Source of the DNA: an archaeon
GTDB taxonomy: Archaea > Asgardarchaeota > Thorarchaeia > Thorarchaeales > Thorarchaeaceae
Direction: 5' to 3'
Assembly (NCBI GenBank): GCA_024276825.1
Contig: JAJRWI010000010.1
Location: forward strand, 64,001-128,000
Length of the DNA: 64,000 nt
How positions within the stretch are numbered: the stretch's first letter is position 1; every line of letters starts with the position of its first letter. Below, piece by piece: positions 1-64,000 of the stretch. Position numbers and translations under genes: made by a program. The notes under the pieces are model-generated. The model ran no database searches. It was not told the origin of the DNA and was given only the letters and a program-made list of their open reading frames with translations.

Positions 1-1
1 T

Positions 2-1180
2 CATCCATATGGGCATGGAAAAGTGGAGAACTTCGCGGCACTTGTTGAAACCATTATTCTCTGGATAACATCAATATGGATAGTCAGCGAGGCGATTCAT
101 CGAATAGAGTCTGGAGTTGTGATGGAGCCATCATTAATTGGAATCCTCGTCATGGTATTCAGTCTGATAGTCGATTATGAGAGAAGTAAGAAGCTCTACT
201 CAGTTGCCGAAGAGCATGGTAGTCAGGCACTTGAGGCTGATGCATTACATTTCCATACAGATATGATAAGTTCAGGTGTGGTCATTATTGGACTTGCATT
301 TGTTTGGATTGGAATTCCAATAGCAGACCCCATTGCAGCAATCGGAGTGGCAATTGTCATTATTGTGATTTCATATAGGCTGGGTAGGAGATCCTATGAT
401 GCATTGGTAGATACAGCGCCACCAGGAATTCAGCAGAGAGTCAGAAACATCTGCATGCAAATTCCAGGGGTATTGGATTGTAAGAGAGTCAGATGCAGAA
501 CAAGTGGACCCGAGATATTCATTGATGTTGTGGCGGTTGTGAATGATAACCTTGACATGACAGAGGCCTCAAGAATTGCCACACGTATTGAAGGTGAGTT
601 GTCAAACATTGAACAGAATGTTGATGTTGTTGTGCAAATGATTCCCAGAGAGAATGACAATATTGAGCATGTTGATAGAAGTGTGTATGAAGAGTTGAAG
701 AGCATTGTCTCATCAAACCCCGATGTGATTGGAATGCACAATGCCAAGATTATGATATTGCCTAATGGTGTCCATATTGCGGCAGATATAGAACTTGATG
801 ACAGGTTCACACTCGAACATGCTCATGAGGTGTCAAGACTACTTGAGAAACAGGTCAGAGAGAGAGTTAGCGAAGTCAGACAGATCAGGTTTCATCTTGA
901 GTCAGTGGCTAATGACATTCTGGCAGAAGACATCACCGAGAATCACACAGATTTGGTGGATGTCGTTCGAAGGATTGTTGAAGAACAGTCGCCTGCAACA
1001 AATTGCCATAATGTGATAGTTACAAGTGATGAGCTTGGCATCATAGTGAGCTTGGACTGTAAAATTGAGGGCTCCATATCTTTGCGAGAGAGCCACAAGA
1101 TTGCAGACCAGATTGAAGTCCTCATCAAGAAGAGTATTCCAGATGTTTCTGATGTGATAGTCCATATGGAACCACTATAG
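2..1180 (+). CDS. Cation diffusion facilitator (CDF) transporter with repeated C-terminal dimerisation domains; 5'-truncated by the window edge
   Basis: The frame is open from base 2 (HPYGHGKVE, the CDF motif). It has ALEADALHFHTD, TM helices and three C-terminal modules, the last two ending HLE/HME. Confidence 0.9.
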   Translation, partial: HPYGHGKVENFAALVETIILWITSIWIVSEAIHRIESGVVMEPSLIGILVMVFSLIVDYERSKKLYSVAEEHGSQALEADALHFHTDMISSGVVIIGLAFVWIGIPIADPIAAIGVAIVIIVISYRLGRRSYDALVDTAPPGIQQRVRNICMQIPGVLDCKRVRCRTSGPEIFIDVVAVVNDNLDMTEASRIATRIEGELSNIEQNVDVVVQMIPRENDNIEHVDRSVYEELKSIVSSNPDVIGMHNAKIMILPNGVHIAADIELDDRFTLEHAHEVSRLLEKQVRERVSEVRQIRFHLESVANDILAEDITENHTDLVDVVRRIVEEQSPATNCHNVIVTSDELGIIVSLDCKIEGSISLRESHKIADQIEVLIKKSIPDVSDVIVHMEPL

Positions 1181-1230
1181 GTGAAATTTAATATTTGCAG
1201 AAGACCTAATTCAAATGGGGTCTTAAGGAA

Positions 1231-2016
1231 ATGAGCGAAGAGTGTGAACCAAGGATTCTAGGTGCTCCTGAAGCGAAGGTTGTTCAGACAAAGGAGATTG
1301 AGCTGGACAACCCGCTTCTTGTGTGTTGCTTCCCATCAGCAGGCCTGGTGGGCACAATTGCTGCTAACACGATCATTGAGCAGTTTGAGATGGATGAAAT
1401 AGCACACATAAGATCGAGATTCATCCCTTCAGCAGCCGTGTTCATGGATGGACGACTTCGACACCCATTCAGAATCTATGGAAAATCTGAAAACAACCTG
1501 ATTGTTGTCACAGGTGAGTTACCTGTGTCCGAGAATGGTCTATATTATGTGAGTTCAGCACTACTTGACTGGGCATCCAGCATCGGTGTCAAGGAAACTG
1601 TCATTCTTGATGGTATTCCTGTACAAGGAATTCCAACTCAAAGAAAGGTCCTTTTTGCAGCGGAAGAAGAGAAAGTTGAAGAACTGAAGAATGATGAAGA
1701 ATTGCAGATCCTTCAGAAAGGCATAATCACGGGGATAGCCGGATCGATTCTGGCTGAAACACTGTGTAGAGATATGGTTGGGTTTGCGCTCCTTACTCCT
1801 GCAATTGCTGTTGTGCCAGACCCAGAGGGAGCAGTCAGTCTGCTTCACGCTCTTAACAGATTATATAGGGTCAACGTTGACACTACTCAACTGGAAAAGA
1901 GTGCAGAAGAGATCAGAAAGAAACTGGAGGAGATGGCACAGCAGGTTGAGGGTATCCGGAGGAGCCAGCCAAGCGCCCCCAGGGATCCAACTGCATATCA
2001 GAGAATGTATGCATAA
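1231..2016 (+). CDS. PAC2-family proteasome assembly chaperone (Pba-like)
   Basis: FPSAGLVGTIAA, PFRIY, GITGIAGSIL and PDPEGA motifs; C-terminal HbYX (-MYA). Confidence 0.88.
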   Translation: MSEECEPRILGAPEAKVVQTKEIELDNPLLVCCFPSAGLVGTIAANTIIEQFEMDEIAHIRSRFIPSAAVFMDGRLRHPFRIYGKSENNLIVVTGELPVSENGLYYVSSALLDWASSIGVKETVILDGIPVQGIPTQRKVLFAAEEEKVEELKNDEELQILQKGIITGIAGSILAETLCRDMVGFALLTPAIAVVPDPEGAVSLLHALNRLYRVNVDTTQLEKSAEEIRKKLEEMAQQVEGIRRSQPSAPRDPTAYQRMYA

Positions 2017-2024
2017 GATTCATC

Positions 2025-2582
2025 TTAGTCGCTGCAGGTTTCATATGCCTCTTTAGCACCTGCAGCGTTCTTCTCACCTATTTTTCCTGCCCATTTCTCC
2101 ATGATGACTTTTTGAACTGTTTCAATCTTTACCAGCCCTGTGGCCTTTGCAAAGGCTCCGAGCATGGTGGTGTTCACAACGGGCAGGCCTGCAACAAGGA
2201 GACCATGCTTAAGGGCGATACCAGTGCCATCGTAGGTATATATATGGCCACGGGGGAGATCTATCTCGCTCGCGGATTTGGGAGTGTTGATTATTACCTT
2301 TCCATCCTCTTTCAGTCCCTCAGTGACATCTATCAGGTCAATGATAGTAGGATCCAAGACAGCCACGATGTCAGGAGTGTAAATCTGACTTCGCACATTA
2401 ATGTCCCTATCAGAGATGCGAGTGAAGGCTTTCACAGGAGCCCCTCTTCTCTCCGCACCAAAGTAGGGAAATGCCTGTACTCCCTTGTATCCGTCATAAT
2501 GGGCAGCCTTTGCCAACAGCTCTGCTGATGTCACGCCACCTTGTCCGCCACGTCCGTGCCAGCGAATTTCTATTAAGGCCAT
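2025..2582 (-). CDS. porC: Pyruvate/2-oxoacid:ferredoxin oxidoreductase gamma subunit
   Basis: [24 protein letters not shown] and VNTTMLGA motifs. Confidence 0.93.
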
Positions 2583-2726
2583 GTCATTTCACTTCTGAAT
2601 ATTCTCAAGAGGTCAAGCAGATTGGGATAACAGTTAGAGAAAACATTTTCGATAACACCAGATTATAATGAGTGAGAAAATTCAATTGGATATATTGCCA
2701 GCATTAGTCATTCATGAGGTCGAAGC

Positions 2727-3203
2727 ATGAGAGTCTTGTTTGTATGTACTGGAAACACAGGAAGAAGCCTGATGGCCGAGAACATATTCAATCACATCAT
2801 AAGAGAACACACCGATGCCCGAGGCAAATCTCTTAAAGCCATATCAGCAGGAGTCGACGCCATTGAGGGTGATACACCTGAAGAGTATGCTGTGAAGGCC
2901 CTACAAGAGAGAGGCATCATCGTTAGAGATCACAAGGCCAAAAAGGTCACGCCTAAACTACTTGACTCTGTTGATATTATACTCACCATGGGTCAGAGGC
3001 ATCGTGAGAAAATATTGATGATGAACCGTGAAACAAGAAGAGATCTTTTTGGAAGAGTATTCATATTGGCCGAGTTTGCTGGAGAGGAGGGGAATATAAT
3101 GGATTGTTATGGACATGATTTGGAATTCTATCGCAAGTGTGCGGATAGACTTGATGCATTAATAGAGAGAGTAATCAAAAAACTGACGAATTCAATTCGT
3201 TGA
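2727..3203 (+). CDS. Low-molecular-weight protein tyrosine/arginine phosphatase family protein
   Basis: VLFVCTGNTGRS (CX5R), SAG, D-I-I-L-T-M and I-x-D-x-YG motifs. Confidence 0.88.
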   Translation: MRVLFVCTGNTGRSLMAENIFNHIIREHTDARGKSLKAISAGVDAIEGDTPEEYAVKALQERGIIVRDHKAKKVTPKLLDSVDIILTMGQRHREKILMMNRETRRDLFGRVFILAEFAGEEGNIMDCYGHDLEFYRKCADRLDALIERVIKKLTNSIR

Positions 3204-3215
3204 AGGTGTGAAATT

Positions 3216-4022
3216 TTGAGAGAGTATTATGAAGAGAATAAAAAACGATGGGATCATCTGGTAGAAGTGCATAAGAGCTCAAAGCATTATGATGTGAATG
3301 AATTCTTGCAGGGAGGTAACACGTTGGATGATGTCATCATCAAAGAAGTTGGAGATGTACGAGGAAAGTCAATGTTACATCTGATGTGCCACTTCGGTCT
3401 TGATACACTCTCATGGGCAAGACTAGGTGCTGATGTGACTGGCGTAGACTTCTCAGAGAGGGCAATAGAATTGGCACGCGAACTTGCAAAAAAGGCCCAG
3501 ATTGAAGCTCGATTCATTTGCTCGGATGTTTATGCACTCGATGATGTTCTTGCTGAAGAGTTTGACTTAGTCTTCACTTCAGATGGTGTGATTAATTGGT
3601 TACATGACCTTAGGGCATGGGCCAACATCATTGCCAGCCACCTGAGATCAGGAGGATCGTTCTATATCCGCGAGATACATCCCTTTTCATATATCTTCGA
3701 TGATGACTGTGAGGATTATGTGCTAAAAGTGAGAGATCCATACTTCGAGGTTGACAGGCCATTGGAGTTTGAGGGACAGGAGAGCTACACTGATAGGTTT
3801 CTGGATATATCTCTCAAGTCATATGAGTGGCCACATTCAGTTTCTGATATAATTAATTCACTGATAGGAGCTGGACTTGTAATAGAGTCATTCAACGAGT
3901 TTCCATATAGCTGCTATAGATCCCTACCTTTCATGAGAGAGTATGAGAAGGGGAAATGGTGGCTGCCAGAAAAGAAAAGAACGATTCCATTCCTATTCTC
4001 AATCAAAGCACGAAAGAAGTAA
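3216..4022 (+). CDS. Class I SAM-dependent methyltransferase
   Basis: LHLMCHFGLDTLSWARLGADVTGVDFS motif I region. Confidence 0.88.
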   Translation: MREYYEENKKRWDHLVEVHKSSKHYDVNEFLQGGNTLDDVIIKEVGDVRGKSMLHLMCHFGLDTLSWARLGADVTGVDFSERAIELARELAKKAQIEARFICSDVYALDDVLAEEFDLVFTSDGVINWLHDLRAWANIIASHLRSGGSFYIREIHPFSYIFDDDCEDYVLKVRDPYFEVDRPLEFEGQESYTDRFLDISLKSYEWPHSVSDIINSLIGAGLVIESFNEFPYSCYRSLPFMREYEKGKWWLPEKKRTIPFLFSIKARKK

Positions 4023-4119
4023 GATTTGATGATGGTTTGGGGTTTCATAGAGTGCATGTTAACGGACTGAAGTTTATTATTCAATCTGACCGAGTGAAAA
4101 GGACATATGACATTAAATA

Positions 4120-4815
4120 TCATGCAATTTGAAACAGAGTTCGCTCTTTGTCTGTGGACAGTTTCTTATGAAGTGCGATATCATACATCTTTGCAAGAAG
4201 AAGTTTCATCCTTGATTCATCTAGTGAGTACAGATCGGGGCGATTTATCAGAACTATTTTTCCCTCATGTAATCTCACAAAATATTTCGCAATCATATCT
4301 TGGAATCTAAGAGCGAAATTTAAAGTCCTATCAACAGTTCTCCTGTTGAGTCCAGTACGTCTTGAGAGTTCAAGAACTGAAAGCTCATCCTCAAGTTTAA
4401 GGGCTTCCAACATTAGGTTAATGGCATCTTCAAAATGTATCCTTTTATTCGTGTTATTCTCCACATTAAGAATTGACTTGATTTCTTCTGTGTTATAATG
4501 CTTCTTTTCTGGACCCTTGAAAAACTTCTCTTCAATGAACCACTCACGTACGGTAGAGGGAAGATGGGTCATATCAACCCTCAATTCAAGTAGGATAATC
4601 TTACTTCTCTTTCCAATTAATACAACAATTTTATGTCCATAGATAAAGTCTTGAATATTCATTACAACTCTTATTACTTTATCAACAACTAACCAGCTAA
4701 GATTTGAATTTGATGCAATCTCACTAATTGTCATTGGAACATTTATTTTCAAATTTTTAATAACCAAGTCAAAGGCATCTTCAAATGAAGTGCGTTTCTT
4801 TTTTTTCATTAACAT
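4120..4815 (-). CDS. Hypothetical protein with an internal tandem duplication of an HTH-like unit
   Basis: Two homologous halves: FEDAFDLV...ISEIASNSNLSW...QD and FEDAINLM...VLELSRRTGLNR...QD. AT-rich. Confidence 0.6.
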   Translation of the reverse strand: MLMKKKKRTSFEDAFDLVIKNLKINVPMTISEIASNSNLSWLVVDKVIRVVMNIQDFIYGHKIVVLIGKRSKIILLELRVDMTHLPSTVREWFIEEKFFKGPEKKHYNTEEIKSILNVENNTNKRIHFEDAINLMLEALKLEDELSVLELSRRTGLNRRTVDRTLNFALRFQDMIAKYFVRLHEGKIVLINRPDLYSLDESRMKLLLAKMYDIALHKKLSTDKERTLFQIA

Positions 4816-5028
4816 TCCTCAGCATTATCAAATTTAATGATTTTATTTCTATGATTGTTCAAATTTGATCGTGGTTCTATCCATCATTTGATACTATTGT
4901 CTACTATTGTGGTTTATTTATATACAAAAGTTACATATTATCGATATCATATTCATTATTTGGATAAATAGCATTATATATTGACTATAATGCACAGTAT
5001 TTTTATGTAGATTTAACGAATACGCATC

Positions 5029-5257
5029 ATGCAATTATCAAATGAAGACATCCAGATTCTTGTTTGTATGTTTCAGAAAAAATGGCAAGAGTCATCGGCG
5101 CATTGATTCTATTGCAGGCTTTTGTCATATAAATAATAAGAGAGGTCTGAAGAAACGACTGAAACGTCTGACAAACAATGGCCTTTTAATGGAGTCGCAT
5201 GGTCCATCTTATTCTCTTTCTCATGAAGGATTACGGGTTGCACTGGAATATATCTAA
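5029..5257 (+). pseudogene. Small winged-helix-like protein, apparently frameshifted
   Basis: ATG 5029 gives MQLSNEDIQILVCMF. A one-base shift near TTT/A6 (5071-5082) joins it to KNGKSHRRIDSI...LKRLTNNGLL...YSLSHEG. Confidence 0.5.
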
Positions 5258-5304
5258 AGAGATGTTTTCACAATCAGGTCAACTTGTTTTGGTTTGTTAG
5301 GCAT

Positions 5305-6690
5305 TCATAGAACATTGCTAAGATTCCAGTAGTCATTCAATGCATGAATAACACCCTCAGCAGAATTCGATGCCTGCTGGAGACCCACTCCAGATCCTGC
5401 AGTGTCAGTGCCTACAATGAACAGCCCATCGATTGGAGTCAGAGGTCCAGGCCTGTCGAGATCGGTCTGTCCGGGAATCAATGCAGCACGAGTGGCGTAA
5501 GAGCTCTGAACATGTTCCATCTCAATATGATTAAGGACTTCGCTGTAGTATTTTTCGAACCCATTGGACTTGATGGTCTCGACTTGCTCTTCAAGAGACT
5601 GGCTCTCATCACGAAGGGTAGCGATTCCAATAAGCTCCTTTCCTGGAGGAGCCGCAGAAGGATCAAAGCTTGAGATTGAAACTATCCATCTATTGGGTGG
5701 GGGGTGTACAAGAACCCGATTCTTTTTATCACCAAGGACTATCTTATCAAGGCCCAGCCAGAGTGTCACTCCTTTGGTTATCTTCATGCGGCTCCATCTT
5801 TCAAAGAACTCGTTTACATCACGGTTGTCAGAACTTACAATATTAGGCATTGACCAGAGGGGAATGTTGCTTATCACAGTATCATGCTCGATCTCAACAC
5901 CATTTACAACAAGGGAGTGTATTTTGCCATTCTCCTCCGTGATTCGTTCAACAGGCGCATTCAAGATGTAGTCCCCATTTATGGCATCTACGACTCTCTC
6001 TACAAGACCACTCATTCCACCAATCACATATCCTTCATCGTATTCATCAGAGCCGAATAACATCTTTTTGATTGAGTGAAGTTTTGGTTCTTCCTTGTCA
6101 GTGTCCTTCAGAGTTCTCAGAGACTCATAAGCAGAGGCTTCGGTGATTGGAACTCCTGCAGCCATGTATATTGCACTCTGCATGACATCAAGCATGACTT
6201 GATTTGTAGCACCTCGCGAAACCATGAAGTCATAAAATGTGATATCCTTGTACTTCTTCATCTCTTCGAGCTTCATCATCTTGATCTTTGCACCAATCTT
6301 GAGGAGACCAAGACGCCCACGCATACCCGTTAAAGGCCACCTGAGAGTACCGCCTATGCTGGTAGGAATTGTCCCAACTCTATCATGTACACGAAAGTAC
6401 CAACCCTCATGCAGGACAAAATGGGGGGGAGGGTCAAGGAAAGTTGTAAGAAAACGTACAAATGCCCCACGAGTTATCCGTGTGATGACATGCAGTCCTT
6501 GATCCACTCTGTATCCATTGACATTATAGCCGTGCCATACTCCACCAAGATAGTCTTTCTTCTCAACAACCAAGACTCGTTTGCCCGCCGCTGATAGTGC
6601 AAGAGCAGTGAGTAGACCACCAGCTCCCGAGCCTGCAATGATTGCATCGTAGTTTAATGAATTGACTTGATTAATGTCTATCTCGTGCAT
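5305..6690 (-). CDS. FAD-dependent oxidoreductase, phytoene desaturase-like family
   Basis: AIIAGSGAGG...VVEK...LGG Rossmann motif, GGM motif and C-terminal GLFIVG. Confidence 0.85.
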   Translation of the reverse strand: MHEIDINQVNSLNYDAIIAGSGAGGLLTALALSAAGKRVLVVEKKDYLGGVWHGYNVNGYRVDQGLHVITRITRGAFVRFLTTFLDPPPHFVLHEGWYFRVHDRVGTIPTSIGGTLRWPLTGMRGRLGLLKIGAKIKMMKLEEMKKYKDITFYDFMVSRGATNQVMLDVMQSAIYMAAGVPITEASAYESLRTLKDTDKEEPKLHSIKKMLFGSDEYDEGYVIGGMSGLVERVVDAINGDYILNAPVERITEENGKIHSLVVNGVEIEHDTVISNIPLWSMPNIVSSDNRDVNEFFERWSRMKITKGVTLWLGLDKIVLGDKKNRVLVHPPPNRWIVSISSFDPSAAPPGKELIGIATLRDESQSLEEQVETIKSNGFEKYYSEVLNHIEMEHVQSSYATRAALIPGQTDLDRPGPLTPIDGLFIVGTDTAGSGVGLQQASNSAEGVIHALNDYWNLSNVL

Positions 6691-6822
6691 GTCATACTCA
6701 ATGTTAAGAAACCAAGCATGCCTACTTAAAGCTGACCAAGTAGAATGCGATTGACACCAATTGAATTAAAAATGGTGATTACCTGAGGCTAGCATATGTT
6801 TTGAGCAATTGGAGGCTGCCCT

Positions 6823-8628
6823 TTGAGCAATTATGAAGCCAAGTTAGAAACAGCAAGAAAACTTGCAAATAGAGGCGAAAAGCACAAGGCAGCATCAATG
6901 ATCAACGAGATTGCAAGTTCTTTGGCTAATGAAGGAAACTATCAAGAGGCTGCCAAGTATTACGAAGAGGCTGCAATGCTATATAGGGATTCATACAGGG
7001 CAGACGAGTGTTTTGAGGCACTTGAGAATGCAACTCTTATGTTTGTCAGACTTGGATCAAACCCCGAAAATAATAGACAGATTGTGAGAATAAACAAGAT
7101 GGCGGCGGAGATTGCAAATATCGCCACGGAATACAAGACTGCGGCAAACTTTCTGTTCAGAGCAGTAGACTTTGCAAGTTCAGAGGAGGAGAAGACTGCA
7201 CTGCAGATAAAGGCCATTGATGCACTTGAAAAACTAGCTGATCTTCGAGAGGAGGAGGGCGATTTCGACGAGGCAATCTCGCTTCTGAAAAAAGTCGGGC
7301 GGTTGTACTTCACAATTGGTGATGATGAGCTGGGCGAGAGAATATATGAAAGGGCCATAAAGCTTGCATTCAGGTGGTCACAACGAGCCAAGGAGGAAGG
7401 AGATCTCCTTTCTGCGGGAAATGCTTTGGCTGAAGCTGCACAGATCATGCAGACAAAAGGGGAAGCCCCAGAAGCACCAAGAATCATGATGGAGGCTGGA
7501 GAGCTCTATACTCAAGCCGGGCTGTATGAGAAGGCAGGCAACATCTATGATGCTGCACAGGAGGCATACAAACTTGAGAGAAACACGTCAGCACGGAGAA
7601 AGGCAATGGTTCTTGCAGCCGAGTCATACCTGAAGATGGAGGGAAAACCAGAGGTAATTGCTCCACTTCTTATGAAAGCAGGTGCCTTGTTCAAAGAACT
7701 TAGCAATGTCAAATCTAAGTGGGCGTATAAGAGGGCCAGCGAACTCTTTGAACAGTTGGCTAACAAGTCTGCAAAAGAGGGTGACATCGAGTCTGAAAAA
7801 ATGTATTTGCGATACATGGCAATGTCACTAAAGGAATGGGGGAGAACTGATGAAGCAAATCAGGTGTACCAAGAAGTGATTGATTATTTTCTCTCTCAAG
7901 CAGAGAAAGAGAAGAGGGAGGGCAACAAGGAACTTCATGCCCTATCGTTAGAAGAAGTGTATGATGTGCTGCTTGAAGCTGGAAGAGAGGAGGAAGCAAA
8001 GAGATATCTGGAGCAGGCTGTTGATATCTATGTTGAACTCGCTGAGGAGATGATAGAAGCACAGCAGTTTGATGAGGCGTCCAAGTATTACAGTAAGGCT
8101 GCATCTTGTGCAGAAAGACTCGGAGACATGTCAAGGACTCCAGAACTGTATCAGCAGGCAAGTGATTATGCAATTAAGGCTGCAGAGTTCTACAAGGAAA
8201 TCGGAGTGGATGAACTGTCGGTCCTCTGGACACGAACCGCGGCCCAAGAAGCATTAAAGACTGAGAGGCTTGAGATGATTGACAGGGCAATTAGGCTCCT
8301 TGGCGAGTCTGCAAAGAAGTTTGAAGAGATGAACGAGGTCAATGATTCCTTTGGAGACCTATTCACTCTTTTTGAAACTCTGTTTCTCTATTATCCAGAT
8401 AGAGAGGATGAAATTCATAGTATCTTGAAGAGTCTTGATCGAGTGGCAATGATGACACGAGATGATGCTAACATCGTGCTGGCATCGATTGCACATCATC
8501 TCAATAAGGGCAATCACATCGGAGCCCTGATGTTGTATCAAGAGAATGAAGAGGACCTTTTGGACAAACATGACCAAATACGCGCCCTCATTGCGCAGTC
8601 AAAACGAGTGCGTGCAGAAAAATGGTGA
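6823..8628 (+). CDS. TPR/SNAP-like alpha-solenoid protein
   Basis: Repeated helical pairs such as GNYQEAAKYYEEAA, GLYEKAGNIYDAA and QQFDEASKYYSKAA. TTG start with upstream GGAGG. Confidence 0.75.
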   Translation: MSNYEAKLETARKLANRGEKHKAASMINEIASSLANEGNYQEAAKYYEEAAMLYRDSYRADECFEALENATLMFVRLGSNPENNRQIVRINKMAAEIANIATEYKTAANFLFRAVDFASSEEEKTALQIKAIDALEKLADLREEEGDFDEAISLLKKVGRLYFTIGDDELGERIYERAIKLAFRWSQRAKEEGDLLSAGNALAEAAQIMQTKGEAPEAPRIMMEAGELYTQAGLYEKAGNIYDAAQEAYKLERNTSARRKAMVLAAESYLKMEGKPEVIAPLLMKAGALFKELSNVKSKWAYKRASELFEQLANKSAKEGDIESEKMYLRYMAMSLKEWGRTDEANQVYQEVIDYFLSQAEKEKREGNKELHALSLEEVYDVLLEAGREEEAKRYLEQAVDIYVELAEEMIEAQQFDEASKYYSKAASCAERLGDMSRTPELYQQASDYAIKAAEFYKEIGVDELSVLWTRTAAQEALKTERLEMIDRAIRLLGESAKKFEEMNEVNDSFGDLFTLFETLFLYYPDREDEIHSILKSLDRVAMMTRDDANIVLASIAHHLNKGNHIGALMLYQENEEDLLDKHDQIRALIAQSKRVRAEKW

Positions 8629-8656
8629 GAACCTAGTGTTGGTTTCCCAGATAATC

Positions 8657-9211
8657 TTACATATGACCAGCCATTTTCTCCCTGAGCATTCGATATTTTT
8701 CGCGAAAGACACCCCATATCTTCTGTCTGGTTGAAGTGGGACCAACAGTGTGTAATGGGCATTGATCACCAAGAGGACATTCGTCCTTGAACCCTCCATA
8801 ATCATGTAGCGCCTCTGGCAGGACCTTATTGATCAGGTAAGCCTCTAGCTTTTTGGTGTCCTCTCCAGTTATCAAAGACCAGTCAATTGATTTGAATGGC
8901 TCTGTCTGGAGAGCTTTATTTACAGCCTCGAATACTACATCAGCCATTTCAGGAACATCAGCACTTAGGCCCACTACAATAGTATGATTGCCGGGAAAAG
9001 TCTTAGAGAATCGCATATCAGTGGATCCCATTTTAACAGCTTGAAGAAACAGACCCTCAGACAGTGTTGGGGGAATTGTTTCAATAGCAGAAAGAAGTCC
9101 TGTTAATAATTCAGGGTTTGCAAAAGCAGCCTTACAGAAGGTCCCATAACACTTACTATAAATAGGAAGTCCCGCCGTGGTATAAATCATTAGATACTCA
9201 AGTTTTGGCAT
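8657..9211 (-). CDS. Longin-like domain protein with a Cys/His-rich extension
   Basis: YLMIYTTAGLPIYSK...LLTGLLSAI matches the Asgard longin N-terminal pattern. Also carries CYGTFC and CPLGDQCPLH. Confidence 0.62.
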   Translation of the reverse strand: MPKLEYLMIYTTAGLPIYSKCYGTFCKAAFANPELLTGLLSAIETIPPTLSEGLFLQAVKMGSTDMRFSKTFPGNHTIVVGLSADVPEMADVVFEAVNKALQTEPFKSIDWSLITGEDTKKLEAYLINKVLPEALHDYGGFKDECPLGDQCPLHTVGPTSTRQKIWGVFREKYRMLREKMAGHM

Positions 9212-9355
9212 TATTAATCATCATCCTTTGATTCAACACCACATGTCCGATTTAAGTTAATTCTTTTGATGAATTCTGTGAACTTGGTATATTCCAATAG
9301 TATTATTTTCAATTTGCCACTCCAGAATCTATGATTGAATGAGGTGGGCAGAGCA

Positions 9356-9775
9356 ATGACAACCCATCATGCAAAAATTCAGATTCAGACAAGAGGGGAC
9401 TGTGATATGATAGATATCACTGAGAGGGTTGAAGACATCATCAGTAAGAGTGGAATGAGTTCGGGAGTCTGTACTGTTTTCTGTCAGGGTTCCACGGGAT
9501 CGATTATCACAATCGAGTATGAAGAGGGGCTTCTAAAGGACTTCCCGGACGCAATGGAGCGCATTGCACCGCGGGGCACAACTTACGAGCACCATCTCAG
9601 GTGGCATGATGGAAACGGTCATTCCCATATAAGGGCCTCAATTATTGGACCCAGTCTCACAATCCCATTTGTAAATGGAGAACTCACACTGGGCACTTGG
9701 CAGCAGGTCACCTTTGTTGATTTTGACAATAAGCCAAGAATGAGGACTATCCATGTGATGCTGGTTGGTGAGTAG
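9356..9775 (+). CDS. YjbQ/UPF0047 family protein
   Basis: YEHH...GNGHSHIRAS and LGTWQ motifs. Start moved to ATG 9356. Confidence 0.9.
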   Translation: MTTHHAKIQIQTRGDCDMIDITERVEDIISKSGMSSGVCTVFCQGSTGSIITIEYEEGLLKDFPDAMERIAPRGTTYEHHLRWHDGNGHSHIRASIIGPSLTIPFVNGELTLGTWQQVTFVDFDNKPRMRTIHVMLVGE

Positions 9776-10060
9776 TTAGAAACGACTTGTTTCAATGTCC
9801 CATGATAAAGGCGGTGCAACCTTACTGGAGGGGGATGAGTTTCTTATCTTCAGGGCCAAATAATGAATTCTTAGGGCTCTGCGAAGCCGGTGAAGTTCAA
9901 AGGGAATATTCCAGCCAGGAGGACTATTTCTATAGCTGAAGGAGTCGCAGAAGTTTCTGATTGTTTCAATCTCCCGTTTCACCTGTGCCTTGATATCTTC
10001 AATATCGCGATCGATTGTTGGGGAAAGAGGCCCATCATTCATCCTTATCTTCCTCGACAA
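9776..10060 (-). CDS. Hypothetical protein
   Basis: A 94-aa ORF that fills the gap downstream of nob1. No recognisable motif. Confidence 0.35.
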   Translation of the reverse strand: MSRKIRMNDGPLSPTIDRDIEDIKAQVKREIETIRNFCDSFSYRNSPPGWNIPFELHRLRRALRIHYLALKIRNSSPSSKVAPPLSWDIETSRF

Positions 10061-10106
10061 AAAGCTATCTCAATCTCAACAAATAACTAGGAGTATTACA
10101 TTGGTA

Positions 10107-10625
10107 TTACTTCCTGAGTTGGCGCCTATTGCGAACTCTTCTATGCATCAGTGTACCACACACAGGGCACTCCAAGGATTCGGGGGGCATGGTTTCAATA
10201 TGTCCGCATGCTGGACAAACAAGGCCCCAGCGTCTGCGATCCCTCATTCTGTCAGCGGGATCTAAAATTCCAAGTCCCAGATGGCTTGCAGTGTTGAGCA
10301 CTGCAATGTCCGTTGAAACCACAATGACCTGTTGGTCTTGTTCAACATTATCAAGAGCAATGGCAATCAGTTCTATGTCATTGGCTGAAAGAACCGTGAT
10401 GTCTCCTGTTTCTTTGGCCGCTGTCTTGGTCCTCTTGATGCTCTGGGAGGAGGGTAAGTCAGTCTTAAGACGTCCAATACTGATCAGGGTCTCCGCTCTT
10501 GACCTACTGGGACGATTATGAATTTCATCCATGATATTCTCAGTTGTCAGTAAATTATATTCAGGGTTCTTATCGGGCCAGTTCGAAAACAGAACTCCAG
10601 CATCGACAACAAAAAGATGTTTCAT
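10107..10625 (-). CDS. nob1: NOB1-family endonuclease (PIN domain plus Zn ribbon)
   Basis: VVDAG, TGD..VLSANDIEL and CPAC...CPVCG. Confidence 0.88.
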   Translation of the reverse strand: MKHLFVVDAGVLFSNWPDKNPEYNLLTTENIMDEIHNRPSRSRAETLISIGRLKTDLPSSQSIKRTKTAAKETGDITVLSANDIELIAIALDNVEQDQQVIVVSTDIAVLNTASHLGLGILDPADRMRDRRRWGLVCPACGHIETMPPESLECPVCGTLMHRRVRNRRQLRK

Positions 10626-10633
10626 AAATATCC

Positions 10634-11539
10634 CTACAGAGTTCTGGGTATAAGTCGTGTGTTGATGCGATCCCAGTAGTTGTCATATAGACGTATGAAT
10701 CGTGTCACCCCTTCAGCTTTTCGCATCCATACGATCTCTCTGGGTTCAACGGGATGGTGAGTCTGACCATCGACAACAGCAAGACCGGGAGCATCCGGCT
10801 TGACAAGCTCCAGCTCAACGACACTTGTGTCTGGGATGACCAGTGATTTCAGTTCGAACCGTGGGGGACATACAGGAACAAAGATCAGGCCCTTCACATC
10901 AGGAGCAAGAATAGAGCCCCCTGCAGCAAGAGCATAAGCAGAAGAGCCGCAGGGCGTTGCGACCATTGCACCGTCGGCACGCCCAAAATCAACTCTTACA
11001 CCATCGATATAGACTCGAAATGTGAGAAGGCGACCCGGGACTCTAGACACCACATAGACCTCATTCAGGGCGTCCTCAAAGGTCCTATCGCCAACCCCAG
11101 AGGCAAGATTAACATTTCTCACAATAATGCAGTCATTGGCGATAATTCGCTTCAATGCGCTGATTGCAGTGGTTGTACTACTCTCAGTGAGAAAGCCCAC
11201 AGTCCCCCTGTTAACACAGAAGAGAGGCGTTTCTCGATTCTTCAGTTTGGACAATGTGTAGAGAATCGTGCCGTCGCCGCCGATGGTTATTACAAAATCA
11301 ACATCAAAGTCTTCAATGTTGGTGGATTCAGCCCTCGAGTGCAGGAGGTTGCATGATCCCGAGTCGACAATCACTTCAATGTCATTGTCCAAAAGAAAGC
11401 CCGCAATCCGGTCAGCAATCTTTTCTATCTCTGTACGGCCGAGTCTACATACCAGACCCACTCTTCGTTTGTCGCTCAGGATTGTAGGGTTGTCCTCGAT
11501 CACCTTACGGACACATCCAGATATAAGGAGGTTATACAT
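10634..11539 (-). CDS. nadK: NAD(+) kinase
   Basis: GGDGT, GTVGFL, LNE and ADG..VATP.GSSAY..AAGG motifs. Start uncertain. Confidence 0.93.
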   Translation of the reverse strand: MYNLLISGCVRKVIEDNPTILSDKRRVGLVCRLGRTEIEKIADRIAGFLLDNDIEVIVDSGSCNLLHSRAESTNIEDFDVDFVITIGGDGTILYTLSKLKNRETPLFCVNRGTVGFLTESSTTTAISALKRIIANDCIIVRNVNLASGVGDRTFEDALNEVYVVSRVPGRLLTFRVYIDGVRVDFGRADGAMVATPCGSSAYALAAGGSILAPDVKGLIFVPVCPPRFELKSLVIPDTSVVELELVKPDAPGLAVVDGQTHHPVEPREIVWMRKAEGVTRFIRLYDNYWDRINTRLIPRTL

Positions 11540-11658
11540 CTGTTGAAGAGAAATACTATGTTTTAGATATTGTGATGTTGTTTTTCAAAAAGTATATCTT
11601 TAAGTCGGTTCCTGTTTGCAGGAGCAAGTCTGCAACAAGTAGAATACTGGTGATATAA

Positions 11659-12063
11659 TTGAGCATCAAGAAGACAGTTGTTAAGACACTGAAACCGGGT
11701 AGCTATTTCATAATTGAAGACGAGCCTTGTAAAGTCGTTAGCATTGAAAAGTCAAAGCCAGGAAAGCATGGGGCTGCAAAGGCCAATATAACCGCAATTG
11801 GGTTCTTTACTGGCAGAAAACGCAATGTGATCATGCCTGCTGACAGAATGGTCGATGTGCCGGTCATCGATAAGAGAAGTGCCACAATTATTGCTGTGAT
11901 GGATGATAACCTCAGCCTGATGGATTCTGAAACATACGAGACCTATGATGTCCCCAAGCCTGCTGATGAGGAGATTGCATCCAAGATCGAGCTGAATGCA
12001 ACAGTTGAGGTATGGGAGGTCATGGGTAGAAAAGTCATCGTTCGTGTAAAGAGCGGGGAATAA
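11659..12063 (+). CDS. eif5a: Translation factor aIF-5A
   Basis: Hypusine loop SKPGKHGAAK. TTG start preceded by GGTGA. Confidence 0.96.
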   Translation: MSIKKTVVKTLKPGSYFIIEDEPCKVVSIEKSKPGKHGAAKANITAIGFFTGRKRNVIMPADRMVDVPVIDKRSATIIAVMDDNLSLMDSETYETYDVPKPADEEIASKIELNATVEVWEVMGRKVIVRVKSGE

Positions 12064-12130
12064 GCCCCCTTATGAGCCCAAGCCAAACAATTTATCACTT
12101 GCCTGAACGAAAGTCCATCTGGAGATATCG

Positions 12131-12604
12131 GTGGGCTCAGAAAAGAAGATTGATTCAAAGGACAGAAAAATTATCGAGATTCTTCTTAATGATGCTGAGA
12201 GTTCACTCAGAAAGATTGCAAGGGAAGTTTCGCTTAGCCCAAGTTCTATCCGAAATCGCATCCTTCGGCTCAAGGAGATAGGAGTGATCAAGAAATTTAC
12301 AATCTCTCTTGATTATTATAAACTGGGTTATAGTATTCAGGTCATCATCATGCTCACGTGTAAAACAGGATTCTCAGAGTCAGTCTATTCTCGTCTTAAA
12401 AAGATCCCGCAGGTCCATGATATATTCTGGACCACAGGTCCGGCCAACTTCCTAATTCTGGTAAGAGTTGCAGACATGAATGAACTAACACAACTCATCA
12501 CCGGAAAATTGGAGCACACCGAAGGTATTGAGAAAATCGAAACAATGTTTCTTATGCCCAGAACCGAATGTAAAAAGAGAGATGGTGCGGAGGGCGAGAT
12601 TTGA
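12131..12604 (+). CDS. Lrp/AsnC family transcriptional regulator
   Basis: IDSKDRKIIEIL...SLRKIAREVSLS...RILRLKEIGVI HTH plus a RAM domain. Confidence 0.9.
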   Translation: MGSEKKIDSKDRKIIEILLNDAESSLRKIAREVSLSPSSIRNRILRLKEIGVIKKFTISLDYYKLGYSIQVIIMLTCKTGFSESVYSRLKKIPQVHDIFWTTGPANFLILVRVADMNELTQLITGKLEHTEGIEKIETMFLMPRTECKKRDGAEGEI

Positions 12605-12670
12605 ACTCGCGAACTCCTACGAGACAGGGACCTGAACCCTGCGCCTTTGACCTGGCTTGGCAACCTCCGC
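12583..12670 (-). tRNA. tRNA-Leu(CAG)
   Basis: The reverse complement folds as a cloverleaf: GCGGAGG acceptor, CAGGG-TT-CAG-GT-CCCTG anticodon arm, long variable arm, GTTCAAATC T-loop and encoded CCA. Confidence 0.96.
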
Positions 12671-12785
12671 TATATAGATGCCATATGTGTTGACTAGAGG
12701 TCTGGTTCTCAAGAAATTAATATCTCTTTCCATGAGTCATTTATCTATAGGTGATGATGGAAAGCTCGAAGCTGAAGTTTACTTC

Positions 12786-13261
12786 TCAGTTCAGACGATC
12801 AATGATGGTAAACACTTCATTAGTATGACTGCGAACTTTCACGCCATCCCAGACCTCACTATTTTCCAATCAAGATTAATAATAAAAGTCGCTTTTACAC
12901 TGCTCATATACTCACGAACCATGAACTTCTTTTTGCCCCAGACACCGTACATCTGTTGTATGGTGGTTTCTTTATCCGAGAGAAGCATGATTTTAAGCTT
13001 CTTCGCCTCGATGAAGTTCTGGTGCGACCAGAGGCTGTCCTTGCTGACACCAAGAATGATAGTGTTCTTCTTCTCGAATTGTGGCTTAAGGTTGGTAAAG
13101 TCCTTGGCCTCCATAGTACAGCCTGGAGTCTTGTCCTTTGGATAAAAATAGAGCACGACATACTTTCCTCTGATGTCCTTCAGGCAGGTTTCTTCACCAT
13201 TGCTGTCAGAAAGGCAGAAGTCAGGCGCCTGATCACCTTCACTCAATATTGTGTTTTTCAA
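12786..13261 (-). pseudogene. bcp: Peroxiredoxin BCP, frameshifted near the C-terminus
   Basis: APDF and YFYPKDKTPGCT.EA motifs. After KIVR the expected tail VWDGVKVRSHTNEV...* lies in another frame (shift at about 12854-12856). Confidence 0.78.
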
Positions 13262-13344
13262 AAAGAAACCTCGTGAAGGAGTGAAACATAACTTCAATCA
13301 CATAATGCAATTGACATAGAAACCTCAGCTCTGCATTTAATGAC

Positions 13345-13650
13345 CTATCTAGTAAAGTGTTGTTTGACCTGTGGAAGATTCAAGTAGACTAGAGTGATGA
13401 CGCACAGGATAATTCCTTCAAATGCAAGAAATGAAAGGGCGTACAGTGGAATACCAAGGATGTTTAGGAAGATGGCAAAATTCCATGCCGAAGGGTCATC
13501 GCGCATCATACCAAGAGCGGCCCAGAGTGCAAGTGCAGCTATAACAATTCCAACTGCAGACAAGGCGTCTTCCCAGACTGCAAGTCCAACGCCTGCCACA
13601 AATAGTCCAGTCAGTGCATTTGCAATCAATAGGAAAATTGCAATAGTCAC
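13345..13650 (-). CDS. Small membrane protein, hypothetical
   Basis: Three to four hydrophobic segments and a C-terminal YLNLPQVKQHF motif. Confidence 0.6.
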   Translation of the reverse strand: MTIAIFLLIANALTGLFVAGVGLAVWEDALSAVGIVIAALALWAALGMMRDDPSAWNFAIFLNILGIPLYALSFLAFEGIILCVITLVYLNLPQVKQHFTR

Positions 13651-13805
13651 CTCAAAAGGACGTTGAGTTGCCTGTGGTGTAGCTATTTACATAAGTAATC
13701 ACTTTAGTAGAAGTCGTGCGGGTGCTAAAGAGTATTCTGGTTTTTTCTCTGAAATGTTAAGATTCATAATTCAATTCTGGGCAAAGGAGTCGATGCTTAC
13801 GACTG

Positions 13806-14561
13806 TCAGCGAATTCCCTCATTGAATGATCTAATCAGATGTTTCAAGCCGCTCCAATCACCAATGTTATCTTTCACAATTTTCTGATCCATGGCCTCTT
13901 TGGTAGAGCCATCATAAACAATTCGACCATTTTCAATCACAGCCACCGAATCTGACCAGTTCTCAATAAAGAACCTGTTATGGGTGGTATAGAGAATTGT
14001 AACACCATCTTGTCTCATCTTATTGATTATCTCAATCATATTGGAAACCATCTTGAAGTCAAATCCAGTGAAGGGCTCATCAAGAATGAGAATGCTTGGC
14101 CGCATGGCGATGATTCCGGCCAGAGCTATTCTCTTTGCCTGTCCATGACTCAACTGATTGACGGGGCGCTCTTCATACCCTATCATGTCAACAATCTCTA
14201 GTGCCCATCTGACCCTCTCATCAATCTCAGACTTGGAGAGTCCCAGATTTCGCGGACCGAATGACACATCCTCCCAGACGGTTGGGGCAAAGAGTTGGTC
14301 ATTTGGGTTCTGAAACAGAAAGCCAATGTCCTGACGGATCTCCCAGAGATTCTCATGAGTGACCTCTCTCTCAAACACATGAATAGAACCAGATGTAGGC
14401 TCTAAAAGTCCGAGAATCAGCTTGAACAGTGTTGTCTTTCCAGACCCGTTCAGCCCAACAAGTACCTTCTGCTCGCCAATGTGAAGCTGCAGGCTCACGT
14501 CTTCCATTCTAAAGTCATCATAGCTGAAGAACACATGACTGACATCAATTGCGCAGGTCAT
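13806..14561 (-). CDS. cbiO: ECF transporter ATPase (CbiO/NikO)
   Basis: GLNGSGKT, FQNPNDQLF, LSHGQ and LDEP. Confidence 0.92.
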   Translation of the reverse strand: MTCAIDVSHVFFSYDDFRMEDVSLQLHIGEQKVLVGLNGSGKTTLFKLILGLLEPTSGSIHVFEREVTHENLWEIRQDIGFLFQNPNDQLFAPTVWEDVSFGPRNLGLSKSEIDERVRWALEIVDMIGYEERPVNQLSHGQAKRIALAGIIAMRPSILILDEPFTGFDFKMVSNMIEIINKMRQDGVTILYTTHNRFFIENWSDSVAVIENGRIVYDGSTKEAMDQKIVKDNIGDWSGLKHLIRSFNEGIR

Positions 14562-15340
14562 ATTATTATCAACTCCAAATGCGGGATTAAGAATAACATG
14601 CTTAACACCAATACAGCTAGAAGTACCAGAAGAATCGCATCACTTCGTTTCACCCCAGTTTCGGAGATCATCGAGCCTTTTCCAAAACCGCGCAGCGCCA
14701 TTGCCTCATATACCACAATGCTACGATCAAACGCTCTATCAATTGTAGTCCCAACTAGGTTTCCAAGGGAGCGTATCTTTTGCCAGCGATTCCCAAGGTC
14801 ATAGCCACGAAGAATCTGGGCATTGTGCATCTGAGAGCGCTCCTCCATAAACAGAGGAATGAACCTTAGCATGATGAGCAGAGAACCAAGCATTGCAGTT
14901 GGTACCTGCAAGGTCTTAAGGGCACCAATGAACTCTGAGAGGGTCATATGTGAAAGGGTTGTGATGAAGATGAGGATTATTGTGATCATTCTCAAGGCAA
15001 GTAGAAGGCCGCGCTCAACACCCTCCTGAAAGACTGGGAGTGTGCCCCAAGGAAGGGATATTTGAAACAGAACAGTGGTGCCATAGATGAGTGGGATAAT
15101 CAGCAGCCATGCAAGGATTATCACTTCAATCTTTGAGATCAATGATAACACAGTGCCCCAGCGTGTTCGTGCCACGATTCCACCCATCACCACAATGCCC
15201 AGTATGAATAGCACATAGATCAGGGAGTTCTGAATTGAAACAAAGGCTGCAAGGAAAAAGGAGGAAACGAGCATTCCTGTAGATGAGAATAGGCTCCTCG
15301 ATGTTCTACCCTCAGAAAAGGGCAACAGGAATTTGCTCAT
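14558..15340 (-). CDS. cbiQ: ECF transporter T component (CbiQ/NikQ)
   Basis: TM helices, LRFIP, AQILRG and AMALRG motifs. Confidence 0.9.
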   Translation of the reverse strand: MSKFLLPFSEGRTSRSLFSSTGMLVSSFFLAAFVSIQNSLIYVLFILGIVVMGGIVARTRWGTVLSLISKIEVIILAWLLIIPLIYGTTVLFQISLPWGTLPVFQEGVERGLLLALRMITIILIFITTLSHMTLSEFIGALKTLQVPTAMLGSLLIMLRFIPLFMEERSQMHNAQILRGYDLGNRWQKIRSLGNLVGTTIDRAFDRSIVVYEAMALRGFGKGSMISETGVKRSDAILLVLLAVLVLSMLFLIPHLELIII

Positions 15341-15354
15341 CTCATTTCACTCAT

Positions 15355-15642
15355 TTACTCTTTCCTCGCGGTGGCTTTGAAGAGAATCAGGCCTAGCACG
15401 AAGACCAAAAGAACTCCAATCACACCAGTGAAAAGTTCTACCATGGGGCCTTCACCCAGAAAAGCCCACATTCCTTCAAAGCCAGACTCTGGCTCAGACA
15501 CATTTGCAAACTCAAAGAACGCCCATTCAAAGCCATCGGGATTACTGGATGCAAGACCTCCAAGAATCACAATGGACAGGATGACGACAATTATCACAAT
15601 AGTGGGAACCACAAATTTGACAATATCCTCGCGCCGCATCAT
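15355..15642 (-). CDS. NikN-like PDGLE-domain membrane component
   Basis: ASSNPDGFE between two TM helices, within the cbiM-Q-O operon. Confidence 0.82.
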   Translation of the reverse strand: MMRREDIVKFVVPTIVIIVVILSIVILGGLASSNPDGFEWAFFEFANVSEPESGFEGMWAFLGEGPMVELFTGVIGVLLVFVLGLILFKATARKE

Positions 15643-16350
15643 TTAACCCTCCTGAACACTATCAATGCTCAAAGGCTTGATAGGCACATCTGCTGCATCC
15701 CTTGTTTTGCTTCCCTTTAGAAGTGCAATAAGAGTTGGCTTGGCTCTCACAAAGTACTCCAGTATCACAACAGTGAGTATTGCCTCACCAATTGCGATGA
15801 TTGAATGAATTGAAGTGATTGCCACAAGTGCAGTAAAGCCAAATGCAGGTTCTGTCATTAACTCCAGACCAAGAACAAAAGCTGCTGCGACTGTGACAAT
15901 ATATGAAGTGATTGCAGCTGAAAGGAGTAGGGCCGATTTCTCGCTCAGTTTCTTCCTTGCAGTCTTGAATATCAGAACACCGAGTGTCCATGCAAACAGA
16001 CATGAGAACACACCCATATTGAACAGGTTCAGTCCATACATCAAGAGACCGCCATCACCATAGAGAGCTTGGATGAACAGCACAAGTGCAATAATGATTA
16101 TTCCAACCCAGGGGCCAACCATCATTGCAAGTAGAGTTGCACCGATAAGGTGTCCACTCGAATATGGTGGAACTGGAAAATTGACAAACTGCGCCGCGAA
16201 TATCACTGCCGCCAGTACTCCAATATATGGTACCACACGCTCATCGAGTTTTTTGTTGATCATTATCAGAGAGAAGATTAGAAATGCTCCGCTCACGATT
16301 AGCATTAATATCTGTAGCCAGAGCGGAAGGACTCCATCAGGTACATGCAT
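15643..16350 (-). CDS. cbiM: Ni/Co ECF substrate component CbiM/NikM
   Basis: The true start is the metal-binding N-terminus MHVPDG at 16350. Also SSGHLIG and GDGG motifs. Confidence 0.92.
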   Translation of the reverse strand: MHVPDGVLPLWLQILMLIVSGAFLIFSLIMINKKLDERVVPYIGVLAAVIFAAQFVNFPVPPYSSGHLIGATLLAMMVGPWVGIIIIALVLFIQALYGDGGLLMYGLNLFNMGVFSCLFAWTLGVLIFKTARKKLSEKSALLLSAAITSYIVTVAAAFVLGLELMTEPAFGFTALVAITSIHSIIAIGEAILTVVILEYFVRAKPTLIALLKGSKTRDAADVPIKPLSIDSVQEG

Positions 16351-16396
16351 GATATCACTCTCATTATTGAAGTGTAAATGGGCATGGAACACACCA

Positions 16397-16431
16397 CTTA
16401 TAAAGTAGCACGTTTGTGGAAAACGTGACAC
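16397..16431. promoter_or_regulatory. Shared TATA element and candidate NikR operator between divergent cbiM and nikR
   Basis: CTTATAAAG (16397-16405) abuts GTAGCA-N15-TGACAC, which contains the inverted repeat CACGTTT-N5-AAACGTG. Confidence 0.55.
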
Positions 16432-16450
16432 TCGGGATGTGAGTTGTGTT

Positions 16451-16882
16451 ATGAGTCTGAAAAGATTCGGAGTTTCAGTTCAAGAAGACCTCCTAAGTGA
16501 GTTTGATGATCTTATCATGAAGAAGGGATATATTGGCAGGTCTGAGGCAATTAGGGATGCAATGCGTCTGTTTATCACGGAGTCTGAGTGGGATGCTGGA
16601 GAGGGAGAGATGGCTGCAACACTCACCATCGTATATGGGCACAGGCCCAAGCTGATCAGCCAACTCATCAGGGCGCAGCATCAGGCGAGAGCAACTGTTA
16701 TCTCAACCACACACATACATGTGTCGCAGAGCTATTGCCTTGAGGTTCTGACAATCAGGGGCACTCGTCATGAGATAGAGGAGTTGAATAGAGAGGTTTC
16801 TGGACTGCGGGGTGTTGTGTATTCAAAGCTTTTTGCATTCTCAGTCCCTGAAGATGATGAACATGAGCATCATCATCATTGA
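16451..16882 (+). CDS. nikR: Nickel-responsive regulator NikR
   Basis: RFGVS...RSEAIRDA RHH, QH, HIH...CLE and a His-rich tail. Confidence 0.93.
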   Translation: MSLKRFGVSVQEDLLSEFDDLIMKKGYIGRSEAIRDAMRLFITESEWDAGEGEMAATLTIVYGHRPKLISQLIRAQHQARATVISTTHIHVSQSYCLEVLTIRGTRHEIEELNREVSGLRGVVYSKLFAFSVPEDDEHEHHHH

Positions 16883-16891
16883 TTTCGTTCA

Positions 16892-18175
16892 TTAAACGAC
16901 CTTATCAAGGCCAGCTTCAGAGTTGCGCTCATTCCAGTACTCTAAAAACTCTGAGGGTATATCATTGGATGGTTTGCTCTTGCTGGCAATCGCCTCTGTC
17001 TTCTGCTCGAATTCTATAAACAGGCCCGCAATAACATCCAGCCTGTTCTCGCGGTACTTGTTGTAGATTTGTTGCTGATAGTCACTCACAAGTTTTGCAA
17101 CTGCGGGAAGAGAGTCAGCAAATGCCATAGATATCTTTCGACTCACTACTTCGCGTTTCCACCAATGAGATTCAATAGAGTGTTTCTCGTCACCAACATC
17201 AAAGCCTGAATAGATGATGGGATTATCGAATGAGATGGGATAAAAGAGGTTCATACAGGGACTCGAAGCTCCTGTGAACCAATGAGTGCTTTTGATGTCC
17301 AATTCAGAGATTTGGGAACAGGTTGATGCGTAGGCATTCTCATGACCTGCATGCTGACAGACAGCTGCGACCTCTTGATTCCACGGGGACCATCCCTCAG
17401 GGTGACTTCTCAGAACCTCACACATCTTTGAGAATGTGAGTTGTCCCTTATTATCCTCCAAGAATCTTGTTGTGTAACTCAATCGATCATCACATCTTGA
17501 GATATATCGCATTGCCTCATTTCCATAGGCTAGGGCAAAATCAAATTCATTGGACTCGTCATACCATCCCTGCTCGATAGCATGTTCGATAATATCAGGT
17601 GAGGCCTTGTCCCAAGAGTTCCTGATTGTATATCCATTGGAAATAGCCCATGCTGATTCGACTCGTTTTGCAACCCACCGCCTATCAGAGGTTTCCAACA
17701 CCCAAGCAGTGTCTTTGTCAGCAATGATGAAACTGTTGTGGTACATCAAGACACCTTTGTACTCGCAAACGCCACCCTGTCCGTGACTTTCAAGAAGGCG
17801 GGTAATGACATCGAGCGCCTCATTAGCATTCTTGGAACGCTCTAGAGCCAGTCGGAGCAGATCCATTCCGAGAAGACCATTTTCAGGAACTTCTTCGTTT
17901 GAGAAGACGGCTTCATTACCAACAACAACGCCATGTTCATTGGCGCCCATCTCAGCACCCCAAATCCAAAAGGGTCTAGATATTATCACAGCATAGGTCT
18001 CCCGGACTTGGGGGATTGAGATGTGAGTGCATTTCAAAAGACTATCAGAGTCATGACTGACTCGTGGATGATATTCGACAAGCTGGGCCTCATTGGGAGG
18101 CCGATCGCTGTTCTTTCCGAATATGGTAATCCCATTCTCAGTGGCGTCCTTTAGAGCAATGAGTGTGTCGCACAT
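16892..18175 (-). CDS. Peptidase C69 family (dipeptidase/secernin-like Ntn hydrolase)
   Basis: N-terminal MCDT nucleophile, FGKNSDRPPNE, WGAEMGANEHGV and GMDLLRLALER. Confidence 0.92.
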   Translation of the reverse strand: MCDTLIALKDATENGITIFGKNSDRPPNEAQLVEYHPRVSHDSDSLLKCTHISIPQVRETYAVIISRPFWIWGAEMGANEHGVVVGNEAVFSNEEVPENGLLGMDLLRLALERSKNANEALDVITRLLESHGQGGVCEYKGVLMYHNSFIIADKDTAWVLETSDRRWVAKRVESAWAISNGYTIRNSWDKASPDIIEHAIEQGWYDESNEFDFALAYGNEAMRYISRCDDRLSYTTRFLEDNKGQLTFSKMCEVLRSHPEGWSPWNQEVAAVCQHAGHENAYASTCSQISELDIKSTHWFTGASSPCMNLFYPISFDNPIIYSGFDVGDEKHSIESHWWKREVVSRKISMAFADSLPAVAKLVSDYQQQIYNKYRENRLDVIAGLFIEFEQKTEAIASKSKPSNDIPSEFLEYWNERNSEAGLDKVV

Positions 18176-18235
18176 ATCGCTAGGAGTATGATTAGTAGAC
18201 TATAACAATTTCGAGAGGTTCATTAGTAATCCAAA

Positions 18236-18967
18236 TCATGTGTTGATTGGCTCACCTTTCTTTCTAAAGAGAATAAGAGTCACCGCAAGACCGATTGCAA
18301 TCAGCAAAGATGAACCAAGTATCACAGGAAATGGGTCACTGCATGACTGGCAAGGAATCGCCTCTGAATATTTGCTCACAATCGAGGCAGTTGAATTCAA
18401 GAGCAATGTCCACCGTTCACCTTCAGCAACTAGATGGAATCTCAAGCGCCAGAGATAGGTCGTATTCATATTTGCCATACTGCCAGGAATCACGACAATC
18501 TCTTCACAGAGACCCCAATAATGATCATTGCGAGCGAAGAAGTCAGTTGCTGATTCTATAATGGATGTAAATTCGTTTTCATTGTCAGGTTGAAATATGG
18601 CAAGTTGGACTAGTGACTTGTTATCTGCAGTAAGCATTGCCAGATACTGATAGAATCCAGATTGATTGATATGGACAATGGCAAAAGTGCTGAGAGAGGT
18701 GGAGTGGGTCAAATTGGAGTCAATGGGGCCAAGTGCTTCCCAGAAGAGTGTGCTGTTGTTATGGATTATGCGTTTAAGACTTGACTCATTATTGAATATC
18801 TCGTATTTGTTCACTAGTGGGGCAATGTCTTCGGGAACAAGTTTCAACTCTCGATAATTCACTGTTATCACTGGGAGGTTTTCTTGAGCAGAGGTAATGG
18901 GAAGAGATGCTAGATGAATCAATAGAACAACCAGTACAAAATGTATGCGTTTCATTATGACTTGCAT
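18236..18967 (-). CDS. Secreted/surface protein with a C-terminal membrane anchor, hypothetical
   Basis: Signal-peptide-like N-terminus, many N-x-S/T sequons, CQSC, and a C-terminal TM followed by RKK. Confidence 0.65.
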   Translation of the reverse strand: MQVIMKRIHFVLVVLLIHLASLPITSAQENLPVITVNYRELKLVPEDIAPLVNKYEIFNNESSLKRIIHNNSTLFWEALGPIDSNLTHSTSLSTFAIVHINQSGFYQYLAMLTADNKSLVQLAIFQPDNENEFTSIIESATDFFARNDHYWGLCEEIVVIPGSMANMNTTYLWRLRFHLVAEGERWTLLLNSTASIVSKYSEAIPCQSCSDPFPVILGSSLLIAIGLAVTLILFRKKGEPINT

Positions 18968-18985
18968 ATTACATCATTGGTTAAA

Positions 18986-19688
18986 TCATATTGGTTTAAG
19001 GCTTGATAATAGCTCGCTCATAGAGTTAAAGGAGTAATCTGGTAAGGATGGCCCAAGCCAAGCCTTAGTCAATGGGCAATGTATATCGACTCTAATTGTG
19101 GCAATATCTGTGCTTATACTCTGATATTCGTTTATTGGTCCGGGCTTGTCTTCTACAATGGTCATGTCCTTGAATGATGTTGAGTACTTTTCTTTTAAGA
19201 TGTCTAATGCAAGTTTACGCGACTCGATCGTTTCACCAATAATCAGAACTTCATTAAACATTCCTGCAAGACCACTCTGTTGAATCCTATGATTCTTCAT
19301 GCCAACCTGACCATCATTTCCACATATCACAGCAAGTATCACATCGCATGATTTGAGGAGTTTTAGAAATGACTTGACACCATCTCTTATCTCTGAGAGG
19401 GTTGTGCGTAATTCCCAGAATCTCTTTAGGTAGACCTCCAAATCAACATCGGATGGTACAAACTGATTGAACAGGCGTGGCCACCAAGTTAGACGATTGT
19501 AAATTGTTCTATTATCGTAGAAGTCTTCTAATTGAATTGCCATAGAAACAAAATGGTTGAGTTCTTCATTGATATCAAGTTCAGTTCCAATATGTTTATA
19601 GATTTGGGGGCATGCATGAATAACTATCAACCAATACACCATCAAAATCAAAAGCCCATATTTTTCGGACGGGTTTATTCAGTTTCAA
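18986..19688 (-). pseudogene. HAD-superfamily hydrolase, frameshifted
   Basis: Motif I WAFDFDGVLVDS is in a different frame from the body (motif IV IVEDK). The frames join at the G5 run 19606-19610. Confidence 0.75.
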
Positions 19689-19951
19689 GGGGAGGTTAAT
19701 TCCATGTCATGTCCAAATCGATGACTTAGAAATGAGGTCACTCATTCTCTTTGATGATCTTTGCAAGCGTGGTAGTTTTAAATGCATGTTCTCACCATGA
19801 GTGAAATCATATTCTGTATATTTATTCTCAGAGAGTTATCCAATGTTCCTTTTTGCAACAGTAGGCAATTCAGTTATTCTGAGTAAAGTGGAATATCATC
19901 GACCCCAGCAGTTTTATTCAAGTCGCATTATAGCTGGACAGATGAGGAGTA

Positions 19952-20404
19952 ATGAAGATCAAGTCAAAGTATCCAGAAACCCTTGAGTATAGTGCAACAT
20001 CAAAATGGGATGGAAAGACTGGAGGAATCGCAACTGTCGGTAATGAGAGAGAGATTGTTTATGATACACCTACCACCTATGGAGGCGGCGGTACTGCAGT
20101 CTGCCCTGACGAGATGTTCCTTGCATCAATACTCGGATGCTTAAACAACACATTCCTTGACTTTCAGCGGAAGTTTGAGATGGAACTTTTATCTTTTAAT
20201 CTTAAAGGAAGGGCTACATCAAAGTTTGATAAGGAGGGGTATCAGATCACTGGAATTGAGGTGACTGGAGAGGTTGTGGTCGGAGAGGATGAACTGGAAA
20301 CTGGAAAGCGTTGCGTTGAACTCATGAAAAAGTTCTGCCATCTTTCAAGGTCGATAAAGAAATGTATTCCGATAAAGATTGAAGTCACTGTGAGAGAGGC
20401 ATGA
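19952..20404 (+). CDS. OsmC/Ohr family protein
   Basis: GGGG..CPDEMFLAS..GC and a second Cys in KFCHLS. Confidence 0.88.
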   Translation: MKIKSKYPETLEYSATSKWDGKTGGIATVGNEREIVYDTPTTYGGGGTAVCPDEMFLASILGCLNNTFLDFQRKFEMELLSFNLKGRATSKFDKEGYQITGIEVTGEVVVGEDELETGKRCVELMKKFCHLSRSIKKCIPIKIEVTVREA

Positions 20405-20409
20405 CATAT

Positions 20410-20913
20410 TCACGTCTCCATGTTCTGTATTAGTTCACTTATCCGTTTCATGTACTTCAGAATATTGGCCCAATAGCCTCCCTGAAAGTAGACGCCCTTG
20501 CAGTTCTCACATAACCAAAACACATCATAGTGGCTGAATGTGCGTTCATGCACCAGAGACCGCACACGCTCCTTTTCCGCGCCATGAAGTTCGATAAGCT
20601 TGCCATTACATTTTGAACATCTTGCCCTGCTCGGGTCAACAACGGGCTTAATCTGGAACCTGTGAAGGACTAGGGCAACCTCTTCGTCAACATCACCCCG
20701 CACCAACATACTCTGCAGACCATGTTCTATCGCAGTTTCATGTAACTTCATATCCGAAGTCAATAGGATCCTATTTTCACCCTCAACAATCCTTAAGACC
20801 TCATCATCTTCTATATCTGGTTCATATCGACTATCAAAGCCCAAGAGTCGCAACCAGGTGGCAAGATGCCCAAGCATTGCATCAACAAAGAATAGCATTT
20901 TCTCCGAGTTCAT
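20410..20913 (-). CDS. Mut7-C RNase domain protein (PIN-like plus Zn ribbon)
   Basis: FFVDAMLGHLATWLRLLGFD, RILLT.D, RCSKCN and CENC.GVYFQG. Confidence 0.9.
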   Translation of the reverse strand: MNSEKMLFFVDAMLGHLATWLRLLGFDSRYEPDIEDDEVLRIVEGENRILLTSDMKLHETAIEHGLQSMLVRGDVDEEVALVLHRFQIKPVVDPSRARCSKCNGKLIELHGAEKERVRSLVHERTFSHYDVFWLCENCKGVYFQGGYWANILKYMKRISELIQNMET

Positions 20914-21740
20914 CTTGACGCATCTCGTAACTCTTCAATTGTTGAGAGAGAAACAGCGACATCCCCCAGTTGGACCTCATGATCATCGCCATGGAAGTCA
21001 GTACCACCAGTTTCAATTAGATCAAGGCCCTTTATGGCAGTAGACAATCGTTTATGATCTTCTTCAGTCGGATAGAACGGATAAGCATAGTGGGTTTCAA
21101 CACCCATAAGACCAGAGTCAACGAGAGCCGATACAAACTCCCGCAAGTCAATGTTCTTGATCAATAATGGATGTGCAAGAACAGGGACTGCCCCCACTTG
21201 TTTCAATAGTCTTACTGCATCAATTGATCTCATTTTTGCCTTTTTTACATAAGCAGGCCTACCAGTAGCAAGGAATCTCATAAAGGCATCATCAATGGAT
21301 GATGTGATACCTAATTCAGTCAGGACTCTGGCAAGATGTGGACGGCCGGGCGAGGTGACTCCCTTCAATATTTCTTGAATTGATTCGTCTGGAATCTCAT
21401 AGCCGAGAGATCTCATCTTTTCCACCATTTTGGGAAAGCGTTTCTCACGAGCAAGCTGAAGTTCTTTGAGTTGTTGGTTCAGCTCAGCAGAGTCCATGGG
21501 AACAAAATAGCCAAGAATATGCACTTCATTGCCCTCATGTTCTGTGCTTATCTCAATGCCGGGCACACGCATAATTTTGGTTTCCACTTTTAAGAATTCA
21601 GACAGTCCATCTATCGTGTCATGATCTGTTAATGCCAGACCACCTAAGCCGATTCTCTCAGCAAGGCGTATCAGTTCAATTGGAGAATATAGTCCATCTG
21701 AGAAGTTGGAGTGGGTGTGAAGATCAGCAAGTTGTTTCAT
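20910..21740 (-). CDS. PHP-domain phosphoesterase (TrpH/YciV-like)
   Basis: DLHTHSNFSDG, LTDHDT, GIEIS, GRPH, LAHP and GGTDFHG. Confidence 0.92.
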   Translation of the reverse strand: MKQLADLHTHSNFSDGLYSPIELIRLAERIGLGGLALTDHDTIDGLSEFLKVETKIMRVPGIEISTEHEGNEVHILGYFVPMDSAELNQQLKELQLAREKRFPKMVEKMRSLGYEIPDESIQEILKGVTSPGRPHLARVLTELGITSSIDDAFMRFLATGRPAYVKKAKMRSIDAVRLLKQVGAVPVLAHPLLIKNIDLREFVSALVDSGLMGVETHYAYPFYPTEEDHKRLSTAIKGLDLIETGGTDFHGDDHEVQLGDVAVSLSTIEELRDASR

Positions 21741-22140
21741 TGTATCGAGCCTCTCTTACAAGGGTTTCAACAAGTCTTTTGGTCTTATGGCATACTTTTC
21801 TAATATCCAATCTGGTCAATGTTTCACGCGATGGACAGTCCCGGTCGGCAACACATTTCCTCTTCCGCATATCATAGACCACAGGATAATACCTACATCC
21901 TTCAGGCCGAGAGTCATAGATCTTGCACTTTTTTGTTATTGGATCATAGAAGAAACAGTGATCTTCAATATTCTTCAGTTGGCAGAACCCATCATCCGTC
22001 TTGAAGAGAAAGGCCCGCTTTGAAAAGCCAAGAGCGGTTATTCGTTCAATGTCTTTTCGTGTCAGGGTCATCTCCGTGTTTATGCAACACAACTTGACCT
22101 CATCGCATGTCCCATCATGGTTGCATTGAAAAGGTGTCAA
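21724..22140 (-). CDS. YkgJ/UPF0153 cysteine-cluster protein
   Basis: C..C...CC, CFFYD...CKIYDSRPEGCRYYP. Confidence 0.85.
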   Translation of the reverse strand: MTPFQCNHDGTCDEVKLCCINTEMTLTRKDIERITALGFSKRAFLFKTDDGFCQLKNIEDHCFFYDPITKKCKIYDSRPEGCRYYPVVYDMRKRKCVADRDCPSRETLTRLDIRKVCHKTKRLVETLVREARYNETTC

Positions 22141-22274
22141 GTTGCGTTGATCTCCATAAAGTGGTCAGATTGCGGTTTATTGGGTCATCACGATGGCAAT
22201 CGCTCACCATCCCTACTTCATCATCATCCCGCTATCTGCTATGCAAGTTTGTTATAAGAATTATACTGAATCGC

Positions 22275-22508
22275 TTATTCTCTCGTCAGACGTCGAACAA
22301 ATGAGCTAGATCTTATTGGTGTGTCCATATCCTTGTTCTTAGTCATGGTCAGTCTAAATTGGCTAGGCGCCTTTCCAGTCAATCGCTGATATGCCTGTGA
22401 GTGTACTGTATATATATAGTCAATCAGTTCGTTTGACTGTTGAACGGCACCAAGCCGGAGATGTATGGTCTTATTGAAAACAGACATGATCTTGTCAATC
22501 AGTTTCAT
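22275..22508 (-). CDS. Hypothetical protein
   Basis: A 77-aa ORF occupying an intergenic gap. No motif. Confidence 0.35.
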   Translation of the reverse strand: MKLIDKIMSVFNKTIHLRLGAVQQSNELIDYIYTVHSQAYQRLTGKAPSQFRLTMTKNKDMDTPIRSSSFVRRLTRE

Positions 22509-22640
22509 TAATCATTCACAAACAATTAATGTTAGGTTCACTCAAAAGACTTTCCAAGTGGTCATCTTTGTTCTCCAAGCAAACTTCTAAATAGAACATT
22601 CTTAGAGAAAAGTCAATCAGTATCGTAGGTTGATGACTAA

Positions 22641-24452
22641 ATGCGAATCGCCATCATAGATAGAACGAGATGTAGACCCAAGGACTGCAGTCATGAGTGT
22701 CAGAGATTCTGTCCCAGAGTGCGTACCGGCGATGAAACCGTAGTGTTTCCAGAGGGGCCAACAAAGCCACCAGTAATCGTTGAGGCCCTTTGTTCTGGAG
22801 AGGGGATCTGCGTAAAGAAGTGCCCCTACAAATGCATTAGCATCATCAATCTACCTGAGGAGCTAGATGAAGACACAAGTCATAGATACAGCCAGAATGG
22901 GTTCAAGCTGTTTAGACTGCCCATCCCAAAGGAGGGCAAAGTGCTTGGTCTGATAGGACCCAACGGTGTTGGAAAGACCACATCTTTAAGAATACTTGCA
23001 GGGGAGCTGAAACCAAACCTGGGACGCTATGATGACCCTCCTGAATGGGAAGAGATAATCACTGCATACAGGGGGTCTGAGATTCAGCCATTTTTTGAGA
23101 GAATGCGTGACGGGCGGATAGTCCCAATCCATAAGCCACAGAGTATTACCGATCTTCCCAAGGTCAAAGAGATTGCTGACAAACCAATCAGTGAGTTGCT
23201 TGAAACTGCAGACTCTTCAGGCAGGTTGTCCGAATTAAAAGAAGATCTTAGCCTTCAGACCATCTGGGACCGCGAGATAAAGTATCTGAGTGGTGGAGAA
23301 CTTCAGAGAGTAGCAATCACTGCTGCAATCATTCGAGAAGGAGACATATACTTTTTCGATGAGCCAACTGCTTATCTGGATGTGCGTGAGAGACTTCGCG
23401 TCGGCAAGGCAATCCGGACATTATCAGAGATGGGCAAGACTGTTATAGTGGTAGAGCATGACCTGTCAATACTTGATTATGTGTCAGACCTTGTTTGTAT
23501 ATTCTATGGTAAGCCGGGAGCATATGGTATTGTTTCACACCCGCATGGAACGCGCGTAGGGATCAACATATTCCTTGATGGATACATTCCAGATGAGAAC
23601 ATGCGATTTCGCGACACAAGCATCTCATTCAAGGGCATGACTGGAGATCAGGAGGACTGGGTCAGTTCTGAAATCCTTTTTGAATATGGAGATATGAAGA
23701 AAGAGTTTGAAGGATTCAGGCTGGAGGTCAGAGGCGGAAGGGTTTCAAAGGGCCAGGTTGTTGGAATTCTTGGCGCTAATGGAATTGGTAAGACAACTTT
23801 TGTCAAGATGCTTGCAGGCATTCTGAAACCTGATGAGGGGGAGGTGCCAACTCACACAAAGGCGGGCTTTGAGTTGAGAATCAGCTACAAGCCCCAGTAC
23901 ATCGAGACTGATTACCCAGGCAATGTCAGGATGTATATCAGAGAGGCTGGAAGTGAGGCTATTGACTCTGCAGATTTTAGAACTACTGTGATTCGAAGAC
24001 TTGAGCTTGAGGATCTTATGGACCATCCAGTTTCAGACCTGAGCGGAGGGGAGCTTCAGAGGGCGACTATTGCGCGTTGCCTTGCACAAGAGGCAGACAT
24101 CTATCTGTTTGATGAACCATCAGCATTTCTTGATATTGAGCAGCGCCTTGCTGTTTCTAGAGCAATCAGGCGAATTGTGCAGACTCGAATGAAGACTGCA
24201 TTTGTTGTAGAACACTCTCTCTTGATGGCAGACTATCTCAGTGATAGCATGGTTGTTTTCAGTGGCATGCCTGGAAAGCATGGCAAGGCTTCCACCGTCA
24301 CGCCCCTGAAGGATGGAATGAATGCCTTTTTGAGGATGATGGGAGTCACATTCAGGAGGGACCCTCAGAGCGGGAGACCTCGTGTAAACAAATACGGGTC
24401 TCAGTTAGACAGTCAGCAGAAGGCTGCAGGAAACTACTATTATTCGGGATGA
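22641..24452 (+). CDS. rli: Ribosome recycling ATPase aABCE1/RLI1
   Basis: N-terminal Fe-S cysteines, two ABC domains (LSGGELQR twice) and C-terminal GRPRVNK..SQLD..QK..GNYYY. Confidence 0.97.
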   Translation: MRIAIIDRTRCRPKDCSHECQRFCPRVRTGDETVVFPEGPTKPPVIVEALCSGEGICVKKCPYKCISIINLPEELDEDTSHRYSQNGFKLFRLPIPKEGKVLGLIGPNGVGKTTSLRILAGELKPNLGRYDDPPEWEEIITAYRGSEIQPFFERMRDGRIVPIHKPQSITDLPKVKEIADKPISELLETADSSGRLSELKEDLSLQTIWDREIKYLSGGELQRVAITAAIIREGDIYFFDEPTAYLDVRERLRVGKAIRTLSEMGKTVIVVEHDLSILDYVSDLVCIFYGKPGAYGIVSHPHGTRVGINIFLDGYIPDENMRFRDTSISFKGMTGDQEDWVSSEILFEYGDMKKEFEGFRLEVRGGRVSKGQVVGILGANGIGKTTFVKMLAGILKPDEGEVPTHTKAGFELRISYKPQYIETDYPGNVRMYIREAGSEAIDSADFRTTVIRRLELEDLMDHPVSDLSGGELQRATIARCLAQEADIYLFDEPSAFLDIEQRLAVSRAIRRIVQTRMKTAFVVEHSLLMADYLSDSMVVFSGMPGKHGKASTVTPLKDGMNAFLRMMGVTFRRDPQSGRPRVNKYGSQLDSQQKAAGNYYYSG

Positions 24453-24486
24453 GTTTGGGCAAGTCTAGGCTGGTCCAGTTGATTGT

Positions 24487-25323
24487 TCATAGTCCCCGGG
24501 ACCAGTATCGCTTTCCCTTTGCTCTGCGCTCTTCATCCAATTCCGCAAGGATTCTCACAGCCTCATTGCCGCAATTGATCACATCTTCTTCTCCACGAAC
24601 AGCAAACTCATTTGTCACTCTATTTGCATAAACCGCACAGACAGCACCTGCTCTGAATCCATAGATATTTGCAAGAGTCAGAAGTGTGGCAGCCTCCATC
24701 TCAAAATTGGCCACATTTGCAGCCTGAAGATCTTCAATCAGAGACCTGCTTTCAGTGAATGTATATCCGCCAAACCCTGGACGTGACTGACCCAAGTAGA
24801 ATGAGTCTGTGGATGCTGAGATTCCTAGGTGATAGTTCAGGCCAAGGGCTTCTGCGGCCTCTATGAGAGCAAGGACTATTTCATAGGATGCAGAGGCAGG
24901 GTACTCGGGTCGCACATACTGCTTACTCGTCCCCTCAAGTCGAACAGCAGCAGTAGTAATGATCAGATCTCCAATGTCAATCTCTCTCTTTAGTGTGGCA
25001 CAGGAACCCACTCTAATAAAATCGTGAACCCCAACATTTGCCAACTCTTCAATGGCAATCGCAGTGCCAGGACCGCCAATGCCAGTGGAACATGCAGTAA
25101 TTGGAACTCCCTTGTAGAATCCCGTGTGAGTCACATACTGACGGTGGACCGCCTTTTCCTCAAAACTGTCCCATTTTGCACTGATCTTTCTCACTCTTTG
25201 GGGGTCGCCTGGAAGTAGTGCTATCGTGGCAACATCGTCTTCACCAACCTCAATGTGATACTGTTTTCTATCAGGGGTCACAGGTCTATCTGCATCAACA
25301 ATATCCTTTGGCATTCTTCTCAC
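24487..25323 (-). CDS. udp: Uridine/nucleoside phosphorylase
   Basis: QYHI, LLPGDPQR, STGIGGP, RVGSC, RLEGTS and FEMEAA. Confidence 0.92.
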   Translation of the reverse strand: MRRMPKDIVDADRPVTPDRKQYHIEVGEDDVATIALLPGDPQRVRKISAKWDSFEEKAVHRQYVTHTGFYKGVPITACSTGIGGPGTAIAIEELANVGVHDFIRVGSCATLKREIDIGDLIITTAAVRLEGTSKQYVRPEYPASASYEIVLALIEAAEALGLNYHLGISASTDSFYLGQSRPGFGGYTFTESRSLIEDLQAANVANFEMEAATLLTLANIYGFRAGAVCAVYANRVTNEFAVRGEEDVINCGNEAVRILAELDEERRAKGKRYWSRGL

Positions 25324-25461
25324 CTCTGAGTTAGAATACTTGCAGCTATTTAATTTTGAAGTATCAAAACTATTATATGACTGTAAAATAGTGGGTGAAT
25401 GGAATTCGTGGGATTTCCGAAAGGTCTATTACGGGACTGATTCGGGAAGGCGCCATAGAGA

Positions 25462-25477
25462 GAGCGTGTTCACGCTC
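25462..25477. promoter_or_regulatory. Palindrome upstream of FBP aldolase/phosphatase
   Basis: GAGCGTG-TT-CACGCTC, 30 nt upstream of the ATG at 25508. Confidence 0.35.
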
Positions 25478-25507
25478 GGGTCAAATACCAAATGGAGCGA
25501 ACTGGGA

Positions 25508-26656
25508 ATGGTAGAAACAACTATCAGCGTTATAAAAGCGGACATTGGTTCTCTTGCTGGTCATGTTATTGTTCCTGATTTTATTTTGGAACTTGCAAGA
25601 AAGTCCCTAAAGGATGCTGTAGAGAGGAAGATAATCAATGACTTCCATGTGACTCACGCAGGTGATGATCTCGAACTGATTATGACACATCACAAGGGTG
25701 AGAATAATGAAGAGGTTCACAAACTGGCATGGGATACATTCTTAGCATGCACAAAGATGGCTCGTGAAAAGAAAATTTATGCTGCAGGGCAAGACATTCT
25801 TTCTGACACATTCAGTGGTAATGTAAAGGGTATGGGCCCAGGATCTGCTGAGATGTCATTTGAGGAACGAAAGTCGGAGCCAATTGCAGTCTTCATGGCA
25901 GACAAGACTGAGCCAGGAGCATTCAATCTGCCCCTCTTCAGAATATATGCAGATCCATTCAACACCGCAGGTCTAGTCATCGATCCCAACCTGCATAATG
26001 GATTCAGGTTTATCATTCAAGACATTAAGAAGGATGTTCCATCTTTCATCGAGTTCAAATGTCCAGAAGAGATGTATGACTTGCTCGCACTCATCGGAAG
26101 CACAGGACGTTATACCATCAAGAAGGTCTATCGCTCTGATGGGATGGTTACGGCGGCTGTCAGTACAGACAAACTTCACAACATTGCTGGCAAGTATATT
26201 GGCAAGGATGACCCAGTCGCCATTATTAGAGCGCATTCTGGACTGCCTGCCATGGGTGAGGTGCTAGAAGGCTTCACAATACCTCATCTTGTTTCAGGCT
26301 GGATGCGTGGGTCTCATGCAGGACCACTAATGCCAGTTGGTGTAAAGGACTCCAGATGTACACGCTTTGATGGTCCGCCTCGTGTAATTGGTCTGGGATT
26401 CCAAGTATCTAACGGGATGCTTGTTGGTCCAGTCGATCTGTTTGAAGATGTTGCGTTCGACATCACTCGACAAAAGGCCATGGAGATCGCACATTATCTG
26501 AGACAGCATGGACCATTCCAACATCACAGATTAGGCGAACAAGACATGGAATACACCACACTACCAGCTGTTTTGAAAAAGTATGAGGGTAGATTCTCCA
26601 ACGAGGAGATTATCCCAAAGGCTGAGATTAAAGAAACAGGGGATCCTGCCGAGTGA
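25508..26656 (+). CDS. fbp: Bifunctional fructose-1,6-bisphosphate aldolase/phosphatase (class V FBPase)
   Basis: SVIKADIG, GDDLEL, YAAGQD, DKTEPGAFN, GKYIGKDDP and GWMRGSH. Start moved to 25508. Confidence 0.96.
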   Translation: MVETTISVIKADIGSLAGHVIVPDFILELARKSLKDAVERKIINDFHVTHAGDDLELIMTHHKGENNEEVHKLAWDTFLACTKMAREKKIYAAGQDILSDTFSGNVKGMGPGSAEMSFEERKSEPIAVFMADKTEPGAFNLPLFRIYADPFNTAGLVIDPNLHNGFRFIIQDIKKDVPSFIEFKCPEEMYDLLALIGSTGRYTIKKVYRSDGMVTAAVSTDKLHNIAGKYIGKDDPVAIIRAHSGLPAMGEVLEGFTIPHLVSGWMRGSHAGPLMPVGVKDSRCTRFDGPPRVIGLGFQVSNGMLVGPVDLFEDVAFDITRQKAMEIAHYLRQHGPFQHHRLGEQDMEYTTLPAVLKKYEGRFSNEEIIPKAEIKETGDPAE

Positions 26657-26688
26657 GGTGGTGAGCACCACCTCACCACATCTTTTTT
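26653..26688 (+). terminator. Hairpin plus T-tract after fbp
   Basis: GTGAGGTGGTG-AG-CACCACCTCAC followed by TTTTTT. Confidence 0.6.
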
Positions 26689-26695
26689 GGTGGAA

Positions 26696-27523
26696 TCATT
26701 GGGTTCTGGGCACTCTAGGTGCAAGAGTAAAGTTGATCTTTCGACCATCTAAACCGTTCGAAGATATCGTGAGTGGCTTGTTGTTTGCCATGGATATTGT
26801 AATGCGATCATCAGGAATGAAAAGGGAAAGCCCCTTTAACAAATAGTCAATGTCATAATGTGAAACGATTAGTGATTCATTGATCTCCACATTCCAAATT
26901 CTATTTGAGTTCTGTAGTGTTTCATTAGAGAGAGTACCATCTTCAGTGTATATCTCAATGGATACATATGACAATTGAGATTCTTCACCATCATGAATGG
27001 TCAGTTTTGCCCCATTTGTCCGATTCTTGAATGGAAGTAGAATGTCATACAGTGTTCTCATTATGAGTGTGAAGGAACCAAGAACATCAAACTTTGGGGT
27101 CCGTTGAAACTGAGATATAGGAAGAACTTTGATCTTGTTTGAAATGCTTGATCGACCAACAGCCTTGATTCTTAAGGTGTCTGAGTTTTGAGAGGAGAAG
27201 TCAATTATAACGGCAGTTGATGCTTGTTGGATGCTGTTCATGAATTCACGGGGATTTATTGATAGCTGAATTGCAGAGTCTTCAGATTGAAATTCAAAAC
27301 CTCTAAAGAATTTTGGACTGAATGTACAATCAACAAAGGCTGTGTTTCTGCAATCTGGTTGTCTGATGCAAAGGCCATTGGAGTCAACAGTGATTATCAA
27401 TTCATCAAGCAGGGAGATGCAGCCATGAAAGAGTTTCTTGAATCGTCTCACACTTGTCGGAGTTATCACTCTCAATGTGAATGATTCATTGCTCTTGGTT
27501 TGTAAATCGGTAATCTCACTCAT
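26696..27523 (-). CDS. Divergent PCNA-family sliding clamp
   Basis: FKKLF..ISLLDE......GL.IRQPD..NTAFVD..F...FF, Y.IDYL.K, NKPL and C-terminal F.LAPR. Confidence 0.78.
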   Translation of the reverse strand: MSEITDLQTKSNESFTLRVITPTSVRRFKKLFHGCISLLDELIITVDSNGLCIRQPDCRNTAFVDCTFSPKFFRGFEFQSEDSAIQLSINPREFMNSIQQASTAVIIDFSSQNSDTLRIKAVGRSSISNKIKVLPISQFQRTPKFDVLGSFTLIMRTLYDILLPFKNRTNGAKLTIHDGEESQLSYVSIEIYTEDGTLSNETLQNSNRIWNVEINESLIVSHYDIDYLLKGLSLFIPDDRITISMANNKPLTISSNGLDGRKINFTLAPRVPRTQ

Positions 27524-27563
27524 GGAAGTTATTCTTACTGATGCAATTTAAACTCAGCAAAGA

Positions 27564-28856
27564 CTACTGGGTAGTACTCGCCAATGAAATATGCTGATCA
27601 ATTACTCCAGAGGACAATGATTCTTTGAATATGCTCTTGATTATGATGACATTAATGGCTAATGTAATTAATTCAAGAAAACCTGCCACAAGAAATGCGG
27701 TTACAAAATCAGCAAATGTCATAAGAATCCCAAATACAATGGGTCCAATAACAATCCCCAGATTCCCCATGAAGTTGAAAAAGCTCATGCCCATGGCTGA
27801 CTCCTCCCGTCCAACTGTGTCACCAACAAGTGCAATTGAGGGAGGCGCAGTGACGCCAGAGAAGACTCCCAGTAAGATGAGCATTGATAGGAATATGGGA
27901 AATCCAAAGGATCCGAAGTATCCTAACAGTAAGAGGATGATTCCATAACCTAGACTACCAATAACAAGAGGTCTGTAGCGACCATACTTGTCGGATAGTT
28001 TTCCCATCGGGTATTGTAATATTATAAATGGCATTGCAAAGAGTCCAAGTGCCATTCCTCGCAATGATTCAGACAGTCCAAGAACCGTAGACAGAAACAA
28101 TGGCAGAGCAACCAGGATGAAACCAATATGTAATCTGTCTATGAAATTGAATAGGCCAGGAACAAACAACTTTGGATGTCTTTTGGCTATCGTCAGGCTC
28201 TGCCTTAATGTTGGGCGAGCCTTTTTCAAAGATGGTTCTTTCAACCAAGCAATGGCTGTCAAGAAGACAACAACATTCAATGCTGCTGCATAGTAGTACG
28301 GCATAAACACACCATAGGAAGATATTACACCTCCAAATGCGGGACCCAATCCCATTGCAAGAGCTAGGAACGCTCCGAATATCCCCATGTTTCTACCACG
28401 ATTGTGAGATCCAGAGTAGTCTATTGCCAGAGTCATGAGCGTTTGCCACACCATGACAGTAAATGCACCTTGAATGAATCTGAATGCTAATAATAGTGGA
28501 TATGACTGGGCAGTGGTCATGAGCCAATAAAAAATGACAGACCCGAATGACCCTGTATATACAAAGCTCCGACGTACACCCAGCTTGTCCGAGAAAGCAC
28601 CCACCATAAGGCCAACTAATAAATAAGACAGATATAATACCCCATCAAACAGAGAGTATTCGAACTCAGTAATGTCAGCAAACCTATTAAGAATGAATTC
28701 GGGCTGGTTCACATGGAGTAGAGCAGCAGCAGTTATGGAGAAAAGTGTGAGAACACCTACTACAATAATTGATCGAGTTTTTTCGACCCCTGTTTGCTCA
28801 GAAATTGGCACTTCATTCATAGGCATCAACTTGGTCATATTCTTTAGTATCGACAT
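27564..28856 (-). CDS. MFS transporter
   Basis: About 12 TM helices with motif A repeats GAFSDKLGVRR and GKLSDKYGR. Confidence 0.9.
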   Translation of the reverse strand: MSILKNMTKLMPMNEVPISEQTGVEKTRSIIVVGVLTLFSITAAALLHVNQPEFILNRFADITEFEYSLFDGVLYLSYLLVGLMVGAFSDKLGVRRSFVYTGSFGSVIFYWLMTTAQSYPLLLAFRFIQGAFTVMVWQTLMTLAIDYSGSHNRGRNMGIFGAFLALAMGLGPAFGGVISSYGVFMPYYYAAALNVVVFLTAIAWLKEPSLKKARPTLRQSLTIAKRHPKLFVPGLFNFIDRLHIGFILVALPLFLSTVLGLSESLRGMALGLFAMPFIILQYPMGKLSDKYGRYRPLVIGSLGYGIILLLLGYFGSFGFPIFLSMLILLGVFSGVTAPPSIALVGDTVGREESAMGMSFFNFMGNLGIVIGPIVFGILMTFADFVTAFLVAGFLELITLAINVIIIKSIFKESLSSGVIDQHISLASTTQ

Positions 28857-28990
28857 TGCTATTCATGATCACAGGTAATTTAAATATAGTTAAGCATGCC
28901 AAGGTGTTTGATACATGGTTAGGGGAATGATTTCAGAAACAGATGGATTTGAGCTCATTAATGAAAAGTGCATGCATAAATGCTTCATCA

Positions 28991-29305
28991 TCATGCGGTG
29001 CGTTTGATTATGTGATATCCAAACTGCGTCTTGACAGGTGTTGTGGTCATTGCACCTACTGATAGTTTGAATGCCGCCTGCTCAAACTCAGGAACCATTG
29101 CTCCCCTCCCGAAGAAGCCGAGGTCTCCACCTTTCTTTTTCGAGGGACATTGGCTGAACTGGCGGGCCATCTGTGCAAAGTCAGCGCCATCGGATATCTT
29201 TTGAATGATCTCTAATGCTTGACTGTGCTTTTCCACGAGAATATGGCTCACACGGATTTTTCCACCCTTTCCTTTTTTCTTGCCTTTTGCCATTCGATTC
29301 ACCAA
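28991..29305 (-). CDS. Parvulin-type peptidyl-prolyl cis-trans isomerase
   Basis: [26 protein letters not shown] and TQFGYHII. Confidence 0.95.
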
Positions 29306-29442
29306 TAGTCAGGATTGAGTGTGATTGATTATCAACTGCCTATAACTCATTCCATATCAGCTTCCAGTGTATAATACCCCAATGTGCATCTGGAAAAGAC
29401 ACCATTTCATTAGTGATTCTGGCAAATGAATTGATGGTTATA

Positions 29443-29667
29443 ATGAAAGTAGTAACAATCTGCCTCCCAGAGTCCTATCTTGAGGGTCTTGACAAGCTCA
29501 TAGACCAGAGTAAGTATCCTAACAGATCAGAGATCATTCGGATTGCAATACGTGATTTATTGGTCGATGAGTTGTGGGGTGAGAGAAGAAAGACTGATGG
29601 CGTGCCACTAATTGCACGAGTGAAAGACATCAGAGTTCCACAGCAAATGAATGGTGAGGTTTCCTGA
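29443..29667 (+). CDS. Ribbon-helix-helix (CopG/CdrS-like) transcription factor
   Basis: MKVVTICLP...LD.LI....YPNRSEIIRIAIRDLL. Confidence 0.88.
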   Translation: MKVVTICLPESYLEGLDKLIDQSKYPNRSEIIRIAIRDLLVDELWGERRKTDGVPLIARVKDIRVPQQMNGEVS

Positions 29668-29809
29668 AATATCTCCGAATTATCTTTTTAATGAATTAGC
29701 ACAATACATAGTGCGTAAGAATCCCCAGTCTGCATGAGTACAATGCATCAAGTACATAAGTTAATGACGGGGAATACATATAGCTGAACAGATAGGAGAT
29801 TGAAACCAA

Positions 29810-30394
29810 ATGGTGATTAGAAGAATATTCGGTCGCAAGAAGAAAGACGAGGATGAAACTGAAGAGGTTGAAACTGAAACTGAAGCCGTTGAGATTGAAG
29901 AGGAGCCTGAGGCTGAAGTTGAGGCGGAGGCGGCAGTCGAAGAACCTGAGCAGGTTGAAGAAGAGGTTGTGGAAGAACCTGTGCCAGAACCTACCGGATA
30001 CATCCCATATCATGACTCGATCATTGACAGGTTGAAATACATGTTCAGCGCAGACATGGCTGTTGGTGTTCAGGGACCAGATGAATTCAGGCTGGAGTTT
30101 ATGGCTATGGGAGAGAGATTTCATGTCGCAAAGCCAGCAAACGGGGATGTTGAAGTAAAATTGGGGACCGTATCAGATGAGGATGTGTTCATCAGAATTG
30201 GTGACGATGCAGTGCGCGAGTTACTTTCTGCATCAACATTCTCAGAGTTCTCTAATATCTATTTGAGGTATTACAAGAACCCGGAAGCAGGCAAGTTTGT
30301 GAAGATCGAACTCAGAAAGGATGTTAGCAACCTTAATAGGAGAGGTTATGCCAGAGTACCCTTGCTGAAGCTGCTCATTGGTACAGCTCGGTAG
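29810..30394 (+). CDS. Hypothetical protein: basic N-terminus, Glu-rich linker, SCP2-like C-terminal domain
   Basis: RRIFGRKKK, then about 50 aa that are E-rich, then a beta-rich domain (GERFHV...VEVKLG...DVFIRI). GGAG RBS. Confidence 0.65.
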   Translation: MVIRRIFGRKKKDEDETEEVETETEAVEIEEEPEAEVEAEAAVEEPEQVEEEVVEEPVPEPTGYIPYHDSIIDRLKYMFSADMAVGVQGPDEFRLEFMAMGERFHVAKPANGDVEVKLGTVSDEDVFIRIGDDAVRELLSASTFSEFSNIYLRYYKNPEAGKFVKIELRKDVSNLNRRGYARVPLLKLLIGTAR

Positions 30395-31090
<696 letters not shown>

Positions 31091-31100
31091 TTGTCAAACG

Positions 31101-31132
31101 CACGAGTGACTGATTTCCTGTAGTCACTCGTG
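31101..31132 (+). terminator. Inverted repeat after tpiA
   Basis: CACGAGTGACT-N10-AGTCACTCGTG with downstream T runs. Confidence 0.5.
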
Positions 31133-31201
31133 GACTCTATTTTGTAGTCATTCCGCTACCTTTTTTCATGACAGATTGACAAGACTCTAGAGGACAGAAC
31201 A

Positions 31202-32080
31202 TTGAAAGTGACCCTTCATTGTGCACATTGCTTACTTGAACGTGCCATCAATCAGGTGAAACTTGCAACCGATGATCAAGAGCTGCAGATGACAGTGATT
31301 TCTGCAATGCTGGATTTTCTTTCTAAGAATTTCAATGAGGACTCTGTCCCCAGCTATATAGGCACTGACAGGGACCTTCTAGTTCAGAGAATGACTGGAA
31401 AGGACCCCTATGCTGAACTGAAAAAGATGTCTAATAGGATGGCATTGAAAATATTGCCCGAATTGGAAAGACTGGTGGATGAGTTTGATGAGAAGGACAG
31501 CAGGTTTAGAAGGGCAACCCTTGTTGCAGCTGCTGCAAATGCCATCGAGTTTGATGTGTCTGGAAGAGAGTTTGACCTTGATGAACTGAGGACCATTATC
31601 AAGAATGTGGAGTCGGACTTGGCAGTGGATCAGATTGCTGAATTTAGAGAGCTTTGCAAAAAGTCTGATCAGGTGCTCTATCTCATGGATAACGCTGGAG
31701 AGATTGTCCTAGATATGATATTAATACGCGAGATTAAGAGACTTGGCCCCATGGTAATTGCTGTTGTTCGTGGGGGACCTGTATTGAACGATGCAACAAT
31801 GAGGGATGCCATTGATGTAGGACTTGACAAATGTGCAGATGAAGTGATAGACACTGGAGCCCCGCTGATTGGAGTTCATCCCGAGAGGGTTTCCAAAGAG
31901 TTCTTGCAGGTGTTTGAGGATGCAAAAATGATTGTTGCAAAGGGCATGGGTAATTATGAGTCATTAACAGAATTAGAGCCAAAATGCCCAATTGTGCATA
32001 TTCTTCGGACAAAATGCGAACCAGTTGCACAGCATGTAGGGGTTGAACGCAATAAGAATGTGATACTCATTAGAAAATAG
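31202..32080 (+). CDS. DUF89/ARMT1-like damage-control phosphatase
   Basis: CAHC, DPY..LK, DNAGE, LNDAT, KGMGNYESL and KC. Confidence 0.9.
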   Translation: MKVTLHCAHCLLERAINQVKLATDDQELQMTVISAMLDFLSKNFNEDSVPSYIGTDRDLLVQRMTGKDPYAELKKMSNRMALKILPELERLVDEFDEKDSRFRRATLVAAAANAIEFDVSGREFDLDELRTIIKNVESDLAVDQIAEFRELCKKSDQVLYLMDNAGEIVLDMILIREIKRLGPMVIAVVRGGPVLNDATMRDAIDVGLDKCADEVIDTGAPLIGVHPERVSKEFLQVFEDAKMIVAKGMGNYESLTELEPKCPIVHILRTKCEPVAQHVGVERNKNVILIRK

Positions 32081-32092
32081 CAGGCTTCAAAA

Positions 32093-32965
32093 TCACATCT
32101 TCCGTTGATATGTAAGTGATTTGTAATAATTGGTACTCTCTACAAAATCAATCTTGAGGTCTGGAAACTCAAGTGACAGATGATGTCGCAGAAGCCTCAT
32201 TCCTGGGTCGACAGTGACAAATGCACCGAGTTCAAGAGTGTTAAGCCCCTCCTCATGTGCCATCAGTCTGATTGCTGGTGCCAGTTCGCCAGTGACTATT
32301 GTTTCGATACTCTGTCTTTTTGCTGAGATGATCTCATACATGTCAATCTGTGAGCCGGGTATAACAAGAATGAGCGAAACATCTTGATCGAAGTCGCCAT
32401 TGAATAGAATTGACTCAAGGTTCATCTTATCAGCAATATAGCTGGCTAGTCGTGAGTGATTCATGTCGGACTTGGGCTTGCAGACCCTTCCAGCAGGGAC
32501 AATCTCATTGAAATCGCCAGGGACCATGAAATCGAACTGGGGTTCAAGTTGAAGTAGATTAACAAGAGCATCAGCTAGACCATCCTTTGCACCTATGTAT
32601 GCACTTCCAAGCACATAGCTTGAGATATAGTTCTTTGTAAGAAGTCTGACGCGTATCAGGTCAAGCCCAGTGATTCTATCAATGGCATAGGGAAATAAAG
32701 GCCAGTGGGTGATAAGGAGGTTTGTTCTTTCTTGAGTTGCTTTGGTGACTATTCTGCCAGAAGGATAAGTAGAAATAAGGACCCTGTTAATAGTGGTCTT
32801 GCCCATCTCACCGATACCCTGTGGGCCAATCTCAACTCTGCTCTCATGACCACCGAATGCCATATCACGTGGTGCAATGGTTTCAAGATACTTCACTATC
32901 TTTTCAAGAGTTGGCATAATCTCACCTGAGTAGAACGGAATGTTCGACTCAAATATACGGAACAT
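32093..32965 (-). CDS. NIF3/DUF34-like protein with degenerate metal ligands
   Basis: The fold pattern is present (LETIAP, LLITH.P, GRV, PGS, VTGE), but the HH, HxxLD and GH..E ligands are altered. The start is probably MPTL. Confidence 0.72.
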   Translation of the reverse strand: MFRIFESNIPFYSGEIMPTLEKIVKYLETIAPRDMAFGGHESRVEIGPQGIGEMGKTTINRVLISTYPSGRIVTKATQERTNLLITHWPLFPYAIDRITGLDLIRVRLLTKNYISSYVLGSAYIGAKDGLADALVNLLQLEPQFDFMVPGDFNEIVPAGRVCKPKSDMNHSRLASYIADKMNLESILFNGDFDQDVSLILVIPGSQIDMYEIISAKRQSIETIVTGELAPAIRLMAHEEGLNTLELGAFVTVDPGMRLLRHHLSLEFPDLKIDFVESTNYYKSLTYQRKM

Positions 32966-32988
32966 TCCAGTTCATCAGTGTTTCGCAA

Positions 32989-35415
32989 CTAAGACTTGAA
33001 CTTCTTCATTAGCACAATTACTACTGCCACAAAGCCAACTGCAATGCCAATACCTGCAGGAACTAGTGGATCAACCGTTAGGCCGCCTCCGCCGGTATAG
33101 CCCACAATATGACTGCCCTCAATAATATAGGTATGACCAAAGTCATCTACAAGGTATATGGTAAAGGTGATGTTTGTCCCAGCTGTCATGCCGTTGAGCC
33201 TATATCCCCAACCATCACCATAGTTTTCCATATTAACAACCTGTATTGTGTCCGCATCATTCAGTCTGTAATGAATCTTTACCGATGAAACATAGGCCAT
33301 GTCTGTTGAGCCCCTAAGTAACTTGATTGTGACTCTAATCCCATCGTCGCGTAATTCCTCAGTCACATTGACTGCAGAGATAAGACCACTGACATGCAGC
33401 CAGACCGGACGTGGTTGGTAAGTTGTATTGAAATCATGAAGGTTGAAGACAATCTTGGTATAACCAAAGTCTAAGGCGGTGATGTTGAACTCCATAACCT
33501 GAGATGTGTGGGGGGCTGCCTCAATAATCAGTGAGGGGCGGTCAAACACCAGACTAGTGCCAATGTATATGGTCAGGTTTGCCTTCACACCATAACTCAA
33601 TTCATTTGTAACATTGAGTTTTAGTGTGACGGTTGAGCCTGATTCAATAAGCCCGAGATCAGGGTTCATAATAGCGATGTCGAATCCCAATATGAGCTCG
33701 GACTCAGCATTCTGAGCCAATTCAATTGCCCGTGACGGGTTCCACCAGTCCATTGCATTCTGAGCTTCCGCAAGGTAAGTCTTTGCAAGTTCAATACTCT
33801 TGCCCGATGATTCTAGAGCATCTATCTGACTCTGAACAGTTGAGATTAATGACTCAGCCTGATCCCACAGTTCCAGATATCTATCAACCCAGACACTATC
33901 GCCAAAGACCAGTTTATTGTAGAGGTCCACAACCACATTTCTTCGATTTCTGATGGCATCCATAATGTCCTCTGCGGATATCTTACCATCAGGACCCGTT
34001 GGGGATTTCACAAAGAACACATTTCTGAAATTACCAAGAATCTTGGCATTGTGTGTATCACTGGCTATGTCAAATGACCAGAAATAGGCCTGTTCTCCAA
34101 GACCATGGAAGAAGCCCATATTATCAACTTCAAAAGCATCATAGCCATAGTCCTCAAATTTTTCCCAGACAGCAGCATATTTGCTTGCGAGAGTCGGATG
34201 ACAGAGTATTGCTATGCCACCTTGTGCATGTATTCCATCTACAGCCTCTTGTGTACTCGTCGCGTAGATCTGTTCTGTGAGCGGAAATCCCACAGTATGA
34301 GGAATAGCGGAGAGTTCGGCCCCAACAAAGACCTCACAGTCTAAATCATATTTGTCCTGAATCGCATTTGCCGCAATAGCCCCGTATATGCCATTCTTTG
34401 CGGGCTTGTCATAAGAATGATCAGTAATGACAAAGAAGTCTGCAGCAGTTTCAACAGCGCGGGTAATCATCTCAAATGCAGTGTTTTGGCCATCGCTGTA
34501 TGTTGTGTGGTCATGGATATAACCAGTGAACACCTTATAATCGGCAAGCTCACTCTCATTCAAGTCGGGACCAGGTCGGATTTTGATTACTGCCTTTCCG
34601 CTGGTATCAACTTCCCGGGGTGAGTTCCCAGATAACCAATCGATGACATCTAATGAGAACTGGGCATGATCATCAGGGTCAACAAGGTTAGATATTCTAC
34701 TTCGAAGTTGCATGAAAGGCCCCGCAGAACCAACAGCAACTACTCGTCCACTACCGGAGGTGGCATATGCGACAAAATCACTACCCTTGATTGTGACCAA
34801 TGATGTAGCAGGGCTTGAAACTGTTAATGAGCATCCTTTTAGATCGTCGTTGGTACTATACATTGATTCGACACTATATGTCAGATTATGGTCGGCAATC
34901 TCGCCATTGCTCCTTCTTGCAATACCATTAAGGGCATCAGAATTGAACGTTATGCCATAACCCTCAGAGAGGGGATTCAGATTAACTGCGCTATATCCCC
35001 AAGACTGGGGGTTATTATCAACGCCTACCAGTAATAATCCACCGCCGTTGCTTACAAAATTCTGAATCGCAGTTATTTCGGTGGCGTTGAGAGGTGCCAT
35101 TGGGAAAAATAGGCAAAGCACATCGTATGAGTCAAGAATTCCACTATCCAAAGACTCGAACCAGTTTGTAGAAACATTATACCCATGTTTGGCCAATAAC
35201 CAACCAAATAGGGATGCATTGCCAGGGGTCCACATCTCAGAGGCATTCCTAGTGTGATATTCATCAACTAGAACATTTGCACTGACAAAAGTCTGTGCAA
35301 TGGTTGATTCAACAGGTTTTGGATTAGCACTCGGTTCGACATTTCCAAAGGGGACAGTCATTATGATTAAGAGTGCTAAAATGATAAAGGATGCTTTACG
35401 AAACATATTGGTCAC
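32989..35415 (-). CDS. Surface-anchored protein: GIFT/DUF4350-like domain, PHP hydrolase and Ig-like domains
   Basis: Signal peptide, VDEYH...FVSNGGGLLL...GRVVAVG, PHP motifs HDHT.YSDG/TDH/E/HP/SDTH, and a C-terminal TM followed by KK. Confidence 0.78.
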   Translation of the reverse strand: MTNMFRKASFIILALLIIMTVPFGNVEPSANPKPVESTIAQTFVSANVLVDEYHTRNASEMWTPGNASLFGWLLAKHGYNVSTNWFESLDSGILDSYDVLCLFFPMAPLNATEITAIQNFVSNGGGLLLVGVDNNPQSWGYSAVNLNPLSEGYGITFNSDALNGIARRSNGEIADHNLTYSVESMYSTNDDLKGCSLTVSSPATSLVTIKGSDFVAYATSGSGRVVAVGSAGPFMQLRSRISNLVDPDDHAQFSLDVIDWLSGNSPREVDTSGKAVIKIRPGPDLNESELADYKVFTGYIHDHTTYSDGQNTAFEMITRAVETAADFFVITDHSYDKPAKNGIYGAIAANAIQDKYDLDCEVFVGAELSAIPHTVGFPLTEQIYATSTQEAVDGIHAQGGIAILCHPTLASKYAAVWEKFEDYGYDAFEVDNMGFFHGLGEQAYFWSFDIASDTHNAKILGNFRNVFFVKSPTGPDGKISAEDIMDAIRNRRNVVVDLYNKLVFGDSVWVDRYLELWDQAESLISTVQSQIDALESSGKSIELAKTYLAEAQNAMDWWNPSRAIELAQNAESELILGFDIAIMNPDLGLIESGSTVTLKLNVTNELSYGVKANLTIYIGTSLVFDRPSLIIEAAPHTSQVMEFNITALDFGYTKIVFNLHDFNTTYQPRPVWLHVSGLISAVNVTEELRDDGIRVTIKLLRGSTDMAYVSSVKIHYRLNDADTIQVVNMENYGDGWGYRLNGMTAGTNITFTIYLVDDFGHTYIIEGSHIVGYTGGGGLTVDPLVPAGIGIAVGFVAVVIVLMKKFKS

Positions 35416-35516
35416 ATTAAGGAGAGTATCTCAACTCTCGTATAAATATTAATCTTAGTGAAAAAAAGTTCCTATGAAATGCATCAAATAAAGACGCATT
35501 TCATAAATCAGCAGAT

Positions 35517-35807
35517 CTATTCCTCTTCAATATCTTCATCGAATGAGTATAGCTCTTCAATGTCCTCATCAATCACTTCTAGTTCAGGCTCTTCAACTTT
35601 CTTGGGTTTCTTTTCCTTCTCCTTCTTGCCTCTCTTTTTCTCCTCAGATTTTGACTCGACAGGAGTATAGCGCTTTTTCATCAACTTCCAGAAGGAGGTT
35701 CTGGTCTTTTGCTTCCTACGAATAAGTCTGTAGTCAATCTGCTGGGGGTTCTGGGTTCGCATCAGTCTTCTTCTTTCTCGAATAAGAGACTTCATTGTCT
35801 TTGCCAT
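35517..35807 (-). CDS. Hypothetical charge-polarised protein
   Basis: Arg/Lys-rich N-terminal two thirds and an Asp/Glu-rich C-terminus. Confidence 0.55.
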   Translation of the reverse strand: MAKTMKSLIRERRRLMRTQNPQQIDYRLIRRKQKTRTSFWKLMKKRYTPVESKSEEKKRGKKEKEKKPKKVEEPELEVIDEDIEELYSFDEDIEEE

Positions 35808-35915
35808 TGTCAGATCGCCGCACTCTGTTTTCTGAGTTCTCACGGGTCAGTTCTTTTATAACTGTGACGGCAAAGTATTGCAAGACTTAATCAGTGAACA
35901 TGAGATAATGTCAGT

Positions 35916-36461
35916 GTGGATGGATCTGGAGTGACTGCGGATTCTGAAGATAATGAGATGATCATTAGGGTTAGACTGGACAGAGCAATAGTAGACAGGA
36001 TTGACAAGATGGTAGGAAAAAGCAGGAGAAATCAGTTCGTATTAGAAGCAGTCCTTTGGCGATTGGACCTGCAAGAACCATTGTCCATACCGCCCACAGT
36101 AGCAGGCCTTATGAGTGAATTAGAGGAGCTAAGGAGGAGGGTTGAATATCTTGAAACCCTCCATTCGTCAAGTGTCTACGATGCACAGTTGAGCCAGACC
36201 ATAAAGACAAAGGTATGTCGTGATAGCCTTGATGTGCAGCTCTTGACTCATCTCTTGAGGAATAACGGATCAACTACTAATGAGCTTGCTCATGCTGTTG
36301 GGAAAGAAGGCAAGCGCAGGACTATCTATGACCGACTAATGCGATTGAACGAACGGGCAATTGAAGTCTTTGGGGAACCAATCATTCATTTTGAGAGGGG
36401 GCGATATCAAGGCAAGAGCAATTCATGGTGGATCAAGAACATTTCACTCCTAACCGAGTGA
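35916..36461 (+). CDS. Putative DNA-binding protein (RHH, coiled coil, winged HTH)
   Basis: IRVRLD...ID.MVG..RRNQFV.EAV; ELEELRRRVEYLE; STTNELA...RRTIYDRL. Confidence 0.65.
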   Translation: MDGSGVTADSEDNEMIIRVRLDRAIVDRIDKMVGKSRRNQFVLEAVLWRLDLQEPLSIPPTVAGLMSELEELRRRVEYLETLHSSSVYDAQLSQTIKTKVCRDSLDVQLLTHLLRNNGSTTNELAHAVGKEGKRRTIYDRLMRLNERAIEVFGEPIIHFERGRYQGKSNSWWIKNISLLTE

Positions 36462-36502
36462 CTCAGAATAAACTATTAATTGGTAATGGGCTGTGCTGTC
36501 AT

Positions 36503-36580
36503 GGGGTCGTAGTCTAGCATGGATAAGGCGCCAGCCTCCGGAGTTGGTCTTCCCCGGTTCGAATCCGGGCGGCCCCGCCA
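36503..36580 (+). tRNA. tRNA-Arg(CCG)
   Basis: Cloverleaf GGGGTCG...CGGCCCC-G-CCA, anticodon CCG at 36538-36540, T-arm CCCGG-TTCGAAT-CCGGG. Confidence 0.96.
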
Positions 36581-36779
36581 CTTTCATACACCTATTCATG
36601 ATAATGAGAATCAATCATAACAGACTTATCGCATTTCACGTTCCATGAATAAATCAAATCTATTAGTTTTAAGAAAATAGGCTGAATTTTAAATTGTCGC
36701 ATCAGTATTAAGAAATCGAAAATTGTTAAAAAACTAATTGATATAATAGTTGCCTTATGGCAGGAGGCAAACTGGTAAA

Positions 36780-37286
36780 ATGCGCAAGGAAGTTGTAGTG
36801 GCATTATTGTTTATAGTACCAATTTCAATGTATGCACTTCCAGTAATGGCCAATATTACTGATCCTGGGCCAAGTTACTATGTTCCTAGTTCTATCCAAG
36901 AGATTGATGGTGTTTGGGATTCAACATCTCATGATGCCATCGAAACCCAAAGTGGTTTTAGCTATCGATGCGAGATTATTTTCTACTACACCATGGTTGA
37001 TACTTCAGCAGATGTTTACAAAATTGATATTGATTATGATGGTGAAGAACCAGGTTGGTTCTGGCAAATCGAGTCTCTCGAAATGCTATATCGATGGGGT
37101 TCAGGTGGTTCTTGGACTCACTTGGCATATTTTGATGTATCAACATATGACGGAAAAATGACCATAACTGACGCCACTTCATCAACGCTTCAAATTAGAA
37201 TCATAGGATGCATTGAATTCAACGACAACATTCAACACACATGGTATTTTGGTGCTGAACCACAACTATGGTTGTATTGGACTTGA
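36780..37286 (+). CDS. Secreted beta-rich hypothetical protein
   Basis: Signal-peptide-like MRKEVVVALLFIVPISMYALPVMA and a W/Y/D-rich mature part. Upstream GGAGG. Confidence 0.65.
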   Translation: MRKEVVVALLFIVPISMYALPVMANITDPGPSYYVPSSIQEIDGVWDSTSHDAIETQSGFSYRCEIIFYYTMVDTSADVYKIDIDYDGEEPGWFWQIESLEMLYRWGSGGSWTHLAYFDVSTYDGKMTITDATSSTLQIRIIGCIEFNDNIQHTWYFGAEPQLWLYWT

Positions 37287-37448
37287 TCAAATTATAGAGG
37301 TGCATCCCATACTATTCACAAATTCAATGCTTTCAAAATGGATGAGTAATGTAAAATCATTAAATGCATTTAATTGAAATTTTAGCAATAAACTAATATT
37401 TCAACGAAAAACATTGTTTGGTAAAATATATGCAAAGGAGACATACAA

Positions 37449-38387
37449 ATGGAGGAGAGCATGGGAGGTACACAATCTCTTATTAGAGTTGAAGAAGTTC
37501 ACAAGACTTTTGATGATATTAAAGCTCTTGATGGTATCTCACTGGAGATGAAGCCTTGTATTTTTGGGCTGGTAGGTCCAAATGGGGCAGGAAAGACAAC
37601 ACTCTTGAGAATTCTTCTTGGGCTCATCAAGCCAGATAAGGGCAAGGCACAGGTGCTCGGTCATGATGTGACAGATCGTTTGCGTCCATTCCTTATGCGA
37701 ATTAGAGTTCTTCATGAGAGACCATATTTTCCACCACTGATGACACCCATCAAATACCTTGAACATGTTGGACACCTTTATGGAGCAAAAATTGACCCAC
37801 GAGAGTTGCTTTCAGAAGTGGACCTGCTACATGTTGCTAATCGAAGAATTGGAAAATTCTCTGCCGGAATGTATCGGCGCTTGGGAATCGCGCAGACTCT
37901 TGTTGGAGATCCAGAGCTTGTATTTCTGGACGAGCCAACAGCAAACCTTGACGTTGATGGCCGCGATATAATGATACGCAAAATTATTCAGCTACACATG
38001 AATAGAGGGATATCATTTTTCATTTAATCACATATATTGTCCGAGCTCGAACGTTTTTGTCATCAAATAGCATTTATCAGAAAAGGGCGAGTATTGGATA
38101 AAGGCACTGTAAAGGAACTCATTGATAAATATACAAAAAATCGGTACAAACTGTTCTGTTCAGATCCAGTAAGGTTACTGCATATAATGAAGAATAGTCT
38201 TGACCGGTTTATAAAAGGGTTTATTGAGGGGGCTTCATCAATTGTTATAGAAGCTGACTACGGTGATGTGTCGCTTCTTCTTAAAGAAATAGAGTGTATT
38301 ATAGAGCCATCAGAAGTGGAATTATACTCAGTTGAGCCTGCATGGAGCTTAGAAGATGCATATAGGGGGATGACTTCTCATGAGTAA
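37449..38387 (+). pseudogene. ABC-2-type exporter ATPase interrupted by an in-frame TAA
   Basis: GPNGAGKTT, FSAGM and LDEPT, then FFI*SHILSE (TAA 38025-38027 where Ser/TCA is expected). The downstream ORF 38037-38387 is in the same frame. Confidence 0.85.
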
Positions 38388-39234
38388 ATTGAGGAGTAAT
38401 AAGCCACGATACAGAGATTTGATTCTGTTTGAACATGACACATCATTTCCATCACCCACACTTGGTCTGCTCGTTTCGGTTTTTCTGATTTTGGGATTCG
38501 CCGTAGTTTCAACTCCTGGGGTTATGATTCCATTTTCATCAGATGTATATATAGAAAGCACGCCAGACTGGAATGGAACAATTCAAGTAGGCATATTTGA
38601 AAATACTACTCGTGATGCACCCAACAATGTTTATGGTGCTGCGTTATTTAATGAGTACTATGGAGTCATTTTTTTTAGTGCCTTACTGATATCATTCATT
38701 TTTGCACAGGGATATAGCAATGGTCAATATAGAACTGTCTTGTCGTATCCTATCAGTCGTAGGAAGCTTCTCATGGCAAAGATAAGTGGTATTTATCTCA
38801 TTGTTACGATTTCATCAAACCTTTCAGCGCTTTTTGTTCTTGCATGCTATGTGCCTAGCAGCATTGAGATTGGTGTATTATTGATCATGTCATTATCACT
38901 ATGGACATCAGCGGCACTTGTGGTTGCATCATGCACTTTAGTTGCTGTTGTTACTAAGAGTGCACCACTTACTACAATCATTAGTCTTGGAATGTGGTTT
39001 GTTGCATTTTATAATTACACAACACCAGCCACAACGCCGATTCTAGAGGGTGTTAAGAATCTACTAATTCCATTGTATGCCATACTTAGACATACTACTT
39101 CATTGCGGATGTTTTCATATCTTCAATCGATTCCTACATTTACTGAGTGCATATTATCCATTATTTTGGCAGGTGTGTTTTCCATCATACTGTTTGTAAT
39201 GAGTGCATTCATTTTTGAGAGGACGGAAATCTAG
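38380..39234 (+). CDS. ABC-2 type transporter permease
   Basis: About 6 TM helices, G.YRTVLSYPISRRKLLMAK and C-terminal FERTEI. Confidence 0.85.
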   Translation: MSKLRSNKPRYRDLILFEHDTSFPSPTLGLLVSVFLILGFAVVSTPGVMIPFSSDVYIESTPDWNGTIQVGIFENTTRDAPNNVYGAALFNEYYGVIFFSALLISFIFAQGYSNGQYRTVLSYPISRRKLLMAKISGIYLIVTISSNLSALFVLACYVPSSIEIGVLLIMSLSLWTSAALVVASCTLVAVVTKSAPLTTIISLGMWFVAFYNYTTPATTPILEGVKNLLIPLYAILRHTTSLRMFSYLQSIPTFTECILSIILAGVFSIILFVMSAFIFERTEI

Positions 39235-39246
39235 GGAGGGAAAAAA

Positions 39247-39753
39247 ATGCATAGGTCGCTTTATGTCGTGGGGATTTTCATAGTCATTCTTTCTTTTCAA
39301 CCAGTGACTCTTGCTTATAGAGGATCTGACGTAGCAGAAAGGGAATACTATGGCCATTGGATACAATGCACTGAAAATCCCATTTTATATCTTCAAGTAC
39401 GAGAGGCTTCAAGTCCTGTTTCGGTGTATTTACTTCAATCTGCTGATGCAGAGCAGGCACTAGAGATGGGATCACTTGGTAATATCACGCCAGAGTTTGA
39501 ATTAGAAAATGTGACTTCATATTATGGTCCAATTGAGATTTCCAAGCCAGGTGTGTATGTCATATTCGTCACTACATGCTCAAAGATTCCATCATACTAT
39601 GATCTTCTTATTATATCATCAGTTCCAAATATGCGAGCATTCATTGTTGCGCTCATTGTACTTTGTTTAGGTGCTAGTTTTCACATAATGAAGCTCAGTA
39701 GAGAAGGGCGTATTACTATTAGATCCAGCAAAGCAAATAGCACCAATGATTGA
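39247..39753 (+). CDS. Membrane-anchored hypothetical protein
   Basis: N-terminal signal/TM, beta-rich core (PGVYVIFV) and C-terminal TM. GGAGG RBS. Confidence 0.6.
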   Translation: MHRSLYVVGIFIVILSFQPVTLAYRGSDVAEREYYGHWIQCTENPILYLQVREASSPVSVYLLQSADAEQALEMGSLGNITPEFELENVTSYYGPIEISKPGVYVIFVTTCSKIPSYYDLLIISSVPNMRAFIVALIVLCLGASFHIMKLSREGRITIRSSKANSTND

Positions 39754-39861
39754 TTATTTATTTAGTGAAAAGTATCGGCCATGATTAATGAGTCAATGTC
39801 ATATTCTTGAGATGCCACCACTAGCGAAGAGGATATAAGTCAAACATCGATTTCGCTTGAT

Positions 39862-39939
39862 GGGGCCGTAGTCTAGCATGGATAAGGCGCCAGCCTGCGG
39901 AGTTGGTCTTCCCCGGTTCGAATCCGGGCGGTCCCGCCA
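39862..39939 (+). tRNA. tRNA-Arg(GCG)
   Basis: Cloverleaf GGGGCCG...CGGTCCC-G-CCA, anticodon GCG at 39897-39899. Confidence 0.96.
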
Positions 39940-40116
39940 TTATTCAGATTTTGAGTTCGGACATATCCGAATTCTTGTTTTGTAGGAGGTTATAAAGTAG
40001 AAAATTAACTCAATTATGGTCGTCATATTGGAAGCTGACTATCAAGTCCTTTCAGGCGATTGATTCGGTGTAAGATCATCGTAATGATAGCAAAAGACTA
40101 TGGAGTCAGGTCACCT

Positions 40117-40311
40117 ATGAGTGTGAGTGAAGAGGTGGAAGATCACACAGAGGAAGTGGTTGAGAAGTTCACCAAATACCTGAATGGGCCTCAAGGGAAG
40201 GTTGTTCGCGAGTCAATGGAGGACAATGAGAGTTATATATTGAAGACCAAGGATTGCACAATGCGAGTGACAAAGAAGGGCCTCAAAATCGAAGTAGAAG
40301 TCATAGATTAG
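40117..40311 (+). CDS. Small hypothetical protein
   Basis: A 64-aa ORF (MSVSEEVED...) with protein-like composition. Confidence 0.5.
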   Translation: MSVSEEVEDHTEEVVEKFTKYLNGPQGKVVRESMEDNESYILKTKDCTMRVTKKGLKIEVEVID

Positions 40312-40370
40312 CAGAGTAATTTATGTCTGTATTTTTTCTCAATTGTGTTCAAGGCTAATGCTGGGCATGA

Positions 40371-40904
40371 TCAGACAGAGGTCTGCCAACGTTGAAGTTT
40401 CTGGAACACTTGCATGATGACTTTTGCACGTGCAGCCTGTAGTTCGGCCTCTTCACGGGTGAGTTCACGAACCTGTGATGCAGGAACTCCAGAATTGAGA
40501 CTTCTTGGGGGAATTACAACATTTGCCGGCACGATACTTCCAGGGGTCAGCATGACGCCCTCGCCAAGTGTGGCCCCATCAAAAATAACACATCCCTCGC
40601 CAATATTCACATTATCACCGATGTATACACCATGAATGACAGATGCTGTACCAATGATGCTAAGGTCGCCAATTATAGCTGGGTTCTCCTCGGAATGTGC
40701 ATGAATCACAACGCTATCTTGAATGCATGTGCCTTCGCCAATCTTGACCGATGCAGCATCTCCACGGATGACCGCCCCTGGCCAGACACTGGCATTTGCA
40801 CTGATCTCCACATTACCAACAATTGTGGCCTGCGGACTGATATATGCCTTTGAATCAATCTTTGGACTTTTGTCACCAAACGGAAGAATTGGCAGTGAAT
40901 CCAC
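40371..40904 (-). CDS. Gamma-carbonic-anhydrase-like (YrdA/PaaY) hexapeptide protein
   Basis: SVWPGAVIRGD, IQD..VIH, hexapeptide repeats and G.PA..VREL. Confidence 0.88.
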   Translation of the reverse strand: MDSLPILPFGDKSPKIDSKAYISPQATIVGNVEISANASVWPGAVIRGDAASVKIGEGTCIQDSVVIHAHSEENPAIIGDLSIIGTASVIHGVYIGDNVNIGEGCVIFDGATLGEGVMLTPGSIVPANVVIPPRSLNSGVPASQVRELTREEAELQAARAKVIMQVFQKLQRWQTSV

Positions 40905-40976
40905 CTCACTTTGGTTTTGTAGAGTTCTATATCATGCTCTAATAAACAATATGTGAGTCAGAAAAATGAAAAAATG

Positions 40977-40993
40977 CCCCTGTGAAACAGGGG
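40977..40993 (-). terminator. Hairpin plus T-tract after thioredoxin
   Basis: CCCCTGT-GAA-ACAGGGG next to A runs (T runs on the minus strand). Confidence 0.5.
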
Positions 40994-41015
40994 AACTGTG
41001 TCGAGAATTGTTGAA

Positions 41016-41378
41016 TTACTCATTCAGGAGTTGTTCAGCAATCTCTTCATAGACTTCCATGGGCTGCACGCCAACGAGTTTGTCCATCTGGTTACCACGG
41101 CCATCATCAAAAACGACATGCTGTCCGTCCTTGTAGATGATAACACTTGGGACTCCACGGATTTGATGCATCATGCTGAATTCCTGATTCTGGTCAACAT
41201 CAATCTTTACAACTTTTAGGCCCTTGTCGCCATATTTCTCTTCAATCTCCTCAAGCATTGGGGACAGTACCTTGCATGGACCACACCACACTGCATGACA
41301 ATCCACAAAAACAACTTTGTGTTCTTGGAGTATCGAGTCTAGCTCATCAGCCATTATTTCTTGTACCATAGTAGCCAT
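41016..41378 (-). CDS. trxA: Thioredoxin
   Basis: WCGPC active site, KIDVD and IRGVP. Confidence 0.93.
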   Translation of the reverse strand: MATMVQEIMADELDSILQEHKVVFVDCHAVWCGPCKVLSPMLEEIEEKYGDKGLKVVKIDVDQNQEFSMMHQIRGVPSVIIYKDGQHVVFDDGRGNQMDKLVGVQPMEVYEEIAEQLLNE

Positions 41379-41491
41379 CTCTATTCATCTCTTCGAATTG
41401 TTTGTTTCTTAACCCTTCCTATAATGGTCGGTTGTGCATAATTGCGAACAACCGCTTTTAATAATATCGATGGTGGCCATTAATCCCAAGT

Positions 41492-44218
41492 TTGATAAAG
41501 CAAAAGTGGAGTGCTCAGAGTATCTTGCCAGTCCTACATTGCCCCAATTGTGGAAGTACTTTGAAGATCAGAAGAACACGATTAATAGCTCCTAAGCCAT
41601 ATCTTGAAACGCCTAAAGGAGGCAATGTCTGGTCTGTCAGCTGCATGACATGTGGTGTCGAATACTTTGTGGACGCCACACAGAACGACCTGTTTGATGC
41701 GTTTGATGCATTCTCCAGAGCAATAAAGGACGGCACACTCAAACCGCGTTATGAGGGGCCCTCACCAGATCCCAGGACACTTATCGTTGAAGAGAGAGTC
41801 ATAGAGAGTGATGCTAGGGGAAGGAGAAGCACAAAAGCACGAGTTCAAACACTGAGTGAGATTGACAGAGTCTTGTCACGGGGCGGCCAGAGTCTTGATG
41901 GTCTTCCCAAGTCAATTCAGAGTCTTATTAAGAACACACCAGACAGGTTGGTCCATTACAAATACATGCCACCAACTGAGGCAGAGTATGGATGTACAGT
42001 TGATGAGTTGAAGATTCCAAAGCGGCTAAGGGAGTATTTGAAGTCCAAGGGATTCAAGCAGTTGTACAGGTTTCAGGAGGAGTGCTTCAATGCAATCCTT
42101 GCTGGTGAGAATGTGGTCATATCAGCACCCACAGCTCAGGGAAAGACTGAAGGGTTCATCCTTCCGATAATCAGATTACTGCTTCAAAACATTGAGGATG
42201 CATATGCAGAACCAGGTGTCAGAGCAGTTCTCATATATCCAACAAAGGCTCTGGCGCGAGACCAGTATGAAAAGCTCAAGAAGATGTGTAATGTTGCAGG
42301 TCTCGAGGTTGGTATTTTTGACGGGGATGTTTCACAGACGGAGAGGAGGAGGTTATATGAGAGACCTCCAGATGTCCTACTTACCAATCCTGATGTTCTG
42401 AGTTATCATCTTGGCTGGAGTCAATCCCATCTGATATCATTGCTGCGCACTGTAAGGCATCTTGTGCTTGATGAGATTCATCTGTACACAGGATCATTCG
42501 GATCAAATGTGTACTATATTCTAAAGCGCCTGAAGATGGAAACTGAAAACCCCATACAGCTGATTGGTGCATCAGCCACAATTGCGAATCCCAAGGAGTT
42601 TGCTGAGATATTGTTTGACTCTAAGGTCACACTGATAGAGTCAAAGAGCGCAAAGCGGGGCCCTATCCATTTTCTGATGTATTATCCAGAAGTGGCCACA
42701 AAATACAGTATGATTGTGAATATTGTAAAAGAGCTGGTGAAACACAAGTTCAGAATCCTAGTATTTGGAAATACTCATTCGGAAGCCGAGATCATCAACA
42801 TGATTCTGAAGCGGCAGAAGGTAATGTCGAAGATCCATAGAGGGGGATTGACAAAGAGATATAGAAACAAAGTGGAAGACGAGTTTAGAACTGGAAAACT
42901 GCCAGTGCTTGTGTCTACACCAACATTGGAGTTGGGCATTGATATAGGGCACCTTGACAGTGTTGTCAGCATGATTGTTTCGGTCACTCGCCTGACACAA
43001 AGAATCGGGAGGGCTGGAAGGAAGGGGCAAGAGAGTGTTGCAGTGCTTGCGTTGAGGGATAATGACCCTATTTCGACATTCTATAGATATCAGCCAGAGA
43101 AGTATTTCACAGATATTGATGCCGCATTTGTTGAGCCCAATAATGAAGTCGTGAGCAGATTTCAATTAATAGCAGCCGCCCTCTCGGGAAAATTGAGAGT
43201 TTCAGACTTTCTGTATCAAAAGAGAGTGCTACAAGAACTGGAGAAAGAGGGGCTCATCAAGATTCAGGATGATGGAAAGGTAAGAGTAGTAGACTTTGCA
43301 AGGGCCCAAAAGACATGGAGAAACTACAACATAAGAGGTATTGGTGATCCTGTTTCAATTGTTCATGATGGGAAGACAATCGGAACAAGGACCATGCCCA
43401 TGGCAGCACAGGAGCTCCATCCAGGTGCAATCTATCTCCACGGCGGAGAAACATATCTTTCAAAGGAGTTCAAGTATACCCCAGGAATGGGGAGGGCAAA
43501 GGTAATCAAGATACCAGACCCAAATGAGCACACGAGGCCTCTGTATAGCACAATGCCAAAGATCATTGAGATTCATGAGCGTTCAAAGGTGTTTGGTCTT
43601 GATCTGATGTATTGTACTCTAGAGCTCACCCAGAATGTCCATGGCTATGTGAAACTTCAGACATATCCGCGCAAGATACTCGGAAAATACATGATCTCAC
43701 CTGAACTGACATATCAGTACAAGACAAGAGGGTTTGTCTTTACAGCCCCAGCTCCAACTTCAGAAGTGATCTCCGAAGGACTCAATGAGATGAGGATAGA
43801 CTCGACAATGATTGCAGACCCTGTGAACCTCTATGGAGGATCATTTCACGCACTGGAGCATGTTTTAATAGAGTCAAGCGGGATGTTGACCGGAGGAAGC
43901 ACACGTGAAATTGGGGGCATATCGATGGGCGATTCTGGGATCATCTTTGTGTATGATGGCGCTCCAGGAGGAAATGGTGCATCACGACTGCTATATAGTA
44001 GACTTGAAGAGGCATTCAGGAGAGTCAGAACTATCTTAGAAAGGTGTGAATGTACAAATATTGACGGCTGTCCAATGTGCACCTATTCATACTATTGTGG
44101 TAACAATAATGAACCATTGTATAAGAGGGGTGCATTGTCGAGCGTTATTCAGATACTTGGTGGCGGAGAAACAACAGTTGATACAAAAGAGTATCTTGGC
44201 CATGAACCAGTGGTCTAA
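41492..44218 (+). CDS. Hrq1/MrfA (SftH)-like DEAH helicase with DUF1998 and an N-terminal Zn ribbon
   Basis: PTAQGKT, DEIH, SAT, QRIGRAGR, and C-terminal YDGAPGGNG...CEC..GCPMC...CGNNN. Confidence 0.9.
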   Translation: MIKQKWSAQSILPVLHCPNCGSTLKIRRTRLIAPKPYLETPKGGNVWSVSCMTCGVEYFVDATQNDLFDAFDAFSRAIKDGTLKPRYEGPSPDPRTLIVEERVIESDARGRRSTKARVQTLSEIDRVLSRGGQSLDGLPKSIQSLIKNTPDRLVHYKYMPPTEAEYGCTVDELKIPKRLREYLKSKGFKQLYRFQEECFNAILAGENVVISAPTAQGKTEGFILPIIRLLLQNIEDAYAEPGVRAVLIYPTKALARDQYEKLKKMCNVAGLEVGIFDGDVSQTERRRLYERPPDVLLTNPDVLSYHLGWSQSHLISLLRTVRHLVLDEIHLYTGSFGSNVYYILKRLKMETENPIQLIGASATIANPKEFAEILFDSKVTLIESKSAKRGPIHFLMYYPEVATKYSMIVNIVKELVKHKFRILVFGNTHSEAEIINMILKRQKVMSKIHRGGLTKRYRNKVEDEFRTGKLPVLVSTPTLELGIDIGHLDSVVSMIVSVTRLTQRIGRAGRKGQESVAVLALRDNDPISTFYRYQPEKYFTDIDAAFVEPNNEVVSRFQLIAAALSGKLRVSDFLYQKRVLQELEKEGLIKIQDDGKVRVVDFARAQKTWRNYNIRGIGDPVSIVHDGKTIGTRTMPMAAQELHPGAIYLHGGETYLSKEFKYTPGMGRAKVIKIPDPNEHTRPLYSTMPKIIEIHERSKVFGLDLMYCTLELTQNVHGYVKLQTYPRKILGKYMISPELTYQYKTRGFVFTAPAPTSEVISEGLNEMRIDSTMIADPVNLYGGSFHALEHVLIESSGMLTGGSTREIGGISMGDSGIIFVYDGAPGGNGASRLLYSRLEEAFRRVRTILERCECTNIDGCPMCTYSYYCGNNNEPLYKRGALSSVIQILGGGETTVDTKEYLGHEPVV

Positions 44219-44235
44219 CAATTGGAGGCTTATGT

Positions 44236-46170
44236 TTGATAAAGTTCCTGATTGGTCGCGGACATGATGGTCCTGCGCGCATCGGAAAACTTCAGAGAGA
44301 TGGCAGTGTAGTAAGCATCCCTGCATTGTTATCACAGGAGAGAGGAGAGAGTCAGCGACCGTATTATGTAGTTGTTGAGTCAGAGAGTCATAGGATATGG
44401 GAGCCAATACATTCTATGAAGTCCTTGCTGTTCTTGCGAGAAGACAACTGGATGGATGATGAACTATTCCTAATGCCTTCAATCCCTGCAATTGGTGCAC
44501 TTGGATCAGATGTCGCAGAGTTAGTGCTAGCAAGGCAATACGAGTTATTGGTCGACAAGGAGAAAACGACCCGAAATAATGCAATCATCAGGATCCCTTA
44601 TTCAATCAGGCCTGAACGAATTGGGAGAATTATGGACGATTTTAACAGGATTGGTGTGAACAAGGCAGCCTTCACCTTTGATGGAACCCTAGGCCAGAGG
44701 GATATGTCAAACATAGTACTGAGAAGCAAAGTTCCACCCAACTGGTTGATCATTGCCCTTGGAAGAATAGATGTACATATGATCCCAATACTCTACTATC
44801 TGGGATTTGATATCTTTGACATCGGACGAGCTCACGAGGCCGCTTCTGACGGAATAAGGGTCTGGGAGAATTCTGTTGAGAGCATGTTAGATAGCAAATA
44901 TCATAGATTCTGCTCCTGTTCTACCTGCTCGAAGATTGATAACTTTGACAATCTCACCAGGGATGAACTGACAGAAGCGCTTCTTCAGCACAATATTAAA
45001 AGATACTGTGAAGTTCTCTCAGAGAGCCAGATTGCCATGCGTAACGGAAGGTTAAGGTGGCTTGTGGAAACATCCACGCATGCCACACCCGCTCTGGCTG
45101 CGTTTATCAGACAAGCGAACAAAATACTATTCGATTTTCTTGAAGAGTATACACCAACTTCATATCAGAAGGAGCTGCCATTGATTGGCCCCGAGTCCTA
45201 CAATTCGCCTGCTGTAAAACGATTTCGTGACAGGGTTGCTAAGCGATATAGTCCGCCAAAACACAAGAGTGCTGTGCTTCTCTTACCATGTTCAGCAAGG
45301 AAACCCTACTCAGAATCAAGGTCGCACAAGCGATTCATATCATCAATTGAGAGAGCCATTGGGAGCGCAAGGTCATCACTTGCGGAGATCATTCTTACAT
45401 CGCCCCTTGGAGTTGTGCCTAGAGAGTTAGAACGTGTGTTTCCTGCCGCAAATTATGATATTCCTGTCACTGGGGACTGGGATGATGAGGAAATCAGTAT
45501 AGGAGCTAAAGCACTATGGACAATACTTACAAAGTATCCTGAAGATGCCCCAGTGATTGCACATGTGTCAGGCGGATACTACAAGATTGTAAAGAGAGCA
45601 GAGGGTGAAATGAAGCAGAGTATAATATACACAACACATGACTCTTCTGCGACCAGTCAGGATTCGCTCAATACACTCTCAGAGGTCCTGAAGCACATCA
45701 GGGACAAGGGGCTTCTTAAATCACAGAAACCAACAACAATCAGTGATACATTGAGCGCTGTTGCAGACTTTCAGTTTGGCAGTGGTGCAAGAGACCTTTT
45801 AGTACCAAAGGAAACGCGTTTCAAGGGAAAGATATACAACATGATAATGTGCTTCGATCAAAGGGCCCAGACTTGCAGTTTTTTGGGAAGCACTGGATCA
45901 ATAATTCTGACTCTTGAGGGTGGTCGGAGAATAAGGGAACTCGGGAGATATTGGGTCAGGTTTGAAGGTGATAGGATAAGGGGCAGTTCCATATTCGCAA
46001 TGGGCGTGAATCAAGCAGACCCCGAGATTCGTCCGGGAGATGAGGTTATAGTATTGGATCAGAATGATGATGTGATTGCTGTGGGCAGGAGCGAGATGTC
46101 AGGCAGGGAGATGTGTATGTTGGACAGAGGAATTGCTGTGGCTTTACGACATAAGAGGAAGGGGGACTAG
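44236..46170 (+). CDS. arcS: Archaeosine synthase alpha subunit (TGT-like, DUF5591, PUA)
   Basis: DGPARIG, LPCSARKPYSESRSH, TSPLGVVPRELE, YDIPVTGDW and a PUA domain. Confidence 0.9.
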   Translation: MIKFLIGRGHDGPARIGKLQRDGSVVSIPALLSQERGESQRPYYVVVESESHRIWEPIHSMKSLLFLREDNWMDDELFLMPSIPAIGALGSDVAELVLARQYELLVDKEKTTRNNAIIRIPYSIRPERIGRIMDDFNRIGVNKAAFTFDGTLGQRDMSNIVLRSKVPPNWLIIALGRIDVHMIPILYYLGFDIFDIGRAHEAASDGIRVWENSVESMLDSKYHRFCSCSTCSKIDNFDNLTRDELTEALLQHNIKRYCEVLSESQIAMRNGRLRWLVETSTHATPALAAFIRQANKILFDFLEEYTPTSYQKELPLIGPESYNSPAVKRFRDRVAKRYSPPKHKSAVLLLPCSARKPYSESRSHKRFISSIERAIGSARSSLAEIILTSPLGVVPRELERVFPAANYDIPVTGDWDDEEISIGAKALWTILTKYPEDAPVIAHVSGGYYKIVKRAEGEMKQSIIYTTHDSSATSQDSLNTLSEVLKHIRDKGLLKSQKPTTISDTLSAVADFQFGSGARDLLVPKETRFKGKIYNMIMCFDQRAQTCSFLGSTGSIILTLEGGRRIRELGRYWVRFEGDRIRGSSIFAMGVNQADPEIRPGDEVIVLDQNDDVIAVGRSEMSGREMCMLDRGIAVALRHKRKGD

Positions 46171-46173
46171 GCC

Positions 46174-47256
46174 ATGCCTTCGATCAATGAGAAGATTCAC
46201 GGGTTCATAAAGAGGGCTAATGTTCAGGCCAGAGGCAGCTCCATCAATAGACGATATAGACGTAATCTGAGCGCCCCATCTGCTGCATGGATTGCACCAT
46301 CTCTTATTGGAAGAACGCAGGCAAAGGCAATAGCCATAGTGCTTGCAACTATTGGATGTTCACATGCTCGGGAGGAAGACGGGGGTTGCACAATGTGCAG
46401 TTACCTCTTAGATGGCTCTGGTGTCATGCCAACAAATGTGGAACTCATCAAGCAGTTTGAGAGAGGATACACCAAAGCAAATAATGAGCAGAAACCCTTG
46501 TCGGTCAAAATCTATACCAGCGGAAGTTTCCTTGACTCGGATGAAGTTTCACCAGAGGTGAGGATGGAGATTTTGAGGAGAGTCGGTTCTGATGATAGAG
46601 TGACTGAAGTAATCATCGAGTCCAGACCCGAGTTCGTAACTGATAGGACCATGCAAGACTTGAGGGAAAGACTGAGCGATAGAAGAATAGAGATTGGCAT
46701 GGGGCTTGAGAGCGCAAATGATGTGATTCGAGAAGTATGCATCAACAAAGGGTTTACTCTGACTGAGTTTCAACATGCTCTGGAAACCGCAAGAAAGTAT
46801 GATATTGGAACACGAGCATATGTTCTTCTAAAGCCGCCGTTTCTCACTGAGAGCCAGTCCCAAGCTGATGCCTTACAGACAATCAAGACCTGTGCAGATA
46901 TTGGGGTGACTACAGTATCTGTGAACCCTGTTAATATTCAGAAGAACACACTTGTTGAGAAGCTATGGTCTAGGGGATCATATAGACCACCATGGCTCTG
47001 GACACTGATTTCGGTGCTAAGGCGAGCAAGACAGGAAATTGATGATTCAGTGAATATTGTCTGCGATCCGGTCGCTGCTGGAAAATCAAGGGGGGTTCAT
47101 AACTGTGGTAAGTGTGATGAGAGAGTTGTCAGGGCAATACGAGAGTTTTCACTGACACAGAATGAGGATGTTTTTGAGGGGCTTGATTGTGATTGTAAGG
47201 AGAAATGGCATCATACCTTACAACATGAAGACATATCATTTCTCATTCATCGGTAG
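46174..47256 (+). CDS. raSEA: Archaeosine biosynthesis radical SAM enzyme RaSEA
   Basis: GC......GGCTMC, KIYTSGSFLD, ESRPE, LLKPPFL, YRPPWLW and RG.HNCGKCD. Adjacent to arcS. Confidence 0.92.
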   Translation: MPSINEKIHGFIKRANVQARGSSINRRYRRNLSAPSAAWIAPSLIGRTQAKAIAIVLATIGCSHAREEDGGCTMCSYLLDGSGVMPTNVELIKQFERGYTKANNEQKPLSVKIYTSGSFLDSDEVSPEVRMEILRRVGSDDRVTEVIIESRPEFVTDRTMQDLRERLSDRRIEIGMGLESANDVIREVCINKGFTLTEFQHALETARKYDIGTRAYVLLKPPFLTESQSQADALQTIKTCADIGVTTVSVNPVNIQKNTLVEKLWSRGSYRPPWLWTLISVLRRARQEIDDSVNIVCDPVAAGKSRGVHNCGKCDERVVRAIREFSLTQNEDVFEGLDCDCKEKWHHTLQHEDISFLIHR

Positions 47257-47336
47257 AGGTTTGATCCCAATCTCCATGAAAAAGGCTTAAAGAGTCACAA
47301 TGAGGAGAACCAGTTGTACATAGAGAGGTCTGAATA

Positions 47337-47690
47337 ATGCCAGAGTATATCACACGTGTTTCAATTTGGTTTAATAGTGAAGGTGCTTCTCCAGCCAAAG
47401 TGATCAAAAAGCTGACAGCTTTAGGATTCACTCCGGTGCGGGGTGTATACGATTTTGTCTATAAACATGACAAGTCCATGGATATGACTGAAACAGAACT
47501 AAGTAATGCAATAATAGATATCTCAAATGCGCTACATGCTGCACTCTCAGGCTTTAAAGTTCTATACAACCTAGACACCCACCCACTTGATGAGGGTGAG
47601 GACTATTTTCCCTTGGAGATTATTGATGCAGAGCTTGAAGAAACACGTAGAGAGATCAATGAAATAGAGAAAGAGGCCAATGCTGGGTGA
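47337..47690 (+). CDS. Conserved archaeal-type hypothetical protein
   Basis: WFNSEGASP...LGF.PVRG.YDFVY pattern and an acidic C-terminal helix. Confidence 0.65.
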   Translation: MPEYITRVSIWFNSEGASPAKVIKKLTALGFTPVRGVYDFVYKHDKSMDMTETELSNAIIDISNALHAALSGFKVLYNLDTHPLDEGEDYFPLEIIDAELEETRREINEIEKEANAG

Positions 47691-47739
47691 GTTGCAAAAG
47701 CTCGAACATTTTCTAAGTTCGTCAGACATTCAATAAATC

Positions 47740-47765
47740 GAGCTGGGGGGCAATTTCCCCAGCTC
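47740..47765. terminator. GC-rich hairpin between convergent genes
   Basis: GAGCTGGGG-N8-CCCCAGCTC. Confidence 0.5.
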
Positions 47766-47786
47766 TGAGGGAGGAGTTGAGTGAAC

Positions 47787-49568
47787 TTAGTCAGATGTCA
47801 CTACAGGCTCACGACGGTCGTATTCACCCTCGCCCTGAATGGTGACTCTGATCTTCTTTTGGTCCCCAGGATTCATTCTTTCGAATATCCAGACTAAATC
47901 AGTGCCGTCATCAACAGGTTGCTGGCGTGGTTCAAGGTCTTCTGGTTCAATACCAACCACTTCAAATCCTCGAGGAATCCAATCGGAAACTTTGACATTC
48001 TCAACAGTCACTTCACCTTTATTCTCTATCACAAGAACCAAGATGTATTGGCCAGCTTCTGTTCCCTTGTTGATAGCCTTCTTGGCTGAGATTCGTCTCT
48101 TCTTGTAGATAATTCCAATCTTATGGCCGTCCTCAGCGCTGGCAACCTCGGTCTCGATGCCTGGAGGATAGGTGTTTGCAAAGCAGTGAATTGGTGAGGG
48201 ATATTCTTTCTCAGGACGACTCTTCCATGCCATTATCGAGTAGTTTATCCTTATGCTCTCACCAGGTTGAAGTTCACCAACAGAGTCCTTCAGGTCAGAG
48301 ATTTTGAATGTCAGTGTATGCGGGTGGTTGGGATCTTGGTCTTCGGGATCTATAGCAAATTCAAAATTGCCTGTATATTCCTCACCTCGAATGTATATCT
48401 CGATGTATTCTTTTGTAGGCGGCATGACATCATCAGGCAGTTTGTCAATTACTGTAATCTCGTTGATCTTTGCAGTGCCAGCGTTCCTTACTTCAATATT
48501 TACCTCTACTGGCGTTTTGTCAAAGCTGTTGACCTCTGGCGGGTCAAATGTCTTGGTATATTCTATCTTGTAGACGGGTATGGACTGGGCGGCCTTCTCA
48601 ATTGTGCCCAACACTCTCTTTGTGACAATGTTCACTGGGGTGTAGATGACCTCTTGTGAGCACTTGGGCTGGGACTTGCTCTCCATCTGAAATGAACTGG
48701 TCCATTCAGTACCCGGTCCCAGTTCTATTTCTGGGCTCTCATCAATTCGTTTCTCTTTTGTGCCAGACTCTTCAGACTCAACATAAACTTCAGCCTTGTC
48801 AAGGCGGATTACTAGATCACTCTCATTGGAACACTCCAGAGTGACCTCCCAGTTATTGGGTTCGTTCTCTGCGGAGTCAATGCCTGTGAGAAACTCGGTG
48901 AGGGCAGTCAGGTCAGGTGCCAGTAGTGAGCGCTGTTGGCCCTCAGCACGATATGTGACAACAACCTGTCCAGCATCTTTTTCCTCAGCATCTTCGACGT
49001 TTGCAGTGGCAGTAAACACGAGTTCATTCTCCTCATGGGGATAGATGACAAAGTCTTTCCATATGATCTGTCGGGTACCATCATCATATTCAGCTGTTCC
49101 TGACTTCACCTGCTCGATGGTCACATTGCTTAGTTCAGGAGGGACTGTTTTATTGAGAACGATGTTATCAATCTCGCCATCGGTTTCATTCTTTACACGA
49201 ATCGTCACTCGTAGAAGATTGTCTTTTCCAAAGCAATAAGCCCAATGAGGCTCCTCTGTGGTGACTTCACCGCAGGTGTCGTAGGTTTCCGACAGTGTCA
49301 GAATTGGCGATTCAACTGTCACCTTATACCTGTGTTGCCAAGAGCTGCCTGCATCAATCTCACCAGCCAGTAAGACATCCTCAGTGATGTCAGTCTGGTC
49401 CCGTGTGTCACTTAGTAGAACTCGCACATTCCAGACACGACATCTCTCAGAGGGGTTCTTGACAGTCAAGACACCAAAAGCCTCAATATTCTCCAGTTCA
49501 CTTAATTCGCCAAGCTGAGTTCTTTCAGTTTCTTCAATGTCAATTATGACCTTCTTTTGTTCACTCAA
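47787..49568 (-). CDS. Cytoplasmic multi-beta-sandwich protein; N-terminal mu-homology-domain-like region plus Ig/DUF11-like repeats
   Basis: No signal peptide or TM, and acidic. Repeated N.G...V.D.LP and W....l.PG strands. See findings for the MHD-like segments. Confidence 0.6.
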   Translation of the reverse strand: MSEQKKVIIDIEETERTQLGELSELENIEAFGVLTVKNPSERCRVWNVRVLLSDTRDQTDITEDVLLAGEIDAGSSWQHRYKVTVESPILTLSETYDTCGEVTTEEPHWAYCFGKDNLLRVTIRVKNETDGEIDNIVLNKTVPPELSNVTIEQVKSGTAEYDDGTRQIIWKDFVIYPHEENELVFTATANVEDAEEKDAGQVVVTYRAEGQQRSLLAPDLTALTEFLTGIDSAENEPNNWEVTLECSNESDLVIRLDKAEVYVESEESGTKEKRIDESPEIELGPGTEWTSSFQMESKSQPKCSQEVIYTPVNIVTKRVLGTIEKAAQSIPVYKIEYTKTFDPPEVNSFDKTPVEVNIEVRNAGTAKINEITVIDKLPDDVMPPTKEYIEIYIRGEEYTGNFEFAIDPEDQDPNHPHTLTFKISDLKDSVGELQPGESIRINYSIMAWKSRPEKEYPSPIHCFANTYPPGIETEVASAEDGHKIGIIYKKRRISAKKAINKGTEAGQYILVLVIENKGEVTVENVKVSDWIPRGFEVVGIEPEDLEPRQQPVDDGTDLVWIFERMNPGDQKKIRVTIQGEGEYDRREPVVTSD

Positions 49569-49587
49569 TTTTCTTCATCCTCCCATC

Positions 49588-50343
49588 CTAGTCTGACTCG
49601 TTAGGTCCGTTTTGGGAAATTGTAAATCTAAACTCATGTCCAGCGGCCCAATCGGTTTCAAGAACTTGACCGGGCTCCATCACTAATGGGGTTATACCAT
49701 GACCGAATTGACTGATATACTTTGAGAATCGCTTTAACTGCTCATGGTCTTCCCATCTCATTGGAATTGCAAGTTTTGGATGTGCATCAATACATATACT
49801 GACCGCATCTCTGACTGGAAACACACCATCGCCCCCAATAGGAGTAATCAGTATGTGAGATTCCAGTGCTCCAAATGGACCTCTTATCTCCGAGTCTCCC
49901 ACATAGGACACCTTCATCTTGCCCATCTCTATATGGAGGCCATAGTTCTCAATCTTTTCATCATTTGCAGGATCTGTGCGTTTCAGAATATACGGTGTGA
50001 GTTTCATTCCAGGAATCTCATAGGGGATCTCATTCTCTAGTGTGTGAAGAAGCCATGGTTTTGCACCTTGTGACTTGACTTTTTCGATTGTGGACTCATC
50101 ACCAAGTACCCAGGCCTTTGCATTGATTGCAATCTGTGCGGCATTGCCCACAGCATCATCAAGGTGGTTTGTTACTGCAATTATCCTAACATCAAGGTCG
50201 TCAGGCACAACAGCCTCGCCATCCCAGATTCCCGGATTCAGAAGCAGTGAGGTCTCTTCTGTTGACAACATGAACGATGTCTTTCCAAAGTACTTTATCC
50301 TAAGCAAGTTATCACATCCAAACGTCCCGTTTTGGTCACCCAC
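49588..50343 (-). CDS. Metallo-beta-lactamase-fold protein (UPF0173-like) lacking metal-binding His residues
   Basis: IKYFGKTSF, VTNHLDDAVG, YVGDS, PIGG and AIPMRW align to the UPF0173 layout with the ligands substituted. Confidence 0.7.
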   Translation of the reverse strand: MGDQNGTFGCDNLLRIKYFGKTSFMLSTEETSLLLNPGIWDGEAVVPDDLDVRIIAVTNHLDDAVGNAAQIAINAKAWVLGDESTIEKVKSQGAKPWLLHTLENEIPYEIPGMKLTPYILKRTDPANDEKIENYGLHIEMGKMKVSYVGDSEIRGPFGALESHILITPIGGDGVFPVRDAVSICIDAHPKLAIPMRWEDHEQLKRFSKYISQFGHGITPLVMEPGQVLETDWAAGHEFRFTISQNGPNESD

Positions 50344-50497
50344 GAGTCAGAATAATTATGGACACCCTTTACGTTGTATTGCTATCTTAAAAAAGAATTT
50401 TGCATAATCCCAATTCCTCAGATTTTCCGAGTGGTATCTTTTTATTGCATAATCAAGACTCAGTTATTGGACAAATGCATGAACGGATGAGGGCCCA

Positions 50498-51793
50498 ATG
50501 CTAGAAAAGATCCTGACCTTAGAATTCAGAAAGTTAGTCACATCAGTGATTGATGACATAAAGAACTATCATAATCGCGTCACCGAGAAGGAGTTTGAGA
50601 AAGACAAGAGGAGGATCTTAAACGAGCTGTTGACAGAGATTGATGTATATCCGCCAGATATTGTGTTAAATGAGGACTATCTTGTCGCTGCAATAGATGG
50701 TTCTGGTAGCGAGAACTTTTTCCTTCTAGATGATATTAGAGTTCATTTAATCAGCACTGCCACAGTAGTACTCAACACAAACACAAAATTTGGGGACCCT
50801 TTCAGACCAATGAGTAACGATGAGGTTTCAAGGGTTATGGGAAAGGATCAGCCCAATCTTGACTTACTATGGCATTTGGGCGTTCGGGAGGACGCGGCTG
50901 AAAAACTTGCAGAGATGTTTGAACTGCTTTATCCCATCGAGGATATTCCCAGCTTGGTCTTACCATTCTTTCAGGATGTAATTCAAAAAACGATTGACAA
51001 ACTGGAGGATTTGCGGGACACTGAGTTTGGGCAGTATATTGACGAGTTTCATAAAATGGTGACCTTGATATCAAGAGGTAATCTATTAACCACCAGTGCG
51101 GCCCACGATGAGTTGCGAAAAACAGCGGAGTATGCTGCTGCAAAACGGCTTCTAATTAGTGACATCAAGCCCCGCTTTCTACTACTTGATGGTGCTATGA
51201 GTGTATTCATTCATTTTGCCAGACAATATCCCTCGTTGCCAAGTGGATTCATGCTACGAGATATTTGCAAAACAGCTCGTGAGAAGGGTACAATTCTTTG
51301 TGCAGTCAGTAAGAATCACACAATTCCATTTGCTCATAGAATTGCAAAGATGGCAGAAGAAAAATTCGGGAAGAACAAAAAGTGGTTCTGTCTGCTGCCA
51401 TCAAACGATGATCCTGGGGGAGGCCTACACATTTACAGTAATAGGACATATATCCCCCCAAGACTAGCAGTACCCTATTTGTTCAGCTTCTCAGGCGATA
51501 ACCGCCCATCAAGAATCGACTTTGACAGAATATGGTGGTTGGAAAATATCTTTGTTGAGGGTGACCCAGAGTCAACAAGGGAGAATGAGATTGCATTGTT
51601 TCGTGAACTAGAGTTCATGTCAAGAGATGCCAGATGGTATGGATATCCTGTGCCCTTGGCATTGGCTCACACGGAATGCAAGATCAGTTATGAGGACCTG
51701 AGCATTGCTAAAGACATACTGTCAGATGTTCTGCATGAGTCTGACCTAGACCCAAGATTCGCAAAGTCCCTCAGGAGCGATTTTAACATGTAA
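50498..51793 (+). CDS. nurA: NurA 5'-3' nuclease
   Basis: AAIDGS, LLLDG, AVSK and GYPVPLALAH motifs; operon context. Confidence 0.88.
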   Translation: MLEKILTLEFRKLVTSVIDDIKNYHNRVTEKEFEKDKRRILNELLTEIDVYPPDIVLNEDYLVAAIDGSGSENFFLLDDIRVHLISTATVVLNTNTKFGDPFRPMSNDEVSRVMGKDQPNLDLLWHLGVREDAAEKLAEMFELLYPIEDIPSLVLPFFQDVIQKTIDKLEDLRDTEFGQYIDEFHKMVTLISRGNLLTTSAAHDELRKTAEYAAAKRLLISDIKPRFLLLDGAMSVFIHFARQYPSLPSGFMLRDICKTAREKGTILCAVSKNHTIPFAHRIAKMAEEKFGKNKKWFCLLPSNDDPGGGLHIYSNRTYIPPRLAVPYLFSFSGDNRPSRIDFDRIWWLENIFVEGDPESTRENEIALFRELEFMSRDARWYGYPVPLALAHTECKISYEDLSIAKDILSDVLHESDLDPRFAKSLRSDFNM

Positions 51794-51812
51794 TAGGGAG
51801 GTATGAAGTGAG

Positions 51813-53594
51813 ATGCTTAATAAAGAAAAATTGGGAAGTCTGTTTGGAAGAATAGGAATGGGAGATCAATCCTCATTATGGATTATGGGTAGTAATGAAG
51901 ACATCTGTGTCGGTGAAATATTTGCGATATACTCAAAGCGCGATAACCATGAGAGGGTGTTCTTTTACAGAGTATTGAAACTTCATAATTATCTACGAAG
52001 AGTAGATGATCTCTCGCAAGTTGCTGGCACGCTCATGGTCGAGGGTGATGCATATCTCTCGGGAATCGATAGAAACAAGTTGATTGAACTTGGCGGAAAG
52101 ATGTTGGGCTATGCTGAGCTGGTAGAGAATGAAAAGGGAGAGAGAATATGGAGATTCAAATCACCGAGAAGAATACCAGAACATCTGGCCTTCGTGTACC
52201 GTCCTGTTAAAGGAGAATCGGATGTTATCTATTGTGATATGCTTCATAGTCAGATTGGCGGAGAGATATATATTGGCGACTTTCAGATTGGTGAAGACAC
52301 CCTTGATGTACCTGTCAATATCGAGTCAAAGTTTTTACCTATGCATGTTGGAATATTCGGCTCGACTGGAGCTGGAAAGAGTAATCTCATGATGGTACTC
52401 ATCAAGTCAATGATTGACAATAACCTCAAAGTGATACGGGGCCAGTCGACCAGTAATCTTGTATCAGCATTTTGCATTGACCCCCATGACGAGTTTGCAA
52501 CAGGGGTCGATACATATGGTATTCATGACATCGTGAAGGAGATGGATGAAAACACAAGAAAAGAACTCTTTGGCGAGTTTTATTATTTGACATCTCATCT
52601 GAGTGCAACACCTCGCGAAATCAAGAGATATGCAAAAGAAATCCGAATTCTCTGGAAAGAGATAATTCCACAGGACCTGTACTCCATTATGTCATTCACT
52701 CCTCAAATGTCAGCATTCATTGAAGCAATGTATCATGCTCACGGAGAAGACTGGATTGAAGCAATCATCCAATTGGATGAAAATGATGATTCTGTTGATA
52801 GGTCTAATCTTGGAAGTATGAGGGCAGTCAAGAGAAGACTCAAATTTCTAGAGAACTCTTCAATCTTTGTTGATTCTGGTCAATCAATCTTGCCTGAGAT
52901 ATACTTTGCAATGGAAACTGGCAAGATATTGGTTGTGAACACTAGTCTGATGAGTGACCGCGAGCAGTTTCTCCTCACCACTATTGTAACAAGAACCATC
53001 TCCGATTTAAGACGGGCTGCTAAAAGCAGTGGTCTGATTAGGGATTTTGAAGCTCAATGTCGTGTTAGGCTACCAATATCATTCTACAACAAAATAGAGA
53101 GGAAGGCAAAGGCGTTCTATGGCAAGGGAGGAACAACAAATGAACACGAGGTCAGGGATCCTAGAGACTTGCCAATAGTCATGATCACTGTTGAAGAGGC
53201 ACCATCAATACTCAATCCGACATTGATGGAAGGACAGTCCGTGTTCAAGGACATATCCCGACAGGGAAGAAAGTTCAATATGGGACTCTTAGTGGTGAGC
53301 CAACAGGTCAGTGTTCTTGATAATGTGATACTCAGTCAGATGAACACTGAAATCAACCTAAGACTGGGGAATGAGAGAGAGATTCAGGCATGCATAGACA
53401 ATGCAAGCGTGAACATCTCAGGATTCGAGGACGAGTTTAGAGTCATGAACCGTGGTGAGGCCTTGCTCACAGCATCATATAGGGACATGCCAATTCCTGT
53501 CAGAATACCGCTGTTCGATGATGTCTTCAAGAGAAACCGATCAAACTACAAGAGAATGGCCTCCTCCAGAAAACGAGATAAGCATATCATTTGA
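51813..53594 (+). CDS. herA: HerA helicase/translocase
   Basis: HVGIFGSTGAGKSN, DPHDE, VEEA and RQGRKF.....SQ. Confidence 0.92.
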   Translation: MLNKEKLGSLFGRIGMGDQSSLWIMGSNEDICVGEIFAIYSKRDNHERVFFYRVLKLHNYLRRVDDLSQVAGTLMVEGDAYLSGIDRNKLIELGGKMLGYAELVENEKGERIWRFKSPRRIPEHLAFVYRPVKGESDVIYCDMLHSQIGGEIYIGDFQIGEDTLDVPVNIESKFLPMHVGIFGSTGAGKSNLMMVLIKSMIDNNLKVIRGQSTSNLVSAFCIDPHDEFATGVDTYGIHDIVKEMDENTRKELFGEFYYLTSHLSATPREIKRYAKEIRILWKEIIPQDLYSIMSFTPQMSAFIEAMYHAHGEDWIEAIIQLDENDDSVDRSNLGSMRAVKRRLKFLENSSIFVDSGQSILPEIYFAMETGKILVVNTSLMSDREQFLLTTIVTRTISDLRRAAKSSGLIRDFEAQCRVRLPISFYNKIERKAKAFYGKGGTTNEHEVRDPRDLPIVMITVEEAPSILNPTLMEGQSVFKDISRQGRKFNMGLLVVSQQVSVLDNVILSQMNTEINLRLGNEREIQACIDNASVNISGFEDEFRVMNRGEALLTASYRDMPIPVRIPLFDDVFKRNRSNYKRMASSRKRDKHII

Positions 53595-53604
53595 GGTAGT
53601 GGTC

Positions 53605-54906
53605 ATGGTCAGAATCGCACACCTGTCAGACACACACCTTGGAACAAGAATTAGAGAGGGTGTGAAACAGCAGGTATGGGCAAAGGAGATGCAAATTCTC
53701 CTGTTGGAAAATGACTTCTACGAGCGGTTCATCGAGATCTTCGAGAGGATCAGGGCTCTTGACCCACCCGTTGATGTGGTGATTCATTCGGGAGACCTCT
53801 ATGACTCGCCCACCCCGCAGAACCCCTCACAGCCCCCTGTAAAGGCACAGGAGATTGCCACTGAAACGCTGAAGAGTTTCACAGAGGAAACAGGAATCCC
53901 AGTAATTATCATTGAAGGGAACCACGGACTATATAGACAGTTGAATGTTTCACTACTAGATGTCTTGAGAGTTTCAGTGCCGGAACTAAAGGTTGCAACA
54001 CAAGTGGACTTGAAGCAGGCAATTGTTAATGATGATCCTCTCAAGTTCGAGTTTGAAGACTTCGAGGTCTTTTGCTACCCATATATCAGCCCAGAGATTC
54101 TGGAGGCTGGAGACCTCAAGCAGAGATTTGATGAGTGGGCCACGACAAGACAAGCCCCAAGTAATGATATTCCTTCTATCGCAGTGGCTCATGGAATGCC
54201 ATTGGACAATACACTCTATCCTGTGATAGAGAATATCAATTATGACTACATTGCCCTTGGACATGATCATAGGCAGCAGAGATACAAGCGTAATGCATGG
54301 TATGCAGGGTCACCAGAGCGATGGAGGTTTGATGAGGTCAACCTGAAAAAGGGCTTCCTCGTAGTTGATATTGAAAGTGGGAAGGAACCATATATCACTC
54401 AAGAACTTATTGAGTTTCAAAGGCCCGTATACAATGAGAAAATTAAGATTGAATCAGATGACACGGTTGAATCACTGATTCAAAGAATTGAAGCCTGGCT
54501 CGATAAAAAGGGCATGAGGAGCAAGTGGGACCCAGAAACTGCCGCGCGGGTAAGAATCACCTTTGAGGGCGCATCATCAAGGATAATGGGACTGGATCTC
54601 AACGTTGCCCTTGAAACCCTGCGGTCCAATTTGCTAGGCAAAGAGTCAGAATATAATATTGTTCAATTCACATGGCCGCCTAGGAGCACTGCCATAGAGT
54701 TTTCACCATCCGCCTACGAAGAGATAACATCCGAGTATTTGATTGATGATCCCGAAGGGGACTTCAGGGAGTTTCTGGAGGCATGGAAGCCCGAGGGAGA
54801 GTATGATCCAGAAATTCTGATTAAGATCGCTGCAAGGGCCTTAGAGATTGCATCCCGGGCGAAGGGAGAGAGAATGACTGTCGAGGATTTGGAGGGTGAG
54901 AGATGA
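53605..54906 (+). CDS. mre11: Mre11 nuclease
   Basis: DTHLG, GDLYD, GNH, HG, LGHDH and YAGSPER. Start moved to ATG 53605. Confidence 0.9.
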   Translation: MVRIAHLSDTHLGTRIREGVKQQVWAKEMQILLLENDFYERFIEIFERIRALDPPVDVVIHSGDLYDSPTPQNPSQPPVKAQEIATETLKSFTEETGIPVIIIEGNHGLYRQLNVSLLDVLRVSVPELKVATQVDLKQAIVNDDPLKFEFEDFEVFCYPYISPEILEAGDLKQRFDEWATTRQAPSNDIPSIAVAHGMPLDNTLYPVIENINYDYIALGHDHRQQRYKRNAWYAGSPERWRFDEVNLKKGFLVVDIESGKEPYITQELIEFQRPVYNEKIKIESDDTVESLIQRIEAWLDKKGMRSKWDPETAARVRITFEGASSRIMGLDLNVALETLRSNLLGKESEYNIVQFTWPPRSTAIEFSPSAYEEITSEYLIDDPEGDFREFLEAWKPEGEYDPEILIKIAARALEIASRAKGERMTVEDLEGER

Positions 54907-56999
54907 AGATACTAAGAATCGAGGCGGACAATTTCAAACCATTCAAGCAAATTACAATTCCTGAAGACCCAGACATGGAGATTCCAGAGGGTCTGATCCT
55001 GATTCGAGGGCCTAACTCGACAGGCAAATCATCGCTCTTTGAAGCAATATTATGGTGCCTATGGGGTCCCGATGCGATACTGCCAACAAATGATGACCTG
55101 ATCAATTTCTCATCCACATTCTGCAAAGTCAGTGTTGTCTTTGAAATAGAGGGGACCAAGTACAAAGTTGAGAGAACTTACGACAGAGCAGATGGAATGA
55201 AGGTGTTCATGTTCTACAAGACAGATGAAGGGTGGCACCGACTGGCTCACAAAGCGAATGAGGTCAAGAGCAAAATGAAGGAGATATTAAACCTCGACTA
55301 TAAGCAGGCTCTTGAAACCGTTCTAGTAAGGCAGGGAGAAGTTTCAAAGATAGCAGATGCAAGACCTGCAGAACTGCGAAAGCTGCTTGGTGATGTGTAT
55401 AATCTTGAAATAATCAGAAACATGACGGCACAGCTCTCATATCTTGAGTCAGACCTGAGCGCCAGAATTGAGAGACTTCAGAACCAGTACGAGTCACCAG
55501 ACAGCATCAATCAGAACATTGAGGGTCTTAAAGAAGAAATCAAAGAGAGAAAGGCGGACCTCAAACAGATTAAGAATGAAATGACTGGCCTAAAAAAGAG
55601 GCTAAAGACTCTTCCAAAATTGGACGAGATTAGAGAACTGGAAGAGGCAATCGAGTTGATGGAGAGATTAAGATATGATCTGGAAAAGGCGAAGGAGGAC
55701 AGAGACACATATCTTGCCGAGGCAGGAGTTGCAGTTGCTAGTGAAGAAGTGATTGAGAGAAAGCTTGCAAGCCTCTCAAAAAGAAAGGAGAAGATTGAGA
55801 GAGAAAACGAGGAGATTCGCCAGAAGATAAGAGATATTGACCAAGAGATTGGTGGTATCAAAGGACAGAGGAAAGACCTTGAAACCAAAATACGAAATCT
55901 CCAGAATATCAACATTTCTGATGATGAGGGCAAAGCAGAGTGTCCAACCTGCTCTAAGCCCCTCACAATAGAGGAGAGAGATGCAATAATTGAAGACTAT
56001 AAAGGGATTATTATTGGTGGGAGAGAGAGAGAGAAACAACTGATCAAGAAACGTGATGATTACAGGAAAAAGATGATTCAGAATGACAAGGAAATCAAGA
56101 TAATAGAGGGTGCCATTCAGGCCCTGGGAAGAATTGCATCAAGACAAGCATCAGTTGACAAGATTGCCAAGGAGTTACAGAGTGCAAAAGACCGCCTTGA
56201 TCGAGTACTTGGTTCTCTAAAAGCGAAGAGCAGGGAAGATCTCTTGGCCAAATATCAGGTGCAAAGTATTCGTGAGATTGAGAAAGAGATTGCAAGTATT
56301 AATGCAACCTTATCAACACAAAGTCAGCGTTTGCAGGACATTCAAGAGGAAATTGACAGTAGGCGTGCAAAGATTGATGAACTTGAGAAAAGGATTGCAA
56401 AAATGATTGCATTGAAGGCTGAAAAGGATGAATTAACAAAACTTCTCAAGCACACCAATTATTTGCGATTGAAGCTTGTGAGCGGATTCATTGCTGATTA
56501 TGTTGTTCAAAAGAGGCTTATCGGAATTATTCGTGGTGCCACAAACGAGTATGTCAAGGCATTTACCAATGGGCAATACTCATCTATTGATCTTATTGCA
56601 AAGGGTTCTGGAAAAAGCATGGGACTTGTATTGCAGGTGCGGGACAAGCGCGATTCAGCAACCAAGAGGTCATCCCAGTTGAGCTTTGGTGATAGAACTG
56701 CCATCAGTCTTGCCCTACGTCTCGGAATAAGCAGGACAATGAGCAGCATTCGACCTCTGAAAGACAGTCCTGCTGTGTCGCCAAAGGTGAGGTGTGTCCT
56801 ACTTGACGAACCGCTTGCGGGCCTTGACCGCGATCGCAGAAAATCAGTTGTTCAGAACCTCATGAATGATGTTGCCTTTAGGCAAATCTATCTTATCACT
56901 CACACTGATGTTCAGGACTGGCAGGGGGTGTCGGTAATTGACATTCATAAGAGTGGAAACTTTAGCACTGTGACGTTGAGAACAAATGGACCCGAATAA
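54903..56999 (+). CDS. rad50: Rad50 ATPase
   Basis: GPNSTGKSS, RQGE, coiled coil with a CPTC zinc hook, LSFGD, LLDEP and ITH. Confidence 0.9.
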   Translation: MKILRIEADNFKPFKQITIPEDPDMEIPEGLILIRGPNSTGKSSLFEAILWCLWGPDAILPTNDDLINFSSTFCKVSVVFEIEGTKYKVERTYDRADGMKVFMFYKTDEGWHRLAHKANEVKSKMKEILNLDYKQALETVLVRQGEVSKIADARPAELRKLLGDVYNLEIIRNMTAQLSYLESDLSARIERLQNQYESPDSINQNIEGLKEEIKERKADLKQIKNEMTGLKKRLKTLPKLDEIRELEEAIELMERLRYDLEKAKEDRDTYLAEAGVAVASEEVIERKLASLSKRKEKIERENEEIRQKIRDIDQEIGGIKGQRKDLETKIRNLQNINISDDEGKAECPTCSKPLTIEERDAIIEDYKGIIIGGREREKQLIKKRDDYRKKMIQNDKEIKIIEGAIQALGRIASRQASVDKIAKELQSAKDRLDRVLGSLKAKSREDLLAKYQVQSIREIEKEIASINATLSTQSQRLQDIQEEIDSRRAKIDELEKRIAKMIALKAEKDELTKLLKHTNYLRLKLVSGFIADYVVQKRLIGIIRGATNEYVKAFTNGQYSSIDLIAKGSGKSMGLVLQVRDKRDSATKRSSQLSFGDRTAISLALRLGISRTMSSIRPLKDSPAVSPKVRCVLLDEPLAGLDRDRRKSVVQNLMNDVAFRQIYLITHTDVQDWQGVSVIDIHKSGNFSTVTLRTNGPE

Positions 57000-57042
57000 A
57001 AAACTTCAGTCAGGACTAGAAACATAATACTAATGAGTGTGA

Positions 57043-58593
57043 GTGATTTGCCCTTCATCTATGACTGTTAGGGACTTGATGAACAAGGCAAAGATCATTC
57101 TTGTTGAGAACATTGTGTTCATCATCGTCCTCATCATTGGTCTGATTGTTTGGAACTATGTATGGAACTTGGCTGTTGTGGATTATCTTGATTCAGGCTT
57201 TTGGAATTCAAGGCATGTCTGGTTGGGTCCGGGTGTGGATCCCGGGCAGTTCACATTATTTGGGCTCACGATCGAGTATCAGTTCGAGGGATATTCGGAC
57301 TATAGCTTCTTCTATGTTCACTGGGGCTACAACATTCTTTACGGAGTGCTACCATACACACCTGAGTTTGGATATCTGTCCATGGATGGTATTGTGAATC
57401 AGAATGGGGTTTACTTATTCCCACCATTGACCGCCCTGTTATATGGCCTTGGAATATTGATATCCCCTGACAACACTGGTATTGGCCTTTTGTTTACGGT
57501 CTTTGGATATTTGACAGTGTTTCCGGTCTATGGAATTGCAAGGCATCTTTCTAACAACAGGCGGTATGGGGAGGCTGCAGCCTTGACATACATATTAAAT
57601 CCGATGATGTTGTACTATATTGCGTTCCTGTGGATGAACCCCGCCCCATTCATATTCTTCATTTTCAGTGGCATTTACATGTTAATGAGAGGTAGAAGGC
57701 ATACAGGCACTTTGCTAATCGTGATTGCCGCATTATTCAAACAAATGGCATGGTTCGTAGGTCTCCCGCTGATCGTCTATCTGTTGCTCAAGCCAAGAGA
57801 TAGCTCTGAGAGGAATACAAAAGAGAAGGGCTTGCTGATTAGACTTCTTGGATACTTTGACTTCAAAGGGTTCTTTGGAAGTGTCATACTAGTGGTCCTA
57901 TTTGTCGCTGCGATTGCATTGCCATTCTTCCTCTTTCAACCTCACATGATACAGTTCATGTCCCTTGCTGCTGGAGGCTTTGCTCTTGAATCACCCACAG
58001 AACCACCAGGCTACGCCAGTCCCATGCGTCTTCAAATCCTGCCTGTGGTGGCAGGATTGCCGGATCTTGCAATATTGCTGGACTATCTCGTGTTCTACAG
58101 TGTTCTATTATGGTTTGGTGTGACCCTCATTGTTGGACTCTACGCGATAATTCCAAAACACGAGAACCGAATGTATTTCAGACGGTTCATGCTGATAGTC
58201 TTGGTGCTGTTGCTCTGGGTGCATATCACAGGTCCTCGGGGAGTTTACAAGTATTACTTCACCCTGTTTGCGCCGTTCTTTTCAATTCTCGCGACACCCG
58301 CCATAATTCGCAGCAGTAATGAAACATTGAGATTATCGCCCATAGCGTTCGTGACTCCATTTTTCTTCAGTGCGATGATAATGGTTCCGCCAAGACTTGT
58401 CTATCTTGCGAACGTAATTTTCATCCTCATAATCTATGTATTGATAGCAACTGTCAAGAAACCCAAATCGGAAGGGAGAGAGATAGAAATGGATGCTAGT
58501 ACGGCGGATGACTTGAGAGTTCTGAATAGGATTAGAACAAGATTCTTCACTTTGATGACACGACCGAGTCTAAGTAAAGGGAGAGGAAAGTGA
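57043..58593 (+). CDS. GT-C fold membrane glycosyltransferase (GT87/PIG-M-like)
   Basis: EGYSDY, PY, Y.FPPL, LNP, AALFKQ and RG.YKYY; multiple TM helices. Start may be 57061 or 57079. Confidence 0.7.
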   Translation: MICPSSMTVRDLMNKAKIILVENIVFIIVLIIGLIVWNYVWNLAVVDYLDSGFWNSRHVWLGPGVDPGQFTLFGLTIEYQFEGYSDYSFFYVHWGYNILYGVLPYTPEFGYLSMDGIVNQNGVYLFPPLTALLYGLGILISPDNTGIGLLFTVFGYLTVFPVYGIARHLSNNRRYGEAAALTYILNPMMLYYIAFLWMNPAPFIFFIFSGIYMLMRGRRHTGTLLIVIAALFKQMAWFVGLPLIVYLLLKPRDSSERNTKEKGLLIRLLGYFDFKGFFGSVILVVLFVAAIALPFFLFQPHMIQFMSLAAGGFALESPTEPPGYASPMRLQILPVVAGLPDLAILLDYLVFYSVLLWFGVTLIVGLYAIIPKHENRMYFRRFMLIVLVLLLWVHITGPRGVYKYYFTLFAPFFSILATPAIIRSSNETLRLSPIAFVTPFFFSAMIMVPPRLVYLANVIFILIIYVLIATVKKPKSEGREIEMDASTADDLRVLNRIRTRFFTLMTRPSLSKGRGK

Positions 58594-58599
58594 GCCTGA

Positions 58600-60072
58600 G
58601 TGTCCAATTGGTCGCTTATTTGCAAGAGGACCATTTCTGAAACATTGCGTAAACATGTATATTTCTTGATAGTCCTAGTCTTTGCATCTATCGTATGGAG
58701 CATAGTGTTTCATATTGCAGCCATCGAGTTCATGATGGGGATCAGGCCATTCAGAGCATCATGGACAGGGGTTGGTCAGTTCAATCTCTTTGGATATACA
58801 ATAGATTACTATTTTGAAGGTTGGGCAGACCATGATTATTATTATGTGACATGGGGTCAACAGTTTCTGCAGGGATATGTACCGTATACGACAGGATTTG
58901 ACCACTCTGTAATCAATGGTACAGAGTACTTTACACCATACTTCTTTCCACCCCTGTTTGTGTATTTATGCGCCGTTGGTGAGTTAATATCACCAGTGGG
59001 AATTGGACTGCTAATCACAGTATTTGGATTTCTCACTGCATTTCCAATTTATGGAATAGCAAGCATACTATCAAAACGTAGAGATATTGGGGCAATATCG
59101 GCTGCAACATACCTCTTCAATCCACTGGTCCTCTATCATACCGTGTTTCAATGGCTCAACCCAGCCCCATTTGTATTCTTCATATTCCTTGCATTTTATC
59201 TAATATTTAGAGGGAATAGGCTATCAGGAGCCTTAGTAATGGTCACTGCAGCACTCTTTAAGCAGACAGCGCTATTCATGGCCTTCCCACTTATTGCGAT
59301 TCTAATTAGGGTGAATCTGAAAGAGAGAGAAATTGAACCAGAAACAGTGAGTGAGAAAGATGAAAGGCCTGCAAGTGATAGGATTGACCTCTGGGGATTT
59401 GCAAAGACAAGTCTAGCAGTGATCATCTATGCACTTGCAATCTCAAGCCCATATCTTATCAATCTTGGAAAATACATATCTTCAATCTTTATGCGAATCG
59501 GCGTTGTTGACATTCAAGACTTTACAACAACTCCACCAATCTACAGACCGATTACATTCGCAGTTCCTTTTATTGCATTGGGCTTTCCTGAATGGCTAAC
59601 AAGAACTCTTAATTTCCTCACAGTATCATCCATTGGACTGATTGGGGGTATTCTTCTACTTTTTATCTTAATGTTGTTTGAGATCAAAGATGACAGAAAC
59701 ATCAATGGCTACTGGAGAAAGATGCTGTTTCTGACATTGCTGATGATGCTCTGGTTTCACCTCTGGTCCCCAAGGGGAATTTACAAGTACTATTGCATTT
59801 TGCTAATCCCCTTCTTTTCAATTTTGTCGACATCTAGAATGTGTCAAAAAGAGTGGTTAGACATCAGATTCTCAATAATTATGGTGATTTCACCGATTGT
59901 CTTTGGACTAATGATTCTGGTCCCAGACAGAAATATCTACTTATTGTATGTCTTGATGATATTCCTATTCTATGTGGCTCATACAGGATTGGGAATGATA
60001 TATGGCCGCATAACTTGTAGGTTCAGGTTCCCTAATCTTAGGAGAAGAGTCACTCAGCAGTCAGTTCCTTGA
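58600..60072 (+). CDS. GT-C fold membrane glycosyltransferase, tandem paralogue of the upstream gene
   Basis: EGWADH, PY, YFFPPL, FNP, AALFKQ and RGIYKYY. Confidence 0.7.
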   Translation: MSNWSLICKRTISETLRKHVYFLIVLVFASIVWSIVFHIAAIEFMMGIRPFRASWTGVGQFNLFGYTIDYYFEGWADHDYYYVTWGQQFLQGYVPYTTGFDHSVINGTEYFTPYFFPPLFVYLCAVGELISPVGIGLLITVFGFLTAFPIYGIASILSKRRDIGAISAATYLFNPLVLYHTVFQWLNPAPFVFFIFLAFYLIFRGNRLSGALVMVTAALFKQTALFMAFPLIAILIRVNLKEREIEPETVSEKDERPASDRIDLWGFAKTSLAVIIYALAISSPYLINLGKYISSIFMRIGVVDIQDFTTTPPIYRPITFAVPFIALGFPEWLTRTLNFLTVSSIGLIGGILLLFILMLFEIKDDRNINGYWRKMLFLTLLMMLWFHLWSPRGIYKYYCILLIPFFSILSTSRMCQKEWLDIRFSIIMVISPIVFGLMILVPDRNIYLLYVLMIFLFYVAHTGLGMIYGRITCRFRFPNLRRRVTQQSVP

Positions 60073-61216
60073 GCTCTTTCTCTTTCTTGGCAATCTTTTT
60101 CTTTAGGCTCTCAATCCTCTTGTCCAGCTTCTTGGCCTGTTCCATATAGTTGTCCTTACTAATGGCCCCAGAGGCATGACGCTCTTCAATATGATCACGT
60201 AATTGTTGAACTGATTTTATCTCCTTCTTCAATGCCTTGATATCTTGCTTGATCTGTTCAATTCTGTTTTCGTCCTCTGTCCTGAATTGCTTTGCAGGAA
60301 TAATGACACCAAGCTGCTTTGTCGTGCTCTCGGCGAAGTCTTGAAATTGGTTTCTTAACGCTTCAATATTTAACTCGACTTTGGAGACCTTTTCATCAAG
60401 TTTTTCGACCATCTTTTGCAGGTCAAATATTGTATTTATAAGTCTGCGAAGTGTTAGCTCCATCTCTTTGGACACAGCACTTTCAGCAGGGGCCCTCACC
60501 TGTGTCTGCTCACGCTCTGCAACTTTGCTGGGCTTCACTGAGATTGCTAGCCCGCTGAGCCACTTGAATGCACTGACTGCAAAAGTCTTGTTTCCAGGGT
60601 GCTTAATCCCACCACCCTTTCTGAAGATCTCATAGCTACCCGAACAGATGACCCTTCCATCACCATATTCAGCTGCTGCAATCACAGGTGCAGCTGGAGG
60701 ATCAGATGTATCGGAGGTCTTAACGAGGACTGTTGCCTTTCCAGTCACTGATAGAGAGCATCCCGATGGATAGAGTATGTCATTAACATCTTCAGTAGCA
60801 GGATGAGCAGCAATGTCAGACAGGATTGGCATTGTGGGAAGTCCAGCATTGTTCCTGTCGTCCTTGACAGCAGTGTTGTCAAAAGTGATATCAAATGCCT
60901 CAGAGAGTTTGCTCAGATTGTTCATCAAACCACGGTCGCCGCCAGAGAGAGCGAGTAGGAAGAGACCACCACCATTAGCAACAAACTTTTTCAACGCTTC
61001 AATCTCTGGAGCTCTGAGCTTTGAGCTGTTCGGACATCCAAAAACAATTACATTGGCCTCACCAATCTTCTTTGGAAGAATCATATATTCGGTATAGGAC
61101 TCAACTGCGAAGTTATTGTCCTTCAACAATTGAGCAAGATCCGAATATGTAGTGTCGATGCGTCCGCGCTCGTTCTGGGTCCTATCAAAGAAGATCGTTT
61201 TTCTTTCACTGCTCAA
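60050..61216 (-). CDS. GIFT (IFT52/GldG-like) domain protein with a C-terminal coiled coil
   Basis: TIFFD...E, EIEALKKFVANGGGL, GGD....NL..L...F.I.F, YP.G.SL.V and GRV..SGS...N......FKWL, then long heptad repeats. Confidence 0.72.
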   Translation of the reverse strand: MSSERKTIFFDRTQNERGRIDTTYSDLAQLLKDNNFAVESYTEYMILPKKIGEANVIVFGCPNSSKLRAPEIEALKKFVANGGGLFLLALSGGDRGLMNNLSKLSEAFDITFDNTAVKDDRNNAGLPTMPILSDIAAHPATEDVNDILYPSGCSLSVTGKATVLVKTSDTSDPPAAPVIAAAEYGDGRVICSGSYEIFRKGGGIKHPGNKTFAVSAFKWLSGLAISVKPSKVAEREQTQVRAPAESAVSKEMELTLRRLINTIFDLQKMVEKLDEKVSKVELNIEALRNQFQDFAESTTKQLGVIIPAKQFRTEDENRIEQIKQDIKALKKEIKSVQQLRDHIEERHASGAISKDNYMEQAKKLDKRIESLKKKIAKKEKELKELTAE

Positions 61217-61327
61217 TGCATTTCACCACATTTACCAATACATGTTAGCATGCGCTTAGACTAATGTAATTTTTGCATGCGATTCAATTCGAATATTTTA
61301 TCAAATTGTCAAGCTGAATATAATGTC

Positions 61328-61756
61328 ATGAGTAATTCAGAGAACTGCATATTCTGTAAGATAGTCAAGGGTGAGATTCCTGCATCGGTCATTTTTGAAG
61401 ATGATCAATGCATGGCATTCATGGACATATTTCCAGTCAGTAAGGGACACTGTCTATTAATTCCAAAAGAACACTATGTCAACATGATGGATGTAGACCT
61501 AGATGTTCTAGCTCACCTTAGTAAGAAACTGGCTGAACTGACTCGCAAGGTGCACAAAGTCTTGAGGCCTGATGGAATCCTCAACTCGGTGGCAAATGGA
61601 AAGGGTGCAGGACAAGAAGTCCCACACCTGCATTTTCATATTATTCCGAGAAATGTTGGAGACCCATTTGGGTTCAGGTTCCCGCCAGACTATCGTGAGT
61701 CGATGGCCCCAAGAGAGGAACTCGACTCGTTGGCGGAAAAGTTTAGGAGTGCTTAA
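61328..61756 (+). CDS. HIT family nucleotide hydrolase
   Basis: CIFCKIV, GH.LLIPK and AGQEVPHLHFHIIPR. Confidence 0.94.
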   Translation: MSNSENCIFCKIVKGEIPASVIFEDDQCMAFMDIFPVSKGHCLLIPKEHYVNMMDVDLDVLAHLSKKLAELTRKVHKVLRPDGILNSVANGKGAGQEVPHLHFHIIPRNVGDPFGFRFPPDYRESMAPREELDSLAEKFRSA

Positions 61757-62196
61757 TCTGACTGAAGATTAAGAAGGTTCAGGCCGGTCTTTTCATCATA
61801 GGTCCGAAGCAATTGGTAGTCAATACTAGTTATCATGAGTTCCAGAGTGACCGACACCTTGCATCCGGGCATCACATGGCCCCCATAGCAGTTTCCTTGC
61901 TTGTCAGCAGCGACCATGTGGGCATGCACTACGATAGCACCATCCTTCAATGTGGAGATGTTGCCCATACATGAAACCACCTCCAGATGACGATCAATGT
62001 CGAATGCCCTGTACTCGCCTTTTGCTGCGTCAAAGAATCCAAGGGTTGCTCTTGAAATCGCACCAATTGCGTTCAGATACCCAGAGGTGATATTATGCTC
62101 CCTAGCTATTTTTTGAATCGACTCGAGAATGTCATCATCAGGATATAGTCTAGCAACAATAATGGATTGAGCCTTTGTCTTTATAGAGCCTGCCAT
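61753..62196 (-). CDS. PPC/DUF296 domain protein
   Basis: ARL.P, AIGA, EVVSCMGNI, HAHM and GGH. Confidence 0.9.
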   Translation of the reverse strand: MAGSIKTKAQSIIVARLYPDDDILESIQKIAREHNITSGYLNAIGAISRATLGFFDAAKGEYRAFDIDRHLEVVSCMGNISTLKDGAIVVHAHMVAADKQGNCYGGHVMPGCKVSVTLELMITSIDYQLLRTYDEKTGLNLLNLQSD

Positions 62197-62302
62197 GTCT
62201 AAAGAGGGGTTATTACCAGTTAATGAAGAATTCGCTGTGGATTCACAATCTTGAAAGAGGAAGAGCTTATCAATGAAAAGTATCCACAATTAATTGACAA
62301 AG

Positions 62303-64000
62303 ATGGACCGTGATAATGAATCTGAACCTGATCAGGCAACACTAGACGATTTCTTTGAATCAGTCCGTGATGCAGAGGACCAAGGTCATAATCAGCAGCA
62401 AGACCAGCCCGCATCTAAGGATCGGAGGGCTGAAGAAACAGAAGAGATCATCGAGCCACCAGAAGAGGAGCTTGAGGACTATCCAGTTGATATTGATCAT
62501 GCCCCGCCAAAAGAGATTGAAGACATTCCGCCATTGAATGATATTGGTGAAGAAGACACCCCTGATAATCTTCCGCCGTCGATTCTCATATCTGTTGATT
62601 ATTCAGGAGCAAGAAAGAAAGCAGTGCTGAAGTTATACAATCCTGAAACCGAACGTGTCTATTTCTGGTATGACAACACCGGTCATCAGCCTTATTGTTA
62701 TACGGACTTTCCGCCACAAGTTGCTGAGAAAATTGCGAAACGAAACAAAGGCTTTGTTAGAGTTGAAACTGTCAATCTAAAGGACCTCATAAGAGATCAA
62801 GAGAGAGAAATGACCAAAGTTATTGCAGGAGACCCATTGTCCATCGGAGGAGCGAGAGGTTCAATAAGGGAGTTTCTAGTTAAGCGAGGCCCGATGGGTG
62901 AAGAGATCAATCATGCATGGGAGGCAAACATAAGATATCATAATTGTTACACTTACGATCAGAACCTTGTTCCGGGCATGACATATAGGATAGAGAATGG
63001 GGAGCTTATTCATGTTTCGCCCAAGGTGGACAAGAAGACACTTGACAGATTTGTCAAGACTCTCGGTGAGGAGGAAGGTATAGAGGACATCATTGAAACC
63101 TATTCACCAATGTTCTTTACAGATGCGCCATACATAAAGCGAATTGCTGTAGACATTGAAGTGTTCACTCCGGTCAGAAACAGGGTGCCCGACGCAAAGA
63201 CTGCCCCATACAAGGTCATTGCTATTGGACTTTCAGACAACGAGGGATTCAACAAGTGCTTTGTGCTCAAAATGAAGGGCATCAATTGGGGCAAGAAGAA
63301 GAAGGACTTTCCAAAGGAACTTGAGATTGTGACTTTCGATGATGAGAGAGAGATGTTGATTGAAGCATTTAAGATACTTGACCAATATCCCATAGTCCTG
63401 ACTTTTGTGGGTGATGCCTTTGACCTTCAGTATTTGTACAATCGGGCAGACAAACTGAATATTGACAAGAGCAAGTATTGTCCGATAAGACTCAGTCAGA
63501 ATAGAGAGACCGCCTTCATGAAGAGGGGTGTACATATAGACCTTTATCGGTTTCTCAAAAACCCCTCCATTAGAATCTATGCATTGTCGGCAGCATATGA
63601 TCAGATAAAGCTGGAAACGGTTGCTCAAGGACTGTTAGGTGAGGGGAAGCTCGAACTGTCAACAGACATATCTTCACTCTCATACTATGAACTTGCCCAT
63701 TATTGTTGGAGAGATGCCAATATTACACTTAGACTGACAATGTTCGATAACAACCTGTTGATACGTCTGATAATCCTGTTCATGCGTATCTCACGCTTGT
63801 CCATGGAAGATGTCACCAGACTTTACATATCATCATGGTTGCAGTCATTGTTTAGACAAGAGCATCGGCGGCATCACTATTTGATTCCTCGACAGATTGA
63901 CATTGAAACCGCCAAGAGTTCAGAGGCTCATACCGAGTCTGTAATCAAGGACAAGGCCTTCAAGGGGGCCATAGTAATCGAGCCGATAGCAGGTGTTCAT
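62303..64000 (+). CDS. polB1: Family B DNA polymerase, PolB1 type; 3'-truncated by the window edge (absent from the ORF track)
   Basis: Manual translation gives SVDYSG..KKAVLKLY...YDNTGHQPY, ExoI AVDIEV, ExoII TFVGDAFD, ExoIII YCWRDA and KGAIVIEP. Confidence 0.93.
   Translation, partial: MDRDNESEPDQATLDDFFESVRDAEDQGHNQQQDQPASKDRRAEETEEIIEPPEEELEDYPVDIDHAPPKEIEDIPPLNDIGEEDTPDNLPPSILISVDYSGARKKAVLKLYNPETERVYFWYDNTGHQPYCYTDFPPQVAEKIAKRNKGFVRVETVNLKDLIRDQEREMTKVIAGDPLSIGGARGSIREFLVKRGPMGEEINHAWEANIRYHNCYTYDQNLVPGMTYRIENGELIHVSPKVDKKTLDRFVKTLGEEEGIEDIIETYSPMFFTDAPYIKRIAVDIEVFTPVRNRVPDAKTAPYKVIAIGLSDNEGFNKCFVLKMKGINWGKKKKDFPKELEIVTFDDEREMLIEAFKILDQYPIVLTFVGDAFDLQYLYNRADKLNIDKSKYCPIRLSQNRETAFMKRGVHIDLYRFLKNPSIRIYALSAAYDQIKLETVAQGLLGEGKLELSTDISSLSYYELAHYCWRDANITLRLTMFDNNLLIRLIILFMRISRLSMEDVTRLYISSWLQSLFRQEHRRHHYLIPRQIDIETAKSSEAHTESVIKDKAFKGAIVIEPIAGVH

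Follow-up and report, generated by a model that had tools for sequence, protein, structure and literature searches.

The Thorarchaeota protein P0001, encoded in the 64,000-nucleotide stretch of DNA that we analysed (the window), is probably a cytoplasmic scaffold of five beta-sandwiches built around a mu-homology domain (MHD). It is encoded in an operon with P0272, a UPF0173 protein without its metal ligands, with which it likely forms a heterodimer through domain 4. We infer that P0001 serves a hydrolase, active in its ancestral form, as a targeting or scaffolding subunit, and that it does not belong to a membrane coat. The term "hydrolase-targeting scaffold" names no pathway, as there is no agreed substrate for UPF0173 enzymes. 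In the unsettled debate on how eukaryotic vesicle coats arose, Asgard MHD matches have been cited as evidence for "building blocks" of the AP and COPI complexes. The features of the locus are as follows.

49588..50343, minus strand: P0272, a UPF0173 MBL-fold gene with a degenerate metal site, directly upstream of P0001 and co-oriented
49578..49584, minus strand: Shine-Dalgarno-like GGGAGGA, read from the sequence, 10 nt before the TTG start of P0001
47787..49568, minus strand: P0001 gene (593-aa MHD-CLIPPER protein), TTG start, TAA stop at 47787-47789
48588..49568, minus strand: predicted mu-homology domain, residues 1-327, made up of the N-terminal part of subdomain A, subdomain B and the return segment of subdomain A
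49254..49568, minus strand: N-terminal part of MHD subdomain A, residues 1-105, with conserved E13, G32, N38, W46, Y81 and E94
48924..49241, minus strand: MHD subdomain B, residues 110-215, a predicted DUF11/CLIPPER-type Ig domain with conserved N127, K140, G157, W170 and G200
48588..48914, minus strand: MHD return segment, residues 219-327, with conserved E234, P237, W240, N248, S250, W289 and P301
48102..48578, minus strand: domain 4 (residues 331-489), predicted docking site of the MBL-fold partner, with a beta-sandwich of pilin (CnaA/B)-like or cohesin-like type
47790..48098, minus strand: domain 5, residues 491-593, a predicted DUF11/CLIPPER Ig domain
47740..47765, minus strand: terminator-like GC-rich hairpin with a 9-bp stem and then a U-rich run, 22 nt past the P0001 stop, between convergent genes

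All structural statements made here on P0001 and its partner are predictions. The AlphaFold2 model of P0001 is all-beta (pLDDT 93.9, pTM 0.78) and an ESM Atlas model of the Thorarchaeota cluster matches it with a TM-score of 0.93. In the model, the B sandwich is inserted into the A sandwich, and C-terminal strands return to A. This is the interleaved two-subdomain topology for which the sequence-only reading had proposed a check by AlphaFold and Foldseek. Foldseek gave target-normalised TM-scores of 0.56-0.69 to MHDs, compared to 0.04-0.38 for the generic multi-Ig matches listed alongside. The return segment holds the most conserved cluster of the P0001 family and is, by our own arithmetic, about 70 residues longer than that of mu2. 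At the sequence level, the two N-terminal segments that had been likened to MHDs both align with MHD sequences in the HMMER output. The best PDB matches of the family profile were AP-3 mu (E 0.0043), the delta-COP MHD (E 0.0045) and AP-2 mu, all of them marginal as E-values against PDB sequences. Profile positions 4-197 are collinear with residues 7-208 of the delta-COP MHD (4o8q) over 194 positions, and P0001 residues 115-220 align with residues 134-240 of AP-3 mu. The Pfam model of the domain, Adap_comp_sub (PF00928, cut-off 31.6 bits), scored 34.9 bits in the relative P0131, 31.2 bits in P0154 and 24-27 bits in Thorarchaeota orthologues, and did not match P0001 even at E 1-10. A PF00928 search of the source genome returned nothing, as did the control genomes, and the empty search therefore means only that the Pfam model does not reach the P0001 copy. 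Taken together, the models and alignments indicate that P0001 very probably contains a true, complete MHD.

P0001 is single-copy in the source Thorarchaeota genome. The 19-nt gap that separates it from the P0272 gene contains the Shine-Dalgarno-like element. This short gap and the terminator-like hairpin 3' of P0001 (-19.4 kcal/mol, z -3.1) suggest that the two genes are co-transcribed. The likely true start of P0272 is the TTG at 50307, which matches its 231-aa orthologues. P0272 is a leaderless, soluble MBL-fold protein, with 45.8 bits for Pfam Lactamase_B_3 (PF13483; cut-off 24), and the partner-family profile matches TM_1162 over the full length (E 2.4e-30). Its metal site has decayed, with TNHLDD at the HxHxDH site, FGK for FGH and IPMRW for IPMH. 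These motifs are lost in the MBL copies of Thorarchaeota, of family f2 and of Ranarchaeia, and are intact in those of families f7, f19 and f21 and of Jordarchaeales. Across Thorarchaeota the partner is 55-73% identical, and such conservation of a protein without metal ligands fits a non-catalytic binding role.

The two-gene operon is conserved. All 51 sampled genomes with a P0001 orthologue, from four families, carry an MBL orthologue directly upstream on the same strand. The arrangement is also found on Ranarchaeia and Jordarchaeales contigs, despite different other neighbours, and both genes are absent together from four genomes of the same family that are 94-99% complete. The MBL-fold protein is the sole conserved neighbour of P0001. 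Three f21 genomes have an MBL relative and no MHD gene. The link covers only part of the P0001 family, since it is missing from the Promethearchaeota and other relatives examined, and the ancestral function of the MHD protein therefore cannot depend on the MBL partner. On the other side of P0001 lies a convergent 117-aa gene, which another Thorarchaeota genome shares. The genes found downstream at the loci of Ranarchaeia and Jordarchaeales, among them one for a Roadblock/LC7 protein, are not its homologues, and we rejected it as a conserved small downstream gene.

The complex model docks P0272 on domain 4 of P0001 with an ipSAE of 0.69, compared to 0.00 for the best of three controls. Among solved complexes, 58 of 80 scored this high, as did 2 of 110 mismatched pairs. 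The score is the model's own confidence, and its calibration is only rough, since our own alignments were used. The runs agreed in at least 92% of contacts, with a partner pLDDT of at least 84. Across Thorarchaeota, the predicted interface on domain 4, where D350, K351, M382 and M446 are named, has a mean identity of 0.83, higher than the 0.68 of domain 4 as a whole. On the partner side, it includes the near-invariant F206, Y209, Q212 and F213. The model suggests that domain 4 most likely holds P0001 and P0272 together in a stable heterodimer. Docking at this site would keep the MHD available as a platform for binding proteins or peptides.

The sequence-only reading had presented P0001 as a cargo adaptor and building block of a proto-coat; its MHD part was supported, and its adaptin-ear and coat-adaptor parts were not. 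As such an adaptor, P0001 would recognise sorting signals on membrane-protein tails through its MHD and would act with free solenoid and longin/sigma-like proteins, as an unfused forerunner of the AP and COPI complexes. A full-length predicted MHD is consistent with this, as are the near-universal occurrence of the family in the Asgard sample and the matches that Eme et al. 2023 (PMC10307638) report, somewhere among Asgard archaea, to each of the five AP domains. An Arf/Rag-like GTPase gene lies two genes from the gene of one relative, on the opposite strand; we discarded this linkage, as it was not seen at the other five loci examined. The free longin-like gene that had been pointed out in the window (ORF 8657-9211) has no Pfam match, lies 38 kb away and is not linked to P0001. 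In the source genome, Clat_adaptor_s (PF01217) had no match at Pfam sensitivity, and the sole and best match to Adaptin_N (PF01602) reached 13 bits against a cut-off of 37, with a model that also matches control bacteria. The MHD ligand is probably not the canonical YxxPhi signal. We take the YxxPhi pocket of mu2 to be D176, K203, W421 and R423, and with this numbering the equivalents of its Tyr pocket appear not to be conserved: of the 119 aligned rows, 51 have D10 and 19 have K37. For D10/E13, the weak alignment with AP-3 mu supports the placement in the pocket. In the last strands, compared at the sequence level, residues 302-327 showed no conserved Trp or Arg. Other points against a coat role are the housekeeping character of the flanking genes (archaeosine synthesis, NurA/HerA), a pI of 4.5 compared to the basic membrane-binding face of mu2, and the presence of the same architecture in Thermoplasmatota, which are not known for trafficking genes. 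We consider the coat adaptor unlikely, and favour the scaffold partnered with the UPF0173 protein.

The remaining domains bear on the nature of the MHD itself. Pfam DUF11 (PF01345) matched P0001 in three stretches with 49 bits (cut-off 24.6) and TIGR01451 with 33.8 bits (cut-off 24); DUF7507 and DUF7619 also match. Comparison by hhalign related subdomain B to domain 5 (97.6%, E 2.9e-12) and to domain 4 (94.4%). The profile also matches P0001's own domain 5, and in relatives the residues of subdomain B match both DUF11 and Adap_comp_sub. By these profile comparisons, MHD subdomain B is itself a DUF11/CLIPPER domain, and subdomain B, domain 4 and domain 5 are mutually homologous domains of DUF11 type. 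This homology would also be expected if the likeness to MHDs were a by-product of serial Ig-like sandwiches, in an ordinary DUF11/CLIPPER repeat protein sharing no ancestry with eukaryotic MHDs. By E-value, generic multi-Ig proteins head the Foldseek list, P0001 has no PF00928 match, and both structure models were produced by machine learning whose training data included solved MHDs. We regard such a by-product as improbable. In the favoured scaffold, the MHD would consist of a DUF11/CLIPPER-type Ig domain inserted in a larger sandwich, and would be followed by the pilin/cohesin-like domain and a DUF11 domain.

We modelled residues 328-593 on their own (pLDDT 95.2) and compared this model with 48,161 PDB representatives. 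Pilin, cohesin and CLIPPER domains led the matches, and the 50 entries listed included no ear domain. Residues 505-576 gave a weak profile match to the gamma1-adaptin ear 1gyv (E 0.019), and PF02883 (Alpha_adaptinC2) gave faint matches in two relatives. The downstream sandwiches, which had been suggested to resemble adaptin ears, look more like pilin and cohesin sandwiches (domain 4) and like DUF11 and MHD subdomain B (domain 5). In domain 4, K339 is conserved at 86% and D/E375 is also conserved. The candidate Asn465 is not conserved, with 28 of 79 diverse rows carrying it, and we rejected an isopeptide bond in this domain.

P0001 is a cytoplasmic protein. Its ORF of 593 codons is acidic, with 115 Asp and Glu against 63 Lys and Arg. 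It has no membrane segment, as the highest 19-residue hydropathy is only 0.86, and no signal peptide was found in the start region as read in the sequence. The initial description of an acidic, all-beta protein of this length, free of signal peptide and membrane segment, was therefore accurate. A missed upstream signal peptide had been named as one finding that would refute the sequence-only reading, and was not found: an in-frame TGA three codons 5' of the TTG start rules out a hidden leader peptide. Orthologues cover 100% of the length and have the same start position. A leader is absent from all 119 aligned relatives, some of which show features usual in cytosolic proteins, namely zinc ribbons at the C-terminus or proline-rich N-termini. 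Export by a signal-peptide-free route, as a cell-surface stalk like most DUF11/CLIPPER proteins, would suit the DUF11, DUF7507 and DUF7619 matches, the usual place of CLIPPER domains in fibrillar adhesin stalks and the likeness of domain 4 to Gram-positive pilins, and is very improbable given the leaderless family, the stop codon before the start, the soluble MBL-fold operon partner and the poorly conserved isopeptide Asn.

The P0001 family is already known. Supplementary Table 3 of Eme et al. 2023 (Nature 618:992, PMC10307638) contains 44 Adap_comp_sub (PF00928) candidate eukaryotic signature proteins. These include a Jordarchaeia member and Thorarchaeota orthologues whose N-termini agree with P0001 at nearly every residue. 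The same work described the mu C-terminal domain in Asgard archaea as unfused to a longin-type domain, from Pfam-level matches only and with a "sparse distribution". That paper aside, our literature search on the mu homology domain or MHD in Asgard archaea found no paper, and a search on Asgard clathrin adaptors by structure prediction found none on this family. Our analysis adds a fold-level test, the DUF11 identity of subdomain B, the presence in Thermoplasmatota, the conserved MBL-fold partner, and a near-universal distribution in the sampled Asgard phylum, where the family-profile search found it in 167 of 201 genomes and 54 of 59 genera. The hydrolase-like partner and the occurrence of the architecture outside Asgard archaea call for caution in using the family to mark trafficking. 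A source of the MHD fold is suggested by the DUF11 nature of subdomain B. We tentatively raise the possibility that the MHD arose in archaea, when a DUF11/CLIPPER domain was inserted into a sandwich of a cytosolic, UPF0173-partnered scaffold, and that eukaryotes later fused it to longin or F-BAR domains. If so, the Thorarchaeota MHD protein and its inactive hydrolase-like partner would be a surviving pre-coat relative. The outcome is a concrete, matched protein pair with named predicted interface residues, open to expression and testing.

Compared to known systems, P0001 shares the predicted MHD with the AP mu subunits (mu2: 5wrk, 1bxx and 2pr9; also mu1, mu3 and mu4). AP mu subunits and delta-COP carry a fused N-terminal longin domain, whereas P0001 has none and its MHD begins at residue 1. 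About 100 of the model residues 3-327 are unaligned with AP-2 mu2, some 70 of them in the return segment (our own arithmetic). Mu2 has basic lipid-binding patches and P0001 is acidic; P0001 also has two extra sandwiches after the MHD. AP mu subunits pair with adaptin trunks, and P0001 is predicted to pair with an MBL-fold protein. The MHDs of delta-COP (4o8q) and of the muniscins SGIP1/FCHo (5awu) likewise do not read YxxPhi. They are C-terminal to a longin (delta-COP) or to F-BAR/APA domains (muniscins) and act at membranes; the P0001 MHD lies at the N-terminus and shows no link to membranes. CLIPPER domains (DUF11, PF01345; PDB 9ifr) are reported to form isopeptide-stabilised stalks of secreted adhesins (bioRxiv 10.1101/2025.04.25.650565), whereas P0001 is cytoplasmic and its candidate Lys-Asn pair is not conserved. 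The partner belongs to the family of the UPF0173 hydrolases TM_1162 (PDB 3x2z) and Igni_1254 (PDB 6hrg). Unlike these, P0272 has TNHLDD in place of HxHxDH and has lost the other His ligands. The GH, HxHxDH, HLGD and IPMH motifs persist in its counterparts from Jordarchaeales and from three further Asgard families.

The candidate mu-homology domain (MHD) protein, P0001, is encoded by the following gene.

47787-49568, minus strand: P0001 gene, open frame of 593 codons with a TTG start

Read from the sequence, a GGGAGGA motif lies 10 nt 5' of the TTG start, and an in-frame TGA three codons ahead of the start means that no upstream signal peptide can be hidden. Orthologues span the full length of P0001 and have the identical start residue, and the gene is single-copy in its own genome. 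The protein is acidic (pI 4.5; 115 acidic versus 63 basic residues), a hydropathy scan revealed no hydrophobic segment (highest 19-residue value 0.86), and Pfam matches are confined to DUF11 (PF01345) and its relatives (49 bits, three stretches). The sequence-only reading correctly described a DUF11-like, acidic protein of 593 residues that lacks a signal peptide and transmembrane segment.

The AlphaFold2 model of P0001, calculated with 119 relatives in the alignment, is characterized by a pLDDT of 93.9 and a pTM of 0.78, and matches the ESM Atlas model of a Thorarchaeota cluster with a TM of 0.93. Foldseek comparison of the P0001 model gave target-normalised TM values of 0.56-0.69 for MHDs versus 0.04-0.38 for the generic multi-Ig proteins listed alongside. 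The MHD targets align nearly whole, as a single body and through the last residue, indicating that the C-terminal strand return to subdomain A is present in the model, which does not resolve into serial DUF11/CARDB domains without MHD topology. At the sequence level, P0001 has no match to the Pfam MHD profile (Adap_comp_sub, PF00928; cut-off 31.6 bits). Its Thorarchaeota orthologues score 24-27 bits, more distant relatives score up to 31.2 and 34.9 bits, and one distant relative covers positions 12-234 of the 259 in the profile. Across all PDB sequences, a profile built from 86 N-terminal regions found its best matches in AP-3 mu (E 0.0043), in the delta-COP MHD (E 0.0045), whose alignment is collinear across profile positions 4-197, and in AP-2 mu. 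Structural modeling strongly supports the P0001 N-terminus as an MHD, and sequence comparison gives evidence for it that is weak but consistent; support for the MHD reading is at the level of the predicted fold.

P0001 consists of five sandwich units.

Residues 1-105: MHD subdomain A, N-terminal part
Residues 110-215: MHD subdomain B
Residues 219-327: MHD return segment
Residues 331-489: domain 4
Residues 491-593: domain 5

Relative to mu2, the AP-2 medium subunit, the P0001 MHD region has about 100 residues beyond the aligned part, of which about 70 fall in the return segment by an arithmetic estimate. Conservation across the family peaks within this segment, in a cluster formed by E234, P237, W240, N248, S250, W289 and the invariant P301. 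Profile-profile comparison relates subdomain B to domain 5 (97.6%, E 2.9e-12) and to domain 4 (94.4%), the N-terminal MHD profile matches P0001's own domain 5, and relatives match DUF11 (above its cut-off) and Adap_comp_sub over one and the same stretch of residues. By these profile matches, MHD subdomain B of P0001 is itself a DUF11/CLIPPER domain. Further evidence that it is a DUF11-type repeat unit comes from the giant protein P0185 (3026 aa), which contains 18 tandem repeats, each matching residues 116-205 of the subdomain B region. In some relatives of 1000-1350 aa (P0205, P0219, P0228, P0248 and P0258), ~400 to 750 residues are inserted where the N-terminal part of subdomain A meets subdomain B; a large insert at precisely this junction is apparently tolerated by the MHD. 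The N-terminus of the relative P0189 is long, Pro-rich and contains PPAPP-type repeats, and its C-terminus holds a CxxC...CxxC zinc ribbon; the Harpocratesius relative P0133 likewise ends in a zinc ribbon.

With the N-terminal profile, the MHD gene is found in 167 of 201 genomes sampled from the phylum (72 of the 85 that are of high quality; 54 of 59 genera), and is not found in some small-genome families of this sample. Named relatives include Thorarchaeota, Ranarchaeia, Jordarchaeales, Helarchaeota and Lokiarchaeia (Harpocratesius), and one partial relative carries the label Thermoplasmata. Since an ESM Atlas cluster from Thermoplasmatota can be superposed on P0001 residues 1-520 with a TM of 0.73, the architecture probably extends beyond Asgard archaea.

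The gene directly upstream encodes a metallo-beta-lactamase (MBL)-fold protein.

49588-50343, minus strand, likely start TTG at 50307: partner gene, UPF0173 family MBL fold

The partner matches TM_1162 (E 2.4e-30); its gene ends 19 nt before the P0001 gene on the same strand, and a 9-bp GC-rich hairpin (-19.4 kcal/mol, z -3.1) lies 3' of the P0001 gene. We compared MHD and MBL profile searches over the same 201 genomes, counting as MBL orthologues matches with an E of at most 1e-70. The MBL orthologue is directly upstream of, and co-oriented with, the MHD gene in all 51 genomes that have one (40 in the same family as the window, 11 in three other families), and the order is the same in Ranarchaeia and Jordarchaeales contigs with different other neighbours. 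The MHD gene and the MBL orthologue are both missing from four 94-99% complete genomes of the family to which the window belongs. The sole break in the pairing occurs in three small f21 family genomes of 1.4-2.0 Mb (G044, G053 and G061; loci L014-L016), which contain an intact-motif MBL relative (E about 1e-50) and in which an MHD gene was not found at E 1e-5. All metal-binding motifs are kept in the Jordarchaeales, f7 and f19 copies, and f21 copies keep the His/Asp ligands. The motifs and these ligands are lost in Thorarchaeota, f2 and Ranarchaeia copies, the window copy reading TNHLDD; the comparison set the window copy against L004 and L010-L013. Copies with lost motifs are still well conserved, and the ligand-less partner resembles a pseudoenzyme that has been kept on to serve as a binding subunit.

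Complex prediction for P0001 and the partner gave an ipSAE of 0.69 (runs 0.70, 0.69 and 0.69) versus 0.00 for the best control. Among 80 solved complexes 58 reach this ipSAE mark, as do 2 among 110 mismatched pairs, counts that are only rough here as our own alignments were used. The runs have at least 92% of contacts in common, with a partner pLDDT of at least 84. In the predicted interface, domain 4 contributes residues 343, 350-353, 382-388, 411, 444 and 446, and the partner contributes residues 177-186 and 205-215, among them the near-invariant F206, Y209, Q212 and F213. Of the 13 domain-4 interface residues, 10 are the same in 41-42 of the 42 Thorarchaeota rows. Mean identity there is 0.83 for the interface residues and 0.68 for domain 4 as a whole; in distant relatives, mostly partner-less, the interface residues show no more than average conservation. 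The modeling supports, and does not show, binding between P0001 and its partner.

The proposal that P0001 is a cargo adaptor of a proto-coat was supported by nothing that we tested. The neighbours are archaeosine synthesis genes, a helicase gene and a repair cluster of the NurA/HerA type, Pfam model searches of the genome yielded nothing for Clat_adaptor_s and no more than a 13-bit match for Adaptin_N, and the free "longin-like" gene invoked from the window has no Pfam match and lies 38 kb away. None of these revealed a tie to a coat. Just downstream of the P0001 gene is the archaeosine pair ArcS (alpha subunit) and RaSEA (radical SAM) (44236-47256, plus strand), syntenic in another Thorarchaeota genome. 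Divergent from the MBL gene are a NurA-like gene (weak Pfam match) and a HerA helicase gene (50498-53594 and downstream, plus strand); Mre11- and Rad50-type genes come after these two in a related Thorarchaeota genome. A Ranarchaeia locus has a 98-aa Roadblock/LC7 gene (L003:2993-3289, minus strand) convergent to the MHD gene; it and the 117-aa gene that is convergent in Thorarchaeota are not homologues. A 177-aa hexapeptide-repeat protein (40371-40904, minus strand) scores above the Dynactin subunit 5 cut-off (PF21711, 42 bits versus 40); it may be merely a generic left-handed beta-helix.

Earlier work has already put the P0001 family forward as a candidate: Asgard matches to the mu subunit C-terminal domain, unfused to a longin-type domain, were reported by Eme et al. 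2023 (PMC10307638), whose Supplementary Table 3 includes Thorarchaeota orthologues of P0001 among 44 candidates. The DUF11 domain now goes by the name CLIPPER and is described as forming stalks of surface adhesins and bearing an isopeptide (bioRxiv 10.1101/2025.04.25.650565). Our literature search found no paper testing the fold of the family or naming a partner. The additions here are the proposed DUF11 origin of subdomain B and the conserved, predicted complex with an MBL-fold protein apparently turned non-catalytic in Thorarchaeota, both directly testable.

We mapped the mu2 cargo pocket onto P0001 from the N-terminal register of the structural alignment and a weak AP-3 mu alignment. On this basis, P0001 D10, E13 and K37 correspond to mu2 D176, E179 and K203. 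E13 is near-invariant among the 119 relatives, D10 occurs in only 51 and K37 in 19. None of these relatives revealed a conserved Trp or Arg in the last MHD strands, presumably the location of the mu2 pocket residues W421 and R423. Because D10 and K37 are sparse and this Trp/Arg conservation is absent, the alignments suggest that the canonical YxxPhi site is not a feature of the family. The MHD of P0001 may bind peptides as such; the MHDs of delta-COP and the muniscins likewise lack the canonical YxxPhi site and bind other motifs instead.

Follow-up and report, generated by a model that had tools for sequence, protein, structure and literature searches.

A cytosolic Asgard archaeal protein family couples a GIFT head homologous to that of IFT52 with an unrelated helical tail

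Nearly all Asgard genomes that we searched encode a leaderless, predicted cytosolic protein whose N-terminal GIFT head is, by sequence comparison, homologous to the N-terminal domain of the intraflagellar-transport (IFT) protein IFT52, a core factor of cilium building in eukaryotes, with a resemblance far beyond chance. The representative studied here is encoded in a stretch of 64,000 nucleotides of Thorarchaeaceae DNA (referred to as the window), where its gene occupies positions 60050..61216 on the minus strand (388 amino acids plus stop codon, TTG start), in agreement with the open reading frame listed in a preliminary description of this DNA. We tentatively regard this soluble protein with its GIFT head and coiled-coil tail as a two-module cytosolic adaptor of Asgard archaea and not as an intraflagellar-transport component, the most probable of the readings considered here, to which we give slightly less than even chances. 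The databases hold an identical 388-amino acid protein and more than 300 homologues of 383-427 amino acids, which are named Thorarchaeota for the most part. Two flanking genes provide context only: a divergent gene for a HIT-family protein (61277..61756, plus strand) begins 60 bp upstream and is kept in Thorarchaeota, and a convergent gene (58600..60072, plus strand) for a 490-amino acid protein without a Pfam family, the last in a HerA-Mre11-Rad50 row, overlaps the GIFT gene with its 3' end by 23 bp.

The GIFT domain (60551..61204, minus strand; residues 5-222) has an alpha/beta fold of the class-I-glutamine-amidotransferase-like type, and its nearest known relative is the N-terminal GIFT domain (IFT52N) of IFT52 (OSM-6/BLD1), a core subunit of IFT-B1 (PF23355; PDB 5FMR, 5FMS, 8BD7). 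The Pfam profile IFT52_GIFT (PF23355) scores 57.7 bits (cut-off 27.2; E 1.2e-15) and matches each of the 74 family members that we scanned. A phmmer search of the PDB recovered IFT52 at E 2.3e-9, with the alignment to mouse IFT52 spanning residues 5-221, while a profile of the family retrieved the IFT52 crystal structures at E 4.8e-32 and otherwise coiled-coil noise only. In the AF2 model, pLDDT is about 98 across residues 10-220, and the alpha/beta fold of IFT52N is present over the entire domain. The best match of the head is therefore the same in Pfam, among PDB sequences and among PDB folds, as expected from the earlier proposal that residues ~5-220 track the IFT52 N-terminal domain; the fold comparison suggested at that time also placed IFT52N first.

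Other members of the superfamily fit less well. DUF4350 (PF14258) reaches 36.7 bits (cut-off 30.4), overlaps the IFT52_GIFT match at a lower score and is found in 34 of the 74 family members only, while ABC_transp_aux/GldG (PF09822) stays at 22.7 bits, below its cut-off of 34.7. The exported prokaryotic proteins that carry these two domains belong to the same domain superfamily as the Asgard head, but their sequences carry signal peptides or anchors, and large multidomain proteins (with, e.g., subtilase or CBM domains) are frequent among them, whereas the Asgard protein lacks any export signal. The two exported GIFT paralogues from the same genome that we scanned against Pfam both score higher with ABC_transp_aux than with IFT52_GIFT. 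OST48/Wbp1, in which the domain is part of a luminal, membrane-anchored oligosaccharyltransferase subunit, shows only marginal sequence similarity to the Asgard head (OST48_N is matched by 6/74 family members).

That the Asgard protein is cytoplasmic, without signal peptide or transmembrane segment, had been claimed before and was borne out: the highest Kyte-Doolittle value of any 19-residue window is 1.19, the N-terminus is charged, and neither a hydrophobic N-terminus nor a transmembrane segment was found in the 388-amino acid protein or in some 70 clusters that represent the family. Members were present in 378 of 400 genomes of the Asgard phylum at E<=1e-10 and in 87 of the 90 high-quality ones, including named representatives of the Thorarchaeota, Promethearchaeati, Ranarchaeia and Helarchaeales. 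One GIFT-Ras GTPase fusion (P0187) was also found; its gene context is uninformative. A search of the literature on IFT52, on GIFT domains and on intraflagellar transport in archaea or Asgard archaea yielded no description of the family. In the portion of the supplementary data of Eme et al. (2023) available to us, there is an IFT category but no IFT52 or GIFT entry that we could find.

The tail is unrelated to that of IFT52 as judged by its sequence, and in Pfam it matches coiled-coil families only. It begins with a flexible linker (60470..60550, minus strand; residues 223-249), delimited by pLDDT values of 47-76 and by the tail alignment (the low-confidence stretch of the AF2 model is 225-250), and linkers are much longer and Pro-rich or acidic in other Asgard lineages. 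The heptad stalk that follows (60311..60469, minus strand; residues 250-302) is modeled as a helix with a pLDDT of about 74, carries hydrophobic residues at 87% of its a/d positions and is conserved among Thorarchaeota-type homologues only. The conserved C-terminal module (60053..60295, minus strand; residues 308-388) is predicted to form an antiparallel helical hairpin from helices 314-348 and 354-387, with a pLDDT of 95-98 in the full model and of 95.4 when modeled alone; it can be aligned across distant Asgard lineages, although the linkers cannot. Over residues 250-387, 72% of the a/d positions but 12% of the other positions are core hydrophobic, as compared with 38% and 31% in a control stretch within the GIFT domain, so that the previously noted linker and ~135 residues of heptad repeats (~138 by our count) were confirmed. 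The turn of the hairpin reads H-A-S-G-A-I-S-K-D-N-Y. This motif occurs in 114 of 120 Thorarchaeota-type homologues and in its strict form in 21 of 62 representative clusters, with visible variants in several more. Prediction of a homodimer from two copies of the whole tail gave a score of 0.06 against a mark of 0.42, a result that speaks neither way.

By analogy with the GIFT domain of IFT52, a non-enzymatic surface that is cradled by helical partners (PMC4818760, PMC9753473), the head of the proposed adaptor would serve as a binding platform, and several of its conserved residues follow strand ends and may thus form a candidate binding or ligand site. The terminal hairpin would act as an assembly module that packs on further helical hairpins, whether these belong to the protein itself or to a partner, with an OST1-type or an ESCRT-I-headpiece-type bundle as candidate partners, while the flexible linker would allow the head to reach its target. 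We counted against this reading that the gene neighborhoods of the family vary from lineage to lineage (loci sampled across Asgard archaea) and that the strict form of the hairpin motif is missing from many of the representative clusters.

Much of the preliminary interpretation as a precursor of an IFT component stands, namely the homology of the head to IFT52N, the cytoplasmic location and the heptad tail; the descent of IFT52 from this protein is the conjectural part. In its strongest form, the GIFT domain of IFT52 would descend directly from the soluble Asgard family or from the Loki-type paralogues, as part of an Asgard-derived IFT-B block, and we consider this rather unlikely. Its attractions are that IFT52 is the top match of the head in Pfam and in both PDB comparisons, that both proteins are cytosolic and carry the domain at the extreme N-terminus, and that a site-heterogeneous IQ-TREE analysis separated IFT52 and the soluble Asgard proteins together from 34 domains that are mostly exported (UFBoot 95/SH-aLRT 86), a split that a quick IQ-TREE tree reproduced in similar form (SH-aLRT 94). 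A second soluble group placed next to IFT52 is likewise of Asgard origin. However, the bootstrap of the site-heterogeneous analysis had not converged, FastTree places IFT52 elsewhere than the IQ-TREE runs do, and the outgroups had been chosen by similarity to the 388-amino acid protein, leaving out classical GldG, DUF4350 and OST48. In an AU test, a tree constrained to join IFT52 to 27 mostly exported GIFT domains was not rejected (p-AU 0.497) and even exceeded the unconstrained tree by 0.46 lnL, and because of this outcome we set the 95/86 branch aside as evidence of ancestry. The GIFT-domain tree envisaged in the preliminary description, also as a possible refutation, hence favors neither a grouping of IFT52 with the soluble Asgard proteins nor one with exported domains.

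A reciprocal search with profile hidden Markov models, also proposed earlier, failed to single out the soluble family. With a eukaryotic GIFT model, soluble Asgard proteins scored 45-107 bits and exported ones 20-111 bits; with a model of the Asgard family, some exported archaeal and bacterial domains reached 120-200 bits and IFT52 85-107 bits. Since the score ranges of soluble and exported proteins overlap, we abandoned raw score ranking as a reciprocal test. The architecture of IFT52 likewise argues against direct descent. The Asgard protein has no match to the central region of IFT52 (PF23352), which binds IFT88/IFT70, or to the C-terminal IFT46-binding domain (PF21178), and carries its own stalk and hairpin instead. 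Genome-wide searches for Itf52_C, IFT52_central (at E<=0.01) and Ribophorin_I gave no match either; the control genomes were silent as well, and this absence is therefore weak evidence at best. Moreover, the KY.HPKE patch of IFT52 is missing from the Asgard family, as are K130 and R204, two conserved residues that contact IFT57/38 of IFT-B2 (PMC4818760). K130 is present in 25/25 and R204 in 23/25 eukaryotic sequences, whereas 66 of 68 family members have N, T or S in the K130 column, and in the R204 column the family has A, S, T or V.

An alternative reading, and a quite unlikely one in our estimation, is an accessory subunit of ESCRT-I type. The stalk and hairpin would then correspond to a module resembling a steadiness box, the GIFT head would replace the UEV domain, and the protein would join the headpiece formed in Thorarchaeota by the Vps28N-Vps22 fusion and the Znr_CC_PH_SB protein. 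Head, linker, stalk helix and hairpin follow one another as in Vps23, and the Asgard hairpin has the turn motif aromatic-x2-G-x-(I/L/M)-x4-(Y/F) in common with OST1 and with the hairpins of the ESCRT-I headpiece, namely the Vps28 N-terminus and the Vps23 steadiness box. Its turn also resembles those of the two ESCRT proteins whose genes lie at a distance of 11 kb. In profile searches with the hairpin, Vps28 N-terminal hairpins appeared at E 0.09-0.17, and Pfam CdvA matched 7 of the 32 hairpin modules scanned, at E 2.9e-4 in the best case. The Vps28 hairpin can be superposed on the Asgard hairpin with an rmsd of 0.9 A over 57 residues, and in Foldseek the chains 2p22_B and 6vme_I of the ESCRT-I headpiece came at ranks 2 and 10 (rmsd 0.9-1.0 A). 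These ESCRT-I matches are nevertheless not significant (Foldseek E 0.7-1.2; the hairpin alone gave nothing at E<=0.001), and comparable scores are reached by generic hairpins such as the arms of seryl-tRNA synthetase. The turn motif is common in this genome and recurs there in unrelated small helical proteins, no ESCRT gene adjoins the family outside of Thorarchaeota at the loci sampled, and the family is not mentioned in the ESCRT survey of Makarova et al. (2024; PMC10936438).

We judge it very unlikely that the protein is a factor of N-glycosylation or of the translocon, i.e., a scaffold at the cytoplasmic side of that machinery that might dock to ribosomes through an OST1-like helical module. 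This idea derives from the best PDB match of the hairpin profile, chain 8whn_A (E 2.6e-4), which represents the cytoplasmic C-terminal four-helix bundle of OST1/ribophorin I from MK-D1 (PDB 8WHN), a domain that binds eukaryotic ribosomes (PMC11417166). In one large Asgard family, moreover, a gene for a GMPPB-like sugar-1-phosphate nucleotidyltransferase lies directly upstream on the same strand at 12 of 12 loci, and the linkage recurs in a second family as well as in a third lineage, which also has a Polysacc_synt gene nearby. It is missing, however, in Thorarchaeota and in most of the other families sampled. The 24-bit OST1 match falls in helical, compositionally biased sequence, and OST1 has two hairpins per chain while the Asgard protein has one and contains no transmembrane segment or Ribophorin_I domain. 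The GIFT domain of OST48 is luminal, and IFT52 in purified form shows no sugar binding (PMC4818760).

Equally improbable is a head that acts as an enzyme or metal-binding protein. The residues R17, G18, C61, D94, N100, D119, H138 and C153 are conserved specifically in the Asgard family. Of these, C61, H138, C153, D94 and D119 reach a conservation of at least 90% among 68 family members and are largely kept in the Loki-type paralogues; IFT52 has G/A, R, A, E and R at the corresponding positions, and R17 and G18 likewise belong to the Asgard family and not to IFT52. The near-invariant C61, H138 and C153 could signal a metal site or catalysis, which would count against a plain binding surface. 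The Cys and His residues would in that case build a catalytic or zinc site that IFT52 has lost, within what is a class I glutamine amidotransferase fold by our fold search and in the literature (PMC4818760), but the amidotransferase families all remain below their Pfam cut-offs, both in the 388-amino acid protein and in the 74 family members.

Accounts of how the IFT machinery arose usually start from coat-like proteins and small GTPases, and we know of no cytosolic prokaryotic counterpart of IFT52, the backbone of IFT-B1, that had been recognized before. It is unlikely, in our view, that IFT52 inherited its head from the soluble Asgard family or the Loki-type paralogues, where this head may once have belonged to a hairpin-docked adaptor of ESCRT-I or translocon type. 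If it did, IFT52 would be the first core scaffold part of IFT-B1 with an identifiable and already cytosolic Asgard antecedent. A soluble protein that is encoded by nearly all Asgard genomes searched and has a head of the IFT52 type is a concrete and testable candidate for the origin of IFT52. Ancestor or not, the protein is conserved in Asgard archaea and has so far gone undescribed in the literature we found, and its tail weakly links the family to two other eukaryote-like systems, the OST/translocon machinery and ESCRT-I.

The soluble GIFT protein is the 388-amino-acid product of a single open reading frame on the minus strand (positions 60050-61216; TTG start), exactly where the preliminary description had placed it, and the genome behind the window (2.9 Mb) is 98% complete. 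The database already holds an identical 388-aa protein, along with more than 300 homologues (383-427 aa; 58-92% identity); the named close homologues stem nearly all from Thorarchaeota MAGs and are annotated as "hypothetical" or "DUF4350". No signal peptide or membrane segment was detected in the protein, whose top 19-residue hydropathy window reaches 1.19, and in this respect the earlier description was right. An AlphaFold2 model, computed from a 74-sequence alignment, predicts a compact alpha/beta domain (residues 6-220; pLDDT ~98), a linker of low confidence (residues 225-250), a helix (residues 250-302; pLDDT ~74) and, at the C-terminal end, two further helices (314-348 and 354-387) that pair into an antiparallel hairpin (pLDDT 95-98; 95.4 when predicted alone). 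The heptad repeats that had been noticed in the tail hold up as well: core hydrophobic residues occupy 72% of the a/d positions between residues 250 and 387 vs. 12% elsewhere, while a control stretch of the GIFT head yielded 38% vs. 31%.

IFT52_GIFT is the top Pfam family of the head (57.7 bits; cut-off 27.2), compared with 36.7 bits for DUF4350 and 22.7 bits, under that model's cut-off, for ABC_transp_aux; it is matched by all 74 family members. A phmmer search of the PDB gave significant matches to IFT52 only (best E 2.3e-9), and a profile of the 74 members found IFT52 at E 4.8e-32 with both domain halves aligned and, beyond IFT52, nothing but coiled-coil noise. Foldseek ranked IFT52N first (E 3.3e-19; TM 0.86-0.91; rmsd 2.0-2.2 Å) and OST48 next (E ~1e-10). 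The IFT52-like character of the head, proposed from sequence alone, is borne out by the Pfam, profile and Foldseek scores. Since exported prokaryotic GIFT domains have no solved structure in these match lists, the closest solved fold is not to be equated with the closest relative. The Pfam IFT52_GIFT model already picks up proteins of the soluble family automatically; the portion of the literature covered by our search held no publication that describes the family or connects Asgard archaea with IFT52.

When the head alone was compared with 1.84 billion representative sequences, 917 matches were obtained (63 with E<=1e-30). About 70 representative clusters are leaderless proteins of 330-570 aa with charged helical tails, in which the GIFT domain begins within the first ten residues (FD.TQ/H.ERG.I..NY); named members of this core soluble family belong to Thorarchaeota, Promethearchaeati, Ranarchaeia and Promethearchaeota. 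A profile search across the window's phylum gave a match in 378 of 400 genomes (E<=1e-10), including 87 of the 90 high-quality genomes, and 78 of 85 genera were positive. The best E-values ranged from 1e-76 to 1e-99 in most Asgard families, some families gave weaker matches only, and three small ones had no match among these 400 genomes. Homology of the head to IFT52, cytosolic location and near-universal presence in the Asgard genomes searched are well supported. The window's genome encodes no other leaderless GIFT protein; five of its seven other GIFT-like matches were examined, and all lie within exported or anchored multidomain proteins, such as an 808-aa paralogue (positions 32989-35415, minus strand) in which ABC_transp_aux outscores IFT52_GIFT and CBM_56 and PHP match weakly. 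A second soluble group (alignment A5) consists of leaderless Asgard paralogues of 290-420 aa, with strong matches confined to two families at 4-5 per genome. In one cluster (P0187), known from a metagenome contig with uninformative neighbours, the chain combines a soluble IFT52-like head with a small GTPase of the Ras/Rab-like kind at its C-terminus (Pfam Ras, E 7.9e-33). This fusion is curious because Rab-like GTPases are present in IFT-B1.

Descent of IFT52 directly from the soluble Asgard family is the most probable of the alternatives, and we still regard it as unlikely. HMM scores fail to set the core family apart: its own HMM gives IFT52 85-107 bits and some exported domains 120-200 bits, and a eukaryotic GIFT HMM gives soluble Asgard proteins 45-107 bits and others 20-111 bits. 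The comparison set for the trees was picked by similarity to the soluble GIFT protein and consists of sequences other than classical GldG, DUF4350 and OST48. FastTree (159 rows) placed IFT52 inside a mixed cluster with weak support. In IQ-TREE (LG+C20+F+G4; 93 rows, 225 columns), a quick search put IFT52 inside the core soluble family (SH-aLRT 94 for the split), while a careful search had it adjoin the second soluble group. The preliminary description had named a branching of the protein among generic secreted DUF4350/GldG domains, far from IFT52, as the outcome that would refute its reading; the trees and the AU test decide neither for nor against it. The careful tree separates IFT52 and all soluble Asgard proteins from 34 mostly exported domains (UFBoot 95, SH-aLRT 86; bootstrap unconverged), but in an AU test a tree uniting IFT52 with 27 mostly exported domains beat the free tree by 0.46 log-likelihood units (p-AU 0.497). 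Given this disagreement and the AU result, IFT52 is not placeable with the 93-row alignment.

A column comparison of 68 core sequences with 11 from paralogues and 25 from eukaryotes revealed positions common to the Asgard proteins and IFT52 (F10, E16, P62, E71, G82-G83, G92-G93-(D/E)94, N100, P173, G187, G193, F198). In contrast, K125, Y126, H128, P129, K130, E131 and R204 are conserved in eukaryotic IFT52 only; mutation of K130 and R204 of IFT52 abolishes IFT-B1/B2 binding (PMC4818760, PMC9753473). The central and C-terminal domains of IFT52 are absent from the soluble GIFT protein; neither was found in the genome searched, and the control genomes gave no match either.

Upstream of their last ~75 residues, the tails are linkers of 100-300 aa, rich in Pro or acidic, that cannot be aligned between lineages. 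An alignment is possible for the terminal module (EEL.aE...LE.KL.S...L..FiEKK..SGKi....Y.KQ.KKLE.D); its strict hairpin motif occurs in 21 of 62 representative clusters, with visible variants in several more, and in 114 of 120 Thorarchaeota-type homologues. A role as an ESCRT-I-type accessory subunit, which we consider improbable, has to be weighed here. Vps28 N-terminal hairpins appeared in a PDB search with the module profile at E 0.09-0.17, and Foldseek with the hairpin alone gave no significant match, its top ranks being divided between arms of seryl-tRNA synthetase and chains of the ESCRT-I headpiece (E 0.5-1.2; rmsd 0.9-1.0 Å for the headpiece chains). Seven of 32 modules matched Pfam CdvA. 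A five-gene ESCRT module (locus L048; Vps28N-Vps22 fusion, Vps25-like, Vps4, one ESCRT-III and Znr_CC_PH_SB) lies on the same contig ~11 kb past the GIFT gene; its Znr_CC_PH_SB protein has a C-terminal hairpin (..FREGRLVPEDF..).

The hairpin turn motif also occurs in small helical proteins of the same genome (contigs C18/C33) that are unrelated to the soluble GIFT protein: a 78-aa protein (L051:1492-1728, minus strand; ..SGLISKQEY..) and a 203-aa protein (L052:1039-1650, plus strand; ..RGYIPEEEY..) composed of a coiled coil, a Pro/Ala-rich linker and the hairpin. On contig C45, an open frame of 981 aa matches the module as well (E 8.9e-5). The motif thus represents a widely used hairpin type and by itself marks neither ESCRT-I nor OST.

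Less probable still is a role connected with glycosylation or with the translocon. The only PDB match of the module profile below E 0.001 was 8whn_A (E 2.6e-4; 24 bits), the 4-helix bundle that OST1 (ribophorin I) of the Lokiarchaeon MK-D1 carries on its cytoplasmic side; the match falls on the second hairpin, with the first matched weakly. In pull-downs, the OST1 cytoplasmic domain of MK-D1 binds to ribosomes of eukaryotes (PMC11417166). A GMPPB-like sugar-1-phosphate nucleotidyltransferase gene (NTP_transferase+LbH) immediately precedes the soluble GIFT gene, in the same orientation, at 12 of 12 loci of one large Asgard family, and also in a second family and a third lineage (Loki-type loci L008-L019, L034, L035, L037); downstream, L035 carries two more genes, one for a second GIFT protein (228 aa) and one for a Polysacc_synt protein (967 aa). 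In another Asgard family, a PCC-domain gene occupies the directly upstream position, and no linkage constant across the phylum was found among the neighbourhoods compared.

The window's own context is archaeal, with HerA-Mre11-Rad50, a family B DNA polymerase (62294-64000, running off the end) and the ESCRT module. The GIFT gene of Thorarchaeota and of the lineages closest to them is convergent with the HerA-Mre11-Rad50 row, which closes with one or two 460-540-aa genes of no assigned family, and divergent from a HIT gene. Here, a paralogous pair on the plus strand (57043-58593 and 58600-60072; 516 and 490 aa; 37% identical; no Pfam family) closes the row at the expected place of NurA; one or two copies are kept in related Thorarchaeota and a sister family (L004, L005, L007, L036, L043). 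Directly upstream of HerA lies a 431-aa gene without a Pfam match (50498-51793, plus strand), and a relative (L006/L007) has an unannotated 430-aa gene in the same position. In that relative, the family B DNA polymerase beside the locus (L006/L007:3156-6932) is 1258 aa long, and a weak match to LAGLIDADG within it probably points to an intein.

That the head is an enzyme or binds metal is as improbable as the glycosylation or translocon link. R17, G18, C61, D119, H138, C153 and Y195 are conserved in the Asgard proteins only.

In IFT-B, the IFT52 GIFT domain sits in a cradle formed by the TPRs of IFT88 together with the coiled coil of IFT57/38; IFT52N is devoid of catalytic residues and binds no sugars (PMC4818760, PMC9753473). 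By analogy with IFT52N, the head of the soluble Asgard proteins would most likely serve as a binding platform, and the hairpin, on its flexible tether, would most likely act in assembly or docking. We put this reading forward tentatively, at somewhat under even chances, and the alternatives weighed here are not mutually exclusive with it.
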